Part shown: one piece after another, positions 1 through 64,000 of the stretch | Layout of the letters: each line of letters starts with the position of its first letter | Numbering within the stretch: the first letter of the stretch is position 1 | Source of the DNA: Paraspadella gotoi | Taxonomy: Eukaryota > Animalia > Chaetognatha | DNA length: 64,000 nt | Direction of reading: 5' to 3' | Assembly: GCA_051294375.1 (NCBI GenBank) | Contig: CM119266.1 | Location: forward strand, 21,767,875 to 21,831,874 | Notes under the pieces: generated by a model | What the model was told of the DNA's origin: nothing | The model's input: the letters and a program-made list of their open reading frames with translations, nothing else | The model's database searches: none | Translations under genes and position numbers: made by a program

Positions 1-3000
1 ACTTTACGCCCGAGCTACCTGAAATTTTGAATCGTAGCATACAAGAGCCGATAAAGGTTTGGGAGAGAGGATAAAGAAGACGTGAATGATTGGTAATATA
101 CCTTAGATTGACGACTCAGTTATATATATTTTACTCAATATTTTTCGCCCGAACCAACAAGTTACCGTCTATTGGCCTGTTAAAATTTAGAATTGGCGAA
201 AACTTATCGCTCTCGAAAAAAACCACCGGTAATAACGTCTCCGTATATGAACAAACCCAACCGGAAAAGATAAATCTAATCAAATTTGGGTGCGTATCTG
301 ACGAACTTAGGCTTATCTTAAATAATTAGATTCACAAGTTGTGCCTATCCGCCAATGGATTCAGTTAATAAACGAAATAACGTTTTTATCACTCAGCCCA
401 CTCAACGGCTGTTCGAGCTCACCGTGAATGCGTTTTTAAGTCTAGCACGTGTTTCGAACGACATCGACAGTAATTTGAAGATCTGAAGACCGAAAGAAGT
501 GGCGTCACGAGAGCGGCGATGCTGTGAAGGATCTCCTCCGTTTTAAATGGAATTATCGACGAAGATGAAGACGACGACGAAAACGACGAAGCGATAACGA
601 CGATCAACAACGGGCATGTGACCCTCCTCTTTGGCACAAGTTGATAAAACCGAGTATAGTTTGAAAGCGATATCTAAGACATTTTATTTCGGAGAGATGT
701 TAAGCTGTACATTGTGAAAAATGAACGTATCTATCTATAAAATTATGAGAGCGACTGAATACAAAAGGGGGATTTCGGATTTGTTCGAAATCTCTCGCAA
801 GCTGCAATCCCACGATCGCCACCACCGGTCTCACGCGGCTGTAATTCGAACCTTGGCCCGACTTCTCCTCGGTGGGTTAGTGGAAGACTTTTATTTGCAG
901 AGTCAATCTTTTCGTGCGAAGTCACGAATACTATACACAGAGACCTACGACAAGCTGTAAACGCTGCGCTAGAAGGCGTTAGCCTTATTTTGTTCAATAC
1001 AAACTGTTCCAATCTCGCGATCGAGGATGTCTCCGGTGTCTACTGTTCCGTGAAACACTTGTACTCTATTCTGACGAGAATTAGTAGAGGTCCGATTCAT
1101 CCGTACATCTTCCGATCGCCCGAGCCATTAACCGATGAACCACTTCACGCGCGGTGCCGTCTAGATCCCGCCGTAGTCCCTTCTGTCGAATATCGCTCAC
1201 CGTAACCCGCCGATGAATTGTATTGTGCGCGGATAGAGATAACGCAGGAGGGGGTTCTGTCCTCGTCACTTCGGTGCACCAAGAGGTGATTAGTTTAGGT
1301 AAAAGTTGTTAAATCTTATTATCCGGCGTGACCTGAGGATCGTCTGTCGAACTTCGTAAGATATCGTGTGTCTTCCGATGCTCGTTAAGACACGGCTGTT
1401 CGATTGCCCACGAAAAAACACGGAAAATTTTACTTCATACTCCATATGCAACTTCGAGCAAATAAAAAACAAGAAAAGTCTAATATTCAACATAAGGCTT
1501 GAGGGTATTAAAGAATTCACTCCTGCGTCCTTTCGCAGATTGCCTCCTGTTGCCGATTTTTGTTCGTAGTCCGACGATAGAAAGTTTATCTTTTTGGACC
1601 GTTCTTCCGCTGTGGTATAAGTAGACTTTTGATTTTAATTGCTCGCGTGGGTCCTGATGACGATCTCGTCAATTAGGGTGTGTTAGATGAACCATTGAGC
1701 GTCCTTATGTGTGCCGAACGTCAATAGGTCTTTGTTGCCGCATTGCTCCGCATCCCTTTTGCGGCCTCGCGGGAGAGGGTATTTGCAACGGTTCGAAGAA
1801 AGGGAACCAGGAACCGTCATTTCCGTGGCGTATATTTCTACCATTGTCGGTCGCACTTGGCTTCGGCTTCGTCTCTAGCGTCACGGAGGGGAATAATGAC
1901 CCTTGACGAGACGTTTGGTTCGTCGCTAAAAAAGCGTTTATACAAGAACATCGTGCGACGCGCAAGTGACACTGCACTCGAACGGTTATACGATATAAAA
2001 CGAAACCGATGAATCCTCTTTGGTGCATTCTCCTCGGTTTCGTCGCAGACGATGATCAAACGAACACGAATCATCCCGAGCCGGGTCAAACAAGCTAATC
2101 AGCGAACAAACCCGGTCCCCTCTTTGCGAATCGGACAGACAACGCCTAAAACCACCTGTGCGCAACTGATATATGTAGGAGAGAGGATCTGCAAGAGAAC
2201 ACGAAGCCATTTCGTAGTCTTGATAGCCCTTGTATCACAAGCTTATTCGTTGTTTTTTTCACTCTTCGACCGTCGAAATCCAATGTGTATACACTGTCTG
2301 CTAGATGCTACGCGATATACAATCATTCGACTCTTTATGGGGTACACCAACTCTACGACACCACCAGCACGAGCACAAGTTATCAGGGCGCCCACAACAC
2401 CACCTTAGATACAGGAACCTGAGTCTGTTTAGGGAGATCTGCGGTTTAAGCTTTCAACCTTGAGAAATTTTTATAACATGCTAAGGTTATAAACTGCCGC
2501 TACAATTTAATGAGCTCATGACTGAGAATGGTTTACTATTATTCATAAAAATCTAATGCTCGCTCCGGGGGTACGCTTATCTACCCTGATGGCGTCCTTT
2601 GGCAGCTGCGAACAATCCTTCCCGACCATAGTTCGCCGCGCTCGTAAATATAAAAAAAAAAAACAAAAAAACCAGAAATTCACTTTACTCACGTACCCTC
2701 AACAACACCTCGTTAGGCGACTCACAGTTAGTATCGTCTCCGTAGACCCACTTCTTGTATACGCCAAAAATCTCGGATGCAGGAATGATTTCTCTTATCT
2801 ATTTTAAAAACCGAAATTAACGATGCAATCGTACAGACCATAGACCCACCGTACAGCACGTTAGCATTGTGAATCCAAACAAAGCTCAGACCTATCTTTC
2901 TCTCATTTCTAACTCCCCTCTCTCTTTCGCCTTTATCTGTCGTTCTTCCTGCTTCGCAAGGCTGATTTCTGACACTTCGCTGCGTCTATTACGACAATGG

Positions 3001-3659
3001 TACCCGATAATTCAGAACACTGGACTGCGTTGCCTGGACTGTTTTGCCTTTTTCAATTTTCCAGTCTTATAAAAGGACACGCCACACTGACGTGCCGCTC
3101 CGGAGTCTGGATTGAAGCGTCGGCCACTCGTACGACTTGCCCTTGAAGGAACCCAGGAGTCCCAACCGCGTTTCCGTGTCTAGAGTCTCAACTTCCGGCA
3201 TGCTCAATTTATTTTCGTTTTTTGCAAAATAAAATTACCGTCTGACGCTCTTCTGGCTGTTCCGACCACGGCCGAGTTTCTATAGCAACTATGAACTACT
3301 CTATGCCAGCTGCAGAGGATTCTTAAAAACTTTGGCAGAGTCATCTGCGACATCCGGCGAACCAGCATTGACGGCTCCTCCGTTCTGCAGTCTACGACGA
3401 AATTTGCACCAACAGAAACGTCTCGCCACAAGAGGATCTCGATTCTTCAAAGCATTAGCACTTCCACCCCGACGCACTTTCGTGTCCTGTGTGTGGGCGC
3501 GCCCAAGATAGAGAGTATTTGCTTTCGTGAAAATGCCCCATCTGAGCTTTAAACCTTCCGTCTAGCCGCCACTGTGAAAGCAAAAGCCTTTCTTATATAA
3601 GCGCGTCTCTCGAGACTCACAAGACCAGCAGACAAATATCTCCTCAACCGACAAAGCAC

Positions 3660-5295
3660 ATGGCTAGACCACAGAAATCCCAGCAGGACCTTAAGCTTGT
3701 GTTCTCTCTCCGTCTCTCTAACTTCCCATGTACCGCGAAGTGCCACGCAAGCAGCGCGCGACATAAGGTGTGAACGACTTTTGGTCGAGCCTCTTTTTCC
3801 CCTGCTCGCTTTGCTATGGATGCGCAAACGGACAGACCAAGTCCAAAAAGCTGGATCAAGGAAATGGACATTTGAACTCTATAAAGAGGATTGCAGGCAA
3901 TGGGGGCAAGTCTTTGGCGAGAAATGAACCAGGAATAAAGTTCGAGTAGTATGTTGTCTGTTAATATTCGAGCGTTTTTCTAGTTTCCTGAATTTTAAAA
4001 TTTAGATTGTGATCTAACAACGTTTATTAGTAGACTGTATAGAGAATGAAATTATAGCTCCTTCTGTTTATTAGTCTCCTCCCGTCGAGTCCTCGCCCAC
4101 AGTCTAAACCGCCCACCGCCCACTGAGTTACAAACAACTACCAAGACTAAAGAAAAATCAAAAAAAAAAAAATCTAATAAATCTGGCGCGCTGAAGCATG
4201 ATTAATTTCTATTATTGTATTGAAAATTGCATAGCATATATCTCATCGTCTAATGCTCTTTCTGCATTTATCGTTCTGATCATGTGAAGTCCGAGAGTGG
4301 GATAGAATTTCTCCTCAAAGACATAGCTTAACCCTGTGTGGATTCTGAAGAAGCCCATGCTGCTGGTGAGACAAGCTTGTCAACGGCGAGACCTGACGAA
4401 TACATTGTGCTCTCCGACGTAAGACGTCACCCTCTTGTGGAGCTCGGAACAGGAAAAAAATTGTCGGGCGCCATTCCCCCCTCCCCTGGCACGGAGAGCG
4501 GCCGGACGTGAGCGTCTACAAAACCAAGAATCCATCACCCGACTCGTATCCCTCAAGGGCAAGTCTCGTCTAGGCGAGCATCAGCATCCAGCTGGAGCGA
4601 TCGCAGGACGGACGCTCCATTTCTTTGGGTCCTTTCTGCGCGTTGAGACCGATGGCTCCAGTCACTTGGACGAGAACGACCAGAAGCGACGAGTATCGGC
4701 CTTGTTATCAGACGCTAGGGATTCTAGCGTCATCTCGAAAAAGAGAACATCGGTGTGGCATGGTACACGCGTCGTAGGACCGAGCTGCCAAAGGACCCCC
4801 GTAAGATCCCACCTATCCGAACACTCTTGCCGACGGGTCCCCGGTGACCTCGGGTCACGCGCTCAACACGCCCAACTGACGACGAGATGCCACGCGCTGA
4901 AAGTCGAGCTACGCTCGAGGTCCATGCAGAAGTGATGCGCTCTACAAACGCCGGCCGAAAAGTAGGCGGGTTCGCCAGGTCGGATGCAATCGTCCGCTTC
5001 ATCGTGCTGTCGATCGTCTTCTCCTCGGTCGTCATCGTCGTTCTTTCGTTCTATATAAACGCAAGGTCATTTTCTCCACGAGCGAAGCTCGAAGGCGCAC
5101 CGGACATGGAGAAAGGACGCTCCCAAGTTAAACGAGTAGCCGTAACGCACAACGGCGACGGCAAAACGTGCTCGACACAAAAGAAACATGATCTAATACG
5201 TCGACGATGAGAAGAGACTCCATTCCAAACGAAGACTGCAAGAATGAAGCTCATCATCGACACGAAACGAAAAGATGGAAAGGACGACAGATTTA
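3660..5295 (+). pseudogene. Frameshifted copy of the Ig-domain gene inside the noisy duplicate (probably not a real pseudogene)
   Basis: Residual peptides such as DMEKG..VTHNGDGKT match 15853-17223. Confidence 0.35.
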
Positions 5296-7242
5296 AACTT
5301 CCACTGTCGAAAATGACTCTTGTGATGATGGAGAGCTTTTCGATCCGAGCCGCCGCACGATCTTTAAATACGGCGCTAGAAGATTTAACTCCTTACCTCG
5401 CGCTCCCGACTTACGTGTTTTAATGACCGTTGCTTCAAGCAAGATCTTGTATTTTTGGTCAACACATTCGTCTTTTTGCTGCTTCATGTCGTATTTTTCG
5501 TACATCATTTTTGTTTTAAGAATATCTATTCATTCTGTTTGCATTAAACATAATGTAAATAATGCCTCTTCTCTCTCTCCTCTCTCTCTCTCCTTCTCTC
5601 TCTCTTCTCTTCTCTCTCCTCGCTCTCCTTCTCTCTCGTCTTTCTCTCTCTTTCTTTCTCTCTTCTCTCTAGTAAACAGCTATATAGTACTTGACTCAGA
5701 ATTCATTTTATATTTGTTACTTCTTTTCAAAAATTTAATGAAGATGACCCCTAAATAGAATTTAATTAAGGTCCAGAAAACTTTTTTTGTTATTTAAAAA
5801 AATGTAAGTCGCTTATATTTTTCTGAAAAGTTGACAAGTTTAGAAAATGTGTCTTTCGTCATGATATATTTTTGATACTTGAATTAATAGTGCTAAGAAT
5901 ATAAAATTTAAGTAGCGAATGTAATAATGAGCCACAATTGTATTTATTGCCGCCCCATTCCCAGTGTAAGCAGGTGGCAGATAAGTTGACCCTCATAGCG
6001 TGACAACTGCATCCGACGACTACCTTTGCGTTTCTAGCATATACTATGCCTATAGCAAATTCCCTCTGCCTCAAGTATTAAGACTACGACACGTTAGGTT
6101 ACTGACGAAGAAAAGCATAATGTCATTAAATTAGATTTTCAAGACACAGCGCATTACCAAGCATGCGACACTTGGGTTAGCAAAAGTATAAGTAAATTTA
6201 TCACCTAGTAAAGAAAATAATATTGAAAATTTAATAAATTCATAATAGACATATGTTATATTTAATTTTGGTAAAATATCCATGAGGACCAATCTCTTTA
6301 CTTTTAAAAGAGTTTGCCCTTTTTCTTTTGGTCGTCAATTTCCGTTTGTTCTTTTTGTAGGCCATCGGATCTGAAAGACCCTCAAACTCGTCCCGTATCT
6401 AGGCATCCTTCGTGCGTTTTTCCAGAAACTTATCACGTTCAAATTTACTCGAGACTCATTGATTTATCATTCATTTGTTTTTCTCCTTCCTTTACAGAAA
6501 AAAAAAAAAAAAACATAAAAAAAAATAGACTGCTAGCAGGGCGGAGAGAGACTTAAGCTTTTTCCTTTAAATACAAACAAACTAACATTCGGTTCTTAAG
6601 ACCATCACGAATTCTACCACTTAAATGATAGTCCGTTTTTAATTAATGATATTTTTTGCTTTTTCTCGTTACCTTTTGACAAAGCCAATTGCTTGAATTT
6701 CCTATTCAGTTGTTTTTTCCCCTGTTCCTTACAGAAAAAACACGACTCTAGTAACAATTTAAATACTCTCTGCTCGCTCAATTTGACGTCATTCAGGCTC
6801 AGAGGGGATCCACTTTCAGTCCCCTTGTTAGTATTGAAATCTTCGGTTGACTTGCGACCAATGAAGAGCAACGCCGATCTCCATCATTAACCAGGCACAC
6901 TAACGCACTATAGCTAATCCTCCAGTTGGCTCATTCAGCATCTTCCTTAAAAAATAAATTCTTTGCGTTAAAATCTCATCTATCTCTAATGTAATCTTTA
7001 ATGTTGACCCTACAATGCTTAACATCCAATTCTTCAAATGATAAAATTGTTGTCTTTTCCTTTCAGAAAAAACAAAACTTATAGTTTCAACTTCCTCTTA
7101 GAAAAAAAAAAAATTAAATGTAATCTTTTGATTTCGCGTTTTTAAAAAGAATTCTTAGGCACCCGGTCTGGTGTCAATTATCTCAGGAATGAAAAACAAC
7201 CGTTTTTCTATTTTTCGTAAAGACGTGCAATTCCTCGAGATA

Positions 7243-8793
7243 ATTGGAATCATTCCGGGGGACTCGTAGAATGTAATGAGAATGCAAGCTGGCGAAGAAC
7301 GCAAGCCCTTTAGGCAATGAGATTATCTTTAGCGTGAGATCTACATCGTAATGCTACTCGCGTCCGGAGAATGATACATCACCCCGACCGTAAGTCAGCG
7401 TACAATGCCCTCTCCCGAACGCTCAGGTGCCCCGCCTTTGTCCTCACTGTTCAGCCCCTATTGGCCCCTAATTCCATCCACACCAAACGCCACGAACCAG
7501 ATGTTCAACAGCCCGTCCAGACACAACCACACCTGCTACGGTGACCGCTGAGAAATTCGCTGGACAGCGGACCCACCGGGTCTCGTTAATCCGTCACGTC
7601 GACGCTTCCGAACTCTTTCTGGCGCTGGAACGTGGAATTCCACACCGACGACCAAATACGACTGAGGACAATTTTATCAAAGGAATGCAGTGTCTCCGAT
7701 GGGACCGCTTGGCTCACCGCACGGAGGATCGAAATCTCTGCTCTCTTCGGACTTTTCCAAAGACCTAAACGACTTCGATACGAAATCGAAGAAAATGAGA
7801 GAAGAGAACAAGAGAAAAGGACGGACGCGACGCTGAGATACCGAGGCTTCGATCTCGTCTACGAGGACGATCTGGTATCCGTTTATGAATTACCACAGAC
7901 CTCTACACCTGTTTTTCGTCGTGACCGAGACAACTCGCCATTTCATCTCTACGAACGCCTACGACGGTCTTCTCGCTAGCTCGTATCTCGCCTTCAATCA
8001 AGTCGAGGGAGTTGGTTTCCGCCGTCTCCGTTGCCTTTCTCCCCCGACCCGACCGCTCAACTTCTCTCGGCCTACAACAAAGACGGTACGACGTCTTCGA
8101 CCTCGCCACTCCGGGGCGCGTGGACTTGCGAGTTCATGCTCGTACCTACGAGGAGAGAAACGTCGATGACTAAAGGGAATCTGTGTTCTTGCTTCGCCTT
8201 CACCGACCTCGACTTCGAGTCTCTCGTGGCCGTCAAGTTACTCCGATCGATCGGCGCTCTTCTCTCTCCCGCGCCGTGAGTTGATCAGCACCGATCTCGA
8301 CCGGCCATCCAGGTCGGCTTCACCTGCCCTTCATGGTTTCGCCTTGCGGTGACCCGACTCTTCCGGCGCGAGAGAAAGACGACAATTCTTGTTGCTCGAT
8401 CGTTCCCAATTTTGGCGTCAGATCTCTTTTCTCGCGAAAAGGAGATGACGATCTAATCAACGAGTCCAATTTAGACTCGACGCATCGAGGGTCGCTTCAT
8501 CTTTTCCGGCGATACGACCGGAAACGTCACCGTTTGGACTCGTCTTCGTACGAATAAGGCCTCGTTTTGCGATTCGACGCGGTCGCTGGCTGCGCTGAAG
8601 AGATTCGCGCTCACCGAGAAGCGGTGAGCGGACGAGTCTTCACCCTCACCTTCCGCTTTCTTGCGACCACTTCCGGCCAGAGGACATTTCTCTTTACGAA
8701 AGTGACTCTCCTCAACGAGGGAAACGCATTCCGTATGGCGCGATGCCTTCATCCAGCTTCGAAAATTCCCTAAGAGTATGGAGAATTAAATGA
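7243..8793 (+). pseudogene. Frameshifted copy of WRAP53 inside the noisy duplicate (probably artefact)
   Basis: Fragments EDNFIKG, LRYEIEENE, SYLAFNQVE and LATTSGQR match 19164-20708. Confidence 0.35.
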
Positions 8794-8943
8794 TTAATAT
8801 TGTGTTTTTTATCTCTTTCTCTTGTAATGTCAATTTTTTTTCAAAAAAAAGGATGGTTTAAACTTAAAAGCTATACCTTAGCTTTTGGCTATCAGTAAAC
8901 GTTAAAACTAAAAAAGTCGCTGTGCTCGTGTCGATTCTACTAA

Positions 8944-11900
8944 GTTGACACTGTTGCGTTACGCGCTACGGCCATTTCGCCTCTCACCCGTGGGAGCGTA
9001 TCCTTGCGACGCTGGCCGCACATTTTCTCGCAGCCTCTCCTCTTCATGTCCTGTACGCGGCAGAAAACGGATGATTTCTCTTAAAATTCAGATACTTATA
9101 CCCTCGCCGCTCGTAAGCACAAATAATATAACGATGAATGGATGAATGCATTTTAACTATACAGTTCTTTCCTGATCCACGCCTATCCAGCCGCCAAACG
9201 GCATCGTGATATATCCATAGGACGAAAGAATCGACCTTCATCTTCGTTATCTGCGCGATGCCAGCCACATTATTTTTTTATCCAATTCATAAGTCTGGCG
9301 AAAGATGGGATCCAGGTTTGGCATAAATATTAAACTAAATATCCCCCCAATCGAGTTATTATGTTTCATACTATTATTTTTTAGATACATCAGAGCAGTG
9401 ACCGGTCGATATTTTATCCTCCTTTCCGTTCTCCGGTTTCATCCCACATACCTCTTCCTCGCCTCCTTTGCCTCGCTCCAGCCACGCCCTCCCTTTTTTT
9501 CTTCTACTCATGGATTTCTCCACAAGGCGTGGACATCGCTGGCGCAAATGATCTCTTTCGTCCGAACCAAGGAGGCAGTTGGTCGAAAAGTCTCTGAGGA
9601 ATGTACCCATTGCGTAAATTCCATCTCTATTTACTGGAACAAAAAGTAAACGTGATTACTGAATGACTTGCTTACTTAATAGTCCCTCGTACTGCTCGAT
9701 GCTTTGGTTCTGAGATGATCTATTCTATTCTCCCGTCTGGATTCTGTCTCATCAATTGTTTTGAATTCCGTCTAAGATCTATTGTTGTTTTGGGGGAATT
9801 TTTCAGTCTGCAATATCTAACAGTCGTGGTAAGCTTTTAGTTTTAATACTATGAAGTATGTATGTAATGTATTCATTTTTCACTTGAATATTGAAATGAA
9901 CTTCTAGGTTTTATCTCGGAATTTTCCACCGTTTTATCGCTAATCCGGCGTCAGCATATCGCACCCAGAAAAGTGAATGACGGCTGCCATTTCGGGAAAA
10001 GGATCTGTGATCCGAATCTGCCAAAACGAAGTAAATACTGCGAAATTACCTTATATTGCGAACTGTCATTTGATATTTGTTTAATATTCAGCTGATATCG
10101 TATTGTTTAGATCAGGAGTGCTTTGCTTATCAATTATCTCTGCCTTTCCTTCACGTCAACAATCCGACGACGAGTTAATTCGGTCATGAAAAGACGAGAC
10201 CCAGTTTTGCCAAGCATCAAGGTCGTCATGGTTCTGTCGCTCCTTTCGCGATTCACCGCCACAGTCACCTGATCCGGATTTGTGTTTCTTTTTTTGTTTA
10301 GCTGCAGTCTCTTATAGTGTTTTCTTTGAGACGATTCCACGTTGACACCTCTCCCCGGACGCCGCCGCTCACCCTGCCGTTTCTCCGAGCCTCGGCGGCG
10401 CTCGTGGGGTGGTGTGCATGTATCATTCCGTCATCTTGTCCGCCGAGAACTATCTAAGCCTCAGTCGTCCGTGGCGCCCTTCTTCTCTATCTCGTTCTCC
10501 CGAACTGCTTTTGAGGACTCGATGTTTCAAGGAACTTATTCTCCGGCGACAACAAACTCTGAGCGCGTCCATATTACGTCCCTGGTCTTCCCTCGCGTCG
10601 TCCGCTTCCGGAGCGCGGTTGTCCGTGTTTTCAAGGAACATTCATTATTACACTATCTCACAAAAGCGTCCACACTTTAATTAATTCTGCGTGTTCTCTC
10701 AACCCAGAGCCCGCTCGCGCTCTTTTCACTTGTCGCGTTAGTATTTCAACCGTACTGCTTCCGCTCCTCGACGTCGGGACGCAGATCTTGTACTTTCTAT
10801 CGTAACGCCGAACTTGTTACGGTATCGACGTTCATGACGAATACCTCCGGTCCCTGAATATCAATTTCCAGCCGCTTAATCACATGCCTTCGTCTGTGTC
10901 GAAACCGTAATCGGTCATGGACCTGTCTCGGAGCTCCTCTTCGCAGTGAATATTGCTACCTTAATATTTTGCGAGACAAGGACCCTTGCGGCCGAACAAG
11001 TGACGCGAGATGACATAGTGCGTAACTCTCGTGGAGAAGAAAACGCCTCCGCCCGCGTACAGTTTGGAAAAACACCTTGGCGATCCTTGTTCGCGCTAAA
11101 GATTCGTCAGTTTGTCATTTGTGGAGAAAAACTAAGCAACGATACCAAATTGAATGTGGCTACTCCCTTATGAAAATTTCGATTATTACCAAGTCACTGG
11201 GAGATTTCGTGTGCAAATTATCATCGCGTCACGTGAGTCTCCCGTTGGGTGTGCGTGGTCCGTTGCATATAACGGTAAGAATATTGGTTTCGGTAGTGTG
11301 GCTGAAGCCTAATTCCCCTCCCCTAGGACTCACTTTCCGCCCATTAGCTCGACAGCAGAATAATGTTTCAATAACTTTATTGAGTTTCCGGGTTCATCCC
11401 CTATCATGGTCACGCTTGTTTAGTGCTGATGGTGTCGGCTGTAAACAAACCAGTGAATGCGGTGTGGTCAGTGCCGGTTCAAAGTCTCTGAGGCGCCATT
11501 TATCGGGAAGAGCCTCACACCTCCGGGCGATCACACATGTCTTCCCATTGCCATAGTATGATGTATTCATTTTAGTTTTTAAATTGTGCTTTATCATTGT
11601 CAGGGTTTGACTTTCACCGTACCGCTAGCGACTTTGAAAGGAGGCTTTGTTTGCCTCTACCAACCGAGGTGCAAAGCGTTAACTGGCCTCTGGTGAGTCT
11701 TAGGTTGAATCTTGATCATGCAATGACCCGAGGCCCGTCTCGTTCGCCTTCAACAGCGCTCGTCGGCAAAAAAGGCGAGTTGGGATTGGATCCAGAGTCG
11801 CTAAATTAGAAGCAGGTTATTACATTTGCCGATTATATTGTTAGAAAGATCAATATCGATTTCAATAATTTATATTGATATGTTCATATTCATTTCCCCA

Positions 11901-12790
11901 GATGGAATGAAACTTTTGCCTCTCTGAAAGAGACCTTCTTCGACTATCTCGCTTCGCTCTTCGAATCCGTCGCTCCGAAAATCGTTGGACGCCTTATGGT
12001 CTCATTCGATTCTAAAGCAACCACGGAATGGGGGTGCTTTGGCGATGACATGCGCTTTCCACAAGCACCCGGCCGATTGCCCTGAACGTCTCGCGAAGAG
12101 TTTTCCCATGATGCTGTATCCTTCAGTCGCGGAAACTTTTCGCGCTAGACAAAAACTATATCCGTAAACGGATCGCAGCGTCTCGAGGATGCGTCTGTTC
12201 CTGCGGGCCGTCGTTTGTGCCGCGTCGCGTTCTCGCCGACGTCTTAAAACTAGTCCGGCGCTTCGAGGCGGCGTTACAGCTGGGCAAGAATCTCGTTGGT
12301 TCCCGCCGTTCGCCGGCTCTCTGGCGTTTAACGCCCACGCGGCTAATATCGTCACGCACTCTCTCGCCACGGGCTCAACGACGCCGCTCAGAGCCGTACA
12401 TTCTCTCCATTGCGCTGACCGTGCATGGAACTGGCGCAGAAAGACGCACGACGTACGAACCTTTACGTTCTCCGTGACATGCCCCTTCGATCGACTCGTC
12501 GGAACAGAGGCACGCTTCTTTTATGGAACATCTCATATCTCCGCAATCTCCATAGTCGCTGCCCTTACTCTGCTCGCGTCACAGCCTCCAGGCGCTAATA
12601 TTCCCTCGTCGGCGATTCAGCAACGCTCGAACGGGTTGGCTGAGTCGTCCCGCGACTCTTCCACTTGACGGTGATCGTCGAACTCTCATCTGATGGCCGC
12701 GCTCCGCCGGAAGGCCATCTCGCCTCAAAATCCACTAGGCTGAAACAGCATATCGCGTCGATCTTAAAAAGTCGCGGAAACAACAGAGTG
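8944..12790 (+). pseudogene. Frameshifted copy of HMGCR inside the noisy duplicate (probably artefact)
   Basis: Fragments [18 protein letters not shown] and [10 protein letters not shown] match 20853-24454; introns are retained. Confidence 0.35.
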
Positions 12791-12870
12791 ACGTCGTTAA
12801 TAGAATACACATAACATTATAAGCGGAATGATCCAAAGTAGTGCTGCCATGCAGGAAATTATTATTTTTT

Positions 12871-12895
12871 NNNNNNNNNNNNNNNNNNNNNNNNN
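12871..12895. other. Assembly gap (25 N)
   Basis: Run of 25 n, followed directly by an (AG)n microsatellite. Confidence 0.99.

Positions 12896-12927
<32 letters not shown>
12896..12927. repeat. (AG)n microsatellite
   Basis: Perfect dinucleotide run abutting the gap. Confidence 0.95.
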
Positions 12928-12929
<2 letters not shown>

Positions 12930-13268
12930 GTTACTCATGCGTGCGTGAGGGACCCTTTTAAAACCTTTCTTCTTTTTTGCCTATTTTCTGTTTCTTTGTT
13001 TTTCTTCTTTTTTTGTTTCGTGAACCGGCATTGAATCTGAGCTCACCGTTTTTCTAAAGAGTCACAAGGAACGTAAGGGTTTGAGAAATCGGAGAGAATT
13101 CTAAAAGGAAAACGCATTGCAGGTTCGGAGTATGAGAGAGTGGAAAGGACTCCGCTTTCGAGGAAGGCGGGGGGGGAGGCTGAACCCACGAACCAATTTA
13201 AGTCCGGCACTTCCGGATCTTATCGGCTGGTGGAATAAGCCGCCCGTGAAGCAATGGCGCCACAAAAT

Positions 13269-13270
13269 GT

Positions 13271-13302
<32 letters not shown>

Positions 13303-13321
13303 CTCTTCTCTCCTCTCTCTC

Positions 13322-13353
<32 letters not shown>
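13269..13353. repeat. Imperfect (CT)n microsatellite
   Basis: CT dinucleotide tract. Confidence 0.9.
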
Positions 13354-15852
13354 AAACCCTATTTCCGCCTTGTCTTCCGGTCTTTTTTACTAATTCCCAA
13401 GCCCTTCAGCCCTGTCGTCATCGCATGTAAACGTAAAATTACAAAAGACCATTTTATACGTCTCTAGTCTCAGTGGTGATTCTCCCGTCGTGACAAGTTG
13501 TCACAAAATTGTGATTCATTCGAACGACCTACCTCGTTCTTATTCTTGTCTTCTCAGCCCCGAGCTTCCTAATTTTTATCGTACTACAAACCGAAAGTTG
13601 CGTGATATTTATATCCTTGATTAATTTATTATCTATCATTATTGCGAACACAAGTTACCGTCATCGGTAAGAATCGAAAACTTTGCTCGAAAACCGGTCG
13701 TCCCTTTGAACAAACAAAACCGAAAAAAAGATAAATATCAAATTTGTGTTTATCTGCGAAAGGCTTATCTAAAATTGTTCAAAGTTGATGATCAGTTAAT
13801 AAACGTAAGGTTTTATTCACAGCCACTCAACCTTTCGACTGCAGCTCGTGAAGCGTTTTTAATTCTAACGTGTTTTCGAAGACATCGCAGTAATTTGAAG
13901 ATCCGAAGAAAAGAAGGCGTCACGAAGGCGGCGGATCTGTGAAGGATTCCTCCGTTTAAATGGATTATCGACGAAGATGAAGACGACGACGATAACGACG
14001 ACGATAACGACGACAACAACGGAATGTGACCCTCCTCTTTGCACAATTGATAAAACCCGAATATTTTGGAAAGCGAACTAAAGACTATCGAGTAATTTTA
14101 TGTACATGAAATTGGTATTATATAAAAGTTATGAGGATCGACTGAATAAAAGGGGATTTCGATTTCGAATCTCTCGCCATCGATTTCGCGATCGCCACCC
14201 AGTCTCTCCGAATTCGAACTTGGCCGACTTCCCTCGGGGATGATTTTTTTCAGAGTCAAACTTCTGCGGGTCACGAAACGCACAAAGTCGTCGCTGAGCG
14301 ATTTTTTTTCCAACTGTCCAATCGACGGGATTTCGCTCTAGATTCCGTGAAATATTACTCTTTCTACGAATTAGTATTGGTCGATTCATCCGTACATCTT
14401 CGTAGGCGCCCCGACATAACCGATGAACTCACTTCACGCCGGCGGTGCCGCTAGATCCCCCGCCGTAGTCCCGTCTGTCGAATATCGCCACCCGCCGATG
14501 ATTGTATGTGTCGCGGAAGAGAAACGCAGGAGGGGGTTTGTCCTCGTCACTTTCGTGCACCAAGAGATGATTTTTAAAATTAATTATCCGGCGACGATGG
14601 ATCTTAGTTTTGAACGAAGAACTTGAGAACGAAATAAATCCCAATGCTTGGACAAAGTAAAGCAAGCTTGAGCCTTGACCTTGCCATTTTGTAGCGAATT
14701 GGGCTAGAATTTGTTTAAATGCGGGCGATCTCGGCAAAGGGGGAGCTTAGCCTTAGCCTAAGGTTTGTCATGGTCGATCCGTTTCGCTCGGAAGGATTTG
14801 CGGTCGAAAGGAAAGGAACGTCATCGGCGAAAGGGGTCAGGGGGACGAACGTCGCAAGAATTTAGATCGTCGACGTCAGACCGTAAACATTAAAGGGATC
14901 GTCTTTGTCATTTCGTCTTGGTTTTCGTCCGCGACGAGGTCGTACATCACGAAAAGCCGAAGGAAACTAAAACAATTCGGAACGAAAAGGAGAAAGACTC
15001 AAAGAAACGAACCATTTCGTGTGAATTTTCATCGACTCTTGTTTTTGTTTCGACGATTAATGTGTAAAATTTGTAACTGCTACGATATAGAAATTTAAAA
15101 AAAAACGATCCAATACACAAATAACCGGCTGTTTAGGATTCGGTTAGTTTAACCTTTGAAAATTTTATATGTAAGTTATAAGTGGCTAAATTTGAATTAC
15201 GAATATTTTAAATCTCCGGGTCGTAGATGTCTTGGCAGTCGACAACCTTCCGACCCGAAGCTGCGCCTTAAAAAAAAACCAAAAAAAAAACAAAAAACCA
15301 GAAATAGCAACAAATAGAATCATAGACGAAATCTACGAATTGTAAACATAAAAAAATTTAACGATGCAATAAAACCGAAATGAATCAAACTAAATATCTT
15401 TCTCTCTCTCTCTCTCTCTCTCTCTTTTTCTCTATTTCTCTTTCCGATATTCATGGCTTGATTTCTTTTCAATTTTCCAGCTTAAAAAACCGCAACGACG
15501 TCCGTGGAGCAACCCGTCAATTCGCACTCCCTCAAAGATCGCCCTTTCGATATCTGAACGCCGTTTCAACAAACGATGAACTACCTATGAGTGGCAGAGA
15601 TTCTTAAAACTCTTGGCGAGTCATCTGCAATCGGGCCAGTTGCACGGCGCCCTGAAAGAAAAGAATAAAACGTCGGATCTCGATTTCAAAGCTAACATTC
15701 AACGACGCCTTTTCGTTTGGTGGGCCGGCCAAATAGAGAGTATTTGCTCGAATGCCCCACTGACCTTTAAACCTTCCGTCTAGCCACGAGAAACTTTTTA
15801 AAAAGCGTCTCTCGAGATCACAAAAAGACAAAAGACTCTCACCGACAGAAAC

Positions 15853-17223
15853 ATGGAGACGACGACGAGGACGTTGGCTTTGTTCCTCTGTTCCCTACTT
15901 TCCCTGTACGCCGCGAAGGCCACGCAACAGGCGGCGCTGGTGGGAACGACGGTGACTTTTTCGTGTCCGCTTCAGGAGGGCAAGACAGAGGACCAGGTCC
16001 AAAAGTGGATCAAGGGAAGGGACACAATCTTTGAGGATGAGGGAATGGTGCTTGGCGAGAAATGGAACCAGGATAAGTTCGAGTGAGTTGTGTCTTTTAA
16101 TATTCGCGTTTTCTATCCGAATTTTATTTAAATCTAAATTATATAGATATATAAATAAAATTATACTTCCTTTTTTTTTAGTCTTGCTGTGGGTTCCGTC
16201 TCCGAGTACAATTTAACCATCAATAAACTGACGATGAGTGACAAAGATACATACGTCTGCCTGTTGCACGACATGGAAACCGAGAAGAATGTTTTCCTCA
16301 AAGAGTACGACCTGGTGGTTCTGGAGAAGCCCCATTGCGCGGGTGAGACGAAGCTTGTCAACGGCGAGACCTACGAATACATCTGCTCGTCCGACGTAAA
16401 CGACGTCACCCTCTTGTGGAGCGTCGGAACAGGAGAAAAGAATGTCGGCGCCAACTTGGTCGACGAGGCCGACGTGGAAGTCGTCTACAAAACCAAAAAA
16501 TCCATCACCGCCGACTCGTCCCTCAAGGGCAAGTCCGTCGAGTGCGAGCTTCAGCATCCCAGCTGGAGCGTCCAGGACGGAGCGCTCCAGTGTTCTTTGG
16601 GTCCTTTGGTCGTTGAGAGCGAGGTCCAGATCACTTGCGACGAGAACGACCAGAAAGGCGACGGTATCGCCTGTGTTATCAGCGCTAGGGATTCTAGCGT
16701 CATCGAAAAAGAGAACATCGGGTGGATGGTCAGGTCGGACCCGAGCAAAGTGACCCCCGTAGATCCCACCATGATCGAAACTCTGGCCGACGGGTCCGGT
16801 TACCGGGTCACGCTCAACACGCCCAACAGCGGCGAGATGCACGCGCTGAAAGTCGGCGACGTCGAGGGTCCATGGCAGAAGATGCCGTCTACAAACGGCG
16901 GCGGAAAAGAGGCGGGTTCGCCGGTCGGGATGATCGTCGTTATCGTCGTCATCGTCGTTCTCCTCGTCGTCATCGTCGTTCTGTTCGTTCTATACAAACG
17001 CAAGGTCATTTTCTCCACGAGCGAAGCGAAGGCGACCGACATGGAGAAAGGAGCTCCCAAGTTAAACGGCGTAACGCACAACGGCGACGGCAAAACGCTG
17101 CTCGACAACAAAGACATGTCTAACGTCGACGACGAGAAGAGACGCGATTCCAACGAAGACTGCAAGAATAATCTCATCATCGACACGAAACCGCAAAAGA
17201 TGGAAAAGGACGACAGGATTTAA
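15853..17223 (+). CDS. Type I membrane immunoglobulin-superfamily protein (adhesion-molecule-like architecture), 2 exons: 15853-16082 and 16182-17223
   Basis: Signal peptide METTTRTLALFLCSLLSLYAAKA. V-type Ig motifs VTFSC..KW..YNLTINKLTMSDKDTYVC, then further Cys-paired Ig-like domains. TM MIVVIVVIVVLLVVIVVLFVL followed by YKRK and a cytoplasmic tail. The GT-AG intron keeps the frame. Confidence 0.8.
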
Positions 17224-17484
17224 ACTTCCATGTCGAAAATGACTCTTTTGTGATTGATGGAGAGCTTTTTCGATCCGAGCCGCCGCACGATCTTAAAGTA
17301 CGGACGCTAGAAAGATTTACCTTACCTCGCCGACTACCGTGTTTTGAATGATCCTTGCTTCAAGCCAAGATCTTGTATTTTGGTCAAACATTCGTCGTTG
17401 TCGCTTCACTGTTTATTTTTCATGTACATCATTTTTGTTTTAGAATATCTAGATTTTGTTTGCATTAAACAAATTGTAAATAAT

Positions 17485-17488
<4 letters not shown>

Positions 17489-17566
<78 letters not shown>

Positions 17567-17610
17567 CTCTTTCTCTCTCTTTCTCTCTCTTTCTTTCTCT
17601 CTCTCTCTCT
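17489..17610. repeat. (CT)n microsatellite
   Basis: Long CT run with a degenerate 3' end. Confidence 0.95.
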
Positions 17611-19163
17611 AGTAAACAGAGTACTGACTCAGAATTCATTTTTATATTTGTTTACTTCCCTTTTGCAAAATATTTTAATGAGATACCCCTAAATAGAATT
17701 TTAATTAAGGTCCAAGAAAACTTTTTTTGTTATTTTTAAAAAAAGTAAGTCTGCTTATATTTTTCTGAAAGTTGAAAGTTTAGAAAAATGTGTCTTTTGT
17801 ATGATATATTTTGAATACTTGAGATTAAATAGTAAAATATGAAAATTTGAAGTACGCGAATGAAAATTGAGCAGAATTGTGATTTTAATTGCCGCCCCAT
17901 TCCCAGTGAGCCAGGGAGATATTGCCTTGCATAGCGTGACACTGCATCCGGACGACTACCTTTGCGTTTCAGCATATTATCCTAGAGCAGAATTCCCTCT
18001 GCCTCAAGATTAAGACTACGTACACCGTTAGGTTACTGACGGGAAGAAAGATAATGTCATTAAATTAGATTTTCAAGTCACAGCGCATACCAATGGCAAG
18101 GCGACACGTTGGGTTAGCAAAGTTATAAGTAAATTTATCACCTAGAAAGAAAATAATATTGAAATTTAATAAATTCATAATTAGACATATGTTATATTTA
18201 ATTTTGGTAAAATATCCTTGAGAGCCAATCTTTTACTTTTAAAAGTAGTTTGGCCCTTTTTCTTTTGGCGTCAATTTCCGTTGTTCTTTTGTTGGCATCG
18301 GCATCGAAGAGACCCTCAAACTCGTCCCGTCATCTAGCGATCCTCGTGCGTTTTTTCCAGAAACTTAGTCACGGCTTCAAATTTACTCGAGACTCTTGAT
18401 TTTTGTTATTCATGTTGTTTTTCTCCTTTCCTTTACAGAAAAAAAAAAAAAAAAAAAAAAAAATAGACTCTAGAGGGGCGGAGAGAGACTTAGAGCTTTT
18501 TCCTTAAAAGCAACAAACTAACATTCGGTTCTTAAGACCATCACAATTCTACCACTTAAAGTGAAATGTTTCCTTTTTAAGTTAATGAATTTTTTGCTTT
18601 TTCTCGTTTACCTTTTGACAACAGCCAATGGCTTGAATTTTCTATTCATGTTGTTTTTCCCCTTTCCTTTACAGAAAAAGACACGACTCTAGTACAATTA
18701 ATACTCTCTGCTCGCTCAGATTTGACATCATGTCAGGCTCAAGGGATCCACTTTCAGCCCCTTGTTGTGGAAACTTTCGGTGACTGCGACAATGAAGAGG
18801 CAACGCCAATCTCCTCATTAACCGGGACACTGAACCATATAGCTAATCTTTGGTCATCAGCATCTTCCTTAAAATAAATTCTTTTGGCGTTTAAAATCTC
18901 ATTATCTCTAATGTAATCTTTAATGTTGACCCTACAATTGCTTAACATCCAATTCTTCAGAATGAGTAAAATTGTTGTTTCTTTTTCCTTTCAGAAAAAA
19001 AAAAACTATAGTTTACTCTTTCAGAAAAAAAAATTAAATGTAATCTTTTGATTTTTCGCGTTTTTAAAAAAATTCTTAGGCACCGCGGGGTGGTGTCAAT
19101 TATCTCAGGAATGAAAAACAAAGTTTTTCTATTTTCGTAAAGACTTCAAATTCTCTCGAGATA

Positions 19164-20708
19164 ATGGAATCATTTCCGGGACTCGTAGAAAGTAATGAGA
19201 AATTGCAGCTGGCGAAGAACGAAGCCTTGAGGCAATTGGAATTTATCTTTAGCGGTGAGATTCTTACATCGAATGCTACCTCGGTCGAGAATGATACATC
19301 ACCCGCGACCGTAAGTCAGCTGGTACAAGTGCCCTCTCACGAATCGCTTCAGGTGCCCCGCCTTTGTCCGTCCACTGGTTCAGCCCCCTTTATTGGCCCC
19401 GTAATTCCCACTCCATCACCAACGCCAACGAAGCCAGATGATTCCAACAGCCCGTCCAACACAACCACACCTGCTACGGACGCTGAGGAAGATCTCGACG
19501 AAGCGGAGGCACCCACCGGGTCTCGTTTATCCGTCACGTCGACGCCCGAACTCTTTCTGCGCTGCGAACGTGAATTCCAACCGACGGACAAAGTCGAGGA
19601 CAATTTTATCAAAGGATGCAGGTGGTCTCCCGATGGGACCTGCTTGCTCACGGCATCGGAGGATCGAATCTTGCGTCTCTTCGACTTTTCCAAAGACCTA
19701 AACGGACTTCGATACGAAATCGAAGAAAATGAAGAGGAAGAGAAAAGAGAAAAGGAGCGGGACGCGACGCTGAGGATACGAGCTTCGGATCTCGTCTACG
19801 ATTACGATTGGTATCCGTTTATGAATTCCACCGACTCTACGACCTGTTGCTTCGTCGTGAGCGCGAGACACTCGCCAGTTCATCTCTACGACGCCTACGA
19901 CGGGTCTCTCCGCTGCTCGTATCTCGCCTTCAATCAAGTCGAGGAGTTCGTCTCCGCCGTCTCCGTCGCCTTCTCCCCCGACGGCGCTAAACTTCTCTGC
20001 GGCTACAACAAGACGGTCCGAGTCTTCGACCTCGCCACTCCGGGGCGCGATTGCGAGTTATTGCCGACCTACGAGAAGAGGAACCGTCGAGGACTAAAGG
20101 GAATCGTGTCTTGCTTCGCCTTCCACCCGACCTCGACCGATCTCGTGGCGTGCGGTAGTTACTCCCGATCGATCGGCCTCTTCTCTCTCCGCTCCGGTGA
20201 GTTTCAGCACCGACTCGACGGCCATCGAGGTGGCGTCACCGGCCTCAGGTTTTCGCCTTGCGGGACCCGACTCTTCTCGGTCGCGAGGAAAGACGACGAG
20301 ATTCTTTGCTTCGACGTCCGGAATTTGGGTCAGATTCTTTTCTCGGCGAAAAGGGAGATGACGACTAATCAACGAGTCCAATTTGACGTCGACGACGAGG
20401 GTCGCTTCCTCTTTTCCGGCGATACGGCCGGAAACGTCACCGTTTGGGACCTCGCTTCGTACGAAAAGGCCTCGTTTTGCGACGACGGGTCGCTGGCTCC
20501 GCTGAAGAGATTTCGCGCTCACCGAGAAGCGGTGAGCGGGACGAGTCTTCACCCTCACCTTCCGCTTTTGGCGACCACTTCGGGCCAGAGACATTTTCTC
20601 TTTCTTGACGAAGGTGACTCTTCCAACGAGGAAGACGACGATCCCGTATGGCGGCGATTGCCTTCATCCAGCTTCGAAAATTCCCTTAAGATATGGAGAA
20701 TTAAATGA
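19164..20708 (+). CDS. WRAP53: Telomerase Cajal body protein 1 (TCAB1/WDR79), WD40 protein; intronless CDS
   Basis: NFIKGCRWSPDGTCLLTASED, VYDYDWYPFM, HLYDAYDGSLRCSY, GHRGGVTGLRFS, TNQRVQFD and LHPHLPLLATTSGQRHF are hallmark WRAP53 segments. Confidence 0.93.
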   Translation: MESFPGLVESNEKLQLAKNEALRQLEFIFSGEILTSNATSVENDTSPATVSQLVQVPSHESLQVPRLCPSTGSAPFIGPVIPTPSPTPTKPDDSNSPSNTTTPATDAEEDLDEAEAPTGSRLSVTSTPELFLRCEREFQPTDKVEDNFIKGCRWSPDGTCLLTASEDRILRLFDFSKDLNGLRYEIEENEEEEKREKERDATLRIRASDLVYDYDWYPFMNSTDSTTCCFVVSARHSPVHLYDAYDGSLRCSYLAFNQVEEFVSAVSVAFSPDGAKLLCGYNKTVRVFDLATPGRDCELLPTYEKRNRRGLKGIVSCFAFHPTSTDLVACGSYSRSIGLFSLRSGEFQHRLDGHRGGVTGLRFSPCGTRLFSVARKDDEILCFDVRNLGQILFSAKREMTTNQRVQFDVDDEGRFLFSGDTAGNVTVWDLASYEKASFCDDGSLAPLKRFRAHREAVSGTSLHPHLPLLATTSGQRHFLFLDEGDSSNEEDDDPVWRRLPSSSFENSLKIWRIK

Positions 20709-20852
20709 TTAATATTGTGTTTTTATCTCTTTCTTTGTTGATGTCAATTTTTTTTTCAAAAAAAGATGGTTAAACTTAAAGCTATACCTTAGCTTTGGCG
20801 AGGTAACGTTAAAAACTAAAAACAAGTCGTGTGGCTCGTGTGCGAGTTTATA

Positions 20853-23800
20853 ATGTTGACACTTGCGTTTCGGCGCTACGGCGCCATTTGCGCCTCTCAC
20901 TCGTGGGAGGTGATCCTTGCGACGCTGGCCGCCATTTTCCTCGCAGCCTCCTCTTTGTCCATGTACGCGGCAGAAACGGATGGATTTCTCTGTAAATTCA
21001 GATACTTACTACCCTCGTCGGGTAAGACAAATAAATAAATGAATGGATGAATTTGATTTTAACTATACAGTTCTTTCCTATCCACGCTATCCAGCCCCAA
21101 CGGATCGTGATATATCCATGGACGAAAGAATCGACGTCATCTTCGTTTATCTGACGCGATGCGCCGCCCTCATTTATTTGTTTTATCAATTCCAAAGTCT
21201 GCGAAAGATGGGATCCAGGTTTGTGCATAAAATTAAACTAAAATCCCCCAATCGAGTTATTTATTTCATACTATTATTTTTTAGATACATCATGGGCGTG
21301 ACGGCATTTTTTATCCTCCTTTCCTTCTCCGGTTTCATCGCCACAGTGACCTCTTTCCTCGGCCTCCCTTTGGCCTCGCTCAGCCACGCCCTCCCTTTTT
21401 TTCTTCTACTCATGGATCTCCACAAGGCGGCATCGCTGGCGCAAATGACTCTTTCGTCCGAAACCAAGGAGGAGTTGGTCGAAAATGTCTCTGAGGGAAT
21501 GTACCTCATTGGTAAATTCCATCTTATTATACTGACAGAAAGTAAACGTATTACTTGATGACTTGCTTACTTAATTAGGTCCCTCGGTACTGCTCGATGC
21601 TTTGGTTGAGATCATGGTCTTTTCGTCTGGATTCGTCTCATCCTATGGTTTGAATTCCGTCAAGTCTATTTGTTGTTTGGGATTCATGTCTGCAATAGCT
21701 AACGTCGTGGTAAGCTTTTAGTATTTAATACTATGAAGTATGTATGTATGTATTCATTTTTCACTTGAAATTGAAATGAATTTTCTAGGTTTTTCTCGGA
21801 ATTTTTCCACCGTTTTTATCGCTAATCGCGGGCGTCAGCATATCGCACGCCGAGAAAGTGAATGAGGCTGCCATTTCGGAAAAGGAATCTGTGATTCCGA
21901 CTGCAAAACGAAGTAAATACTGCGAAATTACCTTAATCTGCGACTGTCATGATATTTGTTAATATTCACTGATATCGTTTGTTTTAATCAGGAGGCTTTG
22001 CTTATCAATTATCTCGCCTTTCCTTCACGTCAACATCCGACGACGAGGAATTTCGTCATGAAAAGACGAACCCAGTTTTGCAAGGCATCAAGGTCGTCAT
22101 GGTGCTGTCGCTCCTCGCGATTCACGCCTACAGTCACCTGATCGGTATTTGTGTTTCTTTTTTTGTTTTTGAGCTGAGTCGCTTATACTGTTTTTCTTTT
22201 TAGACGATTCCACGTTGACACCTTCCCCGGACCGCGCCACCTTGCCGGTTCCCCCGAGCCTGGCGGCGTTGGTGGTTGCAGTTAGCGATTCCGTTCACTT
22301 GTCGCCCGAGCAGACAGTAAGCCTCGTCGTCGGCGCCCTTCTCGTCATCCGCTTTCTCCTCGATGGCGAGGACGATGTTCAAGGACTTTTCTCCGCGACA
22401 AAAACTTCGGAGGCGTCCATTTCGTCCCTGGTCTCCCTCGCGTCGTCCGCTTCGGACGCGGGTGCGGTTTTAAGGAAATATTATTACTCAAAAGGGTCAC
22501 ATTTTAATAATTCCCGCTTTCTCGTCATACCAGATGCCCGCGCCTCTTTCATTGTCGGAGATTTCGAACCATGCTCCGTCGACGTCGGGACGCAGACTGA
22601 CTTTTCGACCGAACTTGTTACGGCTTCGACTGTAGACGAAACTCGGTCCGAAATCAATTTCAGCGTAATCGAGGTGTCAAACCAATCGGATGGACCTGTC
22701 TCGAGAGCTCCTCTTCCAGTGGAAGATTGCCTTAATATTTTGCGAGACAAGACCCTTGGCCCGAACAAGTTGACCGACGATGAAGTGCTAACTCTCGTGG
22801 AGAAACGCCTCCTGCCCGCGTACAGTTTGGAAAAAACACTTGGCGATCCTGTTCGCGGCGTAAAGATTCGTCGTTGTCATTTGGCGAGAAAACTAAGCAA
22901 CGATACCAAATTGAATGGGCTCCCTTATGAAAATTTCGATTATTCCCAAGTCATGGGAGTTTGTTGCGAGAATATCATCGGTCACGTGGGTCTTCCCGTT
23001 GGTGTCGTTGGTCCTTTGCGAATTAACGGTAAGAATATTGGTGGTAGTGTGGCGAATCCTAAATTCCCCTCCCCTATGACTCAGTTCGTCCCATTAGCTT
23101 GGACAGCCAAGTAATGGTTCAATAACTATGAGTTCCGGGTTCATTCCCTTCATGGTCACGCTGGTTTAGTGTGATGGTGTCGGCTTAAACAAACCAGTGA
23201 CATGGGGTGGTCAGTGCCGGTCCAAAGCTCTGAGCGCCATTTATCGGGAGATGCCTCACACCCCGGGCATCACACATGTCTTCCCATTGCCATAGTAGAT
23301 TGTATTCATTTAGTTGTTAAATTGTGCTTTATCATTGCAGGTTTGGACTTTCACGTACCGCTAGCGACTTTGGAAGGAGCTCTTGTTGCCTCTACCAACC
23401 GAGGTTGCAAAGCGTTAACGGCCTCTGGTGGAGTCTTGGTTGAAGTCTTGGATCATGGAATGACCCGAGGGCCTCTCGTCGCCTTCAACAGCGTCGTCGG
23501 GGCAAAAAAGGCGATGGATTGGATCCAGGTCGCTATAATAGAAGCAGTTATTAATTTGCCGAATATGTAGAAAGATCAATATCGATTTACATATTTTATA
23601 TATAGTTTAATTCATTTCCCCAGATGGAATCAAACTTTGCCTCTCTGAAAGAGACCTTTTCTTCGACTACTCGCTTCGGCTCTCTCGAATCCGTCGTTCC
23701 GAAAATCGTTGGCAAGCTTATGTTCATTCGATTTAAAGCAACCACCGGGGATGCTATGGGGATGAACATGGTTTCCAAAGGCACGGAGCGATGCCTGGAA

Positions 23801-24454
23801 CGTCTCGCCGAAGAGTTTCCCGATATGCGTATCCTCTCAGTCAGCGGAAACTTTTGCGTAGACAAGAAACCTAATGCGTTAAACTGGATCGAGGGTCGAG
23901 GATGGTCTGTCTCCTGCGAGGCGGTGTTGCCGCGTCGCGTCGTCGCCGACGTCTTAAAAACTACTCCGGCGGCGATGGCGCGTCTTAACGTGGGCAAGAA
24001 TCTCGTTGGTTCCGCCGTTGCCGGCTCTCTGGGCGGTTTTAACGCCCACGCGGCTAATATCGTCACGGCACTCTTCCTCGCCACGGGTCAAGACGCCGCT
24101 CAGAGCGGTACATCTTCCAGTTGCGTGACGGTGATGGAACTGGCGTCAGAAGACGACGAAGACGAACTTTACGTTTCCGTGACGATGCCCTCGATCGAGG
24201 TCGGAACAGTAGGCGGTGGAACATCTCTGACCCCGCAATCTGCGTGCCTTGATCTGCTGGGCGTCAAGCCGCCTCCAGGCGAATATTCGGTGCCGGGAAG
24301 CAACGCTCGACGGTTGGCTGAGGTCGTCGCCGCGACCGTCTTGGCGGGAGAACTCTCACTGATGGCCGCGCTCGCGGAAGGCCATCTCGTCAAAAGCCAC
24401 TTAAGGCTGAACAGATCTGCGTCGGATCTTAGAAAAGTCGCGGAAACAAACTAG
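20853..24454 (+). CDS. HMGCR: HMG-CoA reductase class I with sterol-sensing domain; multi-exon
   Basis: N-terminus [21 protein letters not shown]. Catalytic motifs [60 protein letters not shown] and [13 protein letters not shown]. Confidence 0.97.
23085..23300 (+). mobile_element. SINE-like intronic element: tRNA-like head plus degenerate twister-ribozyme domain
   Basis: Lies in HMGCR intron 23029-23340. B-box-like GGGTTCATTCCC at 23137-23148. Twister-like GA-TGG...TAA...GCCGG-TCCAAAGC at 23159-23236. A 3' hairpin is also present. Confidence 0.6.
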
Positions 24455-25300
24455 TGACGTCGTAATTTAGAATACAATAAATTATAAGCCGGGAATGATC
24501 CAAAGTAGTGCTGAATGCCGAGGAAATTATTATTTTTTTCCTGATCGATAATTATTTGATAATTCTATCTCTTTTTTGAATTTTAATTTATTTTCAAGTA
24601 GTTAAAGCCGAGTCAGTTGGAAATACATAAAACTAAGCTATTTCGCCTTTTCGAGTCGGGTCGTCGTGAGACTAATCCTCTTCTAATTCGCCTCCTGTCC
24701 TCTCCTCGTTCATCATCCACTTGACGTTTCTTAGTTTTTTTTTCTTCTGCGAAAATGATTAGTGGTGGTTTTCATCGATGAAGATGATGATGATGGCGAA
24801 GGGAATTTCAAGGCAGGAAAATAAAATGTATTATGACTCGACGAGGGGAGGAGCGCGAGTATTGACGCGACTAAATATATCCCTTCTTTGAAACTACTCA
24901 CAAATCCAGTTGACAGGTTTTTTACAATCAGCGGGAAAACCCCGTGCCTTTTGTTCGCTCCTCGAGCTGGAGCGCCATCCGACATATTACTGTTTTCTAT
25001 TTCTCTCTTTCTCTCTCTCTCATGCTCAAGCTCAAATCACCGATCCGATGTTTCCCTCCTTCATCCGCCAGTCCGACTGCCGACGGACAACCACAGTAAC
25101 CTTTTTTGTTAACGCTACCAATGATTGACGATACACGAACCCACTCAAGTTTCACGGAAAAACGATTTTGGATCCACGAATCTAGAAACCTTTCGGACAG
25201 CATAGAGAAATATTGACTCCAGTTGAAGGGTGAGAAAAAATCGGTGAATGTCTTGCCCTGGCCGCTTCGGTCCTCGTCGCGGCACGAGACGACCGTAAAG

Positions 25301-37076
<11,776 letters not shown>

Positions 37077-37752
37077 TAGTGTGTGGCTCCTAGTCGACCC
37101 GTTATGATTATTTATCACTGCGACGTCCTCCTTCTTCTTCCCTTTTATTTTGCTCATTTGCGTTTCCTATTTTATTTCCGGTTCTCTTACTCCATACACC
37201 ATCCAGACTGAATGCAATGCGTCCGAATTCCCCATGATCACAGACGTTTTGTATTTAGAATTGAACTAAATTTTCAGGTTTGGGTTATTTCATATTTATT
37301 GCTACCACCAGTTATCAGGTTTATTTTTTATCTGGATTATAACCTATCAAGTGTCCTTGCCACGTTTGATGTAGTGCAAAAAAAAAATACAGGAAAAGAA
37401 ACTGAGATTTCTTCATTTTTTGTTTTTTTAAACAAACTAATTGGAAATGATTGTTTGTGTTTGTAATTCCTTGGCATTTGTACGTGTTTGATGGTTAGCT
37501 TGTATTGTTTTTACTTAAATTTAAGTAAATGCTTTAGTTTATCGTTATTAAGAATGATGTAGCGTTGATGATTCTTCTTCGAATCAAAATGATTGTATTC
37601 TTAGCATTTCGACCAAGTATTTATTTTCCAGTAACCTTGTAAATACCCTGTCATGACATTTTATGAACTGGTTATTTATTCTGGCGAAATTTTAGGTCTC
37701 CAATGTTCTTTGCAGATGCGTAGTTTTTAGCACAACGACTTTTTTCCAACTG

Positions 37753-40700
37753 ATGTCAAGAGCCGGAGACATGGAGGAGCACAGCGTCGAGAGTTTGGCG
37801 GAAGTGTTTCGCTGCTTTATTTGCATGGAAAAGCTTCGTGATGCTAGACTTTGCCCTCATTGCTCGAAACTATGCTGCTTTATTTGCATAAGGAGATGGC
37901 TCACCGAACAAAGATCTCAATGCCCTCATTGTCGAGGTTAACTTCAGTTTTATACTTGATGTTTTTTTCGGAATGGGCATTTTTGCATGAAATGTTATAT
38001 TTTTTTTTCCAGCGTCCCTTCACTTGCATGAACTTGTCAACTGCCGTTGGGCTGAGGAAGTGACGCAACAGTTGGATTCGCTGCAACTGACGACGGGCAC
38101 CCTTCCTCGACGAGACGCCGCGGCAAAGGATATCTGTTCTCTCCACGAGGGAGAAAGGCTCACCGTCTATTGTTGGACATGTCACAAATGCATTTGCCAC
38201 CAATGCGCGTTATGGGCGGGACAACACTCAGGACATACGTTCAAGCCCCTCGACGAGGTCTACGATCAACATCTTAGCAACGTTCAGGAACAGGTATCTA
38301 TTCGGAAAGCCGATGCACCACTGTAATTCTCGCGGTTTCTGAGTAGAAGCATAAAACAAGCTTCGGTCGGCAGTAGTATGCGGGAGGCCAACAGTCCGGC
38401 CAATGTCTTTTGCAACTGGATGGTAAGACGGGGTCACCTGGAAATACCAGCACGGAATATCAAAGCCTCCAATGGTCATAAAATGTAATAAAGTAAATGT
38501 GATACAAGAACCAAAGAGCAACAGGAAGTAAAACAGTAAAAAAAAAAAGAGGCATAAATCATGAATAAGGCAAGTTCTATAAAAGTAAATATAATAGTAA
38601 AAAGAACCAAATACATGTTTATGAAAAAGTCCATGAGTATAAGTCCGTGAATCAATGATGAACGGAGGCCGACGATCCTGAAGGGAAGAATGCATGAACG
38701 TCACCGTAACAAATGACAGATTCAGTGATTATTAAAGAATTTGAGTCTAACAATATCCCTTTTGGTCATTTTACCGTCTCTTTCGCCACAGGTAAATCAG
38801 CTTAAACGGCGTCACGTTGAACTTATTTCTTTAGTTCAAGACGTCGAACGAAACGTTGAATCCGTGAAAGCGGCCAAGGAAGAACGAGTCAGGGAAATTC
38901 GCAATGCAGGTAATGCTTTTTCTCTCCTCCTTACCAAATAGCCAATGCCCCTACTCTTTCCTGAAGAGTATTTGATTCGTATCCGCAGTGGAGTTGATGA
39001 TCGCCCGTCTGGAGTCTCAACTGAAAAGTAAACTGTTAACTCTGACCGGGCAACGAAATCAGTTGATGCAAGAAACCGAGACGCTCGACGCTATCCTGTC
39101 CGACGTGGAGATGCAACTCAGATCTAGCAGGTGAAAGTCACTTGAATTTTATCGACCTTCGCACTGGAATTTAATATAAAAAAAAACTTATTTTTCTTTG
39201 CAGCAAGAGCGAAATCATCGAACAACATAAATCGTTGATGAGCAAATTCCACGAAGTACACAAAAAGCCCATGGCCTCTTTCGTGACCGCTCCTGTTCCA
39301 ACTGAGTTCACTCGCGAAATCGTGCCTTCTTACGACAGGTCTGTCGGTACTGGGCCGTTGTAGTAAATGTATTTTGACTTCGAAACAACGCAGATATCAA
39401 GAAAAACGATTTGGATTTTCAGTTCAACCTGCGTCTTAAACAACTTTACGCAACTCCAGCATAAAGGGGCTCCCGTTTATTCTGCTCCACTACACATATA
39501 CGGCTTGTCTTGGCGCCTCAAAGTGTATCCAGACGGCAATGGTGTCGTCCGAGGACACTACCTGTCAGTTTTTCTCGGTAAGTCAGAACGGAGAAAGCTA
39601 AACCGATGGTTTGCTTTTTTTTATATTGAGGATCGAATAGGCCGAAACATTACATACGTAATTCATTCAACAAAGTTTTATTTCACAGAGTTGTCGTCCG
39701 GTCTTCTCGAGACCTCCAAGTACGAGTATCGCGTGGAGATGGTACACCAAGCCTCCGGCGACCACACTAAAAACATCGTTCGCGAATTCGCTTCTGACTT
39801 TGAAGTCGGTGAATGCTGGGGCTACAACAGATTCTTTAGGTACGATGCTGCTCTCATCTCGAATTCGACGAGAACATTGACCATCTCTGTCCACGTAACG
39901 AATGTGGATTCCACAGATCGGATCTTTTGGCCTCGGAAGGATTTCACGACACAGAGAACGACACGATGGTCCTTAACTTTCAAGTTCGTCCGCCGACCTT
40001 TTTCCAGAAGACACGTGACCAGCAGTGGTATATAAATCAATTAGAAGCCGGGCAGACGCGATATATCGCTCAAATCAATGATCTTAAGGAACGACTCAAC
40101 ATAGAGTTGGAACGGAACGGATCCGGGAAAGGTTTGATGGTTTTAAATACGCAATACAAACTAATTTATATTTTAAACCGAAAGACTTGACTAGGAACAA
40201 AAAAAGCCACTTCAGAATCTGGAGACACCCCCAGGAATCAGATTGGACCGATACACATAAAAGCAAAGCACAAAAATAACAGTCGGGCGTTTGCGCGTCG
40301 ACCAGTTGCTGGAAATGTCGAGGCGAGTTACTTTAGTTTTTGTTATTTTCGGTTTTGTTGTGATTCATTTGATTGTTATCTAGGTGGAACTTGTGCCTTC
40401 CCTTCCCCCTCGTCGCGTTGTATCCGGGACTCGAGTCGAGGGCGGTAACACTGATTCTTCTCCGAGCAAACCCACAACCGACGCTGAAGATTTACCAGGT
40501 AACACTGTTTTCTTGATCCTTATCATTTTTAGGTTAATTCAAACGCTATATCCCCCCTTTCTATTGTAAACAAACATAGTATACGGTGAAGTATCCTTTG
40601 GTCTCGAGTCTGAAGCGAACGACGAGGACGACGATCATGGAGACGACCGTCAATCCGACGACGCCTCCGACGACGATGACGAAGGAGAAGAAGACGACGA

Positions 40701-42949
40701 CGACGACGACGAGAGAGTCGACGATATATCTAGAAACGAAGCCGTTGACCGATGAGATGAAGAAGAAGACGACGACGAAGAAGACGACGACGATGAATAC
40801 GAAGGAAGCCGAGGTACAGAGACGGAGAACGACATCGACGAAGAATCTCGCAACGGAGAAAACGACGTAGATTCTCAAGCGATACTTCATTCTGGTATCA
40901 TTGTTTTCTCATTTTTGCTTAAGACAAGAATGACTGTTGAAGTAACTTTAATTATTCAGCAGGCGGAGAGGACGATCTGTCTCGGTCCGAATTAGGCGCA
41001 GTCGGAATCGAAGACGCCGTCGTTTCTCCTTCACGCGACTCTCCCCCAACATCCGCTTTGGCGAAGCTTCTTTCTGAGTCGACGACCGCCCACGACGAAG
41101 ACGAAGAGATGCAGATGCTTCAGACGTTTTTGGAGATGCAGGCTCGTCTTAAGAACTTTAATTACTAATTACTTTAATTACTTTAATTACTTTAATTACT
41201 AATTACTGTTCCTCTTCAGGGCAGCGTCGGCAGCGGCGACCATGTTTTGCCCCATTCTTTTACCTCCTCCGCGTCATCCCTCTCGTTTCGCCCGTCCTCT
41301 CAAGATTCGACCGACCACTCTTACTTGGCCTCGTTGGAGAACCACTTGCGCCTCTTCACCAGGTAAAAAGATTTGCTCGGCACTTGGTCGTTCATCGAAC
41401 ATTTTCGACTGATTTTAATTTTCCTTCGTTGTTTGAAAAGACTCTCACCGCTCACTGCTCCGCACTGGTATCAATCCCCTTCAATCTCGGTTCCAAAATC
41501 GGCCGCCTTGAATTCTCTTTTTCATCCTCCCGCCGACGAAGATCGGAGCAACAGCCCTTCTCAAAACATATTTCTTAATCCGCCTCTTATAACTGGCGAG
41601 GGTAGGTTAATAACCAGTTTTTTTTTTTGGGGGGGGTGGCTTAAGGTACGGGGATTAATGCTATTGAATGTCTGAAGTTCTAAAGGTTCTCTATCCTGAT
41701 AATAGAGATTAAAAAATACTACACATACATTGAATAAAACTAGTGGATGGGAATCAATTTTCTAGTGGTACATAAACTATGTGCAAAAACCATAAGCCCC
41801 ACATTCTTCTACTATATCGCAATCGATTGATTGTTTTGCGTTCTTACCTTACCTTATCCTTATCCTTATTACGTAGGTTCGGAAAAAGCTGTGATCGAAC
41901 CAGTGGAGTCTGCCGAACCCGCGCTCCCTCCTGTTCCTGCACACCCAGCGAATAAGGGTTCGCCGCGTATGCCCCTTCCGTCGCGTCACTCCGCCTCCGC
42001 TCCAGCTCCCTCTTCATCGTCAGAGAGCATGAATTCCCTTCTCGAGCGATTTCCTGCCCTTCAATCTTGGCGACCCGATGCCAGAAAGCCCGGTAAACGG
42101 TTTTTCTACAAACTCAGTGCCGTTGCTCATTTATCGAGATTAGTAAGATTACCGATTGATTTTGATTTTTGCCTCATCTCTTTCCACGCAGACGACCCTG
42201 CTCGCGGATCCCTTGGGTCCGAAGGTGACGCCTCTCTCGAGCAGTTTTCACTCGCGGATCTTCCTAATGGCGGGGCCGGGCGTCCTCCCGCCGGCAGCCT
42301 TGATAACGCCGCTCAATGCGATGCCGATCCAAATCCCACGGGGATCGTGGCCGGAGATGGAACCGTCTCCGAATCCGTTTCCGATCAGGGAGAAACCTCT
42401 CGGTAAGGACTAAAGCGCTCATTGCCTGACAACTACTATTTCTTCCTACGAATCGGAATTTTTATGTTTTCGGTTTAACCCATCAGATGCGATAACAAAT
42501 TAGACGCGTCCAGGGCTAAGTGCGAAAAGCGAAAGGTCTTCTCCGCTGCAATGTCCAATTTTTCAGGTTATTAATTTTATGATAAAATCACGACTTTTTT
42601 TTTTTTTACGTTGGTTTTCATAAATATTTTACAATCATTTCTTTGTACTTCCGTTCTTATTTGGCCGACTTTCTCCTCTCTAGATAACATGTTGAAAAGC
42701 TTCGTCCGGTCCTCCTCGTGCCACTCGTCCTTGGATGACCCCTCCGCTCAACCAAACTCCGAAAAAAGTCTCTCATTCCGCCCGCCTCTGTCCCGTGGAG
42801 TCAACAGGAATTCTGACGATTCATCGTCTCGCTGCCCCGGTCAACAAATTGACTTAACCGACGATCACGAAGAAGAGAACCTCAACGAACTTGTTTACCA
42901 TGAAGCGGAGGGCGCTGAAACGCCATCCGGCGAAGACGAATCTGGATGA
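37753..42949 (+). CDS. TRIM37: E3 ubiquitin ligase TRIM37 (RING, B-box, coiled coil, MATH, acidic low-complexity tail); multi-exon
   Basis: [33 protein letters not shown]-box [56 protein letters not shown] and [11 protein letters not shown]. Confidence 0.93.
41155..41207. repeat. Short intronic tandem repeat (ACTTTAATT/ACTAATT units)
   Basis: About six units filling most of a 78-nt TRIM37 intron. Confidence 0.8.
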
Positions 42950-43355
42950 AATCTTTTTATCGCTTTTTGCAATAATTTGTAAGATGACAATCTCTTATTG
43001 AAACTGCATTTAAATTTATACATACTTTTCTATCAATTTTATTGCCAGGAAGATAGAAACCACTCTATTCAATTAGCTCGCTGACTCGGATAGCTTTGGA
43101 GCGGATACTAATCTCTCGATTATTTTTGAAAAGATTGAAACAAAAATTATATAAATAATAATTATATAATTTTTTTATCCTATATTTATTTTATTTAAAA
43201 CAATCACTATAAATAATTGTTTCAAAATTTTATAAAAATCTGTATGCTTGTAATGTTTTTTTTATTTTTTTTTATATCTTGTCAGTCAGAGACTTTTGTT
43301 TTGAATTGTAGAAATTCCCGCTGGTGTGGAAGCCGAATCCCCTCGCTTCGAGACA

Positions 43356-43363
43356 TGACGTCA
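43356..43363. promoter_or_regulatory. Consensus CRE palindrome TGACGTCA in a GC-richer island upstream of eRF1
   Basis: ATGACGTCAT about 510 bp before the eRF1 ATG. Motif match only. Confidence 0.3.
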
Positions 43364-43872
43364 TCTCGGAGAGGCTGTTCATTCTAGAAAAGATGGTGTC
43401 TGAGAAAGCCCGAACAACGTGTTCCATGTGGTTCCAAGCTGTTGCCTTCGACGTTTCCTGGAAAATTGTTACGTTTCGTTTAAATATTGATTATTTTTCA
43501 ATATGTTGGCATTTCGTGTTATTGCGACAAATTGCGTAAATAAACTTAACTATTTCAACTTCGTTACTTTCGCACACACTTATGAAGGATGCCTGGAACC
43601 GATATCTACAATTATCGTAAATTTTAAATCGTTTTATAAACGTTAAAACGTGCACATTCTAATTTTAATTGTTTAATGATTTTCGTTATGCGTTAATTTA
43701 CATTAACCTCTTTCCTTTTTACATAGATTATCTGATATTATAATTATTGTAATTGACAGCCAAATTTTCTCATTTTTGGTCCCTTTAATAGTTTCAAAAG
43801 GAATCCTCTGAGAATTCTCCGTTTACCTTCACTTTTTTCCACCGTCGATCGTCGGCCTAAATAGACAGTAAG

Positions 43873-45186
43873 ATGGCCGACGAAGGAGCGGACACTAACG
43901 TCGAGATTTGGAAGATCAAGAAACTGATCAAGCGGCTGCAGGATGCTCGAGGGAACGGCACCTCCATGATCTCCCTCATAATTCCCCCCAAAGACCAGAT
44001 CGCCAGAGTGGGCAAGATGCTGGCCGACGAGTTCGGGACCGCCTCGAATATCAAGTCTCGCGTCAACCGACTTTCGGTGCTCTCGGCCATCACTTCCGTA
44101 CAACAACGGCTCAAGCTTTATAACAAGGTGCCCCCCAACGGCCTGGTCATCTACTGCGGCACCATTGTCACCGACGATGGAAAAGAAAAAAAGGTCAACA
44201 TCGACTTCGAACCCTTCAAGCCCATAAACACTTCCCTATATCTTTGTGATAACAAGTTCCACACGGAAGCCCTCACCGAGTTGCTCGCCGACGATAACAA
44301 GTTTGGCTTCATCGTCATGGACGGCAACGGGGCACTATTCGGAACCCTTCAGGGCAACACTCGCGACATTCTTCACAAGTTCACCGTGGATCTGCCCAAG
44401 AAGCACGGGCGCGGAGGTCAATCCGCCCTGCGTTTCGCCCGGCTCCGCATGGAGAAACGTCACAACTACGTTCGCAAAGTGGCCGAGGTGGCCACTCAGC
44501 TCTTCATCTCCAACGACAAGCCTAACATCACCGGGCTTGTCTTGGCCGGTTCCGCCGATTTCAAGACGGAGCTGTCCCAGTCGGACATGTTCGACGGCCG
44601 CCTTCAGTGCAAAGTCCTCAAGCTAGTCGACGTGTCTTACGGGGGCGAGAATGGGTTTAACCAAGCCATCGAATTGGCCTCTGAATGTTTGGCTAACGTC
44701 AAGTTCATCCAGGAGAAGAAGCTCATCGGGAAGTACTTCGATGAAATTTCCCAGGACACTGGAAAGTTTTGCTTTGGGGTCGACGACACTCTCAAAGCCT
44801 TAGAGATGGGAGCCGTGGAAATTCTCATCGTTTGGGAGAATCTGGAGATCATGCGTTACGTCCTCAAGAACCACGGGACGGATGAAGAGAAGATCCTCCA
44901 CCTGAACCAAGATCAGGAAAAGGACAAGACCCACTTTGTTGACAAAGACACTGGGGTGGAATTGGAGCTAGTCGAATCCATGCCTCTGCTCGAGTGGTTC
45001 GCCAATAAGTACAAATCATTCGGCGCCCAACTCGAGATAATCACCGACAAATCGCAGGAAGGTTCCCAGTTCTGCCGCGGATTCGGCGGGATCGGCGGCA
45101 TCCTCAGGTACAGAGTCGATTTTCAGACTCTTGAGCTCGCGGCCGAATTGGACGACCTCGATTTCGACGACGACGACGATTACTAA
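43873..45186 (+). CDS. ETF1: Eukaryotic peptide chain release factor 1; intronless CDS
   Basis: GTSMISL, TASNIKS, YLCDNKF and GRGGQS all intact; 437 aa. Confidence 0.98.
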
Positions 45187-46084
45187 ATCTGGGACTTCTG
45201 ATTCGTGTTATCCTTTTTCTACCTGTCCCTTTGGCCTCTTCGCGGTGTGACGTTGCGGTGTTCACATCTCGCATGGTGTTGGTAATGTGGATTTCCTTTG
45301 GAATGAATTAAGGATGCAAAAAACTAATGCATATTGCATATTTTTAATATATCTTTTTTGAAAACGACCAATTTTTAAATATTCATTTTTTTTACAAAAT
45401 GTAAAACGTATTTAATAATTATGTACAGATATGCTATTCAGCTTATATAAATAATTATTAATCATTAAAAATTTCTACAGCGATTTGATTAGATAAATTG
45501 TTTTTCATAAATAATTGAAATCTGAATTTTAGTTAGTTTAAAATCGGTCGATTTGATGGAGGGTAACTTTCTGTTCGGAGTTAGTTGGATTTGTTTTGTT
45601 GGTTACCAAAACTAAGTTGTAAACTAAAAATAATTATAATTTATTTGCCCAGCAAAATTTTCGAATATAATATTAGAGAATGAACATACGTACATTTGTT
45701 AGTTGTTAAATTTTTGTAGCTCAAATAAAGATTTTCTTGTAACATCGTAACTTGAATTTGAAAATTTAATACATAAGAATTTTATCACTGAGTCAACACT
45801 GTCGATTGAAAGCTGATTTTAAATTTGACCGCTCACTAAAGCTAAGTCTGAAGTAAATTATTGTTTTCAGTTTTTCAGTTTTCAAGAATATAGGAATAAA
45901 GCAGCCGTAATTTGAGCAGTAATGATTGCAATACCGAAAAAAAGTTTGAAATAATTTAAAAAGTTTAAACTTTTCCATCCCTAATTCGAAGAGCAATTGC
46001 ACGTGAGATTTTTGTTGTCAGCTATTTTACCTTTCATATACCGTATATAATGTAGTTCCGTAACTTTTTTAACCCCCTCGAGCA

Positions 46085-46189
46085 GTCAGGGAACAGGTCG
46101 CTGAACACTTAGGGCAGGTACCGGGTTTGAATTGAACTCAGTTCGTTGTGATGATGAGCAGAAAGCTTTACTCAGTGAGCCACCAGGTC
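46085..46189 (-). mobile_element. tRNA-derived SINE-like remnant
   Basis: The minus strand reads GACCTGG-TGGCTCACTGAG (A-box-like)...GAGTTCAATTC (B-box-like)...CCCGGTAC over about 72 nt. The arms do not fold as a functional tRNA. Confidence 0.45.
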
Positions 46190-46854
46190 AAGAACGAGGG
46201 AACGATGATTATTTACGGCTTAACCCGGACCATATATACATACAATTTATATATATACATATTACATAATACATATAGCGAGTAATTCTGAAGTATGTCC
46301 TCGTGAAAACGCACTTTTTTAGGTTTACTCGATGCTATTCAATTTTAAAAAGAAAGTTATTAATCTATTATTTAATTAAACTTTTAACCAAACAATTAAT
46401 CGCCAGTATTTTTCCGCTGGGAATTAGATATTTTTGATAGATGGACACTTTTGAGATACAAATAAAATTATTAAAAACTGTTATTCCAAGTTGAAGTCGT
46501 TTGTAATTGTATGTGTTATCATTATTACACGGTACATTCTAATAAAATGTACCTGGAGGATTTTCAGATAGTTTTAGAACAGTTTTAGAATAACTCGAGT
46601 TATCTCGAGCATTGATTTAATTATTTATCCTTTTGCGTCATTGGAATCCTTCGTGCCTTGCTCTTTTGTTCAGAAAAGTTGAATGAAAAAGCAACCACCC
46701 TTATTCTTTGAAAACAACCCCATCTTGTAGGGCTCTTAACGAAAGGAAGTTGTACGTCTTGAAATTTCTTTCATAAACATTAAAAAAATGAAAGAATTTC
46801 GGATTTTTATTCCCAACGGTTGGACTCGTTGATATTTTGGTATAAAGTAGAGAA

Positions 46855-48556
46855 ATGCAAATAACAAGCATGGAGTTGCAGTTGCTTCACTGCAGAGTTT
46901 TGGAATTATTACAAAACGTTGACTTTCTTTCGGCAAAGTGGAAAGTTTACACCGAGGAAGATAGAAATCGCGTCATTATCGAAAAAGACATAACGACCGA
47001 GATCGTTGACTGCGACGCCGAAGTCATCGGCATCGTCGCCGGCATCAAGACCGAAATATTTCCGGTTGATGAAAAAACGAGATCTACCTCAAACTTTATG
47101 TCCGATCTATCTAACGGCGCCCAATTAGCCGTGAAAACAGAATTCGACTGTGATACTTCCAAAGCCTTCGATTGTGCCCAACTTCCTTTAACGATAAACC
47201 AACACGAAAAAATTTCATTGCGTAAAAACCGCGTCGCTGAGAAAGGAAACTCGGAGCGTGTCCCCAGTAAATCATTTTGTCAAATTTGTCTCAAAACTTT
47301 TAGCAGTAAATCTTACCTTTTAAAACATCAACTCAATGTGCACAAGTTGGCGAATTTCAATGGCGAGGAAAATGACAACCACGTTGGAAATTTATCGATG
47401 CCCTCTGATTCTTCGATGGTCTGTCTTCATTGCGGCAAAGTCTTTAATAACTTTCACACTCTCAAGAACCATGAAAAGAGCGTACATGCCGCAAAGGACT
47501 TCCCTTGCGACGAGGAGGGCTGTCAAAAGCGATTCGTATCGCAGAAAAAACTCGAGGATCACGTGGAGTTTCATCACCGCGGTCTCACCGTCTCCTGTCA
47601 CGACTGCGGCAAGGAATTTCGTTCACGGAGTCGTCTCGTCGAACACGTGAATACGATCCATCGTGGAGTGAGACGCAAGTGCTGCTTCTGCGACAAGCAG
47701 TTCGTCAAGGCCCATAACCTGAACTACCACATGGACAACTCGCACTCTGAGTTACTGGATCCGTCGAGCTTCAATCAGATTTGCGATATTTGTGGAAAGG
47801 CGTTCACCTCAAAAGGAAGCCTCTATACCCATCGTTCCTCCAAGCACAAGAAAAAGATCCCCGATTGTTCCCATGTAAAATCGGAAGGCAACAGGGTCAC
47901 GCGAGAGAGCGTTTTCTGTCCGATTTGCGGGAGGGAGTTTAGCAAAAACAAATCCTACCTTAAGGTACGTACTAAAAAATACAAAAATCGCTGAAGCGGT
48001 GATCTCTATTTACTGATTTTACTTCCTCCAGCTTCATGTTCAAATGGTGCATTCGGGTCAGAAATGGAGGTGCGATTGCGGGAAGGATTATGGGTCTCAA
48101 GCCATGTTAAAGAGGCACGTGGAGTCCATTCACAAGGGGATAAGATACAAGTAACGTTATTTTCTTACATCTGATTGTGTGAAGTTATTATCTGTACCCT
48201 ACTTAATTTCTATTACCCTGTAAAGCTGTCCCTACTGCGACAAAACGTTTTCTGTCAAATCGACGTTAAAGGTCCACCTGGACGCCATCCATCGCGGCAT
48301 AAAACACACTTGTCCGATTTGCAACCAAAGTTTTGCACAGTCTGGCGATATGAAGATTCATGTCAAAGCTGTTCACAAGGGCGTCAAGAGCAAATGTGAC
48401 ATTTGCGGGAAAGAGTTTAACCGGGCTCCCGAAATGCGTAGACATCGAAAAGCCGTGCACAAAGCATTGGCAGACGTCGACGCTTCGGCGCCGGCGATTG
48501 GCTCTACTAAAGAGAACCTCGTCGATTGCGGCAACGTACTGTCCTTACAACAGTGA
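46855..48556 (+). CDS. C2H2 zinc-finger protein with a tandem finger array; 3 exons
   Basis: Repeated CxxC..F.....L..H....H units (CQICLKTF..HQLNVH, CLHCGKVF, CHDCGKEF, CDICGKAF, CPYCDKTF, CDICGKEF). Introns at ~47965-48031 and ~48151-48225. Confidence 0.88.
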
Positions 48557-48733
48557 AAGCATAGACTAGACTGGGACATCCAAGCTACAATTAATTTGTT
48601 AATTTTTGATTCATTATTTAATTCTATTTCCTAGATTGTACCGGTTAATAATGATTATACAAGCAATTCATTTATATTGTTTACCATAAATTTTTTTTTA
48701 GATTTCAGGAAAAAAAATATCACAATAGAAATC

Positions 48734-51154
48734 ATGAGCGGAGAATCGGAAAAAATTCCAACCGAGGAGGTTAAATTTATACCGGGTGGATCTGAGGAAA
48801 AAATTCCCGCGAAAAAAGATCCCGAATCTGGTAAAGAGGCAGATTCCGATGCGTTCATCGGCTTGACCAAGGACGAGCTCCAGCGCTATGCCGACGACCC
48901 TTTCTGGGTTCGCACCCGAAAAATCCTTTTCATTCTCTTCTGGGTTGTCTGGTTCGGAATGGTTGCTGCCGCCATAATCATCATCGTCCTCTCACCCAAA
49001 TGTCCGGCTCGGCCGAACCAGAAGTGGTGGGAAACGTCTGTGGTTTACCGCGTCGACGTCCGAACCTTCAAAGATAGCAACAAGGACGGCCTTGGCGATT
49101 TCAAGGGCCTCGAGAGTGAATTGAAATATCTGAAGGGCCTCGGAGTTGGCGCCATCTGCCTGAGGCCAGTTTTCGAAACGGCAGGAAAGGACAAGTTGCG
49201 ACGGGACGTGGTGGATTTTAAGGCCGTGGATGGGGAGGTGGGCAATTTGGCGGAATTCAAGAGCTTGGCCAAGGCCATTCACAAGATGGGCATGAAAATC
49301 TTGCTCGAGTTCCTTCCCAACCACTCGAGCAAAGAGCATCGCTTCTTCGTGGAGAGTCGTCAGAAAAAGGCCGGCTACGAGAATTTCTACGTTTGGCAAG
49401 ACGCCGTGCCCAACGATTGGAAATCTGTGGACGACGCCAGCAAGTCCGCTTGGACTATGGACGACGATAGAAAGGCTTATTACTACCACGTTCACGCTGA
49501 AGATTTACCAGACCTTAATCTCAGGGACGAGGCGGTGAAGGTAACGTTTTAGAAGAGACTCATTACTTAACATGTCGAATAATTGAACCTAACTGTCATT
49601 AATAAATCTTTCACAGACGGAAATAAAAGAAGCACTCAAGTTCTGGCTCGTGGAGGAGCAAGTCGACGGAGTCCTTATCCCAGAGGTCGACCGACTTGTC
49701 GAAAGCGACAACCTGGCGGGCAATTACGAAGGCTGGCATCACCAAGCCGAATCCGCCGAATTCATAGCGGAGCTCAGAAGTGTTGTTGACGAAGTATCGG
49801 AGGATACTGGAAAGGATCGCGCTTTGATCGTCGACGTTGAAGATGGAAACGCGACCCAAAAGATCTTGTTTTACGGAACCGCCGCCAAGCCCGGCGCGCA
49901 CTTGGTTGTCAACGACAGGCTCGTCTCCGCTTTGAAGACCGATTGCAACGGCTCTGCGCCAACTGGCATCTGCATCGAAAAGCCGCTGCAGGAGTCGATG
50001 AAGATCATTCGTGAGTCCAATCAGAAGGAAAGTAACGAAGATCGTCCTTGGTACAATTGGATTCTGAGTTCGATGGACGGAAGGATCGCATCCAAAGTGG
50101 ACGCAGCCTACGTAGATGCGTTTAACTTGTTGATGCTGTCCGTTCAAGGAACGCCTTTTGTGAGTCTTCTCCTTGTTGGTAGTACGTTTTGACATTTATT
50201 TCTTTTTATCAATATTGTTCTGTTCCAGGTCTTTTATGGTGACGAACTTGGAATGAAGGACTCTAACGATGTTGACTACAAAGCCCTTTCAGTAATGCAG
50301 GTATATCACGTATTATGGTGGACTAAAATCCACCAACCGTTCATCAGCGGCCATTGGTGCTGGAGGCAAGTCATTCGCCTCCCAACCCAAAGGTCCGGGG
50401 TTCTAGCCCGGTGGTCGTCTGGCAGTTAAGAGGGACGGGGCGCTTAACCCGCCTGTAACTCGGTGTTACAGCCTGATCCGAAGCTCAGGGACTGCTTATA
50501 ATGAACGGTTCTGTCATTAACACTTATCGATAATTACTGTCTCTTCAGTATACGTATTTCATGATATTCAATGTTTTTCTTCAGATTATTATTTTGTATT
50601 TTTTTACCTTAATAATTATATTTCGTCCATACTCCAGTGGGACAGCAGCAAAAACGGCGGTTTCTCCAGCGCCTCGACTCGCTTCCCCGTCGATCCTGAT
50701 TACGCTACTCTCAACGTCAAATTCCAAAACGCAAGAGGAAATGACGATTCTCGTCTCAACGCATTCAAGACGATCGCCAACCTGCGCAAGGAAAACTCCT
50801 TCGCCTACGGAGATATCAAGGTTTACACGGCCAATCAAAAGTTGCTCACTTTCATTCGCCACGCCAAAGGTCATCCAGCGTATTTCGTCGCGATCAACTT
50901 TGGCGACAAACCTGCGACGGGTAGGGTCGAAGATTCCATAAATATTACAATTTTCATTAATTTCTTTCTTTACTTCTTTTTCAGCTCCTGGCGAGAATTT
51001 TGACGTGACCGACGTTCCCGACGCTTGTGAGGTCGTGGCGACGACTTCGGGCGTCCACGAAGGGTTTAAAGTCGGGTCGGTGTTCGATCCGAAGAAGATC
51101 CACCTTCTGTTGCAGAAGGGGGACGGAATCGTTGTCAAACTCGGCCGGAAGTGA
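48734..51154 (+). CDS. SLC3-family heavy chain of heteromeric amino-acid transporters (CD98hc/rBAT-like); multi-exon
   Basis: FIGLTKDELQRYADDPFWVRTR, a single TM, and SPKCP (light-chain disulfide Cys). The GH13-like ectodomain has VDGVLIPEV in place of catalytic VDGFRxDA, so it is non-catalytic. Confidence 0.9.
50335..50510 (+). mobile_element. SINE-like intronic element: tRNA-Gly-like head (50347-50418) plus twister domain, closed by a 10-bp inverted repeat
   Basis: Acceptor stem GCGGCCA/TGGTCGT, CTCCCAA anticodon-loop-like segment, T-arm CCGGG/CCCGG. Flanks are AACCGTTCAT (50335-50344) / ATGAACGGTT (50501-50510). Confidence 0.7.
50422..50495 (+). ncRNA. Candidate twister ribozyme, P5-type permutation
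   Basis: P5 GCAGTT/GACTGC; GA-CGG; UAA; GC; P3 CTGTAAC/GTTACAG; P4 CCTGA/TCAGG with loop TCCGAAGC. Both pseudoknots can form (CCG:CGG, GC:GC). Confidence 0.72.
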
Positions 51155-51656
51155 ATGCCTTGGACGAAATTCTTCCTAGTTAGTCGCTGACCGATTAGCT
51201 GGACGGATTACGGAATTCCAGACACTTGCATGGGCTTTTTTGTGTGTGTGCGCCATTTATCAAAACTTCCGATTCGGATACTTTTTTTTTAAATTTTGGT
51301 CTTTAGTTTTTTCCAGATTTTTTATTAGCTAATTTTACACGCTATATAACTCTATTAATTAATGCATGCTGAGGCTTTTATTTTTCATACACGTAGGTGT
51401 ATTTTTATTTTCGCAATTATTCCACCTGTGTCACTAGTCCTTGGTATTACTCTTCATATGGATTTGGACCAAATTTATCTCAAATACATATATTTTTAGT
51501 TTTTACTTCTCACTCATATATTCCAATGCAGATTTTTCCCACAGAGTTAAAACTTTAAAAAGTCGACTATGCTCGTCTCCATTGATAGTTGAATCTGCAT
51601 TCGTTTCGTTTCACCAAGTTTTCCTCGTCTTGCTCGATCATTAACTTTTAAATAAA

Positions 51657-52375
51657 ATGGCCAACGCTTTGGAAGGCTTCGTTAATCATTCCGTATCCGT
51701 CATAACTGCTGACGGTCGAGTTATCATCGGTACTTTGAAAGGTCTGTGATTGACGTTATATAATGACTGTTGTATCGTTTGTATGAATATGTAATATAAC
51801 TTTATTTTTATAGGATTTGACCAAACGATCAACTTGATTTTGGACGACAGCCACGAGCGCGTCTTCAGCTCATCTGAAGGAGTAGAACACGTAGTTCTCG
51901 GCCTTTACATCATTCGCGGTGACAACGTCGCTCTCATCGGAGAGATCGATGAGGCGAGTCTTGAATTTTTGTAAAGAAACATGATAATAATGAATGAATG
52001 TCATTCATTGAATGATAATAATTACCATTCACCCCGCAATACACCAAAATAAACTTGCTTTCATAAATCGCACATCTAATGCTATCTTTCTCTTGCACTC
52101 TTTTGTTACATTTTGCTTCGGAATTGGCAGTCTCGTTTGATATTTTAATCAGTAACATAAATGGATAATTTTTATATTGGTTGTACCAATTTCATAAAGA
52201 AATAATATGAGCTAATATAAACAAAATAAATAAACAATGAATACCAAATATAGAATTTCTCACTGGTTTGCGGTACTACGAATTAAGTTCCTGCCCCTTT
52301 TATTTTCAGATTACCGATAAACAGTTGGATCTCGGGGACATTCGAGCAGAACCTCTCAACCCCGTCGTTCACTGA
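51657..52375 (+). CDS. LSM8: U6 snRNA-associated Sm-like protein LSm8; 3 exons, second intron GC-AG
   Basis: MANALEGFVNHSVSVITADGRVIIGTLKG|FDQTINLILDDSHERVFSS..GLYIIRGDNVALIGEIDE|ITDKQLDLGDIRAEPLNPVVH*. Not captured by the ORF track. Confidence 0.93.
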
Positions 52376-52615
52376 CACTGCTTACTCTCCGTCCATATTT
52401 CTGCAAAGATGTTCTTTTTGTTGTGAACAATATCTTGGCTGGTAGCGGGTGTGACCTCGGTCTACCTTCAGTCGCCGTTGTTGGCGCGGTAATTTCGTAC
52501 TAATCAGTAGAATTTGCCGTCGCATTATTTCTTTTGTGCTTTTCTTTTTACTTTTTTCTCATTCCAACATTCATGTTTCTCATCGTTACCGTCTGACAGG
52601 GAACATACGTGAAAA

Positions 52616-54739
52616 ATGGGAGTCTCGGATAAATCGAAACAGATTAAAAGGCCGGGCAGATCTAAGACGTTCCGTGTTGCCAAAGAAATTCCCAAAGTTA
52701 CTTCGGACGGGAATTCCTCGTTGAATAAACTGCTCACTCCCGAAGAATTGGCCGAAGTGAGAGAACGGATAAAACAAAAACAAAAACTTGCCAGGGAAAC
52801 TCCCAAACTATTTTTTGATCTGGGAAGTCTAAGGAAAACTTGTCAATTTTATGGGAATGACCCCAAACTTTTAAGCGATTCCGACGGATTTGGTCTCAAA
52901 GGTACGCGAGAAACCGTTTTGTTTCCCTTCGACGTTCAAGAATTGATTCTTCGCGCCACTTTGGGCGGACGGTACTTACCACGTTGGTGTCGCCTTCTGC
53001 GCTTTAGGTTCATTGAAAAGGTAGTTGTCGTGGTCGTGGAAAATGTTGGAAACCCCGAATGGGAGGCCTATACTGAGTGTTTCCCCAATTTGCAAAGCAT
53101 GTCGCCGGAATTGCCCGCCAAGTTGCTTCCGCCGGTGATGCTTGGAACATCGTTTGTGGAGGAGTTCCTCAAAATTCCTTTTTCTCTGTCGCTGCAAAAA
53201 GTGATCGACTATAAATATCCTAAAATTGGATCTGAGGAAAACAGCTACTCCTATTTTTCTTCGATTTCGGAAAGCGAACTACCCGAGATGAGTGAAGTCG
53301 ACATCGAGGTTGTTCGGCTACTCGCTGACAAAACTCGGGATCCCGTCGCTCGGGAGTCAATGAAGGCCGATGGAGTTGTCACGTGGGTTGACAATCGCCT
53401 TCATTCCGACGTCCTTCCGCGGACGCAACTTTTGCTCGGCGCTTCGGACATGGGCCGAGAAAACTTTCCCCTTCCATACAATTTACCCGAAGATGTGGCT
53501 AACGAGTACGTTGCCTCTTCTCCCGAGGGTTACGTTTCCGTTTCGGACGCGAGCCCGATCTTCGCTGTCGATTGCGAAATGTGCCTCACTGAGCGACGAA
53601 TGCTAGAGTTGACTCACATCGCCGTCGTCGATGAAAAGCTAAATTCCGTTTTTCAATCCCTCGTCAAACCCCGCGCCCGAATCGTCAACTATCTCACCCA
53701 ATACAGTGGAATCACGGAGGAGATGCTGGCCAACGTGACTACCACCCTGAGCGACGTACAACTCCGACTGCAGGATATACTACCCAAGAACGCCATCTTG
53801 GTTGGACACGGTCTTAACAGCGATTTGACCGCCATGAGAATGCTGCACCCTTACGTAATCGACACTTCGGTGATTTACAACCTCAAGGGCCTCGAAGGCA
53901 AAAAGTCCAAGCTCAGGGATCTTGCCCACCTTTTCTTGGGAAAAAATATTCAAGAGTTTAATACAGCCACCGAAGGACACGACGCCTTGGAGGATGCCGT
54001 GGTCACGATGGAATTGACCTTGTTGAAGTTAAGAAATTGCGCAGAATTTGGGAATTTGACGTACCCTACGTCGTTGTGGCCACTCTCGCCGACGGCGTTT
54101 GTCTCTTGGTACTCTTCGATCAAAATTAAGCAAGAATCAGTGAGAGACAAAATGAAGACAGATGCAGGATTAGAAAATCATGCTGCGCAAAAAGTGGAAG
54201 TCGGTATTGCAGAATCAGAGGGCCCCCTTGTTTCTAATACTCAATCAGCCGAGGATAAGTCGTCATCTCCGTCTTCCTCCGGGACATATATATCTTTACG
54301 CGACTCTTTCCTCCGAAGATCTCGAGCCGCGCTAAACAACGGATTCCACGACCTCTTCAAATCTATTGTTATCAAGAGGAACCGAAATGGAACTATCGTA
54401 GACCACGAAGACGACTTAACTAAGTTCAAGTCGTCTCCTGTAACCGTCGTGGGACAACTTACGGATAAACTCATCGCAAAGGAAATGGTCGCCGCTATTG
54501 CAGACGACTTCCTCGTTTTTGGTCGCCTACATCGATTCTCCAGCTTCATTGATGCGAATGAAGAAAGAAAACGACGCTCGTTGACTAAAATCGATCGACG
54601 ATTAGGAAAAATTTATGGAAAACTGCCGAAGAAAGCGTTAATGATTGTCGTTTTAGGAGGTAGAAAGATTGAGAACGGTAATCATTCCGTTGTGGAGAAA
54701 TACCACAATGGCCTTGTTTTTGCGGGGATAAAACACTGA
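52616..54739 (+). CDS. REXO5: DEDDh RNA exonuclease of the REX1/REXO5 (NEF-sp) type; intronless CDS
   Basis: IFAVDCEMCLT, NYLTQYSGIT, LVGHGLNSDL, VIDTSVIY, GHDALEDA; N-terminal DVQELIL..PRWC segment. Confidence 0.8.
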   Translation: MGVSDKSKQIKRPGRSKTFRVAKEIPKVTSDGNSSLNKLLTPEELAEVRERIKQKQKLARETPKLFFDLGSLRKTCQFYGNDPKLLSDSDGFGLKGTRETVLFPFDVQELILRATLGGRYLPRWCRLLRFRFIEKVVVVVVENVGNPEWEAYTECFPNLQSMSPELPAKLLPPVMLGTSFVEEFLKIPFSLSLQKVIDYKYPKIGSEENSYSYFSSISESELPEMSEVDIEVVRLLADKTRDPVARESMKADGVVTWVDNRLHSDVLPRTQLLLGASDMGRENFPLPYNLPEDVANEYVASSPEGYVSVSDASPIFAVDCEMCLTERRMLELTHIAVVDEKLNSVFQSLVKPRARIVNYLTQYSGITEEMLANVTTTLSDVQLRLQDILPKNAILVGHGLNSDLTAMRMLHPYVIDTSVIYNLKGLEGKKSKLRDLAHLFLGKNIQEFNTATEGHDALEDAVVTMELTLLKLRNCAEFGNLTYPTSLWPLSPTAFVSWYSSIKIKQESVRDKMKTDAGLENHAAQKVEVGIAESEGPLVSNTQSAEDKSSSPSSSGTYISLRDSFLRRSRAALNNGFHDLFKSIVIKRNRNGTIVDHEDDLTKFKSSPVTVVGQLTDKLIAKEMVAAIADDFLVFGRLHRFSSFIDANEERKRRSLTKIDRRLGKIYGKLPKKALMIVVLGGRKIENGNHSVVEKYHNGLVFAGIKH

Positions 54740-54876
54740 GATAAGCTCCTACATGATGATTAGTTGATTTTGCCGTTGTTTTTTTTTACAGAGAACAACA
54801 CTAAGAATGTAAATGAATTATGTTCGATGATTTTTCAAGTTTTACAAAATAAATTTCAAAAAACTCATCTCGCGGT

Positions 54877-57800
54877 ATGGCTTGTACACAATGGAGAAAG
54901 TGCACTTTTTTCAACCAGGAAGTGTTAAAGGGTTCAAACGGCACTCCGTGGGATCTTTTACGAGAAATTGACGTCACTTGCTGCGCCAGCGGGCACGGCC
55001 TGTTGGTATTCGGCGACGCTGATGGGGGCGTTACGCTCGTTTCGCGAACGCTCGATGCGAGGTCTTTTGTGGCGTTTTCTTCACGCGTTACCCATCTCGG
55101 TAGGTCGTCTTGGGAAAAATGCCGTGAATCAAGGGTATCAAGTAGCAATAAAGACCTTTTATATACCTCTCAGTCCAAATGAAGCAACAAAGTATTCTAA
55201 TCACGATCGGAATCGACGAGCCAAGCGAAGCCACTCCCATTATCAAAGTCTTTGATTTGGACAAGCTCGACAAAGCATCTGGTCATCCCCTCTGCACCCG
55301 CATCTCTCGCGCTGCCGTAGCAATCGGAAGATCCTCCGAGGTCACGTGTTTGGCCGTGCACGAGGGCTTACAACACATGGCTCTCGGGTTTTCGGATGGT
55401 ACCATTGTTTTATTCAAAGGAGATGTAACTAAAGATCGGCACTCTAAACCCAAGGTGAGTGCTAAGCTACGACCTATTTTGTTCCTACTTATCGCTGAAA
55501 GACGGACGGAATAAAGCTAATCAGCCTGTACTGTCACTCTCCACAGATCATCCACGAGGATCCCGACGCGATTACTGGCCTGGGATTCAAGCAGACAGCG
55601 AGAACTTTGGTGCTTTTCGCTTCCACACGCCATCACGTGATGTCGTTTTCTCTCGGCGCCAAAGACAAGTGTCACAAAGAAATTCTCGACGCTCACGGAT
55701 GCCGACGGAATTGCTCCGCGATGTCGGACACGACCTTAGAGAACCAGTTCGTCATCGGACGGCAAGACGCGGTCTATTTTTATCAACCCGATGGACGGGG
55801 TCCGTGTTTGGCTTTCGAAGGGGAGAAGATCGCGGTCTATTGGTGCAGAGGGTATTTGGTCATAGTCACGAAAGACAACAAGCCGTCGGTTGCAAGGTAG
55901 GATACAAGTATAATTGTAAGAGATAATATGATCTTAAATGAGATTGAATTGAATTTAATATAATGAAAAAAAAAAGTTTCAAAAAATGGAATAATCTAGT
56001 ATTTATTTTCGATCAGAGGTCTCGCGCTGGGAAAAACAGTTGCTCAAGATCGAGTGACCGTCTACGATATTTACAACAAATTCATTGCTTTTCATTCGTT
56101 GCAACCTTTTCCAACCATCATTGACGTTCTTTGCGAATGGGGGGTTTTGTACATTATTACTGGGAGCACCAAGGAAGAACGGAGGGTGTTCGTTCTACAC
56201 GAGAAGGACATGCAAGCCAAACTCGGCGACCTTTTCAAGAAAAGCATGTTCGATTTGGCTATAAATTTGGCCAAAAGCCAACAGTACGATCCTGACGGCC
56301 TCATCGATATTTTTCGGTACAAATAGGCGATTCAAAAGTGTTGTAATTATTCAAAATTCAAATGTTTTTTTGCTTGTAGACAATACGGTGACCATCTTTA
56401 TTCAAAACGAGATTATGAGGGCGCCATCCTTCAATACGTCAAAACTATTGGTCGACTCGAGCCATCCTACGTTATTCGAAAATTTTTGGACGCTCAGAGA
56501 ATTCACAATTTGACCGCGTATTTACAGGTACATAGACCCTCGTTATTCGTTTTGTCCCTTTTAAAATAAAAACCATCATACATTTATTATTTATTCAGGC
56601 GTTGCATAAAGAACGATTGGCCGACGCGGATCATACAACGTTATTATTGAATTGTTATACGAAACTCAAGGACGTGAAGCAGTTGGACAAATTCATTGAT
56701 CGAGATGTCGACTTTGACGTCGAAACTGCCATTCGGGTTTGTCGTCAAGCGGGTTACTTCAAACACGCCCTCGTTTTGGCGGAAAAAAATGGGAAACACG
56801 AATGGTATCTTAAAATTCAATTGGAGGACGTTCTCGATTATGAAAAGGTATTTTATGACTGAAAGTATATGTCGTTGAATAAAGCTCTTGTTAAAATGAC
56901 GTTAATTTTTAGGCATTGTCATACATTTCGTGTCTCGAGTTCAAGGAAGCCGAAAACAATATGAAACTTTATGGAAAATTATTAGTAAGTTCTGAGCCCG
57001 ATCGGACCACCGAATTTCTGAAAACACTTTGCACGGATTACAAACCATCCAGCGAAGAGTAAGTCGTACAATGTGTTTGTCGAAGCGGCCGAAGCGGTTT
57101 ATTTATGTTGTAAGTTTTTTTCAATTTTGTCTTTGAAGGCTTTCCATTGATGAAACGAATCGATCACAACCCGAAGAATTCATTCATATCTTTGTTAACA
57201 ATTCCAAAAAACTGGAAGAATTTCTGGTCCACATGATCGCTGTGTTTCCGGAATCGTCTTCTCTCGTTTACAACACGCTTCTTGAATTGCTACTTCAGGT
57301 TTAATATTTTAAAGGAATTTTAATGTTACGAATCAAGGAGTTTGATAATAACCTTGTATTTTCAGCAAATCGTCCACGAAGATAATGAAGAGAGTCGCAA
57401 AGAAAAGGAGAGGAGAGCGTTAGAGTTGCTACAAAAGCCCCAGGCGAAATACGACATCGACCACGCGTTAATTTTGTGTCAGATGAACAACTTCAAAGAG
57501 GGAATTCTTTTTCTTTACGAAAAGGCAAAGTTTTATCAGGTACATTGATGAATCAAAAAGATTGTGTAGTTTTATTATTATTATAATTATTATTTTAAGC
57601 TAAATATATAATTATTTTCGTAACATATTTTTGGATAATTTTTGAAAATTTAATATCCCAGACAGACAAAATAACAGAGAGATGCTAACTAAAATGCGGC
57701 AGTCAAAAATTCTTTATTTGGTTATATTTCTCACCAGCAAATTGTTCGGTACCACATGGATCATAACGATTACGATCAAATCATCGAAACGTGCAAACGA

Positions 57801-59137
57801 TTTCGCAACGAGCCGAATCTTTGGGTTCAAGCATTGACTTATTTTGCTCAAAGAGAGGAAGATTGCAAGGATTACTTGTCGCAAGTTTTGGCGCAGATAG
57901 ACGAGAAAAACCTCATACCTCCGCTACTAGTCATTCAAACTTTAGCTCATAATTCAACGGCAACTTTGGCTGTCATTAAAGATTATATTATTAGAAGATT
58001 ACTTCAAGAGGACGAACAAGTAATTACTTCAATACAAGCAGTGTCAAGGACTAAACGACGATTCATAATTATACGGACGCTTATTTCTATACTAATATTA
58101 TACGTATTTACAGATTGCCGAAGATGAGCGGCTTATTAATCAGTATAGGGAAGGGACTCAGAAGATCAAAGAGGAAATTGAAGCCTTAAAAACCAAGGCA
58201 ACAATTTTTCAGGTAATATAAATCCGATAATTGAATCGCTCGTAAACTATTAAAGTTTGGATTTGCTGAAAGGTCTCCAAATGTGATATTTGTCCGAATG
58301 CACTGGAGCTGCCTTCTGTTCATTTTCTATGCGGGCATTCCTTCCATCAACACTGTTTTGACGGATATGCCGACAACGATCAGGAATGCCTTGCTTGTTT
58401 ACCGGAAATTCGTCGTATTCAGGTTTTTAATTTAATTTTATATTACACTCTTTTTTTCTTTTAAATTTTTTCGGTTTCAAAATTTATTTTGCTCGAATAG
58501 GACATAATTAAAACTCAAGATCAGCAACAAAGTGGTAGAGATTTACACGAACAGTTTCACCACCAACTTGAGCGTTCGGCAGATGGATTTTCGGTTGTCG
58601 CCGATTATTTTGCTAGAGGCGTCTTCAATAAGGTGAGAATTAATTAGCCGATATTAAATCTTGCTAATTGAAAACGGGCAATCATTTTTTTTCGTCTTTT
58701 CTCAGCTTACCGTGATTCCCGATTCGCCGCCGTCATCCTCGTCCGCTCAACTGGAAAAGTCATTTTCCGGCATGACTCTCTCCTCGTCAACCAGTTCCAG
58801 GACTTCTTTGCCCGAGCCGGTGAGAGAGAGACGTTCTAGTCCCGCTCTCACATCTCGCCCTCCGCCGGAAAATCCTCCCCCCAAAACGGGATCGATCCGA
58901 CCGACCTCGAGCATCAAAGCAGCGACGACAGCGGCGGCCAAAACAACAACTACGCCTAAGTCGACGACGCCGTCTCCACCAAAAACGTCCAAGTCAGCGA
59001 TGACTACCGTGAAAACGACGGCCCTTATCAACGCTCCCAAAGTAGCCACGAAAAAACCTTCGAGTGACGCTTTAAATCCTTTCGCCGAAGACGACGACTG
59101 CGACTCCGATTCGCTTAACCCCTTTAACGAAGATTGA
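54877..59137 (+). CDS. VPS11: Vacuolar protein sorting 11 (HOPS/CORVET subunit); multi-exon
   Basis: [92 protein letters not shown] and [15 protein letters not shown]. Confidence 0.95.
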
Positions 59138-59379
59138 CGCCTCCTTATAAAAAAAAAAACGAATAACGAAGATGGAGACCTTGGCTGGCCCACGCTGTCT
59201 CGGTTTTTGTTTGTCCATGCCTTGTTTCATACCACATTTTTCGTTTAATGTTTCTTTCCGTTTCCCGCAGTTTTTTTTCTATAGCTTTTCTTTGTTTCAG
59301 CTTAGTGTTTTATTGCGGGACAGTAAAAAAAACAAACAACGAAAAACCTCGAAAAGGCTAGAATACGGCAAAGTAAACA

Positions 59380-60554
59380 ATGGAGGATGAGCCGATTTCC
59401 GAGAGGGAGAAGATCCGGATCGTCTCAGACTTTATCCTCCACGCTCCACCGGGGGAATTCAATGAAGTCTTCAATGACGTCCGGATCCTCATCAACGACG
59501 ACAATCTCCTTAAGGATGGAGCCACGGGAGCTTTTTCCCAATACAACATGGATCAATTCACCCCAGTGACTCTGGACGAAGGGTCGGAGGAGAGGGGCCT
59601 CGTCACAGAATACGCCGATCTCGGTAAAATCGAAATAATAAATAACTTGAAAGTTTTCTTAAGACCTGTTTCAGGATTTTGCTGAATGAGCCATTTCATT
59701 CGTCACAGGAAATGGTCGATTTCTAGACCCCCGTTCAAAGCGCTCCTTCAAATACGACCATTTGAGGAAAGAGGCCTCCGACCTCCAGCCCGCAGAACTT
59801 GACAACGCTGCCGAGCCTTGGCGGACGGCCTTAGAAGACGCTCTTTCCTCATATGTCAAGGTCGAGCTTGGGATTATAAACGCTCATCTAAAAATAATGT
59901 TACAACGAGATTGATTTATTGATTTATTAGGAGCATTACCGATTCGGCGTGTGCACCGTTTACGGATCGAGTTCCAGTGGAAACGTCAAACTTACGGCCT
60001 GTATCGAGAGCCATCAGTTTCAGCCGAAGAATTACTGGAACGGAAGATGGCGCTCCATGTGGACCGTCACCTTTTCATCGGGCTCTGCGGAACTAAGCGG
60101 CTTGCTCAAAGTTCAGGTAAAAGCTGGAGACTTGTGGGTTATTTAATTATTTACAAATTATTTGATTCTTTGATGATCCAAAAAAATTAACAGGTACACT
60201 ACTATGAGGATGGCAACGTTCAGTTAGTCAGTTCCAAGGATGTTAAAGAATCAGTGACGATAACCAGCGAACAACAAACCGCCAAGGAAATAGTTAAGCT
60301 TGTCGAAGAGGCCGAAACCAGTTACCAGGTCGTTTAGACTTATTTCTTGGAAGCTCTTATGGTTTATAATTTTATTCCGGTTATACGACGCAATTTTTTT
60401 CATTTATCTTTAGAGTGCCATATCCGAAAATTATACCGCCATGTCCGACACGACGTTCAAGGCGTTAAGAAGGCAGTTGCCCGTCACCCGAACGAAAATC
60501 GATTGGAACAAAATTTTGGGCTACAAGATCGGAACAGAACTAAAAAACGCTTAG
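59380..60554 (+). CDS. CAPZA: F-actin capping protein alpha subunit; 5 exons
   Basis: [48 protein letters not shown] and [20 protein letters not shown]. Confidence 0.96.
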
Positions 60555-61056
60555 GTTCCGTGCTTCCCATGTTTTTTCGTGATATCATTAAATGGCTTTT
60601 TCTTCCTTTCCAATCACAGGTTTCTCTTCCCCCGTTTAATTGTAATTAGTATCTTCGGGTTTAATAATTGATTGGTATTTTTAATGTTTTCGAGGATAAA
60701 AATAATTTCTCAGTTACTTTATAGCGAAGTTGTTTTTTTTTTCCTTTTTTTTTGCATGCTAAATTGCGGTGAGTATAGAAATTTCTCTTTTTATATTCGA
60801 TATGAACATCGACAATGTTTTGTTGCTAGTCTGGTGACTTGTTGAATTTATACGTTGAACTAAATGGAATAAGTAATTATCAAAATTTATTTAATTCAAA
60901 AATATTTACTTTGTATCTGTGACTTTTTGCCCTTTTTTGGATAACCGGTTTTTAAATCAACGCTCCGCATAAACTGACGCTTTCTTTTTCTTCAGCTTTC
61001 ATACATTAAACGCTTTGAGTTTTAATTTGGGGAATTCCCGATTGGTCGAGGTCGCC

Positions 61057-63496
61057 ATGGTAAAGGTTAAACGCGTTGTTCATTTGGAAGACAAAAACGT
61101 CGGTGACGAAGAGATCGAGTGCATCGTGGGCGACGTCAAAAAGACGACCGTCTCCAAAATGAAGGGATCGGCGGACGCGGACGCAACGGAGGAGCGAAGG
61201 TCGACGAGAAAGATAAAGAAGAAGCGTCACAAGTACGAAGAGTTGGACGAAGACGACGACGATTTTGACTTCGGCCTCTCGAGCGGCACCGACGACGTCA
61301 GCCGTTCCGTCACGCCCGTTCGGGGTCTCAAGGCGGCCAAAAAATCTTCCGTCAAAAAAGGTGGGCAAAAAAGTTAAAAAGTTATTTCCCTAATTTTTAG
61401 TATTTTTAGTATCTTTAGTTTTATTGCTAAATATATTCCAGAAAATTTCGTGGATCGAAAAATCTTTTGCGAAGATCGTCATTCGTCGCCGCCGTCGATG
61501 AAGGAGAATTCGAATTTAAGATCGATTCGAGCGACATTCCAAATAAAAGGCCTCGGCTGGGAAGAAGTCGACGTAAGTTTTTCGCCCGCCTAATTACCAG
61601 GTCCTTCAATTTGCTGATATGGATTTTTAAACTTTTTTTTTTCATTTAGCCTCGACGCCGAATCCTCCGAATGAGAATTTCACTCGGAGTCGAACGAAGC
61701 AAGAAACTCCCGTCGAGGCAGAAACGGACGCCACGAACATGGATCCTCCGGTCGTCGAAACTCCGCCCGTGCCCAAGGAGACAATCGTATTTAAGGCGAA
61801 TGCCTCGAATCCGTCGGGATTTCAGACTTTTCTCGAATTCTTGCTCCGAGTTTTGAGAAGAAAAGATTCTAACGGTCTTTTCGCTCATCCGCCGACAGGT
61901 GATTGTTAAGGCATCATCGTCGTCGTCGCGGCCGTCATCGAATACGAGACATAATAAAACTTCTTTCTCTTTCTCACGACAGAAACCCTTTGTCCCGGAT
62001 ACTTCTCCGTCATTGAAGTTCCCATGGATTTGGACCTGATACAACAGAAATGGGATCATGGTCTCTACGTCGACCTTCCGACATTCCGCGCCGACCTCAC
62101 CCTCCTCTTCGACAACGCCATCAAGTATTTCGACCCGGCGACGATGGTTTACCACACCGCGCGCCGTCTCCGCCACTTTGTCAAGAAGATAACCGGTCGG
62201 GATAAGTTGTTGGAGATGAAGCTGCGATTTCCTTCGCTGCTGGCGGGAATCGGGATCGAAGAGCTTGGACTCGACGAGGCAGAGTTGACGGAGAACTGCA
62301 GTGCGGCTCGAGACGACGAGGGAAATCTCGTGGTCGAAGTTGCCGAACCTACGGATCACGACGAAGACATGAGGATCGAATGGGTTCGGACGGAACTCGG
62401 TGATCGGGCGGGCGGAAAAAACTTCGGCGTCATCAAGAAAACCGCCGCCGAGAAGCCTTCGGCTCGAAAACCCTTAAGCGATAACGTCTCCACCCAAGAG
62501 GTGTTGACCACATGGATGAGCCAGGTCGGCGGCGCGGGTCGCAAAGCGACGCCAATGACAAAGAAGCCCAACCCAATGCTGTCACGTCAGAGCGAAAACG
62601 GATTAACGACGCTCTCCATTCTGAACCCCGACAACGCGGCTGTTGCGGTCGATGCCAATGGCGAAGCTGTTTATCGGCCGGACGCATCCGAAGCCAACGC
62701 CGCTGTTTCGCTGAAGCAGACGCTGGGTCGGGTGGCCGTGGGTTCCGGAGGCGTGGCCACTTACAAAGAAGATCGCCGCAACTCTGTCAAGCCGATTAAG
62801 TACATCGAACGGACGGCGTTTTGCTCCTTCGGTCCCACCTACGATTCCCGCTTCTCCAATCTATCCAAATCCGATTCCGATGATCTCATTTCCGCCTTTC
62901 ACGAAGAGTCTGACTTTCGCTTCGCTGACGAAATAAAATCCGCCATCCGTCAGGCGAGTGACTATGAAATCCACGCCGTCGACGGGCTGCTTGACGTCAT
63001 CACCGGGGGAAAGCATTCCGAGCAACAAAACGTCGTGGACAGTATTAAAGCCTTCGAAGAGGCCGAGGAGACGATGAGGAAAATGGCGGAGGCTTCGGGG
63101 TCGCGAGTGGACGATGATGAAATCATGGAAGTCGAGCAAGCTTCGTCGTCGAACTCGCTAAGCGTATTGCTCGATGACAACGCCTCCAACCTCTTGACGC
63201 TTCGGAACATTCAAAAAGCCCGTCTCAGCCGAGCGCCTCCCCAGCATCTGGCACTACTTAAGGGTCCCCCGGAGGAAGAGTTCGAACTCGCGGACAAAAT
63301 CACTTCTGGACTCTCCTCATTAACCAAAATGTCGGCTCCTCAAGATCTCGTATCGAGTAAGGTTATCCTTGCCGCTTTGGGAGTAGATCTCCTTAAGCAC
63401 GTTAAGAATCCGATGGAAGTCCCGACACAACCTTTCGCCAAAGAGGACGTTCCCCAAAACGTGTTCTCTCGAACCTTCGGGTCTTTTTTGTCCTGA
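61057..63496 (+). CDS. Bromodomain protein of the BRD7/BRD9 family; multi-exon
   Basis: Basic/acidic N-terminus (KKKRHK). Bromodomain RKDSNGLFAHP..PGYFSVIEVPMDL. DUF3512-like YKEDRRNSVKPIKY..FCSFGPTYDSRFSNLSK and LRNIQKARLS..PQDLVS. BRD7 versus BRD9 is not resolvable. Confidence 0.88.
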
Positions 63497-63648
63497 AACT
63501 GAGCTAGAAGTTATGCATCTTAATAAAATACAGTTTTATAATTTAGCTTATTCCTTCATATGATAATTTTATTTCTTAACAAGTTTTTCTTGATCGATTT
63601 TTTGAACTGCAAACTAGTACATCCATCACCGTTGAGGATTTTAAAATC

Positions 63649-63972
63649 ATGAATCGCCTGCTTGTGATTTTACTCTCTCTCTCTGCGCTCGCTCTGAGCG
63701 ACATCGCCGAAGAGGAAGGGGTTTTAGTTTTAACCACCGCCAACTTTGATGACGCTCTTAACGATAATCAATACATTCTAGGTAATTCTAAAAGCTCCTT
63801 TTAATTCGTCTGTTCTTAAACGCGTGGTCCTATACTCTAACACAAACATGTTTGTTTTGATTTAGTCGAATTTTATGCTCCTTGGTGTGGACATTGCAAA
63901 GCGCTTGCTCCCGAATACGCTAGCGCCGCCACTCAGTTAAAAGATGCAGGGTCAGATGTTAAACTTGCAAAG
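63649..63972 (+). CDS. P4HB: Protein disulfide-isomerase, 5' part (continues beyond the window)
   Basis: Signal peptide, [45 protein letters not shown]; exons 63649-63781 and 63866-63972. Confidence 0.85.
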
Positions 63973-64000
63973 GTATTTGTTAGAATGGAATACGTATTGG

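Follow-up and report, generated by a model that had tools for sequence, protein, structure and literature searches.

A tRNA-headed TRIM family of Paraspadella gotoi with a type-P5 twister fold in its LTRs, a possible animal LTR retrozyme

We analysed a 64,000-nt stretch of DNA of the chaetognath Paraspadella gotoi (the window) and found that a tRNA-headed element within it is almost certainly a solo LTR of a TRIM, a non-coding LTR-internal-LTR retrotransposon, of the Helenus type. The LTRs of its family carry a type-P5 twister fold. Covariation over five repeat families and agreement with the twister model point to a ribozyme that is very probably active, self-cleaving at U/A. The place of helix P1 in this fold is taken by a palindromic hexamer, and its self-complementarity across families, with the predicted folding energies, inclines us to the view that pairing between two ribozymes matters. 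The fuller reading, an animal LTR retrozyme in which a tRNA-headed TRIM carries a twister that cuts as a strand-swapped pair and depends on a Gypsy-type partner, we put at about an even chance.

The window copy and its family

Comparison of the flanks of family copies set a unit of 234 bp (50314-50547), and the window copy of this unit is made up as follows.

50301..50637, + strand: host intron of an SLC3A2-like gene, 337 nt (GT..AG joint in RNA contigs)
50310..50313, + strand: 5' TSD copy, GTAT (from the sequence)
50314..50547, + strand: solo LTR, almost certainly of a Helenus-type TRIM, 234 bp, termini TA...CA (ends common to family copies and repeated in full elements)
50316..50335, + strand: 7-bp hairpin near the 5' end of the LTR (from the sequence; also present when the predicted unit is folded)
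50335..50344, + strand: 5' arm of an internal inverted repeat (partner 50501-50510)
50347..50418, + strand: tRNA-Gly-like head (relaxed ARAGORN call; acceptor and T arms intact, anticodon stem broken)
50422..50495, + strand: type-P5 twister fold (sequence and covariation over five families)
50439..50444, + strand: hexamer GGCGCT, complementary to itself, standing where helix P1 would be; two copies are predicted to pair here
50445..50446, + strand: predicted U/A self-cleavage site (placed by the twister model; PMC5408937)
50501..50510, + strand: 3' arm of the internal inverted repeat (from the sequence)
50548..50551, + strand: 3' TSD copy, GTAT (from the sequence)

The initial annotation of this DNA had described a unit closed by a 10-bp inverted repeat instead of a TSD. 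The repeat does exist (50335-50344/50501-50510), but it lies inside an element that runs from 50314 to 50547 between two copies of GTAT, and the proposed boundary had to be given up. The repeat is predicted to form a helix that closes the tRNA-plus-ribozyme domain. The claim of a tRNA head stood in part: ARAGORN at a relaxed threshold called a tRNA-Gly(CCC), whereas at its default it called no tRNA in the window, and the anticodon stem of the head is broken by two C-C mismatches. A B-box-like GGTTC is present, the A box is degenerate, and the head is likely to be an internal Pol III promoter; Pol III transcription from the head is unproven for Helenus as well (PMC10886601). The host gene is SLC3A2-like by Pfam (SLC3A2_N, PF16028, and Alpha-amylase, PF00128), which together with the splice joint at 50301-50637 confirmed that the element lies in sense orientation within the intron. 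Once the element and one TSD are subtracted the intron is 99 nt long, and the window copy is probably an ordinary young insertion.

A genome search with the element gave 2,217 first-look candidates, and the 40 that were scored were 98-100% identical over the full query. Most copies found with the LTR query were single units; several loci, however, read unit, ~184-bp spacer, unit, with a full element of ~650 bp (624-660 bp). The spacer, or internal part, used as a query gave 840 candidates, and an LTR lay on both sides in 28 of the 30 loci fetched. A 4-bp TSD was found in 22 of these 28 two-LTR loci and, from the LTR search, in 23 of 28 scorable loci (30 examined, two without recognisable ends), the two sets overlapping by at least two loci. 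The family is young, because the two LTRs differ by no more than two mismatches in 13 of the 28 two-LTR loci. The spacer begins with a PBS, 13 nt complementary to the 3' end plus CCA of the genome's own tRNA-Trp, and ends before the 3' LTR in a purine tract, the PPT. Each Helenus feature looked for was therefore present: two LTRs, a tRNA-like LTR, PBS, PPT and a 4-bp TSD. One locus (L057) holds the element as a tandem array. Full elements carry the twister motif in both LTRs, 418 nt apart in locus L046, and the core motif matched the genome 1,486 times against 0 for a reversed control pattern. The earlier proposal was borne out in that the twister is of P5 type and sits in a retroelement of high copy number whose head derives from a tRNA.

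The twister fold and its covariation

Every twister element that had been annotated was found on checking the sequence: P5 (50422-27/50490-95), P2 (50430-33/50448-50, with one bulge), the catalytic G-A (50434-35), T1 (50436-38/50478-80), UAA (50445-47), T2 (50451-52/50483-84), a P3 of 7 bp (50453-59/50465-71) and a P4 of 5 bp (50472-76/50485-89) with the loop UCCGAAGC. The conserved G-A, UAA and L4 letters of the window copy occur in P5 order, and the position of the U/A site predicted earlier at 50445/50446 agrees with the twister model. The copy departs from the commonest state of the family at six positions, none of them in the core. A hand-made descriptor (G-A, UAA, L4, and complementary T1, T2 and P4) matched once in the window, compared with once over 200 block-shuffled windows, so that the match exceeds what chance would give. 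The single-strand fold of the lone copy was not exceptional (z -1.62). Among 92 distinct copies, a sample that leans towards copies close to the queries, the P3 loop varies by 16.5% and its stems by 0.6-0.8%; one position of the 50335-50344 arm of the inverted repeat differs in 84 of the 92.

The initial annotation had proposed the Rfam twister models as a check, and here the window copy gave no score: scans of 49000-52000 and 50300-50560 returned no twister or tRNA match. The best Rfam Twister-P5 score in the genome was 27.5 bits, in a sister family (F2); no genome match passed the gathering cut-off of 37.6 bits (RF02684), and the same loose search also gave matches in 13 of 14 control genomes. 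A pattern with the canonical pseudoknot, GGG:CCC, and a P1 segment of 6 nt had 0 matches in the genome. The results suggest that P5-type twisters with a stunted P1 escape Rfam.

Four further families in the genome carry the same twister fold with different letters. F2 is a tandem repeat of ~340 bp. F3 and F4 are the second and third tRNA-headed TRIMs, and F3 (592 matches, control 0) has a PBS almost identical to that of the window family. F5 is a tRNA-headed LTR-like unit of which one complete copy was seen. T1 occurs as CGG:CCG, UGG:CCA and GGA:UCC, and T2 as GC:GC and AC:GU, in independent combinations. In eight sequences from the five families 97.6% of cells pair, against 74.1 +/- 2.8 in shuffles, a control that is generous because these sequences also supplied the structure; the families are, besides, related to one another. 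Both sides change in 10 of 16 pairs, with T1, T2, P2 and P4 included; in these four helices 100% of cells are paired and each helix has two-sided changes, and slid controls drop to 15-55% pairing. The G-A, the UAA and the loop AAG are invariant across the eight sequences. The covariation supports the earlier view of the CCG:CGG pseudoknot as a compensatory change, and the P2 bulge was also called correctly, the bulged letter varying across families while its neighbours stay paired. Natural twisters tolerate flaws in P1 and P2 but not changes in the pseudoknots or catalytic letters (PMC11662667), and ~94% of those tested cut (PMC11662667). Pseudoknots and catalytic letters are intact in the window family, consistent with a self-cleaving ribozyme.

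Predicted pairing of two ribozymes through the P1 hexamer

In all five families six letters stand between T1 and UAA. The annotated minimal P1 loop makes better sense as a hexamer complementary to itself: GGCGCT, AGGCCT, CGGCCG and GGCGTC are fully self-complementary (G-U allowed) and ACCGGG is so in its inner four letters, the chance of such self-complementarity being ~0.016-0.055 per hexamer. A metagenome scan with a pattern that left the six P1 letters free gave seven matches. Two of these, with the hexamers CAATTG and ATGCAT, were judged complete twisters (T1, T2, P4), and the other five were dropped as chance, P4 or T1 pairing being absent by eye. A pattern of the same type had 0 matches in viral contigs.

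Helix P1 is not formed within one molecule, as a 6-nt palindrome cannot close a normal hairpin. We propose that the hexamer pairs between copies because its innermost pair is complementary, a property unneeded in a hairpin but needed between two copies. The fold is nevertheless filed as a variant of the type-P5 twister, although P1 is absent in cis, because P1 is reported to be dispensable. By folding energies, which omit pseudoknots, the lone window motif favours a hairpin in which the strands of T1 and T2 are hidden, and the core-compatible form costs 7.7 kcal/mol. Relative to two core-compatible monomers, a strand-swapped pair is predicted to gain 9.1 kcal/mol, yet it lies 4.6 kcal/mol per core above the free fold.

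The same element could instead carry a twister that works as a monomer, a mini-twister without P1, with every sense intronic copy able to cut the host pre-mRNA and the palindrome secondary. A P1-deleted twister cuts at near the wild-type rate (PMC5408937), flaws in P1 and P2 went with no drop in cleavage in natural twisters (PMC11662667), and no core letter is missing from the window copy; pairing may not be needed, because P1 is reported to be dispensable and its imperfections to be tolerated (PMC5408937, PMC11662667). However, that five different hexamers and two outside examples have kept their self-complementarity is difficult to account for if copies do not pair, and the lone copy is predicted to misfold. 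The host intron 50301-50637 is also spliced in the RNA run X1, though the source of X1 may lack the insertion. We consider the monomer unlikely, while giving it real weight. If the twister acts in pairs, weak cutting and largely intact splicing are predicted for the solo copy in the window, because it has no partner ribozyme in cis.

Proposed cycle and partner elements

In the cycle that we propose for an LTR retrozyme, Pol III transcription would start at the tRNA-like head of the 5' LTR, and the two LTR ribozymes of one transcript would pair via their hexamers and cut at U/A. This would release the 418-nt unit with a 5'-OH and a 2',3'-cyclic phosphate, and a host RtcB-type ligase could close the released unit to a circle, as for animal hammerhead retrozymes. 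tRNA-Trp would then prime reverse transcription by a Gypsy-type partner with which the family would have the PBS, the PPT end and the 4-bp TSD in common, reverse transcription and integration being carried out by the Gypsy-type element as modelled for plant retrozymes. That the circle serves as the template is, in our judgement, evenly poised. For the predicted circular unit the fold is more stable than that of 60 shuffled sequences (z -2.8).

We searched for partner elements among 115 other tRNA-Trp PBS sites, of which 20 were fetched, and two of these proved to be long LTR elements with RT or RNase H. The two elements (L132 and L136) are 5.4-5.7 kb long and have the same PBS and PPT end as the TRIM. 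L132 has RT and RNase H matches and a 4-bp TSD, L136 has RNase H followed by integrase, and the reading frames of both are broken. On sequence grounds, we regard L132 and L136 as partner candidates. Long ORFs at two further loci (L139 and L143) had no Pfam match. Gypsy-type integrase domains are plentiful in the genome.

Family RNA and the alternatives it bears on

The run X1 behaves as RNA, four host introns being skipped at GT..AG in its contigs, including the element-bearing intron. Summed contig depth was mostly 50,000-110,000 over the LTR head and ribozyme. It was ~9,000-13,000 over central internal sequence and ~2,000 immediately after the LTR-PBS junction. Abundant circles are unsupported, because the LTR depth is far above the internal depth in this one contig set, which is a poor measure of depth. 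X1 does not refute circles, because neither strand nor ends can be read from its contigs and the type of library is unstated. Contigs span the predicted cut site and many extend into flanking DNA, and the family RNA in X1 looks more like read-through and solo-LTR RNA than like a dominant 418-nt circle. A joint in X1 that goes back 417 was discarded as a sign of circles, being equally expected from genomic LTR-internal-LTR DNA. A self-trained coding model called 2 genic copies sense and 4 antisense, and left 51 of the 57 uncalled.

An active ribozyme might also serve a linear cycle, in which cutting, mainly in the 3' LTR, gives the Pol III transcript its 3' end, a ~99-nt terminal repeat is available for strand transfer and no circle is made. 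In keeping with this, there is no T4 run in the LTR downstream of the head, the first being at 50574; its absence on the sense strand is not significant, since 820 of 1,000 shuffles contain one, and T4 occurs in 6 of 30 elements over the scanned stretch, which may include flank. The depth of X1 is uneven over the unit, Helenus and Cassandra are described with an ordinary LTR mechanism (PMC10886601), and tandem arrays like that at L057 also occur in Helenus with no known ribozyme (PMC10886601). Against a linear cycle, both LTRs carry the ribozyme, and a swapped pair would make two active sites at once and remove the terminal repeat, a loss that plant retrozymes solve by circularising; the stable fold predicted for the circle argues in the same direction. 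We think a linear cycle quite unlikely.

It is more improbable again that the twister fold is a passenger from an ancestral repeat that no longer cuts, with the element moving as a plain Helenus TRIM. Such a passenger would fit the missing Rfam score of the window family, a P2 of only three pairs with a bulge, and X1 contigs that span the cut site at high depth. Yet five diverged families have retained the catalytic letters and, through compensatory changes, both pseudoknots, the stems are more conserved than the loop within a young family, and ~94% of the natural twisters tested cut (PMC11662667).

Comparison with known systems

The family closely resembles the Helenus TRIMs, including TRIMp3 (Kojima 2024, PMC10886601), which are likewise under 1 kb and non-coding, with two LTRs, a tRNA-like sequence, a PBS and a PPT. 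They also share an animal host, a 4-bp TSD, solo LTRs, tandem arrays and a presumed Gypsy partner (PMC10886601), and differ in that the LTR here starts with TA and not TG (PMC10886601). In the main text of the Helenus description, as available, twister does not occur, and a ribozyme is named only within the title of a cited work (PMC10886601). In the available supplement a few twister loop words had no twister context, a search that words split over two lines escape (PMC10886601).

Plant LTR retrozymes (Cervera et al. 2016, PMC4918200; PMC7761336) are like the family in having a ribozyme per LTR, a PBS, a PPT and a 4-bp TSD, and in being non-coding, Ty3/Gypsy-dependent, and present as solo and multimeric copies. 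Theirs is a type III hammerhead, with a tRNA-Met primer and a unit of 600-1000 nt (PMC4918200; PMC7761336), whereas the present family combines a twister with an animal host, a tRNA-Trp primer, a tRNA-derived head and a 418-nt unit. Circles are shown for the plant retrozymes and predicted for the family. Animal retrozymes are stated to lack LTR, PBS and PPT (PMC4918200; PMC7761336). The family would work like an LTR retrozyme but falls outside the class as defined, because its fold is of the twister type and not a hammerhead.

With the type-P5 twister (RF02684; PMC5408937) the family shares the order of elements, the G-A, the UAA, the L4 pattern, two pseudoknots, P2, P4 and the optional P3 and P5. 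It departs from RF02684 in that the P1 hairpin is replaced by a 6-nt palindrome, P2 has three pairs and a bulge, T1 is CGG:CCG and there is no Rfam match. The dimeric hammerheads of newt and axolotl retrozymes and Penelope-like elements, which occur as tandem or paired repeats, likewise combine a stunted helix with a loop that is palindromic, and are active mainly as dimers (PMC7229834, PMC6765202). Those belong to another ribozyme class and a non-LTR context, and their dimer activity was measured while ours is predicted. The Schistosoma twister variants at Perere-3 non-LTR elements (PMC8501958) also tie a twister to retrotransposon RNA, but the element there is autonomous and of the non-LTR kind, the twister lies at its 5' end and not inside a TRIM LTR, and target duplication completes P1 (PMC8501958). 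In the open-access literature we found no twister in LTRs or TRIMs, no dimeric twister with a palindromic P1, and no source that treats twister and Helenus together.

The family thus joins animal TRIMs to retrozymes through another ribozyme class, the retrozyme papers having no animal LTR, PBS or PPT and the Helenus paper no ribozymes in its available text, and it offers a concrete role for genomic twisters. Gating by dimerisation is a design known for hammerheads, and we found none for twisters in the open-access literature. If cutting is as predicted, such gating suggests how a genome tolerates more than 1,000 self-cleaving motifs, some of them intronic. Only tentatively do we put forward the whole of this picture: a pair-activated twister that fires only when two LTRs meet, with full elements cutting out and circularising their RNA and thousands of intronic solo LTRs near-silent, true LTR retrozymes in animals that a captured tRNA promoter drives, and a palindromic-P1 twister subtype found again both in tandem repeats and in metagenome contigs unrelated to the family, among them one that looks circular.

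The initial description of the element as SINE-like gave way to that of a TRIM solo LTR. A tRNA-derived SINE would be a single unit with a tail, a variable TSD and no PBS or PPT, which is not what the family has. It is hardly credible that the ribozyme is internal to a tRNA-derived SINE or to an inverted-repeat element, even with the tRNA-like head, the 10-bp inverted repeat and the many single units among the LTR-query copies, given fixed 234-bp ends, a constant 4-bp TSD, no tail, an inverted repeat whose arms lie 21 and 37 bp in from the ends, and full elements in which PBS and PPT stand between two units and TSDs lie outside both LTRs. On the evidence of the TSD, PBS and PPT, we also rejected the inverted repeat and the 5' hairpin as marks of a SINE, MITE or Helitron-type element.

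Among the published Helenus sequences, the LTRs of Helenus-2_SyJa and Helenus-2_SyUm show by eye a hammerhead-like core after the tRNA part, together with a tRNA-Trp PBS (PMC10886601).

Other tRNA-headed families with a twister fold

Beyond the main family (F1, the Helenus-type TRIM), three further repeat families of the P. gotoi genome combine a tRNA head, a predicted twister fold and a tRNA-Trp-type PBS:

L086, L092, L095: F3
L128, L131, L137, L138: F4
L127, L144: F5

The F3 LTRs are ~282 bp long with TG...CA termini, the unit of this family measuring ~406 nt, and the F4 LTRs, at ~267 bp, begin with TC. A start other than TG was seen both in F1 (TA, window 50314-50315) and in F4 (L128, L137, L138), directly preceded in each family by a PPT ending in TG, and the TSDs remained a clean 4 bp despite this start. 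The acceptor-like stem still closes in the tRNA-like heads at window 50347-50418, L127 and L128, so the RNAs of these elements might additionally be cleaved by RNase P or Z. Three-LTR tandem arrays with a spacing of 418 bp were observed at L057 and G000:C1:19767527-19768413.

Twisters outside the tRNA-headed families

F2 is a ~340-bp tandem repeat carrying the same twister type as F1, with the P1 segment AGGCCT and no obvious tRNA head; it has the look of a non-LTR twister retrozyme. Complete palindromic-P1 twisters were also located on two metagenome contigs:

L038:1103-2078, L031, L040: F2 copies
L147:395-436 (-): metagenome twister
L150:61-105 (-): metagenome twister

The L147 twister scored 24.2 bits (E 0.11) on Rfam P5. 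Because of its 123-nt terminal repeat, this contig may be a 974-nt circle; it has no ORF longer than 123 aa.

Additional observations

F2 copies are interrupted by an F1 insertion at L009 and by an F3 insertion at L084. L133, a 1.7-kb LTR element with a tRNA-Trp PBS and two ORFs lacking a Pfam match, is possibly another non-autonomous family. An ORF and a gene lie upstream of the SLC3A2-like gene:

window 43861-45183 (+): ORF, presumably resembling release factor eRF1
window 46846-48556 (+): C2H2 zinc-finger gene

By eye, Helenus-2_SyJa-LTR and Helenus-2_SyUm-LTR (PMC10886601 supplement) contain a hammerhead-like core after the tRNA-like part, which PMC10886601 leaves unmentioned.
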